A DNA stretch of 64,000 bases from Cyanobacteria bacterium P01_D01_bin.156 (GTDB lineage Bacteria; Cyanobacteriota; Cyanobacteriia; Phormidesmidales; Phormidesmidaceae). The position numbers and the translations under genes were made by a program. Where the stretch lies: contig JBCCQQ010000021.1 in assembly GCA_039024555.1 (NCBI GenBank), positions 22,454 through 86,453 of the forward strand. The letters are read 5' to 3'. The first letter of the stretch is position 1; every line of letters begins with the position of its first letter. Positions 1 through 64,000 of the stretch are shown here, piece by piece. The notes under the pieces were generated by a model. That model worked only from the letters and a program-made list of their open reading frames with translations, was not told the origin of the DNA and did no database searches.

Positions 1-2
1 TC

Positions 3-389
3 CAAGCCGTTGCTGGAAAAACCCTTATGTTGTCAAACGGCAAACCCACAGAGGATGTCAAACAGCAAATTGCAGAGAAAACGCCAAAGCCTTATCCGTT
101 TAATATCGCCGCTCTGGATGCCACAGGGACTCGACTATGGCTGATTTTGGCAGACGGCAAACAACCGCTCTATGCCGAGGGCATTACGTTAGAAGAATCT
201 GTAGAACTCTTGCAAGAATTGAAAGTAGACACCGCACTGCGATTAGATGGCGGTGGTTCAACAACAGTTGCTATGGCAACAGATACTGGCGCTAGGATAC
301 TAAATATCCCTATTCACACTAAAATTCCGGGTCGGCAGCGTCCGGTAGCCAACAATCTAGGCTTTTTTGCAAATCCGTTGACACCCTAG
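3..389 (+). CDS. Phosphodiester glycosidase (NAGPA/DUF2233) family protein, C-terminal part (5' end outside window)
   Basis: Frame is open from base 3; family motifs 'ALRLDGGGST' and 'RPVANNLG'. Confidence 0.8.
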   Translation, partial: QAVAGKTLMLSNGKPTEDVKQQIAEKTPKPYPFNIAALDATGTRLWLILADGKQPLYAEGITLEESVELLQELKVDTALRLDGGGSTTVAMATDTGARILNIPIHTKIPGRQRPVANNLGFFANPLTP

Positions 390-686
390 AAACCGCCTAT
401 AGCTTTTAGCGCGCACTGATGTGGTGCACTATGTACGCCAAGCTATCCAAGCAACCTAAGTTTTTTCTGTGAGTCCCACTTAATTCTGTTGGTTTATAAA
501 GAGCTCACAGAGGCTAAATCAATTTTTTATGAGACTTTTAGGGTTTGATATAACCTTAATAATGTCTCCTATGAATTCATATAAAGTTTGGACAGAACTA
601 GGGTTTTCACCTACTAATTCATATATCGTTTGAGTAGGGTCAGAATTTTCACGTAGACGATATTCCTGAATCAATTTAGAAAACCC

Positions 687-3600
687 ATGACTAAGCGCCT
701 GGCTCCCTCGGGAGTATATGATTCCACCTTCGCATTTCTTGCGCTAGCCGATGGGGAGCAGGTGGTTCAAGACGCAACCATCGTTGACTCCACTGCGACA
801 GCCATCGTTACTTTTCTACTAGCAGAAGATGAGAGCGGGTTAGCTTATAAAATCCAGCTCAATGGTTTGAACCTCAAAGCAGATCCGCTTAGCCGTACGA
901 CAGATAACGACGTTACCAGGATTCACTTCCATGTTGGTGCACCGGGTACCAACGGTGGTCACACACTAAATATTTTTGGTATACCTAGCCAGGATGACAA
1001 TGATGTCATCATTGATTACGAGAATAATATTATCTCAGGGATTTGGGACGATCCTGATGCCACTGATCTAAATGGTGATGGCGATACAGATGATGGCCCA
1101 GAATCTAAGCCCATAAGCGACTTTCTCGATGAGCTAAACGCAGGTGAACTCTATATTCAGGTTCATGATGTCGCTTCGGATAAGCTGGGAACGCCCGGTG
1201 CCGTGCGGGGTCAAATTCAGCCGCTCAAATCTGATAAGAGTTTTACGGTGTTGGCTGAGGGGAACAAAGTTGTTCAACCCCAATCAATTCCCGATTCTAC
1301 GACAACTGCAACCGCAACATTTACTCCCCTGAATGACGGAGAGCTATTGGCCTACCACATTGAGTTGGATGGTCTAAATCTTGAGGCTGATCCTACCAAG
1401 AGAACGGCAGACAATGATGTCACAAAGATTCATCTACACCAGGGAGCTGAAGGGGCGAATGGTCCCCACGCCCTGAATATAGCCGGTAAGCCCAGTGAAG
1501 ATGATCTAAATCTCTTGATAGATTTTGAACGCAATGCGCTGATAGGTGTCTGGGATGATACCGATGCCAGCGATTTAAATGGTGATGGCGACAGTAATGA
1601 TGGGCCAGAAACAAAGCTTCTGAGTGAGCTGATTGACGAGATAGAAGCACGACAAACCTATCTACAGGTTCATGCTGTAGAGGCTGATAAGCTGGGAACT
1701 CCGGGGACAGTGCGAGGACAGCTAGATCCATCCATCACGAAGCCGACACCGTCAAAGCAAGAGATTTTTGTTGCGATCGCAGACGGCCCCCAAGTTGTTC
1801 AAGATCCCTCTGTTCCTGACAGCAAGGCAACCGCAACAGTTACCTTCATTTTGGCAGAGGATGGTAGCGGTCTTGCTTATCAGATTCAGCTGAATGGCCT
1901 TACCCTAAAGGAAGATCCGGCGGCTCGTACTGAAGATAATGATGTCACCAAAATTCATATCCATGCCGGTGAACGTGGCCAAAACGGTCCCCACACCCTA
2001 AATATTTTTGGTAAGCCCAGTGAAGACGATGATAATCTTGTCGTAGATTACGAAAATGGCATCATTACCGGTATGTGGGACAACGGCGATGCCACCGACC
2101 TCAACGGCGATGGTGACACTGACGACGGGCCAGAATCGAAACCCCTCAGTGAGTTTATTGAGGCACTGAGAGCGGGCGATCTGTACATTCAGGTTCACGA
2201 TGTTGCTGCCGACAAACTGGACACTCCTGGCAGTGTTCGGGGGCAAATTATGCCCATCGACGCAGTAGACAGCTTCACCATGGTGGCTGATGGTGAGCAG
2301 GTGGTTCAGGACGAATCTATTGCAGATTCTGCCGCTACAGCAACTGCCACCTTTACCCCTACTGAGGAAGGGTTAGCCTACGAGATTGAGATTGACGGTC
2401 TCACCCTAAAAGCAGATCCGGCCAACCGCACAGAAGATAATGACGTGACCAAAATTCACGTGCACATTGGTCCCGAAGGCGAAAATGGTCCCCATGGTCT
2501 CAACATTTTTGGTAAACCCAGTGAAGATGATGACGATCTCGAAGTAGATTTTGAAAACGGGATTATCAGAGGTCTTTGGGACGATGGTGATGCCACCGAT
2601 CTAAATGGTGATGGAGATACCAGCGATCCGAATGAAACTAAGCCCCTCAGTGAGCTGATTGATGAATTGGAAGCTGGGCAGCTCTATCTTCAGATTCATG
2701 ATGTAGCTGCTGACAAGTTAGGGACTCCTGGCACCATTCGCGGGCAGATTAACCCACCACCTCAGGCCGATGTTTTTACCCTGGTGGCCGATGGCGCCCA
2801 AGTGGTGCAAGACGAGTCTATTCCTGACTCTACGGCTAGAGCAACTGCCACCTTCATTCTGGCAAAGGATGGTAGCGGTCTGACCTATCAGATCAAGCTA
2901 GATGGGCTATCCCTCACAGAAGACATCGTTGACCGCACCGCAGCCAACGATGTCACCCGCATTCATCTGCACGTGGGTCCTGAAGGTGAAAATGGTCCCC
3001 ACACCTTAAACATCTTTGGACTGCCAAGTGAAGATGACGACAATCTGGTCATTGATTTTGAAAATGGCATCATCACCGGCATTTGGGATGACCATGATGC
3101 TACCGACCTGAATGGCGACGGTGATACCGATGATGGGCCGGAAACTAAACCCCTTAGTAACTTCATCAATGAGTTACAAACTGGTGAAATCTATATTCAG
3201 ATCCACACTGTGGAATCCGACCAGCTAGGTACCCCTGGTGCTATTCGTGGTCAAGTGGTTCCCCTATTTGAAACAGATCAACCCCTTCCCCTGACTCCCC
3301 CCATAGAAAACATCGTCGGCACCAATGCTAAAGACAACATTGTGGGTGGCCCTGGGGCTCAGCTTATCCTCGGCCAAGGGGGAGATGATGCCCTTCGAGG
3401 TGGCCCTGGCAACGACGAGATCTTTGGTGACGACGGCAATGATGTCATCCGCGACGGCGTCGGTGACGACACTCTCAACGGTGGCGATGGCAATGATAGT
3501 CTTGACGGCGGTGCTGGCAATGACCTGCTAAAAGGCGGTGCTGGCGACGATAACTTATTTGGTGCCCGGGATAACGATACTCTTAAGGGTGGAAGCGGCA

Positions 3601-4214
3601 ACGACATTGTCAAAGGAGGTATGGGCGACGACTATATCTCCGGTAATGCTGGCAATGACCTACTCCAGGGGGGCATCGGCAACGATCTACTAAAAGGTGA
3701 CGACGGTGACGATGACTTGGACGGCGGCGTTGGTAACGACCTGCTAAAGGGTGGCTATGGGGATGACAAACTGTTTGGCGGTCGCGACAATGATACCCTC
3801 AAGGGAGATAATGGCAATGACATCGTCATGGGTGGCATGGGCGACGACAACTTAGAAGGCAATGACGGTAAAGATTTTGTCCAGGGTGGCCTGGGTAACG
3901 ATAACCTAGACGGTGGGGCCGGTAAAGATACCTTGTCCGGTGGTGAGGGCAACGACAACCTCATTGGTGGCGAGGGCAACGATCTACTGGCTGGTGGTCG
4001 CGGCTACGACACCTTTATTCTCATGGTGGGTGGTGGTACCGATACCATTACTGACTTCGGGGTTGGCATTGACCTGATTGGTCTATCCAGTGGTTTGAGT
4101 TTTAGCAAGCTTACGCTTACGGGCAATGATATTGTCTTCAATAATGAAGTCCTGGCAACTCTAGATGGTGTTGTTACTAGTGATCTAACAGAAGCTAACT
4201 TTACGGTTATCTAA
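687..4214 (+). CDS. Secreted protein with five CHRD-like domains and C-terminal RTX/hemolysin-type Ca-binding repeats
   Basis: Five ~170-aa repeats with IHxHxG..G.NG.H / G.LYIQVH / PG.VRGQ motifs; many GGxGxDxL nonapeptides; typical 'GTDTITDF..GID.IGL' tail. Confidence 0.85.
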   Translation: MTKRLAPSGVYDSTFAFLALADGEQVVQDATIVDSTATAIVTFLLAEDESGLAYKIQLNGLNLKADPLSRTTDNDVTRIHFHVGAPGTNGGHTLNIFGIPSQDDNDVIIDYENNIISGIWDDPDATDLNGDGDTDDGPESKPISDFLDELNAGELYIQVHDVASDKLGTPGAVRGQIQPLKSDKSFTVLAEGNKVVQPQSIPDSTTTATATFTPLNDGELLAYHIELDGLNLEADPTKRTADNDVTKIHLHQGAEGANGPHALNIAGKPSEDDLNLLIDFERNALIGVWDDTDASDLNGDGDSNDGPETKLLSELIDEIEARQTYLQVHAVEADKLGTPGTVRGQLDPSITKPTPSKQEIFVAIADGPQVVQDPSVPDSKATATVTFILAEDGSGLAYQIQLNGLTLKEDPAARTEDNDVTKIHIHAGERGQNGPHTLNIFGKPSEDDDNLVVDYENGIITGMWDNGDATDLNGDGDTDDGPESKPLSEFIEALRAGDLYIQVHDVAADKLDTPGSVRGQIMPIDAVDSFTMVADGEQVVQDESIADSAATATATFTPTEEGLAYEIEIDGLTLKADPANRTEDNDVTKIHVHIGPEGENGPHGLNIFGKPSEDDDDLEVDFENGIIRGLWDDGDATDLNGDGDTSDPNETKPLSELIDELEAGQLYLQIHDVAADKLGTPGTIRGQINPPPQADVFTLVADGAQVVQDESIPDSTARATATFILAKDGSGLTYQIKLDGLSLTEDIVDRTAANDVTRIHLHVGPEGENGPHTLNIFGLPSEDDDNLVIDFENGIITGIWDDHDATDLNGDGDTDDGPETKPLSNFINELQTGEIYIQIHTVESDQLGTPGAIRGQVVPLFETDQPLPLTPPIENIVGTNAKDNIVGGPGAQLILGQGGDDALRGGPGNDEIFGDDGNDVIRDGVGDDTLNGGDGNDSLDGGAGNDLLKGGAGDDNLFGARDNDTLKGGSGNDIVKGGMGDDYISGNAGNDLLQGGIGNDLLKGDDGDDDLDGGVGNDLLKGGYGDDKLFGGRDNDTLKGDNGNDIVMGGMGDDNLEGNDGKDFVQGGLGNDNLDGGAGKDTLSGGEGNDNLIGGEGNDLLAGGRGYDTFILMVGGGTDTITDFGVGIDLIGLSSGLSFSKLTLTGNDIVFNNEVLATLDGVVTSDLTEANFTVI
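1773..1780. repeat. HIP1 octamer GCGATCGC (one example; many more copies across the window)
   Basis: Recurs e.g. near 8621, 13321, 29311, 44366, 50321, 59401; a cyanobacterial hallmark. Confidence 0.9.
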
Positions 4215-4241
4215 AGCACTCTCTAGATAAAAAAGAGAGAC

Positions 4242-4275
4242 CAAAGGGGCCTGAAAAATTTTTCAGGCCCCTTTG
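4242..4275. terminator. Perfect 34-bp palindrome after the CHRD gene, probable terminator
   Basis: caaaggggcctgaaaaa|tttttcaggcccctttg. Confidence 0.7.
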
Positions 4276-4780
4276 AGTCTTAAATACGGAGAAGGTAAGA
4301 CTCTTTTTAAGACCATATGCGCCGACATTTGAGCAGAAAATCTGCTAGCTCTACTCTACCGATTGGCAAATTTTGAACGGCTTCTTAATGGCCCCCATAG
4401 CGTTTCTCCATCAGATAAACCTATTTGACAGACTTATGCACGACAACTGAATAAAATACTTCAGTACAGAGCATCTATAAACAGCACACCCAGTACATGA
4501 GATTGAGTCTCAATAGCAAAATCAACAAAAATTGTTTTATTAATCATAAACTCTAGATAGTGCAAAGACTCTTTAGTTAAACAATGTTTAATTACTAAGC
4601 ATTTCTCCCAACTGAAACCTATATCAGGGTTTACGTACATTTACAGAAAACTTCTAAAAAAACAATTAAACCCAATAAAATTTAGAAAAAATAACTGCTT
4701 TTTCTAAATTGGTCAAATCCTTTAGCGAGAGCCCTCTGAGGTCTTTAAATGATTTTGGTATCAGTGAAGACCGTTTTGCC

Positions 4781-4821
4781 TTTAACTATAGCGAATCTTC
4801 TATTAACCTCCCCTTTACCTT
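4781..4821 (+). promoter_or_regulatory. Pho box-like (SphR) site upstream of the hypothetical-phoX-PEP-CTERM unit
   Basis: TTAACCT (4803) and TTTACCT (4814) 11 bp apart, plus TTAACTA (4782); resembles cyanobacterial PyTTAAPyPy(T/A) repeats. Confidence 0.55.
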
Positions 4822-4937
4822 AAAAAAAATCGTTTGTGGAACTATGTCTTGTGGGGGATAAGTGGTAGTCGTCTGACTGACACTGTCTGAGTTGAGTTTC
4901 ATAAGTACTGCCAAGGTATGTTGGCTAGTTATTTTTT

Positions 4938-5468
4938 ATGCTATCTAGCAGGCTGTTGCTGGGCCTTTTCTCAGTGGTGACGTGTTCTATTAGCGCGTTG
5001 TTTGTAGTCAGTTTTCCTGAGTCAGCCCTAGCAAGTTCAAACAGGCCAATCCTTCTGGATATGCCAATTTACAGTCGAACTTCTAGCGATGACTTAATCA
5101 GTCAGGCTGAGTCTATGGCCGAGAAAGAGATTAATCAATCCTTCAGCTCCAATCCTGAACTTGCTGAGATTGAGGTTGTTGTATTGGGTAATCGCAATGG
5201 TGATGTTATCCCCGTTTTGACGACCACTGTTTCTCGGACTCAATGGCAGGAAAATCCACAGGTTAGTGCCTGGTCAAAGTATTACCAAGCATATGCTTTA
5301 CTGCGACGGCACGATAGGCAGCCGCCTACACAGGTTGCCAACACTCCGTCTCGCCGCTCTACAGCAGCTGTTGCGTCGCGGAGTATTTCCATTCAGTTTG
5401 ATCGACAGTTCGACTCTAATCGGCTAAGCGGTCAAACAATACAAGACTACGCTGACCTTGTGGACTAG
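4938..5468 (+). CDS. Hypothetical exported protein (paralog of 8420..8905)
   Basis: Signal peptide ending ALA; shares F..NP....I...VL..RNG.V.P.L...(V/I)SR..WQ..P.V..W..Y with the paralog. Confidence 0.75.
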   Translation: MLSSRLLLGLFSVVTCSISALFVVSFPESALASSNRPILLDMPIYSRTSSDDLISQAESMAEKEINQSFSSNPELAEIEVVVLGNRNGDVIPVLTTTVSRTQWQENPQVSAWSKYYQAYALLRRHDRQPPTQVANTPSRRSTAAVASRSISIQFDRQFDSNRLSGQTIQDYADLVD

Positions 5469-5596
5469 CGTTCAAAAGGTTAACTCGATGGACGGAGTTC
5501 TCCTGATGGGGTTCCTCAAAAGGGACTTGATTGGAGGGCTTCACGGTCAGTTTCTTAATTGGTGCAATCGCGATCTAAGAGGGAGCTCATATATCC

Positions 5597-7471
5597 ATGC
5601 CTCACGACAACGAAGTCTGCAATCGTTCTAGTAACCGTCCCTTTGAGGACATCATGAAAGCGAGCCTATCTCGCCGTAATCTGCTTAAGCGCAGTGCTGT
5701 TCTATCAGCTACTGGCTTCATGGGCGCATTTGTTGGTGAAAGCTTACTGGCAAAAAGTGCTGCTGCTGCTACTCGTCAAGTAGGCGGTGGTACTCTACTA
5801 GCTCAGACAACTGGTCTGCTTGGCTTCCCTGCATTGAAAATTGCAGACGCTATTGTGGACCCAGCTACACCTTCTATTGCTGAAGGGTACTCATTTCAGG
5901 CTCTAGTTCCTTGGGGAACACCTATTCAGCCTGGTGGTCCTGAGTACGATGGTGACCCCTCTACTCGCCCCACAGCTGCTGAACAAGCTGAGCAGGTTGG
6001 TATTGGCCACGATGGTATTTGGTTCTTTGGTAAGAATGGCCTCAGCAGTACTGAAGGTATGCTGTGTGTGAACCATGAGTTTGGTCGCAACAGCCATGTC
6101 CTTGGTAAAGATGCTCCTGAGAGTTTGGAAGACGTTCGTCTGTCTCAGCACGCTCATGGTGTTTCCGTTATTGCTATTAAGAACGAAAATGGTCAGTGGG
6201 TTCCCGTTGGTAACTCCAACAACCGCCGTATCCATGTGAACACTGAGGTTGAATTCAGTGGACCTGTAGCAGGTCATGATCTGCTAAAGAACGCTGCCAA
6301 TAACGTTTTCCAGGGTACTGTTAACAACTGTGGTAACGGTTACACTCCTTGGGGCACTTATCTGACCTGTGAAGAGAACTTCAACGGTTACTTTGGTTCT
6401 TCTGAGGGAGAAGCTTTTGTTCCTAACGAAGAGCAAGATCGTTACGGTTTTGATTTCGATGGTTTTGGCTACGGTTGGGAGAAGTTCGACCCCCGCTTTG
6501 ACCTATCTAACCCCGATTATGCAAACGAGCATCATCGCTTTGGTTGGATTGTTGAAATCGACCCCGAAGATGGCTCTAAGAAGGCGGTAAAGCGTACAGC
6601 TCTAGGTCGTTTTAAGCATGAAGGTTTCGCCTTCTCCACCGGTGCTGGCGGTCGTGCAGTTGGTTACATGGGTGATGACCAGCGTTTTGACTACTGCTAT
6701 CGATATGTTTCTCAGGCTAGCTGGCGTGCAATGCGTGCTCGTGGTTTGAGCCCCTTTGACTTTGGTAAGCTTTACGTTGCCAAGTTCAACGAAGATGGTA
6801 CTGGTGAATGGTTGGAGCTGAATGTTCGCAACCCCAAGCTAAGTGCAAGATTTAAGGATCAAGCTGAGGTTCTAACCTTTGCTCGCATAGCTGCTGACAT
6901 TCTAGGTGCGACTCCTATGGATCGCCCTGAGTGGACTACAGTTGCTAACGATGGTGCTATTTTCTGGGCGCTGACTAACAACAGCCGTCGTGAAGAAACT
7001 GGTCCTGGTAGCCCTCTAGCTCCCAACCCAGACGGTCACATTCTCCGCATGGTTGATAGCAACAACCACACTGGTACTAGCTTCACTTGGACTATTCCGT
7101 TCATTGCTGAAGAGACTCACGAAGAGGGTGATGAGACTACATTCAGCGATCCTGATGCACTTTGGGCTGACCCCGATGGTCGTCTGTTCATCGGTACTGA
7201 CGGTGGTCAGCAGAAGGATCTAAACAACCAGATGTTGGTTGCTGACCCTGCCACTGGTGAGATTCGTCGTCTATTCACTGGCGTAGCAGGTGATGAAATC
7301 ACTGGTTGTGCAGTTACTCCTGACCGTACTGCTTTGTTCACCAACACTCAGCATCCCGGTAACGGTAACCCTGAACTGACTAACTTCCCTGCACCCACTG
7401 ACGGTGTAACTATTCCTCGTGATTGCACTGTCGTTATCACGAAGAATGACGGTGGTATCGTTGGTTCCTAA
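5597..7471 (+). CDS. phoX: PhoX-family alkaline phosphatase (DUF839), Tat-exported
   Basis: SRRNLL Tat motif; NHE, NCGNG.TPWGTYLTCEEN, GRFKHE, MDRPEW, TDG, QHPG motifs. Confidence 0.92.
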   Translation: MPHDNEVCNRSSNRPFEDIMKASLSRRNLLKRSAVLSATGFMGAFVGESLLAKSAAAATRQVGGGTLLAQTTGLLGFPALKIADAIVDPATPSIAEGYSFQALVPWGTPIQPGGPEYDGDPSTRPTAAEQAEQVGIGHDGIWFFGKNGLSSTEGMLCVNHEFGRNSHVLGKDAPESLEDVRLSQHAHGVSVIAIKNENGQWVPVGNSNNRRIHVNTEVEFSGPVAGHDLLKNAANNVFQGTVNNCGNGYTPWGTYLTCEENFNGYFGSSEGEAFVPNEEQDRYGFDFDGFGYGWEKFDPRFDLSNPDYANEHHRFGWIVEIDPEDGSKKAVKRTALGRFKHEGFAFSTGAGGRAVGYMGDDQRFDYCYRYVSQASWRAMRARGLSPFDFGKLYVAKFNEDGTGEWLELNVRNPKLSARFKDQAEVLTFARIAADILGATPMDRPEWTTVANDGAIFWALTNNSRREETGPGSPLAPNPDGHILRMVDSNNHTGTSFTWTIPFIAEETHEEGDETTFSDPDALWADPDGRLFIGTDGGQQKDLNNQMLVADPATGEIRRLFTGVAGDEITGCAVTPDRTALFTNTQHPGNGNPELTNFPAPTDGVTIPRDCTVVITKNDGGIVGS

Positions 7472-7580
7472 CTAGTGAGTGTTTCCCGCTGTGGATGATA
7501 TTTGTCCACAGTGGGAAAATAACTGGGGGGACGTGACGCAGATTTCATTCATCATTTCTTTTTATCAATATCATAGAGTT

Positions 7581-8150
7581 ATGAAACGGATTGTTTTAGC
7601 TGCAAGCGCAGCCCTCGGTGTAGCTGCTTTTGCAGCACCTGCTCAAGCAGCTATTTTCCAGTGGAATGTTGATTACACTGGTTTCTTTGATGGTGCTTCC
7701 ATCAGTGGTTTTTTCACTGCTGATGAGACTGCAGCGACTGATGGCATTGTATCTGCCGATGAGTTTGAAGCTTGGGAGTGGAACTGGAGTGGCAATAGTG
7801 AAATAGATGCATTTTCTGTTTCTTCCACTAACGGTGGTGAGGTAGCAACTTTCCTAGACACACCCGGCTTCTTTGTTGATGGCACTCCTAATGAAGTAGA
7901 GCTTGCTGATGGTTTAGATCAGGGTTTCTATTCTGACGCTGACTTCGGTGTTGATTTGGAATTCTTGACTGTTGAAGCTTTTTCCATCGGTAGTCCTATC
8001 ACAGGTACAGCAACTTCCGGTACTGCTGCACCGACTGCTACTATCGCTGTAGCTGATCCTGTACCTGTTCCTGAGCCTGCTACTATCCTAGGTCTTTTGA
8101 CTATGGCTGGGGCTGCTGCTGTTGTTAAGCGTCAGAAGCAAGCTGCTTAG
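7581..8150 (+). CDS. PEP-CTERM sorting-domain protein
   Basis: Signal peptide AQA; C-terminal VPEPATILGLL-TM-KRQK. Confidence 0.9.
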   Translation: MKRIVLAASAALGVAAFAAPAQAAIFQWNVDYTGFFDGASISGFFTADETAATDGIVSADEFEAWEWNWSGNSEIDAFSVSSTNGGEVATFLDTPGFFVDGTPNEVELADGLDQGFYSDADFGVDLEFLTVEAFSIGSPITGTATSGTAAPTATIAVADPVPVPEPATILGLLTMAGAAAVVKRQKQAA

Positions 8151-8278
8151 TTGCAAAACTAATGACATTTCAGATGTAGTTTTAGCGCTATTGCTTGCTG
8201 GGAAAAGTTGACAGCACTATAGGGATGATTACATCTTGCTGGTTAGCCTCTTTTTTGAGGCTATAATGGCATAATCTT

Positions 8279-8312
8279 TAAACCTCTGGATAAACATCCA
8301 GGGGTTTATTTT
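8279..8312 (+). terminator. Rho-independent terminator
   Basis: taaacctctggat-aaac-atccaggggttta followed by T run. Confidence 0.65.
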
Positions 8313-8419
8313 GTTGGAAGCTAATCTGTTATTAAACTCTTCTTATCGGAATATTTAAGGGATAAACCTAAGGTTTAGTGTCTTGGTGTGCAATCTTTTT
8401 CAACACCAGCGGATGTAAT

Positions 8420-8905
8420 ATGTTGAAGTTTTTGGCTAATCTTTTACTAGGCAGTTTAACAGGACTGTTAGGTATGTTTGCTATCAGTGTGTCCACATTA
8501 GCTCAAGAGGCAATAGTAGAACAGCAAACTGAAACTCTATCTGTTAATGTCACCGTTGAAGCAGATCGGATGAGGGACTATGGTCAGCTGATGGGGCAGG
8601 TGGTTGGTAGAGCAAACGATGCGATCGCAAATGCCTTTGAAACAAATCCCGACACTAAGGCCATCAATGCCACTGTGCTCATCAGTCGTAACGGACAGGT
8701 ACTTCCAATTTTAGTCGCAGAAATTTCCCGTGATGCATGGCAACAACAGCCAGATGTACAAAGCTGGGCGCGCTACAGTACGAGTGTTCGTAGTCTGTTG
8801 GGATATGCTCCACCTGCAAGGACAGCTACTAGAACAGTCGTTGATGAGCCATCTCCTCACCAAGCATTTCTTGAGCGTGAAGCATTAATTGATCAGCTCG
8901 ACTAA
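8420..8905 (+). CDS. Hypothetical exported protein (paralog of 4938..5468)
   Basis: Hydrophobic N-terminus and shared core motif; ATG at 8420 preferred over the GTG at 8378. Confidence 0.75.
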   Translation: MLKFLANLLLGSLTGLLGMFAISVSTLAQEAIVEQQTETLSVNVTVEADRMRDYGQLMGQVVGRANDAIANAFETNPDTKAINATVLISRNGQVLPILVAEISRDAWQQQPDVQSWARYSTSVRSLLGYAPPARTATRTVVDEPSPHQAFLEREALIDQLD

Positions 8906-9296
8906 TAGAGTACTTAGGGATCTATCAAAAGATAATAAGCCTCCCAGATTAGAACAGGAAAAGATTAAGGGGCAATGGGTAAGAGGCCATTGATGGGTAT
9001 TTTATTTGCCCGCAGGTCCCTTAGTGAAAGTATATACGAGTAACATAGGCAAATGGAAATCTGTTCGATTTGTTGAGCAGACTATGTGACACATGGCGAT
9101 AAGTAAACAAAAATCAGAGATTGTTATTGTCGTAAGCAATACTTAAACGAACTATATTTCACACTTCTTTGTAAGGCTGCACACATATTGATCTGAATAC
9201 TATGGCTGTAGCCTTATATTTTTTATGCCTGAAAAGATAGGCAACACATGAGTCTCGGGCAATCTCACATAACGACTATGGGTGCAAAAAAATAAG

Positions 9297-9351
9297 ACTA
9301 AGCTCTCTTTAATCGCACCTTAACTACCTATCAGAAATCGATTGATAGAAT
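9297..9351 (+). promoter_or_regulatory. Pho box-like site plus extended -10 upstream of the second phoX
   Basis: CTAAGCT/TTAATCG/TTAACTA at 9298/9309/9320 (11-bp period); TGaTAGAAT at 9343-9351. Confidence 0.6.
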
Positions 9352-9625
9352 CTGGGCGCATATGTTTCAGAAGTAGTAGATTTTTTGCTGGAGATAATAA
9401 GTCAAATAGGACTAGAAGATTTATAGTGCCATTTGTTTATTCTCTCTGTAGAAATCTGTCTGCATTATGTCTTGAGAACGTTTTTAGCACTGTTATCGGC
9501 CAAATAGTTCGAAGCAGATACATCAGTGTTTAAAGCCGATCGTCACAACAACAGTCTTAATCTTTGACTATCCAACGGAGTTCCGCCTGTATTTACCGTT
9601 TTATTATTAGAGAGGAAAGAGCATA

Positions 9626-11047
9626 GTGGTTGCCCTATCTCGCCGTCGTTTTTTTAGTTTCATGGGTGCTGGTGCCGCTGGAGCATTAGCTGTTTCTCCC
9701 CTACAGGCTCTTCTGGCGAAGAAAGCCCTAGGTCAGAACCCTGCTGCAGACCCTTTTGGTCCTTTAGTGCCTAAGCTACCTGCTAACATTGATCCCCGAT
9801 TTAGCCCTGTTTACAGCCTTAAGAATGCAGGTGCCATCCTAGAAGTGCCTGCTGATTTTGAGTACTGTGCATTTCACGTTAGTGGAATGAGAATGAGTGA
9901 CGGCAAACCCTGCCCCAGCGACCACGATGGTATGGCTTGTTTTGCAGGTCCTCGCGGTACTCACATTTTGGTGCAAAACCATGAGTTGAGCCCTGGTGAA
10001 GATGATGGTTCTGGTTTCACAGGGGGAACTGGTCTGGCAAAAGCCTATGACCGTTTTGACCAAAGTGTTCCTGAAGGTCTAGGTGCAGGCGGTACCTCCA
10101 CTATGATCATCACTGATAGAGGGCAAGTACTACGGGACTATGTTTCTTTAGCTGGTACTTACCGTAACTGTGCAGGTGGCCCCACTCCCTGGAATAGCTG
10201 GATTTCTTGTGAGGAGAACGTTAGCACTCCTGATAACAACTCCAATTCCACTGTTAAGCATGGTTATAACTTTGAAGTCCCTGCTCGTGCAGGTCTGGTA
10301 ACGCCTGTGCCCCTGATCGAAATGGGCCGCTTTAACCATGAAGCTGTGGCTATTGACCCTGCTACTGGTTATGTCTACGAGACTGAGGACCGTGGCGATA
10401 GCTGCATTTATCGTTTCAAGCCTAACACTCCTGGTGATTTGGCTAAGGGCGGCGAACTAGAGGTTCTCAAGCTTGTAGATGCTCCCCAAGATACTCGTAC
10501 TGGTGTGCTGTCCTTGCTTAACCAGCCTTTGGCAGTAGAGTGGGTAAGTCTAAACGCCAACGGTGTAAACATTGACCCTGATGAAGACACCCTTCGCTTT
10601 GATTCCCAGGAACTAGGAGGCGCTATCTTTGCTCGTGGTGAAGGTGCTTGGTACGGTAACGGCAAAATCTATTGGGTTTGCACCAGCGGTGGTGATGCTG
10701 GCCAGGGCCAAGTATGGTGCTATGACGATGTTACTGAAACAGTAACTCTGTTTGTTGAGTCCACTGATGAAGTTGAACTCGACAATCCTGACAATATCAC
10801 TGTTGCCCCCGCTGATGGCAGTCTATATCTGTTTGAAGATGGTGGCGGTGACATCTTTGTTGTGGGTGTAACACCCGATGGTGGCTTGTTCAAGTTTGCT
10901 AAGAACATTGCCCCTGGGTTTGAAGGTAGCGAGTTCGCTGGTGGATGCTTCTCTGCGGACGGTACCAAGATGTTCTTTAACATCCAAACACCTGGTATCA
11001 CTATCATGATGTACAGAAAGGATGGTCAACCCATCACAACTGTGTAG
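9626..11047 (+). CDS. phoX: Second PhoX/DUF839-family phosphatase (short subfamily), Tat-exported
   Basis: SRRRFF Tat motif; HDGM, NHE, NCAGG.TPW.SWISCEE, GRFNHEA, PDNI, EFAG..FS motifs. Confidence 0.88.
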   Translation: MVALSRRRFFSFMGAGAAGALAVSPLQALLAKKALGQNPAADPFGPLVPKLPANIDPRFSPVYSLKNAGAILEVPADFEYCAFHVSGMRMSDGKPCPSDHDGMACFAGPRGTHILVQNHELSPGEDDGSGFTGGTGLAKAYDRFDQSVPEGLGAGGTSTMIITDRGQVLRDYVSLAGTYRNCAGGPTPWNSWISCEENVSTPDNNSNSTVKHGYNFEVPARAGLVTPVPLIEMGRFNHEAVAIDPATGYVYETEDRGDSCIYRFKPNTPGDLAKGGELEVLKLVDAPQDTRTGVLSLLNQPLAVEWVSLNANGVNIDPDEDTLRFDSQELGGAIFARGEGAWYGNGKIYWVCTSGGDAGQGQVWCYDDVTETVTLFVESTDEVELDNPDNITVAPADGSLYLFEDGGGDIFVVGVTPDGGLFKFAKNIAPGFEGSEFAGGCFSADGTKMFFNIQTPGITIMMYRKDGQPITTV

Positions 11048-11061
11048 TCAATGAGTGAATT

Positions 11062-11090
11062 CAAGGCAGGCCTAATAAAGGCCTGCCTTG
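11062..11090. terminator. Hairpin terminator between convergent genes
   Basis: caaggcaggcct-aataa-aggcctgccttg. Confidence 0.7.
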
Positions 11091-11135
11091 GTGATAACTC
11101 TTAGTTGTTGACAGACTATGCTTGGCCGAAAACAG

Positions 11136-11609
11136 CTAGCTGTTTTCTAACTGTGTACCTTTTAGCAAGGTACCCTTGAGGTTAGCTCCCTCTAGCTGAA
11201 CGTTCTCTAAATTGGCGCCTATTAGAGCGGCACTGTTTAGATTGGCACCTTTCAAATTAGCACCTGCCAGGTTAGCGTTTCGCAGACTTGCACTTTGTAA
11301 GTTTGCCTCTATCAAACAAGCTCCCCTAAGGTTGCTTCCTTCTAGGTCCGCTCCTTCTAAATCCGCCCCAGATAGATCCGCATTTTCTAGATTGGCGTTG
11401 CGAATATTGGCATCCACCAGATTAGCTTTTCTCAAACAGGACTCTTGCAGATTAGTTTGTCGAAAAAGCACACCATCTAAGCTGGCAGATTCTAGGTTAA
11501 TACCCGATAAATCTTTCTGCTTAAATTTTAGATCGTCTAGTTCAGCCTTTGAAAAATCGCGTTCGCCTGCGGCGTAGTTTGCCAGAACATCTTGAACCGT
11601 TAGTTTCAT
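11136..11609 (-). CDS. Pentapeptide repeat protein
   Basis: N-terminal 'Y.AGERDFS' and A(D/N)LxG repeats. Confidence 0.92.
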   Translation of the reverse strand: MKLTVQDVLANYAAGERDFSKAELDDLKFKQKDLSGINLESASLDGVLFRQTNLQESCLRKANLVDANIRNANLENADLSGADLEGADLEGSNLRGACLIEANLQSASLRNANLAGANLKGANLNSAALIGANLENVQLEGANLKGTLLKGTQLENS

Positions 11610-12114
11610 TGAAAATTACCTGTTACGAGTGATGGAACAGTTATCTTTGTCTCTCCCTATTGGGGCACACGATTGTGTGTCCCTTTTTCAGGTTCAAGAT
11701 ACATAAGAGCTTTACCCACACAGCCACAGTGGTAAACCGCTTCCTATCTTATTCGTTAGCTGAATGAAGATGGATTTAGAACAGGTTAAGGAAGGATAAT
11801 TGGAGACCAAAATTAACACCCAATAGTTTGGTTGTCCATAAAGTTTGCTCAATGGCAATGTCACGTTAAAGCTAATAGGACTCGACCGGGTGTCTACACA
11901 GTGGTGTCTATTTCATGGCAATGTCGTTCCATCTGAATAAAATATAGATTTTTTATCAATGGGTTTTGTGAAATGAATCGCTGAAATGAGTCAGTGTGAG
12001 TCACCCTGTAGTTAGGGAACAACCGCTATCCTTCCCAAGCAACACCAGAAACTTGGATGGATAGTTGCCTCTCACAGATCTCATTTTCTCTTCACTTTGC
12101 TCGGAGTCTGAGCC

Positions 12115-12339
12115 ATGAAAAAGCTGCAAAATCCTGTTGATGAAGGATGGAGCGTTCATATTTATGATCGGCAACGTCGTCTTCTCTGTGCCTTAGAACC
12201 ATCTCATGGTTGGATCTTCTTGCTGGGCTGTGCGTTTGGTCTAGTGCTAGCGATCATCTGGTTTAATGTGGCGCCAAACTCAGAAACAACCGTCCCTAGG
12301 GAGCCTTTACCAAAATCTCCGATGCTTCAAGTTGATTAG
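12115..12339 (+). CDS. Small hypothetical membrane protein
   Basis: GGAG RBS, ATG start, one TM helix. Confidence 0.6.
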   Translation: MKKLQNPVDEGWSVHIYDRQRRLLCALEPSHGWIFLLGCAFGLVLAIIWFNVAPNSETTVPREPLPKSPMLQVD

Positions 12340-12486
12340 GCAACGATACTATCTGGCCTTCGTCTTGTGCAGGTTTGAGTATGAACAAGCAAACTACCCA
12401 AGATAACTGGGTAGGCATAAACAACTGTCTTCGCAGCGATCTATCGCGGCTCAGTTGATGCCACCAGTCCATCAACCCAGAATCAG

Positions 12487-12531
12487 AATGTAGCAAGGTC
12501 AAACCAGTCGTTGGTTTGACCTTGCTACATT
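12487..12531. repeat. Perfect 20-bp inverted repeat
   Basis: aatgtagcaaggtcaaacca-gtcgt-tggtttgaccttgctacatt. Confidence 0.8.
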
Positions 12532-13014
12532 TTGATGCCCACAAGTAGCCACAATCAATACCTGATAACGCTTTCAACACCATTCAGCAAATTCTCTAAT
12601 AGGTATTGCACAGGTACTCAAAGCCGTTGCAAATGCGAATAGCATCAGCTAGACATATATATGGACACTTTATATAAAAGTAAAACTTATATCTAAGATT
12701 TAGCATTACATTCAAAATTCGTGTGTGACATCGCAAAATCTCAAGTTTTTTAAGATAGACTTAAATACATAAGAAGTCAGTTAAAGATTGATTTCACTCT
12801 ATGAGTTGCGCTACAGATTTGTGTTTTTTACGTAAGTTTGTAGAGTAACTAATTCTTCTAACATTTCCTATCTGTCGATGGATAGAGATTGTTGAAGCAC
12901 CTGCGCTACGGGAGTGCAGCCATGCACTCCTGATTTCTTTAACTTTTGATAATTCAACTAACTGCAATTACCGCTCTTCTGCATTGGGGCGGTGGAAAGA
13001 GGAGGTATTACAAC

Positions 13015-14151
13015 ATGGATTTTTTGTCCGATTTTTTAGCAAACTTCGTAGCGAAGTTACAGTCTCCAACACTTGGCTTTTTGATTGGAGGCGGTGTGGT
13101 TGCCGCCCTCGGTAGCAGGTTGGCCATTCCAGAAGCCATCTACAAGTTTGTTGTCTTCATGCTACTGATCAAAGTTGGTCTGAGTGGCGGCATTGCTATC
13201 CGTAATGCCAATCTGGCGGAGATGCTGTTGCCTGCAGTGTTTGCTGTGGCAACAGGAATGCTAATTGTCTTTATCGGGCGTTACACCTTGGCCAAGCTGC
13301 CAAACGTTAGAGTCGTAGATGCGATCGCAACCGCAGGCTTGTTCGGAGCTGTGAGTGGTTCTACCATGGCCGCTGCGCTAACCCTGATGGAAGTAGAAGG
13401 TATGCAGTACGAGCCCTGGGCCGCTGCGTTGTACCCTTTTATGGATATTCCAGCCCTGGTAACCGCAATTGTTTTAGCTAGCATTTACACCAGTAAACAG
13501 CGTGACAAGTATCTGGCAAAAGAGGAAATACTCAGCAAGCAGTCTGTTGCTGTCGGCGGATATGCCAGCGAGCAAGGCAGTAGCACAGGCGGATATGCCA
13601 GCGGTACTAGCAGATCTTCCAGAGAGGAGCGCGTTCCCGGAGGAGAGCGGGTTAGGATTTGGCCCATCGTCAAGGAAAGTCTTCAGGGATCTGCCCTCTC
13701 CGCACTGTTGCTCGGTATTGCCTTAGGTTTATTAACCCGACCGGAAAGTGTTTATGAGAGCTTCTTTAATCCTCTCTTCCGTGGCTTGCTTTCGATATTG
13801 ATGCTAGTCATGGGTATGGAAGCTACGGCAAGGATTGGTGAACTGCGTAAGGTGGCCCAGTGGTATGCCGTATACGCGTTTATTGCCCCACTGCTCCATG
13901 GATTTCTTGCCTTTGGTCTTGGCATGATTGCCCACGTTTTGACAGGCTTTAGCGCCGGTGGCGTTGTGATTATGGCCGTTATTGCAGCATCTAGCTCAGA
14001 TATCTCAGGCCCACCCACGTTACGGGCTGGGATCCCTTCAGCGAATCCCTCCGCCTATATTGGTTCATCCACAGCTGTCGGCACACCAGTTGCGATCGCG
14101 ATTGGCATCCCCCTATACATTGCTCTCGCCCAGGCACTGATGGGTGGCTAA
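13015..14151 (+). CDS. sbtA: Na+-dependent bicarbonate transporter SbtA
   Basis: MDFLS.F...LQSPTLGFLIGG start, FGAVSGST, YPFMDIPAL, SSSDISGPPTLRAGIPSANPS; GGAGG RBS before ATG 13015. Confidence 0.95.
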   Translation: MDFLSDFLANFVAKLQSPTLGFLIGGGVVAALGSRLAIPEAIYKFVVFMLLIKVGLSGGIAIRNANLAEMLLPAVFAVATGMLIVFIGRYTLAKLPNVRVVDAIATAGLFGAVSGSTMAAALTLMEVEGMQYEPWAAALYPFMDIPALVTAIVLASIYTSKQRDKYLAKEEILSKQSVAVGGYASEQGSSTGGYASGTSRSSREERVPGGERVRIWPIVKESLQGSALSALLLGIALGLLTRPESVYESFFNPLFRGLLSILMLVMGMEATARIGELRKVAQWYAVYAFIAPLLHGFLAFGLGMIAHVLTGFSAGGVVIMAVIAASSSDISGPPTLRAGIPSANPSAYIGSSTAVGTPVAIAIGIPLYIALAQALMGG

Positions 14152-14172
14152 CGGGCCAACACAACAATCTGA

Positions 14173-14562
<390 letters not shown>

Positions 14563-14571
14563 TTCCAAACC

Positions 14572-14662
14572 GCCGTTGCTGATTTATAGGTTGGACCGAT
14601 CTGGTGACGCTCAACTGTGCCAGATTCTTGAAGAAAACATCATCCCGAGGAGCAGCAACGCC
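14572..14662. mobile_element. 91-bp MITE-like element, copy 1
   Basis: TIRs gccgttgctga...gcagcaacgcc; interior closely similar to the copy at 26759. Confidence 0.75.
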
Positions 14663-14752
14663 CCAACCCCAGTAACTCAGCAAGTTCAAGCAGCCGGGGC
14701 ATGTCCCCGGCTTTCCTACTTGGTTATTGAAATCTGGAGAGTAAAAAGAAAA

Positions 14753-14803
14753 ATTAACCAACAGTTAACCTCTTCACAGTTGCTAATTTTGGTGTTTTAA
14801 GAT
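14753..14803 (+). promoter_or_regulatory. Pho box-like site and putative -10 upstream of the GDPD/phytase-like gene
   Basis: TTAACCA (14754) and TTAACCT (14765) 11 bp apart; TAAGAT at 14798. Confidence 0.6.
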
Positions 14804-15216
14804 TTGCTCTGATAAAAACATCTTTAGGGTCAGCAACAATACCTCTTCAACCAGAGGTAGCTTGTATCAGCGTTCGGTTATCACTCCGAGGTTAACAGAA
14901 CAAAAAGAACAGATTACAGTATCGAGAATTTACACGTTGAGTTTTATGTCCTGCTAACAAACAGAGGTTTACGAAATTTATTGTTCACAGTTTCCTCGTC
15001 AAACGACTTGTCTCCTTACCTAAAAAAGAATTTTAGATAGCAGCTATTTTCTGTTTAACAGTATGAAAATGTTTTGTTAACCTGCCTCTGAAATATTGCT
15101 CAGGGGGATTTTCAAAATCCAAAAACAGATTATAGCGAAGGGGCTCTCACTTCTTTGGAGAAGTGACTGGTTTCTTCCTGCATACATAGCTCACTTAATG
15201 TTCTTCAGAGGTAAAG

Positions 15217-18200
15217 ATGGTTACCTTAAAAGGGTTTGCTTCTCTACCAGCCGATACCTTCGCCGATGGTCCTTCGTCTGGTTCAGATAATGGTCGTATT
15301 GATGCAATTAACCGAATTCAACCAATCTCTGCCAATGGTCGCAGCGGCCCTTTTGATGGGCAACCAGTACAGGGATTTAGCGGTGTCCAATTTGCCCCCA
15401 ACACCGATGATCAAACCTTCTGGTTTTTATCCGACAATGGATTTGGTGGAGAAAGCAACAGTACTGACTATCTGTTGAGAATTTACCAAGCCAAGCCTAG
15501 TTTTAATGGTCAAGGGGGCGATGGTAGTGTCGATATCCAAGGGTTTGTTCAGCTGAGCGATCCTAGCGGTTTAATCCCGTTTGACATTCAAAATGGTGAT
15601 AGCGGCGAGCGGCTATTAACGGGTGCAGATTTTGATATTGAGTCATTTGTTATCGACAATAACGGTGACATTTGGGTAGGTGAAGAGTTTGGTCCCTACA
15701 TTTTGCACTTCAACAGTGAAGGGGAACTGCTAGAAGCCCCCATTGCCACCCCTAATCCGGTGGATCTAAATACCTTAAATGGTCAGGACCCTTTGGTGAT
15801 TGCGCACCGGGGTGCTAGCGGTGATTTTCCTGAGCATACTCTTGAAGCGTATCGAGCTGCGATCGCAGCTGGGACAGACTTTATTGAACCCGATGTCGTC
15901 ACCACCAGCGACGGTGTTCTGATTGCTCGCCACGAGCCCATGTTGGACGATACTACCAACGTGGCCGAGGTGTTTGGTCCCGAGCGCATGAGCACCAAGA
16001 ATCTGGACGGTGCTGAAGTTACTGCTTACTTTGCAGAAGACTTTACTTGGGAAGAAATCCAACAGCTGCGTGCGGTTCAGCCCCGCCCCTACCGCGATCA
16101 AAACTTCAATGAACTGTTTAAGATTCCTAGCCTAGAGCAGGTGATTGAACTGGTTCAAGAAGTGGAAGCTCAAACCGGTGTTCAGGTGGGTATCTATCCT
16201 GAGACTAAGCACCCCACCTTCTTTGATGATCAGGGTCTCTCCTTAGAAGAGCCTCTGGTTCAGACATTGCAGGACACTGGTTTCACCGACCCCAACCGGA
16301 TCTTTATCCAGTCCTTTGAATTTGCGAACCTACTCGACCTCAGCAATCAGCTGGATGCAGTTGGGCTAGGTGACATTCCTCTGGTACAGCTCTTTGGAGA
16401 TACTGAAAATCAGTTTATTAACGAAGGTGGCGGCGGCTTCTCCGTTCCCTACGACTTCGTTGCCAACGTTAGCAACACTCAAACAATTGTTTCCACCGAC
16501 GCCACTGACAATAACATTGTGGCCTCTGCTCCAGATGCCCCCGGTGGTGATGTGGTTGACATCTCCGTTGACTTAAACGATGGGGGTGCCCCCACCAACG
16601 GTCTGCTGCGGTTTAACAACATTGTTCTGCCTGAGGGAGCAACCCTAGAGAGTGCTTCGCTTTCGGTTTACACCAACAGCGCTTCTGACGGGACCATTTC
16701 CGCATTCCAGATGCTGCAAGCTTGGGATGACAGCAGCACCTGGAACAGCTTTGGTGGCGATGGCATCCAGGCAGATGGTGTAGAAGCGGCCACTGAAACT
16801 TCTTTTACCCTTGAGCAGCCTACCGATGAAACCCTGCTAAACATTGACGTCACTGCTGATGTAGAAGCTTGGTTGGCCAACCCCGACTCAAACCAGGGCT
16901 GGGTATTCCTGAACGATTCTGGCGACGGTTGGGACTTTTGGTCCTCTGAATTTACCGACGATCCAGCCTTGGTGCCTCAGCTCTCCCTGACCCTTAACAC
17001 CCCCGGTCAGATCAATGATGCAGAGCTAGCGGAAATCTACGGTGACCTGGTTAACATCATTGATTTCTCCAGCGCCCCCACCTACGCTGACCTGGCGAAC
17101 CAGGAAGCCCTAGACTACATCACCACCTATGCCGATGGTCTAGGTCCTTGGAAGAACAACATTCTTCTACGGGAACCCATCGATACTCCAGTGGATGGCA
17201 ACGGTGACGGTATTGCCGAAATTAGCACCCAGCTCACCGGTGAGATCTTCCCACTGATTGACCTGGCCCATAACGCGGACCTGCAGGTTCACCCCTACAC
17301 GCTGCGGGATGAAGAGCGCTTCCTAACGCTAAATCCAGATGGCACCCCCCAGACGCCTGAGCAGGAATTTCAACAGCTGGTGGAACTTGGTGCCGATGGC
17401 TTCTTCACTGATTTCCCCCGTACGGGCGATCCGGTGGTGGATAAGCTCACCTCCGACGAAGTGCGCTCTCCCAATAACCCTGACTTTGACTTCAACACCC
17501 TCAACGGTCAGACTCCTCTGGTAATTGCCCACCGGGGTGACAGTGGTAACTTCCCTGAGCACACCCTAGAGGCCTATCGTTCTGCCATCCTTCAGGGGGC
17601 TGACTTTATTGAGCCTGACCTGGCGATTACGAGCGATGGTGTTCTGATTGCCCGCCATGAGCCCATCTTGGATGACACGACTAACGTTGCTGAGATATTT
17701 GGCGAAGAGCGTAAGTCCACTAAGGTGCTTGATGGTCAAGAGATCACGGCCTACTTTGCTGAGGACTTCACCCTTGAAGAAATCAAGCAGCTAAGCGCGG
17801 TTCAATCCCGCGACTTCCGCAGCGATGAGTTTGATGGTCAGTTTGAGATTCCTACGTTCCAGGAAGTGATTGAACTGGTTCAAGAAATGGAAGCGGACTA
17901 TGGTTTCGAAGTGGGTATCTACCCTGAAACCAAGCATCCTACGTTCTTTGATGAGCAAGGGCTGTCCCTGGAAGAACCGCTGGTTCAAACCTTGGTGGAT
18001 ACTGGATTTACGGATCGCGATCGCATCTTTATCCAGTCCTTTGAAATCTCCAACCTGCTGGATCTGCGCAATAACATCTTGCCCGAAGCCGGTCTAGATG
18101 ACCTGCAGCTGGTACAGCTCTTTGGGGATACCCAAGGCAGCTTTATCAACGAAGGTGGCGGCGGTTTCTCCGTTCCCTTTGACGTAGTAGCCAATTCTGA

Positions 18201-20181
18201 CCTATCTGACCCCGAGAAAGAAGCCATCTACGGTGACCTAACATCCTTCCTCGACTTTGAGAATCCTGGATACGATTCTTTGGCTAATGCCGAAGCCATT
18301 ACTGAAATCAGCAGCTACGCTGACGGCCTTGGCCCCTGGAAGAACAACATTCTCCTACGGGAATCCATTCCCACATCTGAAGACCGCGATGGTAACGGCA
18401 CCAACGAAACCATTCTGCAGCGTCTGGCGTTCGACACCACTGAGGGTTCCTTTACTGGAATTCTTTCCTACAACAGTGAACTAATCACTGGCGAAGGCAC
18501 TGAGGTAATCGACCCATTCACCGGTGCTGTTGAGTTAGACATCGACTTCTTCGGTACTACACTCACAGAAGAAGACGATACTCTGTTTGACTTCTTCCCC
18601 CAGGTATTCCTAGAGGATGGTACCGTTGTTGACCTCGACTATACGGTATTAACCGATGACCTACTCTTCTCCATCTCCGGTGAGCCCAATGAGCTCACGG
18701 TTGATTTTGAAGTCGGTCCTATAGAAGCGCCCACATTAGCTGGCGAGGGAACTGTTGAACTGATTTCTCCCGAAATTAGTTCTCAGCTCACAGGTGAAAT
18801 CATACCTCTGGTTGACTATGCCCACGATGCTGGTCTACAGATTCATCCCTACACGCTGCGGGATGAGCCCCGATTCCTAACGCTTAACCCCGATGGCACA
18901 CCTCAAATTACTGGCGAAGAGTTTGAGCAACTCATCGAACTAGGCGTAGATGGGTTCTTCACTGACTTCCCCGAAACCGGTCGAATCGTTGTTGAACAGT
19001 TTGAAACCGCTGAAGAGTTTGCGAACCTACGCGGTTCTCGTGGTTATGAGGGCATGGCCTTTAGCCCCGACCGTCAGACGCTGTACCCAATGTTAGAGGG
19101 TACTGTCTTTGGCGATCCCGCCGGTTCGTTACGCATCTATGAATTTGATGTAGCCAGCAGCGCCTTCGAAGGCATTGTGGGGCTATACCAAATGGATGCT
19201 AATAACCACGCCATCGGTGACTTCACTCCCATCAACGATAACGAGTATCTCGTAATTGAGCGGGATGGTCGTCAAGGTGCAGACGCTGCCTTCAAGAAGA
19301 TCTTCAAGGTGGATCTGTCTAACATAGATGAGGATGGCTTTGTTGAGAAGACAGAAGTAGCTGACCTATTGAACATTGCCGATCCTGACGATCTCAATGG
19401 CGATGGTGAAACTAGCTTTTCCTTCCCATTCGTCACCATTGAGGATGTGCTTGTCTTAGACGAGAACACTATCCTGGTAGCCAACGACAATAACTATCCC
19501 TTCTCCATCGGTCGTGGCTTTACTGGTCAAGAGATTGACAATAATGAAGTCATTGTTCTAGAGCTAGACAATCCTCTGGCCCTAGATTCTCGCCTAGGAA
19601 CTGCAGGTATTCCTGAGCCTGCACCGATCTTGGGTGATGAGGGTGAGAATGTGCTTGTCGGTACCGTTAGCAATAACACTATTGCTGGTGGCTTAAGCGG
19701 TGACATTATCTCCGGTGGTGATGGTGATGACGTGTTGCGGGGTGACCTCAACAGTCGTGATCCTCAGGGTAATGCCGGTGGTGATGACCTGATCTTCGGT
19801 GGGGCCGGTAACGACCGCATTGGTGGTAAGGGCGGCAACGATGAACTCTTTGGTGATGCTGGCGATGACCTGCTTTGGGGTGATGCTGGCGATGACATCC
19901 TACGGGGTGACCTGGGTAACGATACGCTAACGGGTGATAACTTCTCCGGTGGTAGTGGTTCCGATACCTTTATTCTGGCGACTGGTGAAGGAACCGATAC
20001 GATCACTGACTTTGAACTTGGCACTGACTTTATTGGTCTTGCTGACGGGTTAACCTTCGAACAGTTATCTCTAGGTCAGAATGGTGATAGTGCGGTCATT
20101 ACCGTTGGTGATGAAGACCTTGCATTCCTCAATGGAGTGACTGCTTCTGCACTAACAGAGACGTCCTTTACTTTGGTCTAA
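15217..20181 (+). CDS. Secreted multidomain phosphoesterase: split phytase-like (esterase-like activity of phytase) domain enclosing two glycerophosphodiester phosphodiesterase domains with inserted modules; C-terminal RTX repeats
   Basis: QGFSG/LSDNGFG/DFDIES/EEFGP N-half; two VIAHRG..G..PEHTLEAY / DFIEPD / GIYPETKHP / GFFTDFP units; NL.GSRGYEGMA/ANDNNYP C-half; GGxGxD repeats. Confidence 0.9.
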   Translation: MVTLKGFASLPADTFADGPSSGSDNGRIDAINRIQPISANGRSGPFDGQPVQGFSGVQFAPNTDDQTFWFLSDNGFGGESNSTDYLLRIYQAKPSFNGQGGDGSVDIQGFVQLSDPSGLIPFDIQNGDSGERLLTGADFDIESFVIDNNGDIWVGEEFGPYILHFNSEGELLEAPIATPNPVDLNTLNGQDPLVIAHRGASGDFPEHTLEAYRAAIAAGTDFIEPDVVTTSDGVLIARHEPMLDDTTNVAEVFGPERMSTKNLDGAEVTAYFAEDFTWEEIQQLRAVQPRPYRDQNFNELFKIPSLEQVIELVQEVEAQTGVQVGIYPETKHPTFFDDQGLSLEEPLVQTLQDTGFTDPNRIFIQSFEFANLLDLSNQLDAVGLGDIPLVQLFGDTENQFINEGGGGFSVPYDFVANVSNTQTIVSTDATDNNIVASAPDAPGGDVVDISVDLNDGGAPTNGLLRFNNIVLPEGATLESASLSVYTNSASDGTISAFQMLQAWDDSSTWNSFGGDGIQADGVEAATETSFTLEQPTDETLLNIDVTADVEAWLANPDSNQGWVFLNDSGDGWDFWSSEFTDDPALVPQLSLTLNTPGQINDAELAEIYGDLVNIIDFSSAPTYADLANQEALDYITTYADGLGPWKNNILLREPIDTPVDGNGDGIAEISTQLTGEIFPLIDLAHNADLQVHPYTLRDEERFLTLNPDGTPQTPEQEFQQLVELGADGFFTDFPRTGDPVVDKLTSDEVRSPNNPDFDFNTLNGQTPLVIAHRGDSGNFPEHTLEAYRSAILQGADFIEPDLAITSDGVLIARHEPILDDTTNVAEIFGEERKSTKVLDGQEITAYFAEDFTLEEIKQLSAVQSRDFRSDEFDGQFEIPTFQEVIELVQEMEADYGFEVGIYPETKHPTFFDEQGLSLEEPLVQTLVDTGFTDRDRIFIQSFEISNLLDLRNNILPEAGLDDLQLVQLFGDTQGSFINEGGGGFSVPFDVVANSDLSDPEKEAIYGDLTSFLDFENPGYDSLANAEAITEISSYADGLGPWKNNILLRESIPTSEDRDGNGTNETILQRLAFDTTEGSFTGILSYNSELITGEGTEVIDPFTGAVELDIDFFGTTLTEEDDTLFDFFPQVFLEDGTVVDLDYTVLTDDLLFSISGEPNELTVDFEVGPIEAPTLAGEGTVELISPEISSQLTGEIIPLVDYAHDAGLQIHPYTLRDEPRFLTLNPDGTPQITGEEFEQLIELGVDGFFTDFPETGRIVVEQFETAEEFANLRGSRGYEGMAFSPDRQTLYPMLEGTVFGDPAGSLRIYEFDVASSAFEGIVGLYQMDANNHAIGDFTPINDNEYLVIERDGRQGADAAFKKIFKVDLSNIDEDGFVEKTEVADLLNIADPDDLNGDGETSFSFPFVTIEDVLVLDENTILVANDNNYPFSIGRGFTGQEIDNNEVIVLELDNPLALDSRLGTAGIPEPAPILGDEGENVLVGTVSNNTIAGGLSGDIISGGDGDDVLRGDLNSRDPQGNAGGDDLIFGGAGNDRIGGKGGNDELFGDAGDDLLWGDAGDDILRGDLGNDTLTGDNFSGGSGSDTFILATGEGTDTITDFELGTDFIGLADGLTFEQLSLGQNGDSAVITVGDEDLAFLNGVTASALTETSFTLV

Positions 20182-20238
20182 GCGTTTATCAAAGACAAAT
20201 CTAAATTCATCTAGGTTTGTTTTCCCTTTGGACTCAAT

Positions 20239-20271
20239 AGGCAGCGAAGAAAACCTCTTCGCTGCTTTTTT
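20239..20271 (+). terminator. Rho-independent terminator
   Basis: aggcagcgaaga-aaacc-tcttcgctgc followed by T6. Confidence 0.8.
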
Positions 20272-20447
20272 ACGTAATTCACTACGAATAAAGTCAAGAT
20301 TTCACCGTCAGCATGGCAAGACTGCTAGCTAATGGTCAGTTTATCGAAGCGGCCTATATGGAAATGTTTTTTGGGAAATTTCCTCAGCGTTCTGATGATA
20401 GAAAGCTAGAGAATTGGTGATTTAATTCCATGAAGATAATTTAAAGC

Positions 20448-20580
20448 TTTCTGGATAACTCCGAGCCTGGGGGGTATTATCCAGAAACTTTCTGGGATAT
20501 TCCCTTATAGAGTGGTTATCCAGAAAGTTTCTGGATAACTCCGACTGAGGGGTATTTATCCAGACAAAGTCTGGATAATG
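20448..20580. repeat. Tandem array of ~40-bp palindromic units (TTTCTGGATAA-N~18-TTATCCAGAAA), 3 full + 1 partial
   Basis: Units start at ~20448, 20489, 20528, 20568. Confidence 0.8.
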
Positions 20581-20721
20581 CGTAGTTGTGCCGCTTAGTG
20601 ACCTGACGAATGCACGAGTAAAGTCCTATGTGTCAACCTCTGTGATTTACTTTATCTGGATTTTTTGTTAGGCAATGATGATTTCGTAGTTTCGAAAGGT
20701 TTCTCTGGGGAAAGGTTAAAC

Positions 20722-21654
20722 ATGGCATCAGAAAGCTTTGCTCAGCAGAAAGACAGACCAGTTCTAAGCTACGGGGCAGACCCTGAAGCCTCTCAGTTGG
20801 TCTTACCGAAATCAGCCAAGCTCTCTACAGGAAGCCAGTGGAAAGATTTCTATTTTGAAATCCAGAAGCAGCCCGCCCATGATACGGGAGAGCATTATCA
20901 CCAGATGCATATTCTGACTATGGTGACATCAGGTACACCGATTAACCAGGCGATCGATGGGAGATCTCAGAAGAATTTAGTGGGTCACAACAATGCGTTC
21001 ATCCTTCCCGCTGGTGCATTGCATCAATGTGATTGGCAACGAGATATTGAATTCATGTTTGTTGGGCTCGATCCCCATATATTTGTTCAGATTGGTCAAG
21101 AATTAACCAGCTCAGATCGCGTGGAGCTGATTCCGCATTTTGGCACAGTTGAAGATCCGCTGTTACAGGGCATTCTGCTCACGCTAAAGCAAGAAATGAT
21201 CATAAGTGGGCTCAATACACCCTTGTTTGTAGATCAGCTCAAAACGACTTTAGTAATGCATCTCCTAAGGAGTTATGGCGTTCGTCAAGCCAAAATTGCA
21301 ACCTATGCTGATGGGTTACCTCGCCACAAGTTAAATCAGGTCAAAGACTATATCACGGCTCACTTAGATCAGAACCTGGGGTTAGCGGAACTAGCGCAGC
21401 AGGTCGGGATGAGTCAGTTTTACTTCAGCCGATTATTCAAACAATCGATGCAGGTTACGCCGCATCAGTACGTGATTCAACAGCGAGTGGAGCAGGCGAA
21501 GCAATTGATTCAGAAGGGCCAATTGAGCCTAGTCGAGGTTGCCTTAGAGTGCGGATTTTCCAATCAATCCCATCTGAATCGACACTTTAAGCGGCTGTTA
21601 GGAGTGACGCCCAAAGAAGTTGCAAGAACGTACAAAACGAGCAAGAACGTGTAA
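20722..21654 (+). CDS. AraC-family transcriptional regulator
   Basis: C-terminal 'LAELAQQVGMSQFYFSRLFK...VALECGFSNQSHLNRHFK..GVTP'. Confidence 0.93.
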   Translation: MASESFAQQKDRPVLSYGADPEASQLVLPKSAKLSTGSQWKDFYFEIQKQPAHDTGEHYHQMHILTMVTSGTPINQAIDGRSQKNLVGHNNAFILPAGALHQCDWQRDIEFMFVGLDPHIFVQIGQELTSSDRVELIPHFGTVEDPLLQGILLTLKQEMIISGLNTPLFVDQLKTTLVMHLLRSYGVRQAKIATYADGLPRHKLNQVKDYITAHLDQNLGLAELAQQVGMSQFYFSRLFKQSMQVTPHQYVIQQRVEQAKQLIQKGQLSLVEVALECGFSNQSHLNRHFKRLLGVTPKEVARTYKTSKNV

Positions 21655-21740
21655 GAGCTGGCTAAGGCTTGTTCCCTATTCTAAGAACAGTTCAGACAAC
21701 GACAGTCTGAGTCAGTCCACTAGCAATAGAGGTTACTGCC

Positions 21741-22706
21741 ATGAAAGCAATTCGCGTCAATGCATTTGGTTCGCCCAACGTCCTCGAACTGGCAGAGGTT
21801 GCCGACCCATCGCCTGCGGCTGGGCAGGTTGTGATTCGCGTTCACGCCGCTGGAGTGAGTCCGCTCGATACCTATGTGCGGGAGCAAAGCCACAGCGCAC
21901 CTACCCCGTCTTTGCCTTACGTTCCTGGATTTGAAGCTGCAGGCACAATCACCGCCATTGGGCAGGGGGTTACTCAGTTCAAGGTAGGCGATCGCGTCTA
22001 CACAAACGTATTTATGGGAGCCTACGCCGAGCTTTTAGTCCAGGAGGCCACGGCGGTTTACCCACTCCCCAATAGCATCTCCTTTGCCCAGGGTGCAGCT
22101 GTCGCCAGTTCTTATCCCACGGCGCACTACGCGCTTTTCAATTTGGCCAAGGCAGTTCCCCAATCCAGCGTCTTTATCCACGGTGCCAGTGGGGCGGTAG
22201 GGCTGGCCGCTGTCCAGCTTGCCCGAGCGGCTGGCATGACCGTCGTAGGGAGTGCTGGCAGCCCAGAGGGACTGGAATTGGTTGAGCAGGAAGGCGCACA
22301 TTTAGCGGTCAACCACCATGAGTCCAACTATCTCCAAAAGGCAATTGATTTTACCGAAGGCAAAGGGTTTGACGTCATTTTGGAGATGAATGCAACGAAA
22401 AAGCTGGCGGATGATATCAGCCTGCTCGCGCCCTTCAGTCGAATTATTGTCATCGGCGGCACTGATGGCACTGTCACCTTTGACCCCGCTCCCCTGCTCT
22501 GGAAAGGCGCAAGCATCATCGGCCTTTATATCGGTCTGGCCTCTCCTACGGAAATGAGTGAGAGTCACAAAGCGATCTACGCAGGGTTAGAAAACGGATC
22601 GCTGCGTCCCCAAGTCGCTCAAGAATTCAGTCTAACCAATGCTCCACTGGCTCATGAAACGGTTAGAACTGCTCGCAGCGCTGGCAAAATCGCCCTCGTA
22701 TTCTGA
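21741..22706 (+). CDS. NADPH:quinone reductase (zeta-crystallin/MDR family)
   Basis: MKAIRV..FG.P.VL, PG.E.AG, IHGASGAVG, GKIAL. Confidence 0.9.
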   Translation: MKAIRVNAFGSPNVLELAEVADPSPAAGQVVIRVHAAGVSPLDTYVREQSHSAPTPSLPYVPGFEAAGTITAIGQGVTQFKVGDRVYTNVFMGAYAELLVQEATAVYPLPNSISFAQGAAVASSYPTAHYALFNLAKAVPQSSVFIHGASGAVGLAAVQLARAAGMTVVGSAGSPEGLELVEQEGAHLAVNHHESNYLQKAIDFTEGKGFDVILEMNATKKLADDISLLAPFSRIIVIGGTDGTVTFDPAPLLWKGASIIGLYIGLASPTEMSESHKAIYAGLENGSLRPQVAQEFSLTNAPLAHETVRTARSAGKIALVF

Positions 22707-22777
22707 TTATCTCTAGCGCTTTCTTGCTAGCCTCACAGCCCAAAGCAAACCCGATCATCAACAAGGAAATTACAACA

Positions 22778-23236
22778 ATGCTGAACTATTCACTAGAGCC
22801 CATCTTCTCGTATCACTTACAGCTCAACCCACCCGAAATCCTGGGTCCGGTGCCAGAGGGTATCCGCATCAATGCTTATACAAAGAGCGGTACAGTCACC
22901 GGCGAGAAGGTCAACGGCATCCTACGTCCTGTTGGGGGTGATTGGGTGACAGTCCGTCCGGACGGTGTCGGTATTACCGATGTCAGAGGCACCATCGAAA
23001 CCGAAGATGGCGCACTTATCTACATCACTTACACAGGTGTCCTAGAGCTAGGTGAAGACGGCTATCAGAAGGTTTTAGAAGGAAAGCTGCCCACAAATGC
23101 CAAGATTCGCAGCGCTCCTCGCTTTCAAACCGCGCATCCAGACTATCTCTGGCTCAACCGCATCCAGGCGATCAGCGTGGCTGAGATTGACCTGACTACG
23201 TTTATTGCGGACTTTGATGTTTACGCAGTTCGATAA
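22778..23236 (+). CDS. DUF3237 family protein
   Basis: GGDW..VR.DG...DVR..IET.DGA.IY, PRF.T..P.Y.WLN. Confidence 0.85.
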   Translation: MLNYSLEPIFSYHLQLNPPEILGPVPEGIRINAYTKSGTVTGEKVNGILRPVGGDWVTVRPDGVGITDVRGTIETEDGALIYITYTGVLELGEDGYQKVLEGKLPTNAKIRSAPRFQTAHPDYLWLNRIQAISVAEIDLTTFIADFDVYAVR

Positions 23237-23290
23237 CCGCACAACTCAACAAAATTCATCGTTTCTGATTGAGAAAAAAAGGAGCATTGT

Positions 23291-23908
23291 ATGAAAATTG
23301 GCGTGATTGGAGCGGGCGGCATTGGTGGAACTGTGGGCACCCTCTGGGCAAGAGCAGGACATGAGGTTTTCTTTAGTTCTCGCAATCCCGAAAAGCTCGC
23401 ATCGCTGGTCGCTGAAGCGCGAAATGGAGCCAGAGCAGGATCGATTGAAGAAGCGGCTGAATTCGCCGATGTGATTTTCCTAGCCGTGTATTACTGGACA
23501 ACTGATGATGCGATCGCGGCGGCTGACTCCCTCGATGGCAAGGTTATCATTGATGCCACCAATCCCTACATGCGCACCGACGATGGGCAAATCCAGCGCG
23601 TCCCTGATGTTAGCGCGGCTTTAGAACTTGCCCAGAAGCTTCCTGACAGTAAGGTGGTAAAAGCATATAACACTCTACCCACAGAAACATTCGCAAACGA
23701 GCATCATCGTTCTGAACCCTACGCCTTGTTCTACTGTGGAGACGATTCGCATGCAAAAGCGATCTCTGCTCAGCTGATTACAGATAGTGGATTTGTGGGG
23801 ATAGACATAGGGGCTTTGAGTTGTGTCACTCTTCAAGAACCCGATGGCCCGTTGTATAACAATCTACTCACAGCAGACGCTGCCCATCAAGCGCTAGAAG
23901 CTTTGTAG
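23291..23908 (+). CDS. NADP oxidoreductase (F420-dependent NADP reductase-like, COG2085)
   Basis: MKIGVIGAGGIG, IIDATNP, VVKAYNT, GDD..AK. Confidence 0.88.
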   Translation: MKIGVIGAGGIGGTVGTLWARAGHEVFFSSRNPEKLASLVAEARNGARAGSIEEAAEFADVIFLAVYYWTTDDAIAAADSLDGKVIIDATNPYMRTDDGQIQRVPDVSAALELAQKLPDSKVVKAYNTLPTETFANEHHRSEPYALFYCGDDSHAKAISAQLITDSGFVGIDIGALSCVTLQEPDGPLYNNLLTADAAHQALEAL

Positions 23909-23917
23909 AAGAAAGCG

Positions 23918-24002
23918 AACCAACAACTCTGATGCAGCGGACGGTATCCAGATCCTAGTGGTGGCATAAAGACTCTGCCGCCGCTGACCAGGAACGTTAA
24001 TC
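23918..24002 (+). other. Integron attC-like recombination site
   Basis: AACCAAC...ATGCAGCGGACGG...CCGCCGCTGAC...GTTAATC; paired L boxes with extrahelical G and A; 10 bp after a stop codon. Confidence 0.7.
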
Positions 24003-24364
24003 TAATATCCTTTTGGTGCGGTCAGTTGTTTACCAATTTGACCGTGCTGTTTACGGTTGGGAAGGCGCGATCGCGCTGAATAAGTTCTATGAATAGAGGT
24101 GTTATCAAGCAAAAGTCCTGTGTGAGATCCGGGTGTATGGATCCTGTACAGCAGCTCTGACGAGCGATTTTCAATCGCATTGAATACACCCTGCACCCTA
24201 TACTCGCTCACCACCAATATATATTCATCCCAACCGGGAACCGCTATAGATTACTAGTATGCGTACAATAAGTGAAAACACATAATGCTACTGATCTGTG
24301 GCATTTCCCGAAAACTGGTAACAATCTGATCGCTCTCGACCATTACCAAAGCTAGGAGTAAGAA

Positions 24365-25126
24365 ATGGCAATTGCAATCATGAGCGCAATGGACGAAGAA
24401 AACGCTAAGTTGGTTGCTGAGTTGGGTGATTCCCGAGAGACAGTTGAAAAAGGAATGCGAGTATACCATTCAGGCATGTTATGGGGTATCCCCTCCGTTG
24501 TTGTCTTCTCCCGGTGGGGAAAAGTGGCGGCCGCTACAACGGCAACATATCTGATTGCTGAGTTTGAAGTCGATGAAATCATATTCACAGGGGTGGCTGG
24601 CGGCGCGGATCCTGCCCTACGTCCAGGTGACGTGGTCGTCGCCACCGAACTTTGCCAGCACGATATGAATGCTACACCGCTCTTTCCACGTCACGAGATT
24701 CCGCTGATCGGAAAATCCACCTTCGAGAGTAACGGCGAGCGTAGGCTTCAAGCAATCGATGCGGCGAAGAGATTCTTGCAGAACGAATTGACATCCCAGG
24801 TTGACGCTACAATATTGAAAGAATTTGGTATTGTCAATCCAAAAGTTATTGAAGGTGAGGTTGCGAGCGGTGATAGCTTTATTGCGGCTGCAGCTGAACT
24901 ACAGGAACTCAAGTCACGCCTCCCTCGTGCCGCCTGTGTTGAAATGGAAGGAGCTGCCGTTGCACAGGTATGCTATGAGTACGGGGTTCCTTTTACAGTT
25001 ATTCGAACGATCTCTGACGCTGCGGACGAAGATGCGGTCATAGATTTCCCAAAGTTTATCAGCACTGTCGCGAGTACATATTCTCACGGAATTCTCGAGC
25101 AGCTATTCAAAGAGCTGGGATCATAA
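24365..25126 (+). CDS. mtnN: 5'-methylthioadenosine/S-adenosylhomocysteine nucleosidase
   Basis: AIMSAMDEE, GKVAAA, FTGVAGG, SGD.FI, VEMEGAAVAQVC, IRTISD.AD. Confidence 0.9.
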   Translation: MAIAIMSAMDEENAKLVAELGDSRETVEKGMRVYHSGMLWGIPSVVVFSRWGKVAAATTATYLIAEFEVDEIIFTGVAGGADPALRPGDVVVATELCQHDMNATPLFPRHEIPLIGKSTFESNGERRLQAIDAAKRFLQNELTSQVDATILKEFGIVNPKVIEGEVASGDSFIAAAAELQELKSRLPRAACVEMEGAAVAQVCYEYGVPFTVIRTISDAADEDAVIDFPKFISTVASTYSHGILEQLFKELGS

Positions 25127-25236
25127 GCGATAACAGCTAGGCAAAGTAAGTGGCTATGCATCATCTCCCAAAAAACACGATGGAGTAACGTTAAAATTAC
25201 TCAGCATTAGTCATGGTGGGTAACTTTGGCCAAGTC

Positions 25237-25321
25237 GTCTAACACGGTATCAGTGCAGACTGAGTGAAGGTTATCGATTAAAATCAGAGGCACTGACGGC
25301 TGCACAACTCTGTCGCTGTGC
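25237..25321 (+). other. Degenerate attC-like site
   Basis: GTCTAAC...GTGCAG...CTGCAC...GCTGTGC (GTT decayed to GCT); shares gcagacNgagtgaa and aactct with the 62744-62826 site. Confidence 0.5.
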
Positions 25322-25357
25322 TATCCAGCCTCAATACTCTCATTGAGCTGATCTGAC

Positions 25358-26605
25358 ATGAAAAATAGATTGTTCACATCACCGACAAGCATCCAAACAA
25401 TGCTTGGGGAGATTGTGAGCAATGGCCGAGCCTGTGGTGTAGTAGTTGGCCTGCTAGATTCAGATGAAAGTCGGCAAATATTCACACATGGCAACGCAGG
25501 CTCAAATTCTCTTCCCCTCAGCGCTGAGAGCGTATTCGAAATTGGTTCTATCACTAAGGTTTTTACCAGCATTCTGTTGACCGACATGGTACAGCGAGGT
25601 GAGGTGGAGTTGTCTGAGCCGCTTGCAAAGTTGTTGCCATTCCATCTGGATATGAATTACCACGCGATCCAGGCGAAACATTTGAATACTCCAACTATGC
25701 CATGGGCCTCTTAGGTCATGCCCTTGCGTGTCGGCATAAATTATGAGGAGTTACTCACCGAGAGGGTACTCCAACCGTTAGGACTGTCGCACACGGCAAT
25801 CACTCTCTCTCCGTGGATGAAAAACCATCTAGCCTATGGACACAATGGCTTTGGCGATCCAGTCCCCCTGTGGGACATGCCAACCCTTGCCGGAGCGGGA
25901 GCCCTACGCTCGACTGTCAGCGATATGCTAGATTTCGCAGCAAGCAACCTTTCCCCAGACAATACAAGCTTGGGACCAGCATTGAAGGATGCACAACGCA
26001 TTCGTCGAGAGTTAGGCGAAGGTGGTGACAGCATTGGCCTCAATTGGATTATCTCTAAACCTGGAGAGCGTACAATCACATGGCACAACGGGGGCACCGG
26101 AGGATATCGCACCTTCCTAGGGCTGGATCTCCAGGCAAGCCGTGCAGTCGTGGTGTTAGCAAACTCTGGTGGTAATGCTGTTGATGATGTGGGATTCCAC
26201 CTGCTCGATCCAACAATCCCCCTAAAACAACCATCAGCCGCACCCGTCATCGCCTCCACCTATCGCACCAAAGGTATCGAGAAGGCTATCCAGCACTATC
26301 AATCACTTTGCAGTACGGATCACTTTCAGATCGACGAACGCGCGTTGAATAATGTTGGTTATTGGTTGCTCAGACAAGAACTCATTGAAGATGCAATTGA
26401 GCTCTTTCGTTTGAACGTGGAGACATACTCCGATGTGCCAAATTTATACGATAGCCTAGGTGACGCTTATATGGCTGCGGGTAGTTTTATAGAAGCAAGG
26501 GAGAGTTACGAGAGAGCAGTCAAACTGGCTGAAACAGTAGCCCCCCTGGGACTATCTCTCTACCGAGCAAACTTGGAGAAAGCAATAAAGCAGTTGAGTC
26601 AGTAA
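25358..26605 (+). pseudogene. Serine hydrolase (beta-lactamase family, class C-like) + TPR, broken by an internal deletion and two frameshifts
   Basis: SxxK (GSITK) in ORF 25358-25714; 'PGETFEYSNYAMGLLG' in a separate frame at ~25645-25740; HNGGTGG and TPR in ORF 25718-26605; the usual HTSGL segment is missing. Confidence 0.8.
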
Positions 26606-26758
26606 CAATAATGCATAGTATTTCTTAGCTGCATTTAACCATCCGCTGAAGCGTTGAGTGGTTGAAGTAAACACATAACAAGGAGTACACTATCCCGCAT
26701 GCACATATGGCATAACAATGCCATTGCTAACGAAACGAGGGTTACATGATCAAATTAA

Positions 26759-26849
26759 GCTGTTGCTAATTTAAGGGATGGACCGATCTGACGACGCTCA
26801 ACTGTGCCAGTCTCTTGCAGAAAAAGTCATCCTGAGGAGTAGCAACGCC
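26759..26849. mobile_element. 91-bp MITE-like element, copy 2, with 8-bp target duplication
   Basis: caaattaa at 26751-26758 and 26850-26857; TIRs gctgttgcta...tagcaacgcc. Confidence 0.8.
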
Positions 26850-26931
26850 CAAATTAATATATGTTTGGCCCGTTAGACTATGACCACTCGATTTTAACCA
26901 CCGCCATCTAGAGGAATCACAAATAAGTGTC

Positions 26932-27882
26932 ATGGATTCTCTTTCAATAACAGCCGATCTTATTTCAAATGCTTACAGTATCATTGACCCTGTTTTTTTG
27001 AATACTCCACAATTTGAGTCTGATGCGCTCAATAAGGTTTTAAGCCTGCGTCTCATTCTAAAAGTTGAAATACTGAATCCAATTCGTTCCTTTAAAGGAC
27101 GTGGCACAGATTATTTTATAAAACAGAATGCTCAAAAACCATCATTTGTCTGTGCTTCTGCAGGAAACTTTGGCCAGGGTATGGCATATGCTTGTCAAAA
27201 GCAGAATATTCCTCTCACTGTTTTTGCGGCAGAAACAGCAAATCCTCTAAAAGTTGAGCGCATGAAACAGTTAGGCGCTGAAATTAAACTAACCGGAATC
27301 GACTTTGACACCGCTAAAGAGGCTGCAAAAACCTATGCTACGGCTGAAGGAAAAACCTTCGTTGAGGATGGCCGTGAAGCTGAAGTCTTTATTGGAGCCG
27401 GGACCATAGGCGTTGAACTGAGTAAATATTCAGAATCAATAGAGACTCTTTTAATTCCTGTTGGCAATGGTGCTTTGATCAATGGTATTGGTGCCTGGTA
27501 CAAAGCAAATCATCCTTCAACACAGGTAATTGGTGTGGTCGCAGAGGGGGCACCTTCAATGGATTTGTCATGGCGGCAAGGTCATATTGTTACAACCGAG
27601 AATGCTGATACGATTTCAGATGGCATAGCCGTACGTAACCCAGTTTCTGAGGCTCTTCAAAATATGACGACTACGGTTGACGACATTGTTCAGGTTTCCG
27701 ACGAAGCAACCCTACAAGCAATGAAATTAGCTCACAGTCTTGTAGGCGTTGTGCTTGAGCCTGCTGGGGCAGTAGGCTTGGCGGCTGCAATCACGTATAG
27801 AAATCGATTTCAAGGGCAGCTTATGGCCACCCCGCTATGTGGGAGCAATTTAACCGCAGCACAGATGAAGCGATGGCTTTAA
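26932..27882 (+). CDS. PLP-dependent threonine/serine dehydratase family protein
   Basis: SFKGRG PLP-lysine motif, SAGNFGQG, PVGNG.L..G, EPAGA. Confidence 0.9.
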   Translation: MDSLSITADLISNAYSIIDPVFLNTPQFESDALNKVLSLRLILKVEILNPIRSFKGRGTDYFIKQNAQKPSFVCASAGNFGQGMAYACQKQNIPLTVFAAETANPLKVERMKQLGAEIKLTGIDFDTAKEAAKTYATAEGKTFVEDGREAEVFIGAGTIGVELSKYSESIETLLIPVGNGALINGIGAWYKANHPSTQVIGVVAEGAPSMDLSWRQGHIVTTENADTISDGIAVRNPVSEALQNMTTTVDDIVQVSDEATLQAMKLAHSLVGVVLEPAGAVGLAAAITYRNRFQGQLMATPLCGSNLTAAQMKRWL

Positions 27883-27948
27883 GTATTGAACATCAACGTC
27901 ACAATCAACAAATTCATCGTTCTGACAACCTTACCTAACGAGGTGATA

Positions 27949-28755
27949 ATGAAAAAATGTTCATTTACAATTGAACAAAACGTCATTGTTAAAGAGACGA
28001 TCCCAAAAAAGGGAATCGTTAGCTCAAACCCTGGACGTTCTCTCCGTTTATCGTCTCAGTTCTTGGAAAACCCCTTCACTAAAGTAGAATCCTGGGGTGT
28101 GGGCATTATTATAGGAAATATCACTCATAAAAACGTGAGTGAAGACTTTTTCTTTGCCTATGTTCCCATGGGGGCAAGCGGCTCTGCCCACGCGTTTCAC
28201 GAAATGTTTGCGGCTGGGGCACAGGAGGTTGTCCGCCTTGGCAGTAACGATGTGTGGGTACAAGAAAAAGACATGGATTCACTCGTTTTGGTATCTGAAT
28301 CTAAAGGATTGAGAGGACTCTCCTGGGACCATGGCATAGATGAGAACGATGTAGATTTGTCACTAATGCCAGACTATGAGTTGACCCAAAGGCTGATAAA
28401 AAGCTGCAATCATCAGCGTTTTCCTTTTTCCGAGCGGGTGTGCTTTAACGTTGACGATTATCATGCCTACCTATATCCCGAGTTAATGGAGCAGCCCCAA
28501 CGAATTCAGCAGCGGCTCGACACCTATAACTCTTTTGGCCCTTATAGCCGAGATATGGAAACAGCATCTTTATTTTTAAAGGCCAACCAATTCGGAACCA
28601 AAGCCGCAAGCGTTCTGCAGAATGTCTTTAAGCAAAAAAAGGATTCCCCTTACGAAGGCTCATCTGGTGATAAAGCTAAAGCTAATGAAAGCAAAATCGC
28701 CAAAATCATCATCAACGCTCTGCTTGAAAAACCAGTGGAGTCAGTACAAGTCTGA
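27949..28755 (+). CDS. Nucleoside phosphorylase-like protein (PNP_UDP_1 fold), divergent
   Basis: NPGR, MGASG, VVRLGS, DMETA motifs; GAGGTG RBS. Confidence 0.7.
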   Translation: MKKCSFTIEQNVIVKETIPKKGIVSSNPGRSLRLSSQFLENPFTKVESWGVGIIIGNITHKNVSEDFFFAYVPMGASGSAHAFHEMFAAGAQEVVRLGSNDVWVQEKDMDSLVLVSESKGLRGLSWDHGIDENDVDLSLMPDYELTQRLIKSCNHQRFPFSERVCFNVDDYHAYLYPELMEQPQRIQQRLDTYNSFGPYSRDMETASLFLKANQFGTKAASVLQNVFKQKKDSPYEGSSGDKAKANESKIAKIIINALLEKPVESVQV

Positions 28756-28905
28756 GCATGACAGTCAAAGTCATCTACGTGAGTCTGTCTTCTGGAGTGA
28801 TTCCTCCCGCACTAATCTATAGCCCTTTTCAGGCTTCAGACACCTAATTCATACTCCCTATTGGGTACCTTAGAGTCGGATATTAGTCTTTATGCTTTTA
28901 CTACT

Positions 28906-29166
28906 ATGACCAAGTTAATCTCTAGTAAGCCCTGGAAGTTCAGAGCTTTCTTAATCCTTGCCATGCTCAGCTTTAGCATCGTTCTGGCTGTCTACTGGTA
29001 CTTTACAAAGCAAGGCTCCGCATTTCACATCATTAATTGGCAAGTGTCTACGTTTGGTGGATACTACATTATCACCACCTTTCTTCTGGTATGGCTAAGC
29101 ATTCTAGTACCCTGTTTGCCGGTTGCATTTGTATTAGCCAAGCTATGCGATATGTTAGGGCTATAG
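28906..29166 (+). CDS. Hypothetical two-TM membrane protein
   Basis: Two hydrophobic segments; no recognised motif. Confidence 0.45.
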   Translation: MTKLISSKPWKFRAFLILAMLSFSIVLAVYWYFTKQGSAFHIINWQVSTFGGYYIITTFLLVWLSILVPCLPVAFVLAKLCDMLGL

Positions 29167-29249
29167 CCACAGCTTAGACCAGAGCGATCAGTCTTATAAT
29201 GGGCGAGACAGTGGTAGTATACCTGCCGTCTATCCATTTGGAATCCTCT

Positions 29250-29801
29250 ATGCGCAAAATTGTTGTTGTAGATTACGACCCCGAATGGCCTAATATCTTT
29301 AAACGATTACGCGATCGCATATGGCCTGTCCTCCAGGATTTTGCCATATCCATCGAACATGTCGGCAGCACTAGCGTTCCAGGATTAGCTGCCAAGCCAA
29401 TTATTGATATTAGTGCCATTGTTCCATCTAACCATGAGATTCCCCTGGCAATTAAGCGATTGTCAACTATAGGCTATGCCCACCTGGGCAACTTAGGAAT
29501 TGAAGGCCGCGAAGCTTTTAAGCACGATCCCTCGGATGACTCTCCTGCCTATCATTTTTACGTATGTCCCCAGGGCAGTCTGGGGCTCACAAATCATTTA
29601 GTTTTCCGTAACTACCTCCGCTCCCATCCAGAAGTAGCACAGGAATATGGAAATCTCAAAAAACAACTTTCTGACAAATTCCCCCATGATATTGATCGCT
29701 ATATAGAAGGAAAAACAGATTTTATCGTCAGGGCCTTAAAGGAACAAGGCATATCTCTAGATAATCTTACGTCGATTGATCGGTCTAATCGCTTACCATA
29801 G
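29250..29801 (+). CDS. GrpB family (UPF0157) nucleotidyltransferase-fold protein
   Basis: YDPEWP, IEHVGSTSVPGLAAKPIIDI, FRNYLR, Y..GK..F. Confidence 0.92.
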   Translation: MRKIVVVDYDPEWPNIFKRLRDRIWPVLQDFAISIEHVGSTSVPGLAAKPIIDISAIVPSNHEIPLAIKRLSTIGYAHLGNLGIEGREAFKHDPSDDSPAYHFYVCPQGSLGLTNHLVFRNYLRSHPEVAQEYGNLKKQLSDKFPHDIDRYIEGKTDFIVRALKEQGISLDNLTSIDRSNRLP

Positions 29802-30152
29802 CAGGCGGCAGCGTTAACTTACCTCAGCCTCAAGGTTACAACAATCACTGGAACAATTAAAACGGGTGATGGCATTACTGAAAGCACGATATCTCTGAAC
29901 TTAGTATCCAGTATGTCCCTGCAGTGGATAAACCCCAATTAGCGTTGGGGTTTGAACTCAACGTGGGTTATGTCTTTAAACCGATTGAGTGAATAAGCTG
30001 ATCTAAACTTATTCAAGCCACACCCACTAACTACCGGTAGAACCGTATCTCTTCTACAGAAGAATTTAATGGCAATTCTCTATTTTCCGAAGAGAGCTAC
30101 AATCTGATAGCTGTAATAGAGATGCTCACAATCCTAATAGAGGAGAAATGTT

Positions 30153-31292
30153 GTGGAAGACTACTCAATGAGGTCTGCCTTAGCCCAAGCGGGTTATTTC
30201 TTAGACAATGCTACTGGAGCCGTTACGCCACCCATTCATCCTGCCACCACCTTTGCCCGCGACGACAATTATGAACTCATTGGTCAATACAAGTACAGCC
30301 GCTATCACAACCCCACCTACGATCAGGTAGAACGCCTGGCGGCTAAACTTGATAGCGGTGTTGATGCTCTGCTTTTTGCCTCTGGCATGGCAGCGATTAC
30401 CGCTGTTTTCGAGACCATTGAAATGGGGCAACACATTGTGGCTCCCGTGATTATGTACCATGGTGCCCAGGACTGGTTGCGACGAATTTCGAAGAAGCGC
30501 AATATCGGACTAACTCTCTTCAATGCGACAGATCCGGATGCCCTGCGTCAGGCAATTGTACCTGGTAAAACAGCCATCGTCTGGATAGAAACACCGGTTA
30601 ACCCCACCTGGGATGTGATTGATATTGCGGATGCGGCTCAAGCCGCCCATGAAGCAGGTGCTATCCTAGCGGTGGATTGCACGGTTTCTACACCCATTAC
30701 GACAAAAGCTTTAGACCTTGGTGCCGATCTTGTTTTTCATTCGGCAACCAAGTACTTCAATGGCCACAGCGATGTCTTAGCAGGTCTCCTTGTTACCAAG
30801 GAAAATGATAAACGCTGGGAAGAGATAACGTTTATCCGCAAACATGTTGGCGGTGTGATTGGCCCCTTCGAAGCGTGGTTACTGCTTCGTGGCATGCGCA
30901 CCCTATCGCTCAGATTTGAGCGTGCGTCTCAGAATGCACAGAACATTGCAGAACATTTTGAAAATCATCCCAAAATCGAATCGGTATTGTATCCCGGTCT
31001 TAAAAGTCATCCTGGCCATGAAATTGCCCGTCGTCAGATGATCAATGGCTTTGGTGGAATGTTGTCCATTTGTATCAAAGGAGGGGCTGCAGAAGCAAAA
31101 GCATTAGCGACCAAACTTAGACTGTTTATACCGGCAACATCTTTGGGCGGTGTTGAAAGCCTGGTTGAGCATCGGGCTTCTGTAGAAGGACCCATGAGTC
31201 AGGTACCGCCAAGCCTATTACGGTTCTCTATTGGTATCGAAGATGTTGAGGATCTCATTGCAGACCTTGCTCAAGGTCTAGACGCGATCTGA
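30153..31292 (+). CDS. Cys/Met metabolism PLP enzyme (cystathionine gamma-synthase/lyase family)
   Basis: YSR..NPT, FASGMAAI, ETP.NP, HSATKY.NGHSD, TSLGGVESL, R.SIGIE. Confidence 0.92.
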   Translation: MEDYSMRSALAQAGYFLDNATGAVTPPIHPATTFARDDNYELIGQYKYSRYHNPTYDQVERLAAKLDSGVDALLFASGMAAITAVFETIEMGQHIVAPVIMYHGAQDWLRRISKKRNIGLTLFNATDPDALRQAIVPGKTAIVWIETPVNPTWDVIDIADAAQAAHEAGAILAVDCTVSTPITTKALDLGADLVFHSATKYFNGHSDVLAGLLVTKENDKRWEEITFIRKHVGGVIGPFEAWLLLRGMRTLSLRFERASQNAQNIAEHFENHPKIESVLYPGLKSHPGHEIARRQMINGFGGMLSICIKGGAAEAKALATKLRLFIPATSLGGVESLVEHRASVEGPMSQVPPSLLRFSIGIEDVEDLIADLAQGLDAI

Positions 31293-31448
31293 CATTTGCT
31301 AATTTAGTCTCCTTAAACTGGCCCAGTGATCATCTACCTTTTGCAATACAGATTACGGATTTAAATTCGTTTCGTTTTTTGTAACTCAGAGGGCATGTAC
31401 GATTTGCATCAGCCATACTAGCGACCATGCCCGTATGGAAAGCAGCCT

Positions 31449-32423
31449 ATGGATATTTCGAAAGTACGATTATCGCACCTCCCACTCCCTCAAGATGCCC
31501 GTGACTATCAAATCCTTTGTCTGAGCCTATTTCTTGGTCTAGGCGTTGCCATGCGCGACTGGTCTCTACAGCCTGCCATTGTCGCCACTGCCATCCTGAC
31601 GGCCCTGGTTACCCAAGGGATGCTTTCCTGGCTGAGCTCACACAAAGGACTAGCTCTTTACTTCGAAAAAGTCATCCATGGGTTCCCATTTAGAAGTGGA
31701 ACCGCCGGGGAGGGGGCTCGATATCTTGAGCAAACGGTCGCCCCTCCTCTGCCTGCCACACCTCCCCTTCTAAAAAGGAGGACATTCAACTGGCGCAGTC
31801 CTCTCATTACGGCACTGGGGCTCAGCCTGCTACTCCGCACCGATCACATGGCTACCATGGCCTTTGCTGCCAGTATTGCGATCGCAAGCAAATTTCTCTT
31901 CAAAGCCAACAACAAACACTTTTTTAACCCTGCCAATCTGGGCATCATCGCCGCCCTTACCCTCACCAACGACGCCTGGGTCTCTCCCGGCCAATGGGGA
32001 GATGAAATTTGGTACGCCTTTATTTTCATCGGTGCAGGCGGCATAGTACTCAAGCGCGTTGGCCGTTGGGACACCACTGGCATGTTTTTAGTCAGCTATG
32101 CACTATTAGAAGCAGTACGTAATCTTTACCTCGGCTGGACCTGGGATGTATGGGCTCATCGGATGACGAGTGGTTCGTTGTTGTTGTTTGCCCTGTTTAT
32201 GGTGACCGACCCCAGATCGATTCCCAATGCCCGACCAGCGAGACTCTTTTGGGCATTGGCCATTGCAGTGCTCACATTTGTACTGCGCAATCAGTTTTAT
32301 CTCTCCACAGCTGTCTTCTGGGCATTGTTCTTGCTAGCCCCGCTAACCATTGTGCTAGACAAACTCTGGAAATCTCCACGATTCGACTGGAAGAAAAAAG
32401 AGACTTTAGTTTTAACCTCCTAG
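31449..32423 (+). CDS. RnfD/NqrB-like membrane protein, with an in-frame repeat insertion
   Basis: DARDYQI, SKF...KHFFNPAN, WVSPGQWG, FMVTDPRS; upstream of DUF2330. Confidence 0.85.
   Translation: MDISKVRLSHLPLPQDARDYQILCLSLFLGLGVAMRDWSLQPAIVATAILTALVTQGMLSWLSSHKGLALYFEKVIHGFPFRSGTAGEGARYLEQTVAPPLPATPPLLKRRTFNWRSPLITALGLSLLLRTDHMATMAFAASIAIASKFLFKANNKHFFNPANLGIIAALTLTNDAWVSPGQWGDEIWYAFIFIGAGGIVLKRVGRWDTTGMFLVSYALLEAVRNLYLGWTWDVWAHRMTSGSLLLFALFMVTDPRSIPNARPARLFWALAIAVLTFVLRNQFYLSTAVFWALFLLAPLTIVLDKLWKSPRFDWKKKETLVLTS
31681..31782. repeat. Palindromic dispersed repeat inside the RnfD-like CDS
   Basis: ggttccc..ggaaccg..gggagggg..cccctcc..cacctccccttctaaa..ggagga, matching intergenic 32471-32602. 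Confidence 0.75.
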
Positions 32424-32470
32424 AGGTTCTAAATAAAGCATAGATTGCGCCTAAAGGCTTGACAAAACCT

Positions 32471-32602
32471 GGTTCCCCTTGCGCTACGCTTTAGCGCATG
32501 CCCGGAGGGCTATAGGGGAACCGTCAGGGAGGGGTCTGGACAACTAGCTTTAATGACCGAAAACCCCTCCGCCTCCGGCACCTCCCCTTCTAAAGGGGAG
32601 GA
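32471..32602. repeat. Intergenic copy of the same repeat, with a nested ~33-bp insert
   Basis: Same ends as 31681-31782; extra gcgctacgctttagcgcatgcccggagggctat at ~32481-32513. Confidence 0.75.
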
Positions 32603-32691
32603 TCTCCCACAACACCTCCAAAACTCTTTCACAACTCTCTCTTCTCTACTCTAAAAATCTCATATTCTTACTAACCCCAGAGAAATCCTCA

Positions 32692-34167
32692 ATGTTTAAC
32701 CTGTTACGCATGGCCATGGTCGCCATCATCGCCATCGCCACCATAACCATCCACCCCCAACCCGCCCATGCCTTCTGTGGCTTTTACGTCGCCAAGGCCG
32801 ACACCGAGCTATACAACAAAGCCTCCCAGGTAGCCATTGCCCGCGATGGTAATCACACCGTACTCACCATGGGCAACGACTATCAGGGTGAGGTCAATGA
32901 CTTTGCCATGGTGGTCCCTGTACCCACCATCATTACTGAAGACCAGGTCAACGTGGCTGAACAAGTGGTGCTGGATCGACTAGATGCCTTTAGTGCCCCC
33001 CGACTGGTGGAATATTTTGACAGCGACCCTTGTCAAATTATGCGGCCCTTTGCAGAACCTGGATTACGACGTCTCCGCCTGGAAGCGACTGCTGCCGACA
33101 GTGCTGCAGCACCCGCATCGTCTTCAGCATTAGGGGTAACCATTGAAGAACAATTTTCTGTTGGAGAATATGACATTCTCATTCTCAGTGCCCGTGAATC
33201 GGATGGGTTAGAAACCTGGCTGCGCCAAAATCAGTACCAGCTGCCTCAGGGCGCAAGTCAGGTTCTGGCACCCTACATTCGTCAGGGCATGAAATTCTTT
33301 GTCGCTAAGGTGAATCTAGACGAGTTTGACAGCAGCGGATACCAGTCTTTACGCCCTTTGCAAATCTCCTACAAATCCCCAAAGTTCATGCTACCGATTC
33401 GTTTGGGGATGCTCAATGCCGATGGTGACCAGGACTTAATTGTTTATCTGCTTTCCCCCGAAGGCCGCATTGAGCTAACGAACTATCGCACAGTGAATGT
33501 TCCAACAGATATTGATCTACCGTTATTTGTACAGGATGACTTTGGGGCCGTTTATCCTGAAATGTTTCAGCGGCGTTACGAACAAGAAAACAAAAATGTT
33601 GCCTTTTTAGAATATGCCTGGGATATGCGCAGCTGTGATCCTTGTTCGGCTCCGGTGTTAACCCCAGCGGAGCTAGAGGCAGCAGGAGTGGACTGGCTGA
33701 ACCAAACTCCACAGCCACGCCTTCCTGGTACTGTGATTGCGCCTCCTAGACCATCTGCCATTTTTATCTCGCGGCTCCATGTGCGCTACAGCCGCGACAA
33801 ATTTCCTGAAGATTTGATGTTTCAAACCACCTCCAATCGTCAATTTTTTCAAGGGCGCTATGTCACTCGCCATGCCTTTACGGGCAGTCTGGACTGTCCG
33901 GCTCGCCTGCGGCAGGAGTATCCTGATGCAGAGGCTCGTCTCCAGCTTGAAGAGTTAACCGGGCAGGAATATCGCGAAATTGTTGACGATGTAACAGACA
34001 GAGGTAAGCAGTATCTTCGGGGTTTAATGGCCCGTTTTGAGCGGGAGTCCCAAAACCTGGCACGACTGACTGGTCAAGATATCCAAGAAATTCGCCAGCG
34101 CATCAGCGATGAGGTGCCCCAACCCACACCGTCGCCATGGTTAGTCCGCTATCCCAAGAATTCATAG
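32692..34167 (+). CDS. DUF2330 family exported protein
   Basis: AFCGFYVAKAD, FAMVVPVP, FSAPRLVEYFD.DPC, FMLPIRLG, CDPCS. Confidence 0.9.
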   Translation: MFNLLRMAMVAIIAIATITIHPQPAHAFCGFYVAKADTELYNKASQVAIARDGNHTVLTMGNDYQGEVNDFAMVVPVPTIITEDQVNVAEQVVLDRLDAFSAPRLVEYFDSDPCQIMRPFAEPGLRRLRLEATAADSAAAPASSSALGVTIEEQFSVGEYDILILSARESDGLETWLRQNQYQLPQGASQVLAPYIRQGMKFFVAKVNLDEFDSSGYQSLRPLQISYKSPKFMLPIRLGMLNADGDQDLIVYLLSPEGRIELTNYRTVNVPTDIDLPLFVQDDFGAVYPEMFQRRYEQENKNVAFLEYAWDMRSCDPCSAPVLTPAELEAAGVDWLNQTPQPRLPGTVIAPPRPSAIFISRLHVRYSRDKFPEDLMFQTTSNRQFFQGRYVTRHAFTGSLDCPARLRQEYPDAEARLQLEELTGQEYREIVDDVTDRGKQYLRGLMARFERESQNLARLTGQDIQEIRQRISDEVPQPTPSPWLVRYPKNS

Positions 34168-34286
34168 GTAATGGGTAGTGGAAATATACAGTAGGACCTA
34201 TCTAGGCAACTTTTTATGGGTGCCCTGATTACCCCATTGCAATCATCTCGCGCACGTCGATCAAGCCGCTAGAATAGCTAGAAATT

Positions 34287-36071
34287 GTGTCTGGCTATTC
34301 TATGGGCGTTCGTATATTTCGTAGGTGGACCTACTGGCTAATGGGCCTCGTTATGGTCGTGGTTACCGCTAGTTGCTCCCTAGACAATTTTCAAGTGCGA
34401 GATGCGGAATCATCGCGGTTAGTCTATAGCATCCTTAGCGATCCTAAAACCTTTAACTATCCCCTCAGCAGCGAAAGTCCAAATATTTTTGGACTGACCT
34501 ATAAAGGGCTGATTACTGAAAACTACGAAACCGGCGAAGTGGAGCCAGAACTTGCCGAGTCCTGGGAGTTTGCTGACGATGGCCTCAGCGTGACGTTTAC
34601 GCTACGGGACAATCTGCAATGGTCCGATGGGGAACCTCTCACTGCTGATGATGTGGTGTTTACCTACAATGACATCTTTTTTAACGAGGCCATCCCCACA
34701 CAGATTATCGATATTCTGCGGGTGGGGGATGAAGGCAGGCTACCGACGGTGACCAAGGTGAGCGATCGCAAAGTCAAATTTGCAGTGCATGAACCCTACG
34801 CCCCGCTACTGCGCAATACTGGCGTCAACATCATGCCTAAGCACGCCCTAATCGACACCATCACCCAGACCGACTCCGAAGGCAAACCCCTATTTTTATC
34901 TACTTGGGCAACCAATACGCCCCCCGGCGACATCGTTGGCAATGGCCCCTTCAAACTCAAAGCCTTTACCCCTGGCGAGCGCGTGGTGTTTGAGCGCAAT
35001 CCTTACTACTGGCGCACCGACGACCAAGGACAATCCCAACCCTATCTGGAGGAAGTTGTTTGGCAGGTAGTAGAGTCCCAAGACAGTGAATTTGTTCAGT
35101 TCCGTTCCGGTGGACTGGATCTAACCAGTGTCAAACCCGATAACTTTTCCCTGCTAAAACGGGAAGAAGAACGGGGCAACTTTACCGTCTATAACGGTGG
35201 CCCTGCCCCTGGCAGCCTATTTATTTCCTTTAACCTCAACAAAGGGTCTCGCGATGGTAAGCCCTTGGTAGATCCCATCAAATCCAAGTGGTTTAATGAC
35301 CTGAAGTTTCGTCAGGCGATTGCCTACGCCATTGATCGACCCACGATGCTCAACAATATTTACCAGGGTCTAGGCGTCTTACAGAATTCATCTATTTTTC
35401 CCCTGAGTCCCTATTCTGCCAGCCCAGAGAAAGATGGCATCCGAGCCTACAACTACAACCTAGACACAGCCAAAGAGCTACTGCTCACAGCCGGGTTCAA
35501 ATACGATGACGATAACCAGCTGTTGGATGCTGACGGTAATCTGGTGCGCTTTACGCTGCTCACCAACAGTGGCAATAAGGTTCGCGAATCCATTGGGGCT
35601 CAAATCAAACAAGATCTCAGCAAAATTGGCATCACCGTAGACTTTCTTCCCATTACCTTTAGTGCATTAGTAGACAAACTGCAGGACAGTCTGGACTGGG
35701 AATGTCACCTGATCAGCTTTGGTGGTGGCCTGGAACCCAACGGTGGCTCTAATGTGTGGAATCCAGATGGCGGGCTTCACACATTTAATCAGAAGCCTCT
35801 ACCAGGGCAAGACCCCATTGAAGGACGGGTGGTTGCCGACTGGGAAAAAGAAATTGGCCAACTGTACGTGAGGGGTGCCCAGGAACTGGATGAAGCTAAG
35901 CGGCGTGAAATCTATGTCGAGGCGCAGCGCATCGTCCAAGAGCAGTTGCCATTTACATATCTGATCAATCAGTACTCGATGGCCGCTATTCGCAACAAGG
36001 TTCAGAATGTGAAATACTCTCCCCTAGGAGCCTTATGGAATGTATACGAACTTAGCTTGGCTAAGGAGTAA
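34287..36071 (+). CDS. ABC transporter substrate-binding lipoprotein, family 5 (peptide/nickel)
   Basis: Lipobox-like TASC; DPKTFN, LAESW, WSDGEPLTADDVVFT, FERNPYYW; start may be ATG 34302. Confidence 0.92.
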   Translation: MSGYSMGVRIFRRWTYWLMGLVMVVVTASCSLDNFQVRDAESSRLVYSILSDPKTFNYPLSSESPNIFGLTYKGLITENYETGEVEPELAESWEFADDGLSVTFTLRDNLQWSDGEPLTADDVVFTYNDIFFNEAIPTQIIDILRVGDEGRLPTVTKVSDRKVKFAVHEPYAPLLRNTGVNIMPKHALIDTITQTDSEGKPLFLSTWATNTPPGDIVGNGPFKLKAFTPGERVVFERNPYYWRTDDQGQSQPYLEEVVWQVVESQDSEFVQFRSGGLDLTSVKPDNFSLLKREEERGNFTVYNGGPAPGSLFISFNLNKGSRDGKPLVDPIKSKWFNDLKFRQAIAYAIDRPTMLNNIYQGLGVLQNSSIFPLSPYSASPEKDGIRAYNYNLDTAKELLLTAGFKYDDDNQLLDADGNLVRFTLLTNSGNKVRESIGAQIKQDLSKIGITVDFLPITFSALVDKLQDSLDWECHLISFGGGLEPNGGSNVWNPDGGLHTFNQKPLPGQDPIEGRVVADWEKEIGQLYVRGAQELDEAKRREIYVEAQRIVQEQLPFTYLINQYSMAAIRNKVQNVKYSPLGALWNVYELSLAKE

Positions 36072-36455
36072 TCGATTGCCAATCCGTTCTTCTTACCTAG
36101 AAAACATGCGGGCAAATGCAATGGAATTTTAAGTTTCTTACCAAATTGCAATAGACCCTTAAGGTAATTGGATGTTCTGTGATGTGAAAGGACAGTAGTC
36201 GTCATAATCGGCGTACGTTCTGCCAAGCCTACTCCTTTGTTAGGTTCAGACTGAACGTTAATAATTAAACCGAGATCTAAAGGCTTCCCTATAAAACACG
36301 GCATAATCATTTTCAAACTTTCTAGCTTCTTGAGTAAACACCTATAAGAAGATCTTTAGCTATAGCTCAGCAATGAAACGGTCACGTCTTCTGGACAGTT
36401 GGCCATATCATTTTTAGCGACTAGACGTTTCGTCACCGACTTGATAACTCTACCT

Positions 36456-37565
36456 ATGGACGATATCGCGAAAGCCTATACCGTACTGGAGTTAGAGCCG
36501 GGTGCTTCCCTAGAAGATGTCAACCAGGCTTATAAAGACCTTGTATTCATCTGGCATCCTGATCGGATTCCGGCAGATAATGTGCGGCTACGCGATAAAG
36601 CTCAAGATAAGCTGAAGCGCTTAAATGAGGCCCGCAGCCATCTCAAACAGCATTTACGAAATAGGACAAAAGTGTCTGCCGGGCAGACAAAAACCAGCAA
36701 TAAATATAATCCCGAGCGCTACGGTAGACATCGCTATAATGCCTACAGCCGATATGCTCGCTCCCAGAGCAGTAATCAGGCTTCTGCTCCCCAAGGTGCT
36801 ACTTCAAGCAACGGCAGCTCAACGCGCCCTACCGGTTACAGCAGCAATTACCGGCCTAAGGCAAATGGCACAGCCGCATCTCAGCCATCTTCTAGCAGCG
36901 CATCTACACCCAAGAACTCGTCTGTGTCCAGTAACGGACATACCAATGGCCCATCCAGCCGTCCCACCACCACCAATTCGAATGGTAAAGGCTTTGCAAA
37001 TGACAAAGGCTTTGCAAATGGCAAAGGTTCTTCGAATGGGAGCACATCATCTCGTAATGGCTCTAATGGCCGTAGCACACCGCCCTATCGGCCTTACAGT
37101 ACCGTGCCGCTGCCTAAGACGGATGGTTATGCCGACTATATTTACCAGGTACCTCAAAGTGGGACCTATCAGCCACCCCAGTCTTCTGCTCCCCACAAAC
37201 AACCTGATTTAGAAGGCACCGACTTTAAAGGAGCCAATTTGAAAGAAAAGGATTTTTCTGGGCGCAACCTCAGTAAAGCAAACTTAGAAGGTGCAGATCT
37301 CAGCGATGCCTTTTTGCATAAGGTGAATCTTAATCAAGCGAATCTTCATAAAGCTAAGCTGTTCCGAGCCAATCTGCTACAGGCAAATCTCAGCCATGCC
37401 AACTTGCGGGAGGCCAATCTAATTGGTGCCGATCTCAGTGGTGCCGATCTCAGTGGTGCTGACCTTAGTGGCGCTGTCGTTGGCTATGGCAATAAGGTGA
37501 TGGTTAAACTTACGGCGGCTAGATTGACAGGAGCCATTATGCCTGACGGCAGCATTCATGAATAA
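36456..37565 (+). CDS. DnaJ-domain / low-complexity linker / pentapeptide-repeat protein
   Basis: J domain with WHPD; S/N/G-rich middle; ANL repeats; MPDGSIH tail. Confidence 0.9.
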   Translation: MDDIAKAYTVLELEPGASLEDVNQAYKDLVFIWHPDRIPADNVRLRDKAQDKLKRLNEARSHLKQHLRNRTKVSAGQTKTSNKYNPERYGRHRYNAYSRYARSQSSNQASAPQGATSSNGSSTRPTGYSSNYRPKANGTAASQPSSSSASTPKNSSVSSNGHTNGPSSRPTTTNSNGKGFANDKGFANGKGSSNGSTSSRNGSNGRSTPPYRPYSTVPLPKTDGYADYIYQVPQSGTYQPPQSSAPHKQPDLEGTDFKGANLKEKDFSGRNLSKANLEGADLSDAFLHKVNLNQANLHKAKLFRANLLQANLSHANLREANLIGADLSGADLSGADLSGAVVGYGNKVMVKLTAARLTGAIMPDGSIHE

Positions 37566-37566
37566 T

Positions 37567-37605
37567 TAATGCCTGAAACCTTGATGTTAGAGGCTTCAGG
37601 CATTA
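37567..37605. terminator. Hairpin between convergent genes
   Basis: taatgcctgaa...ttcaggcatta. Confidence 0.6.
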
Positions 37606-37632
37606 GCTAAGAATTAGTGAGGGCTTATCACA

Positions 37633-38013
37633 CTACCAATCATTTGTTCTAGTCCATCGGGCTTCTACGAAGTCGCGCATTGCTTCGTGGTTATCACTGT
37701 TGGGGCTAGACCGCATTTGCTGCAAAAGCTGCTTTTTGTGTAAATGAGTACGATTGCTAGGTTCTAGGGAAAGCAGGGAGTTCACAACATCGATGGCTGC
37801 TTCTGTCACCCCCAGCTCCATCAATAAATCGCTTAAAAGTACCAGTACTTTCACATGGCCAGGATTTTGCTCTCTAGCTTTTTCTAATAAGACGATTACT
37901 CGACAAATCATGTCTTCGTTGTCGTAGATACCGCACTTAACAGCCTTAGACCAACGGATACGAGCATCCCTGTAAAGTTCATCCGTAGAACCGGTTATTT
38001 GCCTAGTCAGCAT
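37633..38013 (-). CDS. Small TPR-like protein
   Basis: Helical pattern 'LEKA...NP...L..L...LG...A...L.LEP'. Confidence 0.7.
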   Translation of the reverse strand: MLTRQITGSTDELYRDARIRWSKAVKCGIYDNEDMICRVIVLLEKAREQNPGHVKVLVLLSDLLMELGVTEAAIDVVNSLLSLEPSNRTHLHKKQLLQQMRSSPNSDNHEAMRDFVEARWTRTNDW

Positions 38014-38098
38014 TATTTTGAAGTAAATTCCACCCTCTTAGAGACTGTCCTTACATAAGAACGGTTCCCGCTATTTGCTTTTTCAGGCTGGCCTCAGG

Positions 38099-38371
38099 TT
38101 ACACATCGTCCAAATTCTTCGCATCCCACTTTAATACGGATGCATTAATTCCCTGTTCTTGCTTACGTTTAGAATCCTTTTCAAACCACTGAATTATTTG
38201 CTCATTGCTCAGGGACTCTACGGAGGTATTCAAATCCTTGGCAATAAAGCTTAAGAGCTTAGCTGTGGAGAGGGTGAGGCGCGCTAAAAACTTCTCCGGT
38301 GTGGTCAAGAGTGCTTTATCTACATCAGCGGATTCTTCTGGTGTTAAAAACTGAAGGGTTTGGTCAAGCAT
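38099..38371 (-). CDS. Hypothetical protein
   Basis: Protein-like 90-aa ORF with ATG start, co-oriented with its neighbours. Confidence 0.7.
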   Translation of the reverse strand: MLDQTLQFLTPEESADVDKALLTTPEKFLARLTLSTAKLLSFIAKDLNTSVESLSNEQIIQWFEKDSKRKQEQGINASVLKWDAKNLDDV

Positions 38372-38402
38372 ATTAAATTCTAGAAAAAGAGTGTAAAAAG
38401 CG

Positions 38403-38493
38403 GGCGTTGCTGATCCTCGGGATGATTTTATCCGTCAAATCTAGGCAACCGACGAGTTTTACAGGTTGTTTCATTCCCTAAATCAGCAACGGC
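38403..38493. mobile_element. 91-bp MITE-like element, copy 3 (opposite orientation, diverged interior)
   Basis: ggcgttgctgatcctcgggatga...aaatcagcaacggc; same length as the other copies. Confidence 0.7.
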
Positions 38494-38518
38494 CAACAGT
38501 AATTAGATAATGCCTAAG

Positions 38519-39154
38519 CTACTTTTTTTGAATTCTGTAACCACAGAGATTTTCACCCCTCACTAGCCAGTGCGTGCGCTCTACCTGACAGTCGGGGAGA
38601 GCCACTGCAAACATGGCTAGCTCATGGCCGCAGACCGCTGGATAAGATTCGACGACGTGGGAGATGGCGCAGTTATATTCGGTGATGATGTACGTATTAT
38701 CATCGTCACCCTGGTGTAGCTCAGCCATGTACCCTTCGGCCTGGCGTAACTCTACCAGCTGCTTTACCCGATCGGGCAGAGCGCCATTGCCAAGGGTTTC
38801 GCAATAACGTTGGGCCTTACGCTGCCACTGGTGACGTAGTAGCGCTCCCACTTGCTCAGCCCCTAAATCCTCAGCAATGGTATCCAGTAAGGAAACGGCA
38901 AACTGATCGTACTGAGAAGGAAATCGCTCGCGTCCCTTGGCACTTAGCTGGTAAATATAGTTAGGGCGACCCATGCCGGACTGCATTGCCTGATGCTCCA
39001 CCAGCTCCTCTGCCTGCAAATCTTTTAAGTGACGCCGAATCGCCTGGGGACTCACCCCCAGGCTACTGGCGAGGGTTTGAGCTGTTGCTTGACCAGATTT
39101 CAGCAAAAACTGGAGGATGTCTTCCTTGGTGGATGGCTGCTGCACTGACGTCAT
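38519..39154 (-). CDS. sufR: Fe-S cluster biogenesis repressor SufR
   Basis: N-terminal HTH 'SPQAIRRHLKDL', GRP, EYNC...C.HE...C; divergent from the suf operon. Confidence 0.95.
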   Translation of the reverse strand: MTSVQQPSTKEDILQFLLKSGQATAQTLASSLGVSPQAIRRHLKDLQAEELVEHQAMQSGMGRPNYIYQLSAKGRERFPSQYDQFAVSLLDTIAEDLGAEQVGALLRHQWQRKAQRYCETLGNGALPDRVKQLVELRQAEGYMAELHQGDDDNTYIITEYNCAISHVVESYPAVCGHELAMFAVALPDCQVERTHWLVRGENLCGYRIQKK

Positions 39155-39207
39155 CGGCTTGCGATCGCAATATTACAAACTGTAACAGTAAATCTAACTG
39201 GTCCTAC

Positions 39208-39231
39208 TTTAACAACATACCTGTTGCTAAA
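39208..39231. promoter_or_regulatory. SufR binding site 1
   Basis: CAAC-ATACCT-GTTG (39213-39226) inside an extended palindrome. Confidence 0.85.
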
Positions 39232-39263
39232 GTCTGCCAGCTGGACTACTCTTTAGAAAAGAG

Positions 39264-39287
39264 TTAAGCAACACGCATGTTGTTTAA
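39264..39287. promoter_or_regulatory. SufR binding site 2
   Basis: CAAC-ACGCAT-GTTG (39269-39282) inside an extended palindrome. Confidence 0.85.
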
Positions 39288-39328
39288 TTATAGAATCATC
39301 TGGTTGTCTCAGCACTCTTCATTCCCCC

Positions 39329-39688
39329 ATGACCTTAAGCAAACCCACACAGGCCAGCGACAAAAACCTTGAGCTGATGCGAAATTTTGCCCAGAGCTAT
39401 GCGAAGCGCACCGGCACTTACTTTTGTGCTGATCTCGGTGTTACTTCAGTTGTGCTTGAGGGGCTAGCAAAGCATAAGGATGACTTTGGTTCTCCCCTGT
39501 GCCCCTGCCGCCACTATGAAGATAAGGAAGCTGAGGTTAAGAGCACCTATTGGAACTGTCCCTGTGTGCCTATGCAGGAACGTCGCGAATGTCACTGCAT
39601 GCTTTTCCTGACCGAAGATAATGACTTTGCCGGTCAGGAGCAAGAGATTTCCTTCGACCGTATTCGTACTGAAACGAATAAATATTAG
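39329..39688 (+). CDS. ftrC: Ferredoxin-thioredoxin reductase catalytic subunit
   Basis: CPC...CPC...CHC motifs. Confidence 0.96.
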   Translation: MTLSKPTQASDKNLELMRNFAQSYAKRTGTYFCADLGVTSVVLEGLAKHKDDFGSPLCPCRHYEDKEAEVKSTYWNCPCVPMQERRECHCMLFLTEDNDFAGQEQEISFDRIRTETNKY

Positions 39689-39791
39689 TTAGTTGCGAAT
39701 CAATTAGTTGCGACAGCTGTTGGGGTTGATGTTGGTCACCCCAGGTTCACACCGTTTGTTTTGTATTCTCTCCAACCTCTCCGGTTAAGCC

Positions 39792-41228
39792 ATGAGCACT
39801 AGCGTTCAGTCCGTTGTCAGCCAGCCCTACAAGTACGGATTTGTTACTGATGTAGAATCCGATGTTATTCCTCGTGGGTTAAGCGAGGATATCATCCGTT
39901 TAATTTCCAAGAAAAAGAACGAGCCGGAGTTCATGCTGGAATTTAGGCTTAAGGCCTATCGTCAGTGGTTAAAGATGACGGAGCCCAGCTGGCCCAATGT
40001 GAACTATGAACCCATCAACTATCAGGACATCATCTACTACTCCGCACCCAAGCAAAGTGAAAAGCTTAAGAGCCTAGATGAGGTAGATCCAGAAATTCTA
40101 GCCACGTTTGAAAAGCTTGGTTTGCCACTATCTGAGCAAAAGCGGCTAACCAATGTAGCGGTAGATGCTGTCTTTGACAGTGTTTCCATTGCCACCACCT
40201 TTAAAGAAGAGCTGGCAGAGCACGGCATCATCTTTTGCTCAATTTCTGAAGCAGTTCAAGAGCATCCTGAACTTATTCAAAAGTACTTGGGTAGCGTTGT
40301 TCCGTCAGCGGATAACTATTTCACAGCCCTTAATTCAGCTGTATTTAGCGACGGCTCCTTTGTTTACATTCCTGAAAACACCCAGTGTCCCATGGACCTG
40401 TCCACCTACTTCAGGATCAACAACGGTGACTCAGGGCAGTTTGAGCGCACCCTAGTGGTCGCCGATAAAGGTAGCTCTGTTACCTATCTGGAGGGCTGTA
40501 CTGCTCCCATGTATGACAGTAATCAGCTCCATGCGGCAGTAGTTGAATTGGTGACCCTAGATGATGCCAAAATCAACTACTCTACGGTGCAAAACTGGTT
40601 TGCCGGTGACAAGAATGGCAAAGGCGGCATCTACAACTTTGTAACTAAGCGAGGGCTGTGTTCCGGTAAGAATTCCAAAATTTCCTGGACCCAGGTGGAA
40701 ACCGGCTCGGCTATTACTTGGAAGTATCCTAGCTGTGTGCTGGTGGGCGACAACTCCGTCGGTGAGTTTTATTCTGTAGCCCTGACCAACAACATGCAGC
40801 AGGCAGACACGGGTACCAAAATGATTCATGTGGGTAAGAACACCCGCAGCACCATTATTTCTAAAGGCATCTCGGCTGGCAACTCAAAGAACAGCTACCG
40901 TGGCTTGGTAAAAGTAGGTCCCAAAGCAGAGAATGCACGCAACTATTCCCAGTGTGATTCCATGCTGATTGGTGACACCTCCAATGCCAATACCTATCCC
41001 TACATTCAAGTACAGAACAATACGGGCCAGGTAGAACACGAAGCATCCACCTCCAAGATTGGAGAGGATCAACTATTCTATTTTGCCCAGCGAGGCATTT
41101 CTCCCGAAGATGCTGTTTCCATGATCATCAGCGGCTTCTGTCGTGATGTGTTTAATAAGCTTCCCATGGAGTTTGCCGCTGAAGCCGATAAGCTGCTAGC
41201 CCTAAAGTTGGAAAATTCTGTTGGCTAG
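39792..41228 (+). CDS. sufB: Fe-S cluster assembly protein SufB
   Basis: [43 protein letters not shown]. Confidence 0.97.
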
Positions 41229-41271
41229 CATTTAAAACTATCGATTTTGATACCCTTTGTCCCACCCTTAA

Positions 41272-42054
41272 ATGATTAATCCAGACGCAAAAACGATTCT
41301 CTCAGTTAAGGATCTTCGCGCTAGCGTAGACGGTACTGAGATCCTTAAAGGTCTCAATTTAGAGATCAAAGCCGGTGAGATCCATGCCGTCATGGGTTTG
41401 AATGGCTCTGGCAAAAGTACATTCTCTAAAGTACTCGCAGGCCACCCAGACTACGAGGTTACCAGTGGCACCATTGAATTTAATGGCAAGGATATTTCCG
41501 AGCTGGAGCCCCACGAGCGAGCAACGGCCGGTATTTTTCTAGCGTTTCAGTATCCCCTAGAAATTCCTGGGGTGAGCAACCGTGAGTTTTTGCGAGTAGC
41601 TTACAATTCCCACCGCAAAGCCCGTGGTAAGGACGAGATCGATGTATTTGACTTCGATGATCTCATCGAAGAGAAAACCGACATTGTCAAAATGGATGTT
41701 AGCTTTCTCGACCGCAGTGTGAACGAAGGCTTTTCCGGTGGTGAGAAAAAGCGCAATGAGATTTTGCAAATGGCGCTTTTGGAGCCCACGCTAGCGATTT
41801 TGGATGAAACCGATTCTGGTTTAGATATTGATGCCCTTAAGACGGTGGCTGAAGGCGTAAACAAATTGGCTACGCCGAATAGCGCCAACCTAGTGATTAC
41901 CCACTACCAGCGACTACTTAACTACATCGTGCCGGACTATGTCCACGTAATGTGTGGCGGTCAGATTATTAAGACCGGTAGCCGAGAGCTGGCGTTAGCC
42001 CTTGAAGCTAAGGGATATGAGTGGCTGCTAGAAGAACAGGCGGTGGCATCATGA
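41272..42054 (+). CDS. sufC: Fe-S cluster assembly ATPase SufC
   Basis: [38 protein letters not shown]. Confidence 0.97.
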
Positions 42055-43337
42055 GTAGCGTATCAACAGCCGTTGCCCAGCGCGATCGCTACCTAAGTGC
42101 ACTTTTAGCTCAAGCTACTGAAGCGGCTAGTCAGTCATCTTTGGCTATTGATAATCTACGGGCATCTGCACGGGCCTTGGTACAGGAACAAACGTTTCCT
42201 TCCAACCGAGCTGAAGAGTGGCGGTTTACTAATCTCTCTTCCATGTTGGAAACAGAGTTTCAAGTGCCGTCAGCACTGGAAGAATCAGCCATAGCCCAGG
42301 CTAAGGGATTACTAACAGATGTGAGTCTGGATGCCGTTGCCAGCAGACTTGTTTTTGTTAACGGCACCTACGTTGCAGAGCTGTCTCAGCTTGCCGCAGG
42401 CATTACCGTTTTTAGTCAGCTGGATAAGCTACCTGAGGGTCTAGCCCAGGTACGCGGTAGTAATGAGGTATTTACGGCCCTCAACACCGCTGGCTTTACG
42501 GATGGAGCCGTGGTGCAGGTCACTAAAAACACGGTACTGGAGCAGCCGGTACAGATTGTTTACCTCACCGTTGGTGACGCATTATTGGTTCAGCCACGCT
42601 GTCTAGTAATTGCTGAAACCGGCAGTGCATTGACGCTGATAGAAGAGTTTCACGGTGTAGGGGCGAGCTTTACCAACAGCGTTAGTGAGATCTGGGTGCA
42701 GGACAATGCTGAGGTTACTCACCTACGACTCCAGCAGGAATCTACAGAGACGGTTCACATTGGTAAAACGGCTGTTTCCCAAGCGCGCGACAGTCGTTAT
42801 CGCACTACTGCGATTAATCTCGGTGGTTCCATTGCCCGTCATAACCTAGAGGTTTACCAAACGGGGCCGCAGACAGAAACCACCCTCAACGGCCTAACCG
42901 CTATTGGTCAACAGCAGCTGGCGGATACCCACAGCTTAGTGGCGCTCACCCATCCCCACGGCACGGCTGACCAGCTCCAGAAAAATATTATGGACGACCA
43001 GTCCCATGGGGTATTTAACGGTAAAGTCTATGTGCCCCAACAGGCGCAGCTAACTAATGCATCGCAGCTGAATCGCAATCTGCTGCTGTCCTCTAAGGCG
43101 CGGGTGGACACTAAGCCAGAGCTAGACATTGTGGCGGATAATGTTAAGTGCGCCCACGGTGCGACCGTAAGTCAGCTGGCACCGGATGAGTTATTTTACT
43201 TGCAAAGCCGAGGCATCAACCGCGATCAGGCACAGCGGCTGCTTGTTTATGCCTTTGCGATGGAAATTATTGAGCCGCTCCCCGTGGCTCCCTTGCGCGA
43301 TCGCATGACCCAATACATTCAACAATGGACAGTGTAG
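42051..43337 (+). CDS. sufD: Fe-S cluster assembly protein SufD
   Basis: [28 protein letters not shown] overlap with sufC. Confidence 0.95.
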
Positions 43338-43339
43338 GC

Positions 43340-44605
43340 ATGACTCTAACAATGGCGAAACCCCTCGCTGATGAGGTCCGGGCGGATTTTCCGATTTTGG
43401 ATCAAACAGTGAATGGAAAGCCTCTGGTGTACTTTGACAATGCGGCCACATCGCAAAAGCCCAGGGCTGTTTTAGAGGCTTTGGAAAAGTATTACCAGCA
43501 GGATAATGCCAATGTTCATCGGGGTGTGCACACACTGAGCGCCAGAGCGACCGAAGCCTATGAGGCCACGCGAGATAAGGTAGCGGCATTTATTCACGCC
43601 AGCAGTCGCGACGAGATTGTTTTTACCCGCAATGCCAGTGAAGCGATCAACCTGGTGGCCTATGCCTGGGGATTAAACAATCTAGAGGCAGGGGATGAGG
43701 TCATTCTGTCGGTAATGGAGCACCACAGTAATTTGGTGCCCTGGCAGTTGGTGGCCCAGCGTACGGGGGCTGTGTTAAAGCATGTGCAGCTGACTGATGC
43801 GCAAGAGTTTGACTTAAACCATTTTAAGGAGCTACTGAGCGATCGCACCAGGCTAGTGGCTATTAACCATGTTTCTAATACCCTGGGCTGCATTAATCCA
43901 GTAGAAGAGGTTATACAGTTAGCCCATGATAACGGTGCCAAGGTGCTGATTGATGCCTGCCAAAGTATCCCCCACATGGTGGTGGATGTGCAGGCCATCG
44001 GCTGTGACTGGCTAGTGGCTTCGGGCCATAAGATGTGTGGTCCTACCGGGGCTGGTTTTCTCTATGGCAAGCTCGATATTCTCAATGCGATGCCGCCCTT
44101 CTTAGGTGGTGGCGAGATGATCCAGGATGTTTACTTGGATCATTCCACCTATGCAGAACTGCCCCACAAGTTTGAAGCCGGGACTCCCGCCATTGCGGAA
44201 GTGATTATGCTAGGTGCAGCCGTGGATTACCTCACGGGCATTGGCATGGAGCGCATTGCCCAGTATGAGCATGAGCTGACGCGGTATCTGTACGAGCGGC
44301 TGGCGGATATTCCCCAGGTGAATCTGTATGGCCCCCAACCAAAGGCAGATGGTAGTGGACGGGCTGCGATCGCAACATTTACGGTCAACAATCTCCATGC
44401 CCAAGATTTGTCTACATTTTTAGACCAGTCTGGTGTTGCTATTCGTTCGGGGCATCATTGTACTCAGCCCTTACACCGTATTCTAGGTGTAGATTCTACG
44501 GCCCGAGCTAGCCTTTACTTTTACAACACCTACGCTGAAATCGACAGCTTTGTTGCCGCGCTAAAAGACACTATCGAGTTCTTTGGCAATATTTTTGAAG
44601 ACTAG
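43340..44605 (+). CDS. sufS: Cysteine desulfurase SufS
   Basis: [27 protein letters not shown]. Confidence 0.97.
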
Positions 44606-44658
44606 GCTGTGAGGCGTTAACCTCAGAAGATTCTCTGGAAAGTGGCTACTAGCTTCTA

Positions 44659-44788
44659 GGCCCCCAACCTCGCAATCCTGGGGGCTTCAGAGACAGTACT
44701 GGGCAGGAAATCCTTTAAGTTAGTAGGGTCCTCATAGTTGAGATTTTTAATCTCGTTTCAAAGGCCCCAAAGTTTGGGATTGGGGGCT
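44659..44788. repeat. Degenerate C/G-run inverted repeat pair
   Basis: gcccccaacc..tcctgggggc and ggccccaaag..ttgggggc. Confidence 0.45.
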
Positions 44789-44935
44789 AAATGCTCTATG
44801 GCTTCACCGCACAACTTGGAAAGTTATAAACAGAGAGAAGTTAAAGCCGTTATTTTCAAGATTGTGATGAACGTGTTGGCGGGGTGTAAAACCGGTTGCT
44901 TGGGGCTCCTCCGAGTTCCCCAAACCCCTATGGGC

Positions 44936-44957
44936 AGGGCGGAAACCGCCGCCCTAC
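44936..44957 (-). repeat. GTAG-type REP-like palindrome
   Basis: Minus strand reads GTAG-GGCGG-cggttt-CCGCC-ct. Confidence 0.55.
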
Positions 44958-45252
44958 GACCCTCGGGCAAGAGGGCTTTGGTTAATAGCCTATTGGGTTG
45001 GGGGTGGTCGGTAAAGCGGTTTAGAATTTTACGCTCGGTCGCGCAAAATTCTAAAAAGGGTGATTCCATCGATGGTTTTCTAATCGATGCTCAAAGAAAG
45101 TTTTTTTACAGAGGTTTGATCTCCGTTCCAAGAATGCCAGACATGTCCATTAGACACTTTATGTTTTACGGTGTGGAGCATGATGGGTCGCAGCGTAACC
45201 CACATGACCAACTACTCCATCAATGGTTGTAGCGTTTAGCCAATAACCTCTT

Positions 45253-45447
45253 GTGCGACGGGAAACCCCAATATGCCTAAATGGGACGGCCTATATATTT
45301 CCGAGAAGGGACGTTGAGGTCCCCAGATCAGAGAGGTAAACCCCAGTTTGCCTAATTGGGAGAGCCTTGATACTTCCGAATAGGAGGGAAAGTCCTGAGC
45401 GTCCCTGTTCTCTATGTGCCGATGCTTAACCTTCCAAGTCGTTTCAC
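45253..45447 (+). ncRNA. Candidate structured RNA (or ssDNA element), family unassigned
   Basis: Nested stems with several G-U pairs on the + strand; duplicated 24-nt hairpin motif. Confidence 0.45.
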
Positions 45448-45661
45448 TGTCAGTGGTTTGGAGAAATGAATTCACCTTGCTAATCCTGCAGGACTTTGAA
45501 TCTTTTCTTTTTCCAAGATTAGTGAGCTTGAGGTACAAGCAACCAGTATTGGCTTTTTCGAGAAGACTACACAGGGTTAATAGCCACAAAAGTTAGCGAT
45601 TTGCGGCATATTCTGACGATGAATGCCATAGTCATGGAAAGTAGGTTTTCTATTTTAGGCT

Positions 45662-47932
45662 ATGGCTGATGATAAACCGTCAAGTCCTGAGCGTCGTTGG
45701 ATAGAGCATGCACTAAATGCATTTGCTCGTTGGGCTCCTCTGGGTGGTGGCGGATTTGCATTTGTTCATTTCCTCTCTCAGCAAGAATGGGGAATGTCCA
45801 TCTTGATGTTTCCAGTGACGGTAGTAACGGGCATCTGGGCAGCTTACACTGAAAATTTTGTAGCTCGATGCCGTGAGATTGCTAGTGAACGCGGACGCAA
45901 AGACGCTGATGCCATTGGTAATCGATTAAATCAAATAGATCAGGCCCTACAATGGCAGCTATCGGGTTTTGACGGCAAATATCTAGAACGGGTAAGCGCC
46001 GCCTGTTTGTATAGCGAGACCGAAGGCTATCGCCAGCCCGACGACATTAAGATCCCATTGCTAGAGGAGGTATTTGTCCCCCTCAAGTTTAGCGGCAGTG
46101 GCTTTAGCAAAAATGCCGCTGGGGATGTGGTGCCCTTTCAGATGGGAACCCAGTCAGAAGAGATTCAGAAACTGATGGGAAAACAGGGGAAGCAGGAGCC
46201 CTTAACCATTTGGGATATTCTCTCCCAGGCGAAGCAAGATCCGCGATTTCAATCGATTGCGATTTTAGCCTGGGGCGGGTTTGGTAAGACTACGCTAATG
46301 AAGCATCTGGCGTTTACCTATGCCCATAATCCTGGCAAAGTTAGAAGACTTAAAGCACCCAGGCTGATACCGGCACTGCTGTTCCTGAGAAAGTGGAAGC
46401 AGTTACTCACCCAGGAAACTCCGCCTACGTTACCCGAACTCATCGAAAACTATTACGTGCTAAGCCTGCCGGGGGCTGACGACTTGGCAATTCCTAAGGA
46501 CTGGGCAAAGACAGCCCTAGGCAATGGCAAACTGCTAGTGATGTTTGACGGCTTTGATGAAGTGGCCGAAGCGGATCGGCCCGCTATCAGTGAGTGGATT
46601 AGTGAGCAAATCCGCAACTACAGCGAGAGTGTTTTTATTCTCACCTCTCGACCGGGTGGCTATAAGCAATACACAGCCGAGAAACCTAAGACCAATGTGC
46701 TGGTAAATCCTTTTAACCAGGAACAACGGGAAGCGTTTGTTCGCAAGTGGTACGGCTGTCAGGAGCGCTATGGCCGCAGTCAGAGTAAGGAAAATGCTAT
46801 AGCTGTGGCGGCAATTGCTGACGAGAAAGCCAAAGATTTGTTGGAGCAAATAGAGGGCCGAGAAGAACTCCAGGCCATGGCAACCAATCCGCTGTTGCTA
46901 AATATGATTGCCACGTTTCATCGGTTTTATCCCGGCAGTGAGCTGCCCAGAAAGCGAGCAGAGCTGTATCAAGAGATTTGTCGGCTGCAGCTAGGGGATC
47001 GACCCAGGGCCAGACAGATTGATATGTTGTTGTCTACTGAGCATAGTCAACGGGTGTTGCAGTCCCTGGCGCTGGAGATGACTAAGCGAGAGGTGGAGAT
47101 TATTGCCTATGATGAGCTGCTGCCCCTGGTGGAGAGCTACGTAGCTAAGTTGGACGGTACCGTATTGGCAACAGAGCTAATTAAAAAGATCATTCGGGTG
47201 AGTGAGCTACTGGTGGAGCGGGAGCCCAGGGAGTATCAGTTTGCCCACAAGAGTTTGCAGGAGTATTTGACAGCGGCGGAAATTAAGCGTCAGGGGCTAG
47301 AGTCGTTATTGATTGAAAAGAATGAGGCTTGGCGAGGGACGGTGCTGCTATATGCGGCCCAGGTAACGCCGACAAGTTTGGTTGAAGGGCTGTGTGATGT
47401 GGGTGGAGAGCAGGCCCTGACCCTGGCCTATGACTGCTGGTACGAGAACCCGAAGCGGGTACCTGAGACGACCTATCGGCGGGTAATGGAGCTGAGCTAT
47501 GGGGTGTTAGAAGGGTATATGCGGGAGCGGCAGTGGCGAAAAGCAGATAACTACACCTATCGGGTAATGGTACAGGTGTGTAAACAGGAGTCTTATCTAT
47601 TGCTTGATAATTTACGAAACTTTCCCTGTGAGGACTTGAATAGACTTGATGACCTATGGCTGAAGTACAGCAATAACCAGCTAGGCTTTAGTGTACAGAA
47701 GGAAATTTGGGTTGATGTGGGTGGTAAGCTGGACTTTGGTAGGGATGGCACATCCGCAGTGAAGGCATTTGAAAAACTTGGAGACCAGGTCGGCTGGCGT
47801 ATTGATGGCAGCTACAACTTTCAAGGCCTTTATGATTTTCCAGAAAAAAAACCTGGGAGCCTCCCATCAGTAGATGTGGCGGGGGGTTGGCGGGGCGGTC
47901 TCTTCTCTCGCATCCAGGCTTGCAAAGTGTAA
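45662..47932 (+). CDS. TM-NACHT (STAND) NTPase with C-terminal GUN4 domain
   Basis: Hydrophobic N-terminus; Walker A GGFGKTT, Walker B FDGFDE, LTSRP, NPLLL, FAH.SLQEY; GUN4 'WRKAD..T','FPCEDL..LD.LW.KYS....GFSVQK.IW','VGWR','GSLP','LFSR...C'. Confidence 0.9.
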   Translation: MADDKPSSPERRWIEHALNAFARWAPLGGGGFAFVHFLSQQEWGMSILMFPVTVVTGIWAAYTENFVARCREIASERGRKDADAIGNRLNQIDQALQWQLSGFDGKYLERVSAACLYSETEGYRQPDDIKIPLLEEVFVPLKFSGSGFSKNAAGDVVPFQMGTQSEEIQKLMGKQGKQEPLTIWDILSQAKQDPRFQSIAILAWGGFGKTTLMKHLAFTYAHNPGKVRRLKAPRLIPALLFLRKWKQLLTQETPPTLPELIENYYVLSLPGADDLAIPKDWAKTALGNGKLLVMFDGFDEVAEADRPAISEWISEQIRNYSESVFILTSRPGGYKQYTAEKPKTNVLVNPFNQEQREAFVRKWYGCQERYGRSQSKENAIAVAAIADEKAKDLLEQIEGREELQAMATNPLLLNMIATFHRFYPGSELPRKRAELYQEICRLQLGDRPRARQIDMLLSTEHSQRVLQSLALEMTKREVEIIAYDELLPLVESYVAKLDGTVLATELIKKIIRVSELLVEREPREYQFAHKSLQEYLTAAEIKRQGLESLLIEKNEAWRGTVLLYAAQVTPTSLVEGLCDVGGEQALTLAYDCWYENPKRVPETTYRRVMELSYGVLEGYMRERQWRKADNYTYRVMVQVCKQESYLLLDNLRNFPCEDLNRLDDLWLKYSNNQLGFSVQKEIWVDVGGKLDFGRDGTSAVKAFEKLGDQVGWRIDGSYNFQGLYDFPEKKPGSLPSVDVAGGWRGGLFSRIQACKV

Positions 47933-48045
47933 CAGATAAGGCTTTTCGAGAATCATAAACAATTATTTCAGGGGCTAGATTCACCATTTTTCAGGGGTTT
48001 CTTCCACTCGATACCTGGCACCAGAAGGTTCTTTTAAGGTTCTTT

Positions 48046-48786
48046 TTACTTCTCTGGACGTTTATTCGCTTCGATAAATTTCTCGGTAACTCGCTTCACC
48101 TCATCTCGTTCTTCAACGCGGGCGTTTTCCCAAAGTTCCTGCTGCCCTGGCGAGGGTTTGCGTTTCCCTTTTTTTGGGATTAACCCCTTCAAAAGCTGGC
48201 TTCCCCAAGTACGCTTACGGTCTATTTTGGGCTTAGGCTGATACCTCACACAAAACCGCTTATAAGCTTCTGCACATTCATCCAAGCTAGCCCCCAGGTC
48301 TAAAAATGCTGGATGCCATTGGGTCAAACCATCCTGGGTTAATTGGTCATAGGTGCCATAGTTACTGAAATCATAGAAAAAGCCTCGCTGCATATTGGCC
48401 GCTTTAGGGTTGGCATGGATATACCGAATCGTATTCAATGCTCGACGATAGTCATTTCTGGGAAAACCACTGCTGTGATATCGCTTTTCCCAAAAGTGTC
48501 CTGTCCGATTGAGCATGCGATTAAAACACATCGCTGTATACCAATTTAGCCAATGCATCACATGGGATAAATCCTGGGGTTGTTGCGGTTCGATCAAATA
48601 ATGCACATGATTACTCATAATGCAGAGTGCATAAAGCTTAAAGCCATATTTTTTCTGACATTGCTGAATGGCATAGAGTAATACTGACCGACATTCATAG
48701 CGCAACAATCGAAATTCTCGATTGTTGCAACGAATAGTGATGTGATAACAAAAATTAGGGCAGAAAATACGATTAGGTCGTGACAT
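48046..48786 (-). mobile_element. REP-associated tyrosine transposase (RAYT; Y1/HUH, IS200-like fold)
   Basis: YHIT.R.NN, CIMSNHVHYL (HUH), GHFWE.RY, YIHANP (catalytic Tyr), 'FSNY' tail; no tnpB and no IS ends. Confidence 0.88.
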
Positions 48787-48787
48787 T

Positions 48788-48879
48788 ATTCAACCAACGT
48801 AGGAATGTTGGGTTAATACAATTGTTGGAATCGTATGACGGAATTCAATGGTAGGCAACCTAACCCACGTTTGTTGAAT
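48788..48879. repeat. Long imperfect inverted repeat filling the spacer upstream of the RAYT
   Basis: attcaaccaacgt...gttgggtt ... aacctaac...acgtttgttgaat; GTAG tetranucleotides in both arms. Confidence 0.6.
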
Positions 48880-48880
48880 T

Positions 48881-50854
48881 TTAAGGAGCAGCAAAAAGCT
48901 GTACCGATTTCTGAGCTGTTTTGGTATCTTCTGTTTGTTGCCAAATTTCTTGAAATGTCTGCTCTCCAATAGATAATTCTGACTCTAACGGAGCGTCAAT
49001 ATCTCGGGAAGCGGTAAACATCACTAGGCAAGGCTTAAACCTGCCATAGCGTCCCTCGGTCTGTAAAGGTGCCGACTCATTACTCACACCGACATGCTGC
49101 GCCCTAAATCCACGCCGTGGTGCATCCAATAGCTGCCAGTAGGGATACTCAAACGAGATATTCTCAAATACCATACCCACATCAGAACAGCTTTGATTAG
49201 TAATCTGTTCAGTGGCATTGGTATAAATCTTCTCTAGGGCTGGCTGAGTCTTAAAATATTGTGCAGGCCGAGTATTTGTAAAAATGTTGTTTTCTCCTGC
49301 CATTGGTCGCACCTGGTTATAAAACACCCATTGGAACGACAGCAAGACTAACCCAATAGTTAACAGATTTACAATTCTGCGGTTTAGAGTATTTCCTAGA
49401 ACCGTGCCCACCAATGCTGCAAATATAATAAAAATGGGCAAATGCAATCGACAGCGGGCCGAAGACCAGGTCAGTAGCTGACAAAATAAAAGAAAGGTAC
49501 CTGTTGTTGTCAGCCAATAGAGAAACAACCGTCGCCGCTGCTTTAAGCGACCATTAATTAACAACAGCCCAGACGCAAGTAAAATAACCGCCAGATGCAG
49601 TGGATTCCCTGCCTTGTCTTCATTAAAGGATAACCCTGGCACATAGAATCGTGGATCTTTCGCACTGGTAATTAGGGGCTCATTAACATCTACACCCATA
49701 ACCTCGTGCAGGATTTTCACTAGCTTTTCGACAATGCCAGTGATGGGGGTAATGAAGCCTTCTAAATGCAGATTTCTGACAATGTCGGCATGGAGGGCCA
49801 GGTTTCTAGATACGTTAGAGATTAAATAGCGAATGCCAAAAGCGGCTCCAGTTTCATCCGGTACTCCCAAGGGGGAGCCAAACAGTAGTACATTGCGCAG
49901 GTAGTGCCCACCATTAATAAACAGCACAATGCCCATCACCCACACCATGGGCGCAATCATGCGCCAGCCTAAATGTCGAATGCCCCACAGCAGCAGCCAT
50001 AGGCAAAAGGGGAAGGCATAAATATAGGCTGTCCCTTTAGATAAAATGGCTAACCCAAGACTTGCCCCTAGGCACACCAGCGGTAGTATCCGAATGCCCT
50101 GCCGCATGATCAATAGGGCAAAGTAAATAAAGCACACCATCCATAGGGCAACGACGTGATCGTTATTGGTGCTTGAGCCCTGCAACACGGCCATGGGCAG
50201 GGTGCCGCTGAAAATGGCCGCTAAAATTTGGCCGTTGCGATTAGCGCCTAGTTCCTTGGCGATTAAGGAGACACCAAATAGGCTGCCAATCATGCTGATC
50301 CACTGAACACAGCCGCTAAAGCGATCGCTATTACTAAGGAGCTGTAGATGAGCGATCGCAAACTCGGACCAAGGATTCTGATATAGCTGAAATATATCGT
50401 GGGTGGGATAGTGAGCCACCGACTCGTTCTGAATCCAATGCATCACTCGGCTCAGATGGTACTCCATTGAATCCGAGTGATTAGGGGCTGCCACCACCGC
50501 TGTGATGCCAATGGCCAGCAGGGCTAGAGTCATACCCACCGTCGATAGCTTTAGAGTCCACGGCAGCTCAATAAATGCATAGGGACTGAACCACTGCTTG
50601 GGGGTAGATTTAATCACCCGTAAGCCATAGGCACGCCATGAAAAGAATGCCAGCCCTATGGTTATCAGCAACCAAGCCAGCGTTAGAAAAAGACTGTTAA
50701 ACCCACGTACCAGGCTTAACCCTTCAGTCAGTACCGTTACGATTACGGCCCAGGCCATCAATCCGAATAGTAAGGCTTCTCGGTTGTAACGAAACAGCCT
50801 GGAACCAATGAGTACAAGCAGAACAAGACTCGCGATGGGAAAGATGACGGCCAT
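48881..50854 (-). CDS. Polytopic GT-C (ArnT/PMT-like) glycosyltransferase
   Basis: PN..DS..YHL.RV.HW.QN, many TM helices, LSKGT. Confidence 0.8.
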   Translation of the reverse strand: MAVIFPIASLVLLVLIGSRLFRYNREALLFGLMAWAVIVTVLTEGLSLVRGFNSLFLTLAWLLITIGLAFFSWRAYGLRVIKSTPKQWFSPYAFIELPWTLKLSTVGMTLALLAIGITAVVAAPNHSDSMEYHLSRVMHWIQNESVAHYPTHDIFQLYQNPWSEFAIAHLQLLSNSDRFSGCVQWISMIGSLFGVSLIAKELGANRNGQILAAIFSGTLPMAVLQGSSTNNDHVVALWMVCFIYFALLIMRQGIRILPLVCLGASLGLAILSKGTAYIYAFPFCLWLLLWGIRHLGWRMIAPMVWVMGIVLFINGGHYLRNVLLFGSPLGVPDETGAAFGIRYLISNVSRNLALHADIVRNLHLEGFITPITGIVEKLVKILHEVMGVDVNEPLITSAKDPRFYVPGLSFNEDKAGNPLHLAVILLASGLLLINGRLKQRRRLFLYWLTTTGTFLLFCQLLTWSSARCRLHLPIFIIFAALVGTVLGNTLNRRIVNLLTIGLVLLSFQWVFYNQVRPMAGENNIFTNTRPAQYFKTQPALEKIYTNATEQITNQSCSDVGMVFENISFEYPYWQLLDAPRRGFRAQHVGVSNESAPLQTEGRYGRFKPCLVMFTASRDIDAPLESELSIGEQTFQEIWQQTEDTKTAQKSVQLFAAP

Positions 50855-51394
50855 TTTCAGGTTGAGTAAATAGGTGGGGGAGACCCTACACGGATCGGCT
50901 CAAGCAAACAGGGCCATTATCCCACATCAAGTTTGAGCTTATTTGCAGTATCTCAAAGAACGCTGGCGTAGCGGTTAACCGCATGCACCCATGGGCTGAA
51001 AAACAATCCTGTTTAAAAAATAAATGGAAGTAACAATCAATACTTAGCCAATATGGCTTGCATAAGCCTGCAGGCTGACAACAAGTTTAGTTGTTGTTGA
51101 GGTTCAATCCGTTGATGCTGAAATTCTTTAGGGAACACTGAACTCATCATGGCTAGATTGCTGGTTTTTATGGATCTAGAGAGAGTTTGATCGACAAAAC
51201 TTGTTGGCTTTATCGATAGGAAATGAGGGCGTTTCAGACATCAGCAACGCCGTTTTTTAGCGAATAATTCAGTGTTCTCTCCACTGAGCCCATCTTAATT
51301 GTGAAGTAATTTTCCATACCTGGTCTCCTTGGCCATTGCGTAGTTACCCCAGGCAAGTGCTGGGGCCAGACAGTTTTTTATCGAATGTGACGGT

Positions 51395-53707
51395 ATGAAC
51401 TATAGACGGCATTTTTTGATCGGTGTAGTAACAGCACTATTGCTGGGATTTTTTGGGCTAAGCGTTCAGGCCCATGACCCCCACGATGTGGTACGGCAGG
51501 TAGAGCTGTCGCCGAACTACAGTCAGGATCATGCGCTGTACCTGCTGGTGCGAGGAAACTTTCTAAAATCTGTTGATGAAGGCGTTACCTGGCAGCGACA
51601 GGTGCAGGGGTTAGATCATCAAACTCCCCTAACTGCTTTTGCCATTGCACCCACCGCCCCAGACCATCTGTATATCACCACCGAAGGCGATGGCCTCTAC
51701 GAATCTGAGAATGCTGGTAAGACCTGGCAGTCTGTCAATCAAGAACTGCCAGAACTGGCCCTAACCCAGGTGGCCGTTTCTGCCACGGATGCGAATCGGG
51801 TGTACGTGGCGGGTCATGATAGTAATGTGTATCGTCGCGATGGCGATACCTGGTCTCTGGCTCTGGCAACAAAAGTGCCAGTGGGTGCGATCGCAACGTC
51901 TCCAGACCAAATTGTTATCGGAGATTATCAGGGCAATCTGTACCGCTCAGGCGATGCAGGCCAAACCTGGACCACCATAAATGTGGTAGATGGGGCCATC
52001 ACCAGTGTGAATCTAAGCCCAGATAACGACACTTTTTGGATTGGGACCGAAACCAGCGGCATTCTCAGAACAACGGACGGTGGCCAAACCTTTACTGCAG
52101 TGAATGAAGGACTACCGGAAACAACCATTCAAGATATTGTCAGCGCCACCGATCCGAATACCCAACTGTTAAGCCTCTACGCTTCCACCTCAAATAATGG
52201 CGTATTTTATTCCACTAACAGAGGAGACAGCTGGCGCCCTGTAGATGACGGTCTCACCAAAACCTCCCAGGCCGACAAAATGGGCTATGCCCACTTTACT
52301 GATTTAGCGATTTCTCCAGCGTTTAATCAAGATGGCACGGTGCTTGCCAGTGGGTTTAACGGTTTGTTTAAGACCACAAACCAAGGAGAGACTTGGGCAC
52401 AGCTAGATACCCTGCCAGGAGATATTCCCATGGCACTGGCCCTATCTCCTAACTACGCGACAGATAAGACGGTGGTAGCGGTTACCTATGTGGGAGAAGC
52501 CTACATGAGTAACGATGGCGGTGATAGCTGGTCGCCCATGGCAAAAGGGCTAGAGCTACCCTTCTTTACAGATACCTTTGAGCCCATTGAGCGCAATGAC
52601 GACCCGCGTCGGTTTCAATCGCTAGCGTTTTCTCCCAACTACGCCAAGGATAAAACACTGTTTGCCACTATTTTGAATAATGGTGTGCTGCGCTACTCCG
52701 AAAGTAACGGCTGGCAGCTACAGCGATTTAAAGGTTGGGAAAGGGCCTTAGCGATCGCACCGTCTCCTAACTATGACAAAGACCATACCGTATTTGTTGG
52801 TACGCAAGAAGGGAGAGTGTATCTCTCCCAGAATAGCGGGAAAAGCTTTAAGAAACTGGGCGAAATAGGCCGTCAGGTGGGTAACGAGTCTCCTTTTATG
52901 GTGGTCTCCCCTAACTATGCTCAGGATAAAACGGTCTTTATGACTGGGGCAGAAGGAGTCTACAAAACAACCGATGCCGGACAATCCTGGCAGGCCATGA
53001 CCTCCAAAGAACAAATTCAAGACCGCAGCAAACTCAAACTAGCGGTTTCTCCCAACTATGGACAGGATCAAACCCTGTGGCTGGGAACGAGCGATGGCTT
53101 ATTTGAAACCCAAGATGGTGGAGAGACCTGGAATTTAGTCTCTAGTAATGTCTACGGTGCCATCCCCTACATTGAGGCGGTGGCAATTTCCCCAAGCTAC
53201 GCCAACGATCAAACCCTATTTGTGAGTGTGCGGGGTAAGGGACTGATCAAGAGCACAGATAGTGGACGAACCTTCGCTGCAGTAGGTAATGCGACACCGC
53301 CCCTATCGATTGTGAATAATTTTGAGTATGGGTCTATGCCGCTCGTGATATCCCCCAACTATGCCAAGGATCAAACCCTATTTGGCATTGGTGCTGTTAC
53401 CGGAGATATCTTCAAATCTACAGATGGTGGTGAAAACTGGGCAACGATTACCCTGCCGAACGCAGAGATTTTTACCGCTTATAACAACTATCAGTATTCT
53501 CCCATTAGCAAAGTTAGGTTCTTTGTTCATATTTACCAAAGACAGCTGCTGAAGATGGGTTTGGCGTGTTTATCAGGGATGATGTGCTACGCACTGCTAA
53601 GTACGGTGACCCAATTTATTCGCAGAACTCCATGGCTACGACGTCCCATGCGTTTGGGGGCTGCAACGGTGGTTACGGGGCTTGCGATCGCAGTTCTGTT
53701 TGTTTAG
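51395..53707 (+). CDS. Exported BNR/Asp-box (YCF48/VPS10-like) beta-propeller protein with C-terminal membrane anchor
   Basis: Signal peptide; repeated S.D.G.TW Asp-boxes and SPNY..D.T motifs; two C-terminal TMs. Confidence 0.85.
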   Translation: MNYRRHFLIGVVTALLLGFFGLSVQAHDPHDVVRQVELSPNYSQDHALYLLVRGNFLKSVDEGVTWQRQVQGLDHQTPLTAFAIAPTAPDHLYITTEGDGLYESENAGKTWQSVNQELPELALTQVAVSATDANRVYVAGHDSNVYRRDGDTWSLALATKVPVGAIATSPDQIVIGDYQGNLYRSGDAGQTWTTINVVDGAITSVNLSPDNDTFWIGTETSGILRTTDGGQTFTAVNEGLPETTIQDIVSATDPNTQLLSLYASTSNNGVFYSTNRGDSWRPVDDGLTKTSQADKMGYAHFTDLAISPAFNQDGTVLASGFNGLFKTTNQGETWAQLDTLPGDIPMALALSPNYATDKTVVAVTYVGEAYMSNDGGDSWSPMAKGLELPFFTDTFEPIERNDDPRRFQSLAFSPNYAKDKTLFATILNNGVLRYSESNGWQLQRFKGWERALAIAPSPNYDKDHTVFVGTQEGRVYLSQNSGKSFKKLGEIGRQVGNESPFMVVSPNYAQDKTVFMTGAEGVYKTTDAGQSWQAMTSKEQIQDRSKLKLAVSPNYGQDQTLWLGTSDGLFETQDGGETWNLVSSNVYGAIPYIEAVAISPSYANDQTLFVSVRGKGLIKSTDSGRTFAAVGNATPPLSIVNNFEYGSMPLVISPNYAKDQTLFGIGAVTGDIFKSTDGGENWATITLPNAEIFTAYNNYQYSPISKVRFFVHIYQRQLLKMGLACLSGMMCYALLSTVTQFIRRTPWLRRPMRLGAATVVTGLAIAVLFV

Positions 53708-54254
53708 TGCAGTGATTACTCTGTTCTGACTCTACCGGATTCTGGAATACTTGTGGTGCATACCTCATAAGATCTTGCCCAAACGGTGTTCTGCGCAGTG
53801 CATGCTCATCAATGGTGGAGCCTCTGGTTGGCAGCGGAACAACAATTCCAGACAGTGGAACGTAGTTCATGGTTTTAGGATCAATCAACCACTTAGGAAG
53901 AAACCCCTTTGGATAGACTTTTGTGGGCATAGGCGTCTTGAGAGAGAGGCCATAGGTAGTGGCGTAGCCATCGTTCATAGAGCCTAGATGGCTGACGTTC
54001 GACCAGGAGGAGCGGAGGTGAACACGCCCCTGCCGCCAATGGAAACCTTCTGGATATACTCGAAGCTTTGAGGTTAAGGAAAAATAGTAGAGCCATCCCA
54101 GAAAAACCGCGCCTAACGGCAACATGATGAGATTGTTTTGCAGAAAATTGGCGCGGGGCAAGAAGAGCCAACACACCGCCCCCTGAAATAGCAAATAGCC
54201 AGCTCCAAGGCTGAGATAAATAAAGGGGTGCAACTGATTTTGGTATGTTTTCAT
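53673..54254 (-). CDS. Hypothetical membrane protein (2 TM + small soluble domain)
   Basis: Two TMs followed by a beta-rich segment; AAGA/ATG start. Confidence 0.6.
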   Translation of the reverse strand: MKTYQNQLHPFIYLSLGAGYLLFQGAVCWLFLPRANFLQNNLIMLPLGAVFLGWLYYFSLTSKLRVYPEGFHWRQGRVHLRSSWSNVSHLGSMNDGYATTYGLSLKTPMPTKVYPKGFLPKWLIDPKTMNYVPLSGIVVPLPTRGSTIDEHALRRTPFGQDLMRYAPQVFQNPVESEQSNHCTKQTELRSQAP

Positions 54255-54323
54255 TCTTGTTTAAGGAATGGAATCAGATACATCATAAACTTAGACTATC
54301 CTAGGAAAATTGAGAGCAAGTTC

Positions 54324-55322
54324 TCACCAACGTGGCATCTTGTCTATCTCAAAAATTAAGAACGTATTGGGATTATCTGCTGAATTCAGGCCAATGCGCT
54401 TTCCGTCTATTGACCAAATTATCGAAAACACTGCGTCTAGGCTTAAAGAAATTTTTTCAAACGTCTGACTGCCCCGTTGCCAAAGATATATAGCGTCCTG
54501 TTGGTAGCCAACTGCTATTAGCTGTTGACTATCCGGAGAAAAGAACGCACTTTCGGCCAAATCTTCGTCAGACCTGAGCAGAGCTAGCGATTTTTCAGCG
54601 CCATTTACCAGCTCAAAAATTTCTAGAGGCCCATTCCCTCTATGAATTGCCTTAAGACTCTGATCGGGTGAAATCACCTGGGGTTGTCGTAGTTGTGGAT
54701 AAAGGATGGTTTCAACCAAGGCTGACTGAGGTTTTAGTGCACTCTCTTCCAGAGATTTAACAGTACCATCTGCAATTGCAATCCGACGCTGTGTACACAA
54801 CACAAACTGACCATCCTTGGAGAACGCTAGCTCTGGACAATTATTCATCCGTGTTCGCCACCGACGCTCACCCGTCTCAGCATTCCACACATACACAACA
54901 TGGCTACTATCCTGTGGAATACTGGCTGCTAGCAGTTCTCCATTGGGAGAAAACACAACATCCGGATCATCATCAGGAGGAATTAATGTTGACGTGGATA
55001 GCACTGTTTCATTCACCATCAGTGTGTGCAGTATCTCACCACTTTCCAGGCTCACTAATAGAATCAACGTTCCCTGCACTCGTCGTCCATCGTTCTTACG
55101 CAACACAGCCAGTTGGGGAATCACTATCATCTGGCCATTGGGAGAGAATAGCATGGGATGAATGGGCTGTAATACAGCCTCTACCTCTGCCACATTCAGT
55201 GCATCAGTATCTACAGTCACTTTCGCTATGCAGCCACTTCTATCCAGGTGTAAATCTAGCCAATTGCAAGCCTTTAGACCTGCTCGAATTTGCTGATTTG
55301 CTACCACCAAAACACTGCCCAC
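54324..55322 (-). CDS. WD40-like beta-propeller protein (start uncertain)
   Basis: Repeated FSPNG/FSKDG/FSPDS/WSIDG and 'VYVWN..TG'. Confidence 0.65.
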   Translation of the reverse strand: MGSVLVVANQQIRAGLKACNWLDLHLDRSGCIAKVTVDTDALNVAEVEAVLQPIHPMLFSPNGQMIVIPQLAVLRKNDGRRVQGTLILLVSLESGEILHTLMVNETVLSTSTLIPPDDDPDVVFSPNGELLAASIPQDSSHVVYVWNAETGERRWRTRMNNCPELAFSKDGQFVLCTQRRIAIADGTVKSLEESALKPQSALVETILYPQLRQPQVISPDQSLKAIHRGNGPLEIFELVNGAEKSLALLRSDEDLAESAFFSPDSQQLIAVGYQQDAIYLWQRGSQTFEKISLSLDAVFSIIWSIDGKRIGLNSADNPNTFLIFEIDKMPRW

Positions 55323-55443
55323 TACTACTAACGGGAGCCAACAATTTTTTAGAAAACCTGTAATTCGTTTAATGTGTCGATCTCCCTAAATAATAAGGCA
55401 TTCAGGAGTGTCCAATCCGCTATAAATGTCGCCAATGTTTTTA

Positions 55444-57258
55444 TCAGCCCCAAAAATTATCCACATCAATTTGGTTGATTTCGCTTTGTAGTTCTTGAAA
55501 ATAACTGCTCTCAGTTATTTTTGCAACGTCTTGGGCTTTCTGAGTTTCATCAATCTCAATTTGCAGTTCCTTTAACTGACGCTGTAGTTCGATTTCCCGC
55601 AGCTTGCGCTCGGTAATATCTTTGACGATGCCTTCAAAATAAAGGATCTCACCAGTATTGTCTCGAACAGCGCGAGTGTTTTCTTCTACCCAGATAATGC
55701 TGCCATCTTGGCGATAGCTGCGATATTCAAAGTCCTTGACTTCACCAGTCTCATCCAACAGACGGGTGAAGGTATCTCGTCCTTCTGGATCCACATAAAT
55801 CTGTTTGGCGATATTCTCAATGCTGGTAACCATATTGGCTGGAGAGCTATAGCCATACAGCTGAGCCATGGCCGGATTCACACTGATAAAGTGCCCTTCC
55901 TGACTGGACTGGAAAATACCTTCTAAAGCATTTTCATAGATGCTACGGTACTTTTCCTCAGCAATCCGCAGGTCCTGAAAAGAGCTTTGTAGCTGTTGAG
56001 CCATGCTGTTAAAGGTACGGGCTAAGCGCCGCATTTCTCGAATGGGTGCAGGGGTGACGCGCTGTTCCAGATTGCCCTCAGCAATACCCTCGGCCGCCTG
56101 ACATACCTCTGATACCGGACGGGTAAGACTGCGGGCTGCCAAGATGGCTAGAGCAATGGCTACGAGCAATCCCGCCAGGGCCAGTAGGAGAGTGGTGCGA
56201 GTGTTGGCGTAGATTTGCCCCATAAAGTCAACTTTGGGCACCACAGCCACAATTAACCAGTCCAGGCCAAATCCATCGCTGAAAGGAACGACGTCGATAA
56301 ACTGGCGCTCGCCGTTAAGCTGAAAGCTACGACGCTGGGGGCGGCTGATGCGGGCGAAATCGCCAAAGGTATTTTGGAGGTAGATACCTGCCCCCTGCAC
56401 CAATGGATCCTGGCTTTCCATGACCTGTAGAGAGCGGACCTGGTCCCCTTCTCCCACCATCAGGGGTTCATCGTTAGAGTTGGCAATCAAATTTCCGTTG
56501 CGGTCTAGTACAAATGCCTGACCACGATTGCCAATCTTTAGGGAACTGAGAAAGTTGCGAAATTCCTCTGGCAATACGACATCAGTGGCACATACTCCAA
56601 TCAGCTGTTGTCCAGTGCGATCATAGACAGGTAGACTAGCCGTCACGTTAGGTAGGCCGGTGGTAAAGGCTATATAGACATCTGTCCAGGCTGGACCTTG
56701 AGCACTGACTGCTGCTCGGTACCATGGCCGTTGGCGGGCATCATAGGGTTTAGTGGACTGAGGCAGCCTAAAGGTACGTAGTCCGGCGACGTCCAAACTA
56801 AAATAATCCCTTAAGAATTTGTTGGCCCGGTTACTGTAGGACAGTTGCAAAGAACCATCCTCGGGTAACCTTAGCACCCCAAAAAATTCTCCCCGACGGC
56901 TGCTGCCACAGTAGGCAAAGGCCACGTTGGGAGAAATTTTCATTTGTTGATAGATCTGGGCCTCGCCAAACTGGGCATTGGTGATGTCTAATTCCCCTCG
57001 GGAGAAGGCCGCGGCATTGAGGCGATTGATCTCGTGGGGGGTTTCAAAATAGCTCTGTAACTCACGTTCGATCCGAGATGTGAGCTCCTGTCGTATCTGG
57101 ACAGCCAGGGTTTCAACCGTCTGTTGACTGTTACGCAAGGAGAGATAGCCCACCAGACTGACCACACCTAACAGTTGCCCGGCAAATGCGATTAGCAATA
57201 GATTCCGTAGGGACAAATTCTTGAGGGAGTTGAGCACGTGTTTAGGTCTCAGAGGCAT
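55444..57258 (-). CDS. Membrane sensor Cache-HAMP-PAS ending in a short coiled coil; no catalytic output domain
   Basis: YDARQRPWY Cache motif, HAMP, 'YRSIYENALEGIFQ...DGSIIWV...DITERK'. Confidence 0.88.
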   Translation of the reverse strand: MPLRPKHVLNSLKNLSLRNLLLIAFAGQLLGVVSLVGYLSLRNSQQTVETLAVQIRQELTSRIERELQSYFETPHEINRLNAAAFSRGELDITNAQFGEAQIYQQMKISPNVAFAYCGSSRRGEFFGVLRLPEDGSLQLSYSNRANKFLRDYFSLDVAGLRTFRLPQSTKPYDARQRPWYRAAVSAQGPAWTDVYIAFTTGLPNVTASLPVYDRTGQQLIGVCATDVVLPEEFRNFLSSLKIGNRGQAFVLDRNGNLIANSNDEPLMVGEGDQVRSLQVMESQDPLVQGAGIYLQNTFGDFARISRPQRRSFQLNGERQFIDVVPFSDGFGLDWLIVAVVPKVDFMGQIYANTRTTLLLALAGLLVAIALAILAARSLTRPVSEVCQAAEGIAEGNLEQRVTPAPIREMRRLARTFNSMAQQLQSSFQDLRIAEEKYRSIYENALEGIFQSSQEGHFISVNPAMAQLYGYSSPANMVTSIENIAKQIYVDPEGRDTFTRLLDETGEVKDFEYRSYRQDGSIIWVEENTRAVRDNTGEILYFEGIVKDITERKLREIELQRQLKELQIEIDETQKAQDVAKITESSYFQELQSEINQIDVDNFWG

Positions 57259-57386
57259 GTAGTCCGATTTTATCGTTGCTTTCTATCCGTCAACGAGTCT
57301 TCTAAAAATTAGTCTCTGGTAACCCATCTGGTTTTTAATTCATCTGATATTCTCTGATTAACGCTGCTGCCCTATGGGTTACCGTT

Positions 57387-59699
57387 ATGATTGGACTTCG
57401 TCACCTCAGCATTAGATCAAAAATTCAGGTGATGTTGCTGGTTGTTGGCCTGATTTCGATTGTCTCCATCAGTCTCTTAGGGTGGAGCTGGGCTCGGGCA
57501 GAGCTCAAGCAAACTATTTTTGATCATCTCACCAGTGTTAGGGCCTCAAAGGCTTATCAGATTGAATCCTATTTCACTACGTTCAAAAACCATGTTGAAA
57601 CTCTCTGCGAAGACCGCATGGTGGTATCGGCGGTGCAGGAGTTTGACGCGGCCTATGAGCAGCTCAATCAAGAGACGACCCCAACCAGCTGGGATAATGC
57701 CATTCGCGATTATTATGAGCAGAACTTTTTTCCCAAGCTGACCGAACATATTGCCGGGACGCCGAATTATGAAACCTATGCCCCCAAGGGTAATGCGGCC
57801 CGTTACCTGCAGTACCACTATATTGCGTCCAATCCTAACCCGGTGGGAGAGAAGGATGTCCTGATCGATGCCAAGGATGACAGTGTTTACAGTGCTATTC
57901 ATAGCCGTTACCATCGGCTGTTTCAAAATCTAATTCAGAAGTTTGGCTATTATGACTTTTTCCTGATTGATCCCCGAACATCGGATATTGTCTATTCCGT
58001 CTATAAGGAAACGGATTATGCTACCAGCCTAGGCGATGGTCCCTACAGCCGCAGTAATTTGGCTGAGGTGGTCGCGGCGGTGCAGGATAATCCCGATCGG
58101 GGGGCGATTCAGGTTGCAGATTTCAAATCCTATAAGCCTTCCTATGCGGCTCCAGCGGCATTTTTGGCGGGTCCTATTTATGATGGTCCCACCTTTGTTG
58201 GCATTCTTGCGGTGCAAATGCCGGTCAATGAGTTGAATCAGGTCTTAACGGGGGGAAAGAACTGGAAACAAGATGGATTGGGGGCGTCTGGAGAGACCTA
58301 TTTAGTGGGGGAAGATTATCTAATGCGTTCCATATCCCGGTTTTTGATTGAAGATAAAGCTGGATACGAGGAAGCTTTGCGTTCTATAGGTACTCCCAAT
58401 CGCACTGTCGAATTGATTGATCAATTGGATACTTCGATTTTGTTGCAACGGGTGAATACTGAGGCGGCTAAAGATGCGATCGCAGGTCAAGAAGGTACCC
58501 AGATTACAAAAGACTATCGCGGCATTCCAGTGTTGAGTTCCTATGCCCCTATTAATCTACCGGGGCTAGAATGGGCCATTCTATCGGAAATGGATTTGGC
58601 TGAAGCCTATCAGCCCGTTTATTCTCTCCAAACCTATTTGCTGATTTCGACCGTAATTTTGATGCTGGCTCTCACATTTTTGGCCAGCATTATTGCCGCT
58701 AATTTTGTAAAGCCTATTGATACGCTGATCGCGGCTTCTCGCAAAGCAGAGCTGGGCCAAGAAGATGCCACCGTATTCTTTGACTCCACCGATGAATTTA
58801 GCGAGTTGGCTACCATTTTTAATACGGTAGTACAAAGAATGCACCAGCAAATCAACACCATTGAGCGGCAATATCTTGAAGCTCAAGGTATTTTGCAGAA
58901 GCTCCTACCCGATGAGATTATTGAGCGCGTCAAGCGAAAAGAAGCCTTGATTGCCACCCAGACCCAACAGGTTACCGTTTTATTTGCCAAAATCGTGGGC
59001 TTGGGCTCTCTGGCTAAACAGCAGCCCCCCAGCATGTTGAATCAATACTTGAGCGAGCTATTGATTTCCTTTAATCAGGTGGCCACACGCAATGATGTTG
59101 AGCCTTTTAAGTTTGCTTGCGATCGCTACATTGCTACCTGTGGTCTTACAAAACCCAGGCTCGATCATGAAAAGCGGATGGTGGATTTTGCCCTCAATTT
59201 GCTCGATCTCGTTCAAGGGTTCAACAGTCGCCATCAAACCCGTCTAAGTCTGCGCATTGGCATTCATACAGGAACCGTGGCCACGGGTGTTTTAGGAACC
59301 CAGCAATTAAGTTATGACCTGTTGGGCCAGCCAGTGACCATTGCCAGCGGCCTCATTGAGATGACAGATGCTAGTGTCATTATCACCACTCAAATGGTGC
59401 GCGATCGCCTCAAGGGATTCTATGACTTTCAAAAAGGAACTCGTCTTTCCCTAGAAAGCCAGGCCACAATGGACACCTGGATACTGAAAAAAGGTGCCCT
59501 CACCGACCTCATTGGAGAACTAACCAGTGGTCTTTCCAACGGTTCCCCGTCAGAGGACTTAATAGACGGGGAAGCCGAGCCAGTGGCTGCACCAGCAACT
59601 GCAGAAGAATCATCCGTCGTGTCGTCAGCACCCACTGATGATTCTTCAATCTTTGGAGAGCTTGTGGAAGAACTCGGCATTGACTCGTTTGATCCTTAA
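57387..59699 (+). CDS. Cache/HAMP + class III adenylate/guanylate cyclase-like domain, probably catalytically degenerate
   Basis: FGYYDFFLID, GETYLVG, DYRG..VLSSY; cyclase region 'VLFAKIVG','RIGIHTG','YDLLG.PV.IAS'. Confidence 0.85.
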   Translation: MIGLRHLSIRSKIQVMLLVVGLISIVSISLLGWSWARAELKQTIFDHLTSVRASKAYQIESYFTTFKNHVETLCEDRMVVSAVQEFDAAYEQLNQETTPTSWDNAIRDYYEQNFFPKLTEHIAGTPNYETYAPKGNAARYLQYHYIASNPNPVGEKDVLIDAKDDSVYSAIHSRYHRLFQNLIQKFGYYDFFLIDPRTSDIVYSVYKETDYATSLGDGPYSRSNLAEVVAAVQDNPDRGAIQVADFKSYKPSYAAPAAFLAGPIYDGPTFVGILAVQMPVNELNQVLTGGKNWKQDGLGASGETYLVGEDYLMRSISRFLIEDKAGYEEALRSIGTPNRTVELIDQLDTSILLQRVNTEAAKDAIAGQEGTQITKDYRGIPVLSSYAPINLPGLEWAILSEMDLAEAYQPVYSLQTYLLISTVILMLALTFLASIIAANFVKPIDTLIAASRKAELGQEDATVFFDSTDEFSELATIFNTVVQRMHQQINTIERQYLEAQGILQKLLPDEIIERVKRKEALIATQTQQVTVLFAKIVGLGSLAKQQPPSMLNQYLSELLISFNQVATRNDVEPFKFACDRYIATCGLTKPRLDHEKRMVDFALNLLDLVQGFNSRHQTRLSLRIGIHTGTVATGVLGTQQLSYDLLGQPVTIASGLIEMTDASVIITTQMVRDRLKGFYDFQKGTRLSLESQATMDTWILKKGALTDLIGELTSGLSNGSPSEDLIDGEAEPVAAPATAEESSVVSSAPTDDSSIFGELVEELGIDSFDP

Positions 59700-59729
59700 T
59701 CATTTCAACCTGCCCGACACCTGAACACC

Positions 59730-61205
59730 ATGGATGTAGCGATGGAACAAATGCAAATTACCTGGGCCTTGATTTTAATCATGGCAGTCCCAGCTTGCTC
59801 AATTGGTCTGGGAGAAATCGTTACACGCTTGCGCAGCCATCCGCTAATGGATCTGTTTCACAGTATCCGTGTGTTTGTCTTGCCACCCCTGGCGATTCTC
59901 TTAGTAACCCTAAAACTGTTTCATATACCCGCTGGAGACATCACGATACGGATTCTCTCTACAGCCCTGGGATTGGCCATTATCTATAGCCTCATTGCCC
60001 TGGTCAATGGCATTTTAGTTCCAGGAAATCGTCAATACAATTGGCAAATTGATGTTCCCAATTTACTATTCCAGGTCGCTCGCGTCGGGGTTATTCTTTG
60101 CGTTGCATCTTATCTATTAGCGACCGTATGGCAGGTAGATTTGAGCAAAGTAATTGCAGCTCTAGGGGTGGGTTCTTTAGTCATTGCCCTGGCCCTGCAA
60201 GATACCCTCAGCAACCTAGTCTCTGGATTTTTGCTTATCTTTGAAGCTCCCTTTCAGGTAGGAGACTGGGTTCGCGTAAATGATGTGGAAGGCGAAGTGT
60301 TAGAAGTCAATTGGCGGGCAGTGCGGTTGAGGACACCTGACCATGATGTGGTGATTATTCCTAACGGTGTGTTAGGCAAAGAGACCATCTACAACTACAC
60401 ATTGCTTTATCCGCTCCATGGAGATCGCATCACCTTTACCTTTTCCAACAAAGAAGCCCCCAATCGGGTAATGCCCGTCCTCAAAACAGCGGCATTGGCA
60501 GTAGAGGGCATTTTGGCAGATCCTGAACCGGAAGTTCGGCCCCTCAACTTCACAGACCATCAGGCCGAATATGAAGTGCAATATTGCATTGCTGATTTTA
60601 CCCATGCGTCAACAATTCAGGGGCAGTTTATTACCAACGTCTACTACGCCGCTAAACGCCATCGGTTAATGCTGCCCATCCCCTTCGAAGAACACTATGT
60701 GTTGCAGGAGCGTCAATCCCATGGTGAAGATTACACCCCTGATATTTTGAAAGCCCTTGTGGCTTTACCCATTTTTCGCGTGCTGGATGAAACAGTACTC
60801 AACACCTTAGCCCATCAGGCAGATGTGAACTACTACGGCGCCAGTGAAACCATTGTCCAGGCTGGCGATGTAGATCAAGGGATTTGCATTTTACTACAAG
60901 GCCAAGTCACCCTCTCATGCCCTGACCATACCGGTAATACCCGTGTGATTTCTTATCTAGAAACGGGTGATCTATTTGGCGAAATGTCACTGCTGCGCAA
61001 CGAACCGAGCTGGGTCTCTGTAACAGCAATACAGGATGTGGAGCTGGTCGTACTGAGCAGTGATGCCGTCTTTTTGATTGCGCAGCAACAGTCTAACTTT
61101 GCTTTGGAAATGAACCGCTTCATCGATGAGCGCAAAAAAATGGTGCAACGTTCAACAGAATCAAACTCCGAGGTTATGGCTGTAGTCTCAGAGTTTGATT
61201 CATGA
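59730..61205 (+). CDS. MscS-family mechanosensitive channel with C-terminal cNMP-binding domain
   Basis: ALQDTLSNLVSG..L..E.PF.VGDW; FGEMSLL. Confidence 0.9.
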   Translation: MDVAMEQMQITWALILIMAVPACSIGLGEIVTRLRSHPLMDLFHSIRVFVLPPLAILLVTLKLFHIPAGDITIRILSTALGLAIIYSLIALVNGILVPGNRQYNWQIDVPNLLFQVARVGVILCVASYLLATVWQVDLSKVIAALGVGSLVIALALQDTLSNLVSGFLLIFEAPFQVGDWVRVNDVEGEVLEVNWRAVRLRTPDHDVVIIPNGVLGKETIYNYTLLYPLHGDRITFTFSNKEAPNRVMPVLKTAALAVEGILADPEPEVRPLNFTDHQAEYEVQYCIADFTHASTIQGQFITNVYYAAKRHRLMLPIPFEEHYVLQERQSHGEDYTPDILKALVALPIFRVLDETVLNTLAHQADVNYYGASETIVQAGDVDQGICILLQGQVTLSCPDHTGNTRVISYLETGDLFGEMSLLRNEPSWVSVTAIQDVELVVLSSDAVFLIAQQQSNFALEMNRFIDERKKMVQRSTESNSEVMAVVSEFDS

Positions 61206-61215
61206 GGCACAGCTT

Positions 61216-61974
61216 CTATCCATTAATGATTTGTTGCGCTACTTTTCGAAATTCCTGACTCAAAAGATGTTCCGGATGCTGCATACAAAATATCCCTTCG
61301 CTGGCTAACAACACCATGTCTTCCGATAGTGAAAAAATACCTGCCACCGTTTCAGCATACGTGTCTTCTACCTTTTGTCTCAAGGCATCATGATTCACTT
61401 GGCTGTGAACTTTATTAATAGCCAAGAGCATTTTGCGAACTTTCAGTTGTCGCGCCACATCAATAGTGACCGCAGTTCCTTGATAGTCCTGTTTATCGGG
61501 GCGTAAGATTAAAAGCAGAACATGGGAAATAGCAATGGACAAAAAGGTTTCCTTTGAGAGGCCCGGATGGGTATCGATCAACAGATAGTCTAATGCCAAC
61601 GCCTTTACTAAGCTGCGAAACCCTTCATTCATCAACTTAACGTCGTAGCCGTCTTTTAGGATGCGGGCAATATCATCTGCTTTGACACTGGCGGGCACCA
61701 GAAATACCTGACCATTGCCGTCAATACCGACATTGGACGTAACCTCGTAGGCTGCCGCTTCAATAGGGATTTCACCCCAAAGAAAATTATTTAGAGTTTT
61801 GTCAGTTTGGTCGGACTCCAGTGCAAAAAGATTATGGATTCCCGGTGAGGGCACATCGGTATCTACAACACCAACCCGACATCCTTGAGCTGCAATTGTT
61901 ACCGCCAGGTTAGCCGTAAAGTTAGACTTGCCGGTTCCGCCCCGATAGGAATGAATCGAAACAACTTTGGGCAT
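61216..61974 (-). CDS. MinD/ParA-family ATPase
   Basis: SIHSYRGGTGKSN, VDTD..SPG, IDTHPG. Confidence 0.9.
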   Translation of the reverse strand: MPKVVSIHSYRGGTGKSNFTANLAVTIAAQGCRVGVVDTDVPSPGIHNLFALESDQTDKTLNNFLWGEIPIEAAAYEVTSNVGIDGNGQVFLVPASVKADDIARILKDGYDVKLMNEGFRSLVKALALDYLLIDTHPGLSKETFLSIAISHVLLLILRPDKQDYQGTAVTIDVARQLKVRKMLLAINKVHSQVNHDALRQKVEDTYAETVAGIFSLSEDMVLLASEGIFCMQHPEHLLSQEFRKVAQQIING

Positions 61975-62165
61975 AAGAACTCCTTAGCGCACAGTCTAAC
62001 CAAACTAATTCCCCTTGAACCACAGTAGCAGCTGCCAAGTCGTTTATGGCGTTGGTACTAGCTTTAGAGCACTAACAGAAGTAGATCAAAGATAAATGGT
62101 TGAGATAGATTATTCAGGCTAAAGGTTAAGCGATGTGCGTCGTCTCCAAATTGTGACAATTGCAG

Positions 62166-62678
62166 TCATTCTTGTTTAAGGAATGGGACCAGATGCATCA
62201 TATAATCTCGCTTTCCAATGGGTACACCAGCCATGCGAAGAATGTCATAGGCCGTAACCATATGGAAGTAGAAGTTTGGCATTAAAAAGTCATTCACATA
62301 GGTGCTACCAGGTATTTCGAGGTGTAGCCCTTGACCCAGGTCGATGCGCGTCACCGCACTTAATTTTTCGTCTCCGGTATTAATCCCTGCAAGCAGTTCC
62401 TTGGTATTCGCTATATGTTCGTATGCTTGTGCAAGAGACGTAACTTCTGGGTTTAAATTATCCATTGGTTTATCGTCACACCACAAAGCAAAATTGCGGG
62501 GTTGATTGCAGGTGAAAGCAATCTGTGTACCAAAGGGCAGCATGTCTGCGGCAATGCGCTCGTTCAGGAAAGATTCACTTCCACTAAAGTGCGCCTGAGC
62601 GGACTTTAAGAGGTGTTCAAGAGTCGTTAAGCGGCTGTGGAAGATAGTTCTGATTGAATCTACAGTCTGACTTGGCAT
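62166..62678 (-). CDS. DUF1993 family protein
   Basis: R.A.DM.PF..QI, PNFYFH..TAY.ILR..GV.IGKRDY. Confidence 0.9.
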   Translation of the reverse strand: MPSQTVDSIRTIFHSRLTTLEHLLKSAQAHFSGSESFLNERIAADMLPFGTQIAFTCNQPRNFALWCDDKPMDNLNPEVTSLAQAYEHIANTKELLAGINTGDEKLSAVTRIDLGQGLHLEIPGSTYVNDFLMPNFYFHMVTAYDILRMAGVPIGKRDYMMHLVPFLKQE

Positions 62679-62743
62679 GTTGTGATCCCTTGAGACTTAC
62701 TTCATAGAGCCTAATCTAACTGTAATTTAGGGTCATGTGTGGC

Positions 62744-62826
62744 TTGTAACGTAGAGTTAAAAGGCGGTCGATTTTTGATAGCGTTTCTGAATAATTCACT
62801 CCGTCTGCTATTGCGCTGTGTTACGT
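62744..62826 (-). other. attC-like site overlapping the methyltransferase stop codon
   Basis: Minus strand ACGTAAC...gcagacggagtgaa...ccgcc..aactctac-GTTACAA. Confidence 0.55.
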
Positions 62827-63573
62827 CGCTCTTGTACCTACCAAAACTGGTTGGAAGAATCGGTTGTCCAGACGATTGACTGACGTGTAGCCTGCCTCCT
62901 CCATTAACTGTAGTAAGCGGTTAGGGCTCAATGCATAGTAACGAGAACGCATGATGTAAGTATTCGCATTACTGGATTGTTGATTCTCTTCAATGAAGTA
63001 CATTGAGACATCGTAAATATCACCTTCAAAATCCCATACTTGAAAGACAAAGTAACGTTTGCCTGCATCCTCACGAATTCCATAAGATTTTACAATACCA
63101 GTCCCTCTTTCTTCTTTGTCGTAATCACGCATTGTCAGTAAGCAACCACCGCCAATACGAGTACAGGCGTATATCTGTTTGAGCGCTTTTAGGATTTCCT
63201 CATCACTAAGCAGGTGTGGAATTGAGTTATCGCATGAAATTACAACATCAAATTCAGATTGATGGTGAGAATATGCTTCCCGCATATCGCATTCGGAAAA
63301 GTGAATATTGAGGTTACGCAATTGCGCTTCTTCTTTTGCCCGTTCAATCTCCTTAGGCGAGAGATCTGAGGCGGTTACGTTGTACCCTTTGGACGCTAGA
63401 CCGAGGGCTTGTGTGCCGATACCACAGGATACATCTAAAATATTCTGAACCTGCTCGCCCCAATATTCATGAATTATGTTGGATAGCTGTGTTGCCTGAG
63501 TCTCCACAGTTGTGTTCCAATCTTTATAGATAATGTGATAGAAGGGCGCGAGGCGATCGTAGAAGTCTTTCAT
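62821..63573 (-). CDS. Class I SAM-dependent methyltransferase
   Basis: ILDVSCGIGTQ, SDLS, CDMR, DNSIPHL. Confidence 0.9.
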   Translation of the reverse strand: MKDFYDRLAPFYHIIYKDWNTTVETQATQLSNIIHEYWGEQVQNILDVSCGIGTQALGLASKGYNVTASDLSPKEIERAKEEAQLRNLNIHFSECDMREAYSHHQSEFDVVISCDNSIPHLLSDEEILKALKQIYACTRIGGGCLLTMRDYDKEERGTGIVKSYGIREDAGKRYFVFQVWDFEGDIYDVSMYFIEENQQSSNANTYIMRSRYYALSPNRLLQLMEEAGYTSVNRLDNRFFQPVLVGTRAT

Positions 63574-63605
63574 TTTGACAGGTGCATCTGCTAGTTAGAT
63601 GATTC

Positions 63606-63857
63606 TCAAGTGTTTTCAAAATGGAAGGCGACTCTCCTTCCCCAAGGATGGTCTTCTAACTCGTTCTCTGAGTACCTATTGGAGGTATAGCTACTGACTA
63701 CTCGTCGCCAGAATGAGATCACTCGTGCGTGCGTAGACCACGTGACAACTTCCCATTTGCCTCTGTGTTGGTCAAGTCCGGCAATGGCAGACCGCTCTGC
63801 GATACCTTTCCCTCGGAATGCGTGCAACACGAAGAACTCGTCTACCACAAAGTCAGC
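63606..63857 (-). pseudogene. GNAT acetyltransferase, 3' fragment truncated by IS256 sequence
   Basis: EFFVL..FRGKGIA...GKWEV...FWR.V; the N-terminus of the tracked ORF is antisense IS256 DNA. Confidence 0.75.
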
Positions 63858-64000
63858 TTCGAAAAATGGGATGAGGCGTATCCAGCCGTCAGTCAAATCT
63901 GGATTCGGCACTGGGAAAACGTTATTCCCATATTCGATTATCCGATGGAAATTCGACGAGTTATCTACACCACCAATGCCATTGAGTCGCTCAACCGCTC
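63858..64000 (+). mobile_element. IS256-family transposase fragment (runs off the window)
   Basis: Translates FEKWDEAYPAVSQIWIRHWENVIPIFDYPMEIRRVIYTTNAIESLNR (IYTTNAIESLN signature). Confidence 0.88.

Follow-up and report, generated by a model that had tools for sequence, protein, structure and literature searches.

The window, by which we mean the whole 64,000-nucleotide stretch of DNA analysed here, contains two genes that lie tail to tail. The first (45662-47932, + strand), identified by an open reading frame call and Pfam matches, encodes a protein of 756 amino acids with a hydrophobic N-terminal stretch, a NACHT NTPase (aa 206-363) and a C-terminal GUN4 domain (aa 610-739); its matches to PF05729 and PF05419 describe a NACHT module with a C-terminal sensor domain. 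For the GUN4 domain, an AF2 model (pLDDT 90) matches GUN4 structures by fold, with TM values of 0.65-0.76. The protein is predicted to be an immune-type sensor, with the GUN4 tip as its predicted ligand-binding part; profiles of anti-phage families gave weak matches at the locus, all below cut-off. The N-termini fused to the GUN4 module in 42 proteins are NACHT (22), TIR (8), caspase (7), kinase (2) and AAA_35 (1), with none found in 2.

Cyanobacterial NACHT-GUN4 proteins are predicted to sense tetrapyrroles in the accessible parts of two published accounts (10.1101/2022.07.19.500537; PMC7159879), and Arg214 and Arg217 of GUN4 are described as porphyrin-binding in those of a third (PMC1084334). 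The present protein shares the architecture and the predicted sensor role of these proteins, but the segment that would hold Arg214/Arg217 is the part that is replaced. In its place stands a length-variable, G/T-rich region encoding SVDVAGGWRGG (47867-47898, + strand), preceded by the GSLP codons (47855-47866, + strand) that form the left anchor of the tip. The anchor reads GHLP in most relatives, and in the alignment its proline falls opposite Pro208 of Synechocystis GUN4.

The second gene (48046-48786, - strand) encodes a 246 aa protein with a Y1_Tnp match and is a class 2 Y1 HUH gene of the TnpA-REP/RAYT-like kind. The initial annotation was right that a RAYT without tnpB lies here, no tnpB-sized open reading frame adjoining it, but the gene starts at 48786 and not at 48879. 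The protein carries H60-V-H62 (HuH), Y122-I-H-A-N-P (Y---NP) and, at aa 215-219, a clamp-type motif of the form QxxL[W/F/P]; the catalytic residues are conserved in at least 95% of aligned Y1 proteins. E. coli TnpA-REP (4ER8, E 6.6e-6) is the best PDB fold match of the AF2 model (pLDDT 72.8, with a low-confidence C-terminal part), and the profile for REP-associated tyrosine transposases, NF047646, scored 71.4, below its cut-off of 80. The gene product is a domesticated class 2 TnpA-Y1 enzyme that faces the 3' end of its target gene.

REPtrons, in which TnpA-REP/RAYT proteins accompany REP hairpins (E. coli, PDB 4ER8), and the class 2 TnpA-Y1 enzymes of Quentin et al (10.1101/279083) are among the closest known systems in the accessible text of that literature. 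The present enzyme resembles them in its HuH and Y---NP motifs, its top fold match, its few copies and its lack of IS ends, but it differs from what that text describes in having no REP hairpin or conserved fold, a one-sided motif and an obligate facing partner gene. No repeat family of REP hairpins with a tetranucleotide foot was found. The two ends with subterminal hairpins, the Y---Q motif and the frequent tnpB of IS200/IS605 elements are likewise absent from the unit. Subclass 2.1/TIRYT enzymes have a C-terminal HTH or DnaA-like domain and terminal inverted repeats. For the present protein, which may or may not belong to this subclass, Pfam gave no HTH match and the C-terminal part of the model is of low confidence; the unit lacks a conserved 5' end. 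The number of Y1/GUN4 loci confirmed on viral contigs was zero.

Variation of the GUN4 tip

The hypervariation that the initial annotation had placed in the tip was found in the comparison with three orthologues, where identity is 30-33% in the tip and 79-82% in the NACHT part; divergence in the 86 nt preceding the tip is raised too (55-60%). P0114 and P0115, orthologues of the NACHT-GUN4 gene, are 98.0% identical over 738 aa and have unrelated tips in different frames, and five near-identical GUN4 copies with flanks 96.7-100% alike have tips of 15-86 nt that are 11-49% alike. Across related loci the tips after GxLP are 24-148 nt long, G/T-rich and random in frame. Their median G/T fraction is 0.75, with equal bias across codon positions, and the encoded residues (G 19%, V 11%, L 9%, W 8%) agree with the G/W/V-rich tips that the initial annotation expected. 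A lack of adenine is not their hallmark, since C (0.11) is rarer than A (0.16) in 167 tips, and a DGR-like adenine bias is not supported. The A-free run at 47875-47911 (37 nt, G at 17 of the first 25) is the longest on the + strand of the window, the runner-up being 32 nt, but its last 13 bases (47899-47911) already lie in the conserved tail, outside the variable part.

In-frame stops occur in only 6 of the 167 tips, the other two frames having 80 and 79. Exact copies of at least 10 nt of the left flank lie inside 12/167 tips and of the right flank inside 6/167, as against less than 0.1% in shuffles, and direct repeats of at least 10 nt lie within 21/167. A source of the tip elsewhere in this genome was not found, the longest matches being 12-15 nt and not above shuffles, and no cut dinucleotide is prominently depleted in the GUN4 tips (CT 0.92). 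One pair of loci (L144/L260) is identical over 100/100 bases ahead of the tip and for 44 nt into it, and diverges thereafter; the polarity of change that this suggests has two pairs as its basis. Among contigs of the sample, which drop rare variants, there was one identical contig and no tip variant.

Conserved tail and downstream motif

To the right of the tip lies a tail conserved at the DNA level (47899-47940, + strand; 93-100% identical in orthologues) that can be read in three frames. Two of its stops, TAA at 47930-47932 and TAA at 47937-47939, are spaced 7 nt apart, and the third site (47923-47925) is CAA in this lineage. Of 163 tails, 160, 159 and 156 reach a stop inside 16 codons in the respective frames, and all three frames are used among the loci. 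LFSR..C is thus not the sole conserved end, as had been thought; the +1 frame, SLLSHP[D/G]L, is the closest to canonical Gun4.

A spacer of fixed length and moderate conservation (47941-48011, + strand), with no conserved hairpin on either strand, separates the tail from the motif TACCTGGYAC (48012-48021, + strand), which lies at a distance of 106 nt from the tail's TCTCGC. The motif is present at 72/73 Y1-linked GUN4 loci, which bears out the expectation of a conserved downstream element, and the spacing is 106-107 nt in 67/69 loci in which both motifs were found. TACCTGGYAC is a putative Y1 recognition site, shared with other target classes. Since it lies about 113 nt beyond the end of the variable stretch, it is more readily taken as a place of binding than of cutting.

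The palindromes that the initial annotation took as signals, GGGAGCCTCCC at 47855-47865 and GATACCTGGCACCAG at 48010-48024, 78 nt past the stop, are in place but incidental and unconserved: the first is broken in three orthologous loci, and in these loci the bases of the second past CTGGCAC vary. GGGAGCCTCCC scores as terminator-like on the minus strand, at chance level. No REP-like hairpin was found, and folding of 41 loci from tail to motif gave mean z values of 0.33 and 0.12 and no consensus structure. Rfam had 0 matches over 44500-49500.

Presence and absence of the Y1 gene

The Y1 gene faces the GUN4 domain at 72 of the 74 related loci with sufficient flank, as the proposed linkage to this Y1 clade required. 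When 28 proteins were used as queries, most were singletons or absent from the cluster set; nine GUN4 clusters had at least two tip-parsed members, and one further cluster had no parse. Wholesale tip differences were seen in 5 of 6 clusters with Y1 adjacent at the query locus and in 0 of 3 clusters with no Y1 match in the query genome, Y1 status here being that of the query locus or genome and not of most members. In the latter three clusters the bodies differ by 2-11% and the frozen tips are equally G/T-rich.

The sixth Y1-adjacent cluster shows a single-residue difference, and identical tips recur in separate records, some with an intact motif (L242/L017; L234 and L038), so rewriting is not constant. 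Of 28 genomes that bear the motif, 17 have no Y1 match. Four loci (L164, L183, L191, L237) share one common motif loss, yet their tips differ (flank-filtered pairs being about 86% alike upstream), and L135 has lost the motif though its cluster is the most variable.

Other targets of the same Y1 family

The initial annotation had confined the system to GUN4 genes, but the same Y1 family, with the motif, faces cyanobactin precursors (5/5 units), a protein of an otherwise nameless family that we call RDVRVHD (14/16), and Nif11/CCRG-2-like precursors of the prochlorosin kind (2/5 units, and 11/22 precursors in a separate count), with a chance expectation of about 0.05 per unit. The family thus has at least four target classes, unrelated to one another, among which the motif distance varies. 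Outside GUN4 there is little or no G/T bias, the fraction being 0.56 in cyanobactin cores, 0.55 in Nif11 cores and 0.49 in RDVRVHD tips. The Y1 tree, made by a quick method without an outgroup and with its root untested, groups several host families together.

Discussion

We put at roughly 0.6 the probability that the locus is a unit in which a domesticated HUH enzyme rewrites a short 3' segment of the gene that it faces. This is likely because this Y1 family, together with its 10-base signal, also adjoins the variable parts of several unrelated genes, and its direct basis consists of the linkage, the motif, the fixed spacing, the wholesale replacement of tips, their stasis without Y1 and the tail that serves any frame. 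We hold the part of the reading that makes the Y1 enzyme the cause of tip variation with good confidence. The strand-level steps, from nicking to rejoining, are a tentative sketch in which we have rather low confidence. The enzyme would bind TACCTGGYAC, probably at the replication fork by way of its clamp-type motif, nick the coding strand close to where the variable region ends on the right, and remain on the 5' end; the right edge of the tip would be fixed because Y1 stays there. The free 3' end might then be trimmed, slip on nearby sequence and gain mostly G and T from a host polymerase before an error-prone rejoining by Y1, and tips with early stops would be purged by selection.

Among the alternatives, the one that survives best, though unlikely, is a one-ended mobile module, in which Y1 copies the GUN4 domain, the tail, the motif and part of itself to new places, and in which the tip, left as a scar when copying or conversion is imprecise, would be a by-product rather than a function. 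The unrelated N-termini of the 42 fusion proteins would fit such a module, as would identical Y1 copies in tandem at L118, up to nine Y1 matches per genome and the Y1 3' remnants that trail most cyanobactin precursor copies. Against it, no conserved 5' end is seen: the best 8-mer upstream of the GUN4/Y1 unit occurs in 19/77 cases as against 68/77 downstream. Moreover, the tip changes between strains at the same locus, the tree places several host families together, and the three-frame stops and depleted in-frame stops point to a product that is used. Module spreading and tip rewriting may both be true.

Somewhat less likely still is a contingency locus independent of Y1, in which slippage of G-rich, quadruplex-prone DNA, recombination and diversifying selection make the tips and Y1 is a mere passenger. 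The direct repeats and G runs of the tips, the differing tips of some motif-less lineages and the quadruplexes predicted at procA (10.1101/2020.03.09.984088) are in its favour, but it meets equally G/T-rich tips that are static in the three Y1-less clusters, and slippage explains neither the fixed distance to an extragenic motif nor the recurrence of this motif beside targets without G-rich sequence.

We regard as improbable an unlinked host factor that mutates the tip after binding to the motif, with Y1 as helper or spreader of the site. HUH enzymes cut and join DNA, but base addition by them is not known; every reading therefore calls for a second enzyme, and genomes with the motif only do occur. 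The motif-only loci examined, however, are static, and among base-adding or repair enzymes there was no Ku match in this genome, no LigD or PolX match in 5/5 genomes and a Y-family polymerase match in only 3/5; that no base-adding enzyme was found also counts against our own reading. A remote target of a diversity-generating retroelement is very improbable, since the A-poor 3' stretch behind N-terminal domains typical of DGR targets stands against a lack of RVT_1 matches in this genome (G000, 99.08% complete), G223, G193 and G287 (they are present in G071 and G141), no template-like match of at least 30 nt in G000 for four tips, variable lengths and frames, and C rarer than A. The 25-nt matches in G000, considered as candidate templates, are A-rich and scattered.

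The proposed rewriting unit nevertheless has much in common with DGRs, whose targets in the accessible parts of PMC10907252 and PMC7517822 are NACHT, TIR, caspase and kinase proteins with a CLec tip. In both, variation falls at the 3' end, in a ligand-binding domain joined to similar N-terminal domains, and a cis element lies downstream. It differs from the DGRs described there in having no RT or template repeat, no adenine specificity, changes in length and frame, and a GUN4 fold. Few mechanisms are known by which bacteria direct variation to a single segment of a gene, and the present locus offers a small testable unit of a 246-aa enzyme, a 10-base site and a fixed distance with a sequencing read-out. 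By this evidence, GUN4 fusions may sense variable ligands rather than tetrapyrroles, and nature may hold a compact peptide diversifier that works in vivo. We give about even odds to a wider reading, in which one HUH family and one 10-base site form a general RT-free generator of diversity in cyanobacteria, graftable behind any gene and writing untemplated sequence in a fixed window by a junctional-diversity mechanism; it would diversify GUN4-tipped immune sensors and be the long-sought origin of hypervariability in cyanobactin and prochlorosin cores. For cyanobactins, the accessible parts of PMC3428304, PMC4663559 and PMC6162287 report hypervariable cores with lengths of 7-17 residues, precursors with frameshifts, a bloom sample that yielded 19 precursor genes and, in two clusters, a 'transposase' between the E and F genes, assigning it no role or motif and giving no diversification mechanism.

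The nearest precedent is that of Laurenceau et al (10.1101/2020.03.09.984088), who describe tnpA_REP facing procA in marine picocyanobacteria and propose a diversifying mechanism, but add that the evidence on cause is strong in neither direction and report no phylogenetic link between the adjacent genes. They call the mode of prochlorosin core diversification unknown and regard the association as confined to marine picocyanobacteria, and the signals that they give are a hairpin and a quadruplex only. The idea had been put forward for prochlorosins only and without the motif; no description of the GUN4 link, of TACCTGGYAC or of the cyanobactin link was found in listings of the open literature. 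Both systems are tail to tail with a conserved intergenic distance, many transposase 3' remnants and an indel-rich variable segment, but the present family faces at least four target classes with a 10-base motif, and its GUN4 class adds the three-frame tail and a natural with/without contrast that the procA proposal lacked. The transposases are of the same family: the picocyanobacterial Y1 clade, whose partners are Nif11 precursors, is 42-47% identical to the GUN4-facing clade and its sister with a support of 100 in the quick, unrooted tree, and it has the same motif and a hairpin akin to the consensus of Laurenceau et al.

Organization of the locus

The feature is real, and the NACHT-GUN4/Y1 locus is a variant of a kind of diversifier that has so far been proposed and is unproven. 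The NACHT-GUN4 gene (45662-47932, plus strand, 756 aa) lies tail to tail with the gene for a Y1 HUH protein (48046-48786, minus strand, 246 aa). At the 3' end of GUN4, a variable tip following the GxLP codons (47867-47898) gives way to a conserved tail (47899-47940), and beyond it stands the motif TACCTGGYAC (48012-48021), the putative recognition site of Y1. The palindromes, the 37-nt run free of adenine and the G count reported in the initial annotation were all recovered at their places in the window. The unit sits just downstream of ORFs (38519-44605) which we take, from the sequence alone, to be sufR, a ferredoxin-thioredoxin reductase subunit and sufBCDS. A pair of imperfect 50-nt direct repeats (45260-45384; 75 nt apart) precedes the NACHT gene, and the contig end coincides with the last base of the window.

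The window's genome, G000, comprises 6.6 Mb at 99% completeness. It contains seven GUN4 matches and six Y1 matches, and each of the three full copies of the window's Y1 clade (contigs C21, C6 and C40) lies opposite a GUN4 gene with upstream similarity to NACHT. At a fourth GUN4 gene (C60) the tail and the motif persist, together with a Y1 3' remnant that is interrupted by an unrelated RAYT (L003:224-799) carrying GGTGGGCACTGCCCACC-type palindromes. Motif and Y1 are both absent at the canonical Gun4 (C38) and at a NACHT-GUN4 gene on C121; the latter (L004, G000:C121:4740-5000), with a worn tail copy, no motif and a tip of ordinary base composition, is probably an old relic.

Linkage of Y1, GUN4 and the motif

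Scanning one genome per species yielded 311 relatives, and among the best 80, which were analysed, Y1 was faced by a GUN4 domain within 430 bp in 73 (72 of the 74 where the flank reached 800 bp or more), with TACCTGGYAC present, allowing up to one mismatch, at 72 of these 73 Y1-linked GUN4 loci. By thresholds that we set, tail and motif were both detected in 69 of 84 parsed loci, the other 15 being without one of the two, and the spacing between them was 106 or 107 nt in 67 of the 69. In a phylum-wide sample of 301 genomes, the two-part tail/motif pattern occurred in 28 (reversed control, 0) and Y1 (E 1e-30) in 32, the two together in only 11. Many motif-only loci in this sample have kept a Y1 3' remnant, and in metagenomes the motif was missing from its expected place in 53 of 103 parsed tails, for a few of them because the contig stops there; relics are therefore common. 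A conserved upstream end of Y1 and a hairpin beside it were looked for, and neither was found.

Variation of the GUN4 tip

Across 51 fully parsed loci the distance from GxLP to the tail was 24-148 nt (median 54) and the three frames were used 13, 15 and 23 times; whichever frame is used, the tail adds a short ending with a stop. Several locus sets were pooled; removal of one wrongly parsed locus, of duplicates and of tips with N left 167 distinct tips, in which median G+T was 0.75 versus 0.51 upstream, the G/T bias was equal across all codon positions and A was commoner than C. Stops were present in frame in 6 of the 167; for the two other frames the counts were 80 and 79. Flank duplications and internal repeats far exceeded those in shuffles. 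When the genome's own Gun4 was aligned to 1Y6I, the tip was seen to begin after the equivalent of Pro208 and to replace Arg217 and Arg214, the latter described as essential for porphyrin binding (PMC1084334). In the predicted structure the block holding the tip has a pLDDT of 62 and the tail forms a helix. In the assembly of L073, a further locus, a run of N exactly spans the variable region, as expected from mixed tips in the sample.

The window locus shares with three congeneric loci 79-82% identity in NACHT, 70-84% in GUN4 and 82-84% in Y1. The 86 nt just ahead of the tip are 55-60% identical, the tip itself 30-33% and the tail 93-100%. The orthologous proteins P0114 and P0115, from one species according to the source records, are 98.0% identical over 738 aa, with unrelated tips in different frames, and the Y1 proteins of adjacent accession numbers are 97.6% identical. 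Five paralogous copies (L118, L119, L138) have flanks 96.7-100% identical and tips of 15-86 nt that cannot be aligned; the flanks of a sixth copy, which is older, have diverged. Mobility of the Y1/GUN4 module is likely a real process, but it leaves this change of tip in place unexplained.

Loci with and without Y1 were compared in a small sample of nine clusters of GUN4-fusion proteins, each with at least two members with a parsed tip, Y1 status being that of the query locus or genome and having been seen for few other members. Where the query locus adjoins Y1, tips differed wholesale in five of six clusters (5 tips among 7; 2 of 2; 13 among the 15 members listed for a cluster of 89; 3 of 3; 2 of 2), and the sixth consists of two records with identical bodies and tips differing by one residue. 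In the three clusters whose query genome gave no Y1 match, tips were the same or 1-2 residues apart, yet the bodies differed by 2-11%. The query copy of one variable Y1-adjacent cluster has lost the motif, and tip differences also occur in some motif-less lineages.

Proposed mechanism and known systems

The phosphotyrosine bond of HUH enzymes is to the 5' end, and the 3'-OH is left free. A preprint describes these enzymes as cutting a single strand via phosphotyrosine and then rejoining it (bioRxiv 10.1101/279083). We infer that the Y1 cut falls on the coding strand, where the variable region ends on its right side. Such a cut would account for the sharp right boundary of the tip, the higher frequency of left-flank duplications and the pairs that are alike only in the left part of the tip. 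The NACHT-GUN4/Y1 unit works like a DGR, yet is not one: a DGR at this locus was rejected, as G000 has no RT match and, for the four tips searched, no template-like match of 30 nt or more, and C is scarcer than A in the tips. Among possible sources of the added bases, RT likewise had no match in G223, G193 or G287, Ku had none in G000, and LigD and PolX had none in five genomes.

We group the unit with the tnpA_REP/procA pairs, for which Laurenceau et al. (bioRxiv 10.1101/2020.03.09.984088) described the facing arrangement with prochlorosins and proposed diversification. Their preprint names no recognition sequence, describes the link as exclusive to marine picocyanobacteria and later hedges on cause. 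Two cyanobactin papers mention a transposase lying between genes E and F and leave it unexplained (PMC4663559, PMC6162287). The open literature searched held no description of the GUN4-Y1 link or the motif.

Other candidate targets of Y1

The phylum search gave 64 complete or partial Y1 units. By target class they comprised GUN4 in 22 units (19 with the motif), an unnamed ~330-aa protein with a variable tip after RDVRVHD in 16 (14), cyanobactin-type precursors in 5 (all 5), Nif11- or CCRG-2-like precursors in 5 (2), and other or none in 16 (5). Two cyanobactin precursors, adjacent to a protease of the PatA/PatG family, match TIGR04446, and TIGR03798 is matched by one Nif11 precursor; loci L264, L267 and L283 are presumably cyanobactin-like, and the CCRG-2 label is likewise our assumption. 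Neither Pfam nor NCBIfam gave a match for the RDVRVHD protein, and IAT_beta, on 43% of members of some Atlas clusters resembling it, is a lead only. The RDVRVHD family is picocyanobacterial, with an often Cys-containing tip and many copies per genome (L120-L125, L271-L275, L279, L289).

In a reverse search from the precursors, TIGR04446 was found in 7 of 121 genomes, six of them with this Y1 or its 3' piece alongside. Among 16 cyanobactin precursors the motif lay about 110-117 nt past the stop in nine, was degenerate in four and absent in two, and in the remaining one, which has a premature stop, lay at 148 nt. Parsing of 18 loci gave 22 Nif11 precursors, 11 of them with the motif. Each copy of the piricyclamide/anacyclamide-type precursors has a Y1 3' remnant behind it (L132:3853-4810, L133, L323-L338), and the motif of this class is located within the end of the Y1 coding sequence.

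A quick, unrooted tree of 116 Y1 proteins placed the cyanobactin-facing ones as one supported group among the GUN4-facing and the picocyanobacterial ones as a distant group. The clamp-type motif QxxL[W/F/P] of Y1 (48130-48144; alignment A1) is present in 87 of 90 GUN4-facing and 12 of 12 picocyanobacterial proteins, and missing from all three cyanobactin-facing proteins aligned. This clamp-less group, the weak G/T bias in non-GUN4 targets and the unequal distances from variable edge to motif among target classes (about 113, 144 and roughly 75-80 nt) speak against a single uniform process.

Short ORFs with a MAMRSLP start and a variable middle face Y1 pieces at L278 and L281, and the Y1 copies at L128:4518, L129 and L286 face an NHLP bacteriocin exporter region, a low-complexity stretch or an uncharacterized 555-aa gene. 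The NACHT protein of L079 has a weak FGE-sulfatase (CLec-type) match directly before its GUN4 domain, and one gene here joins a DGR-type domain and the GUN4/Y1 system.
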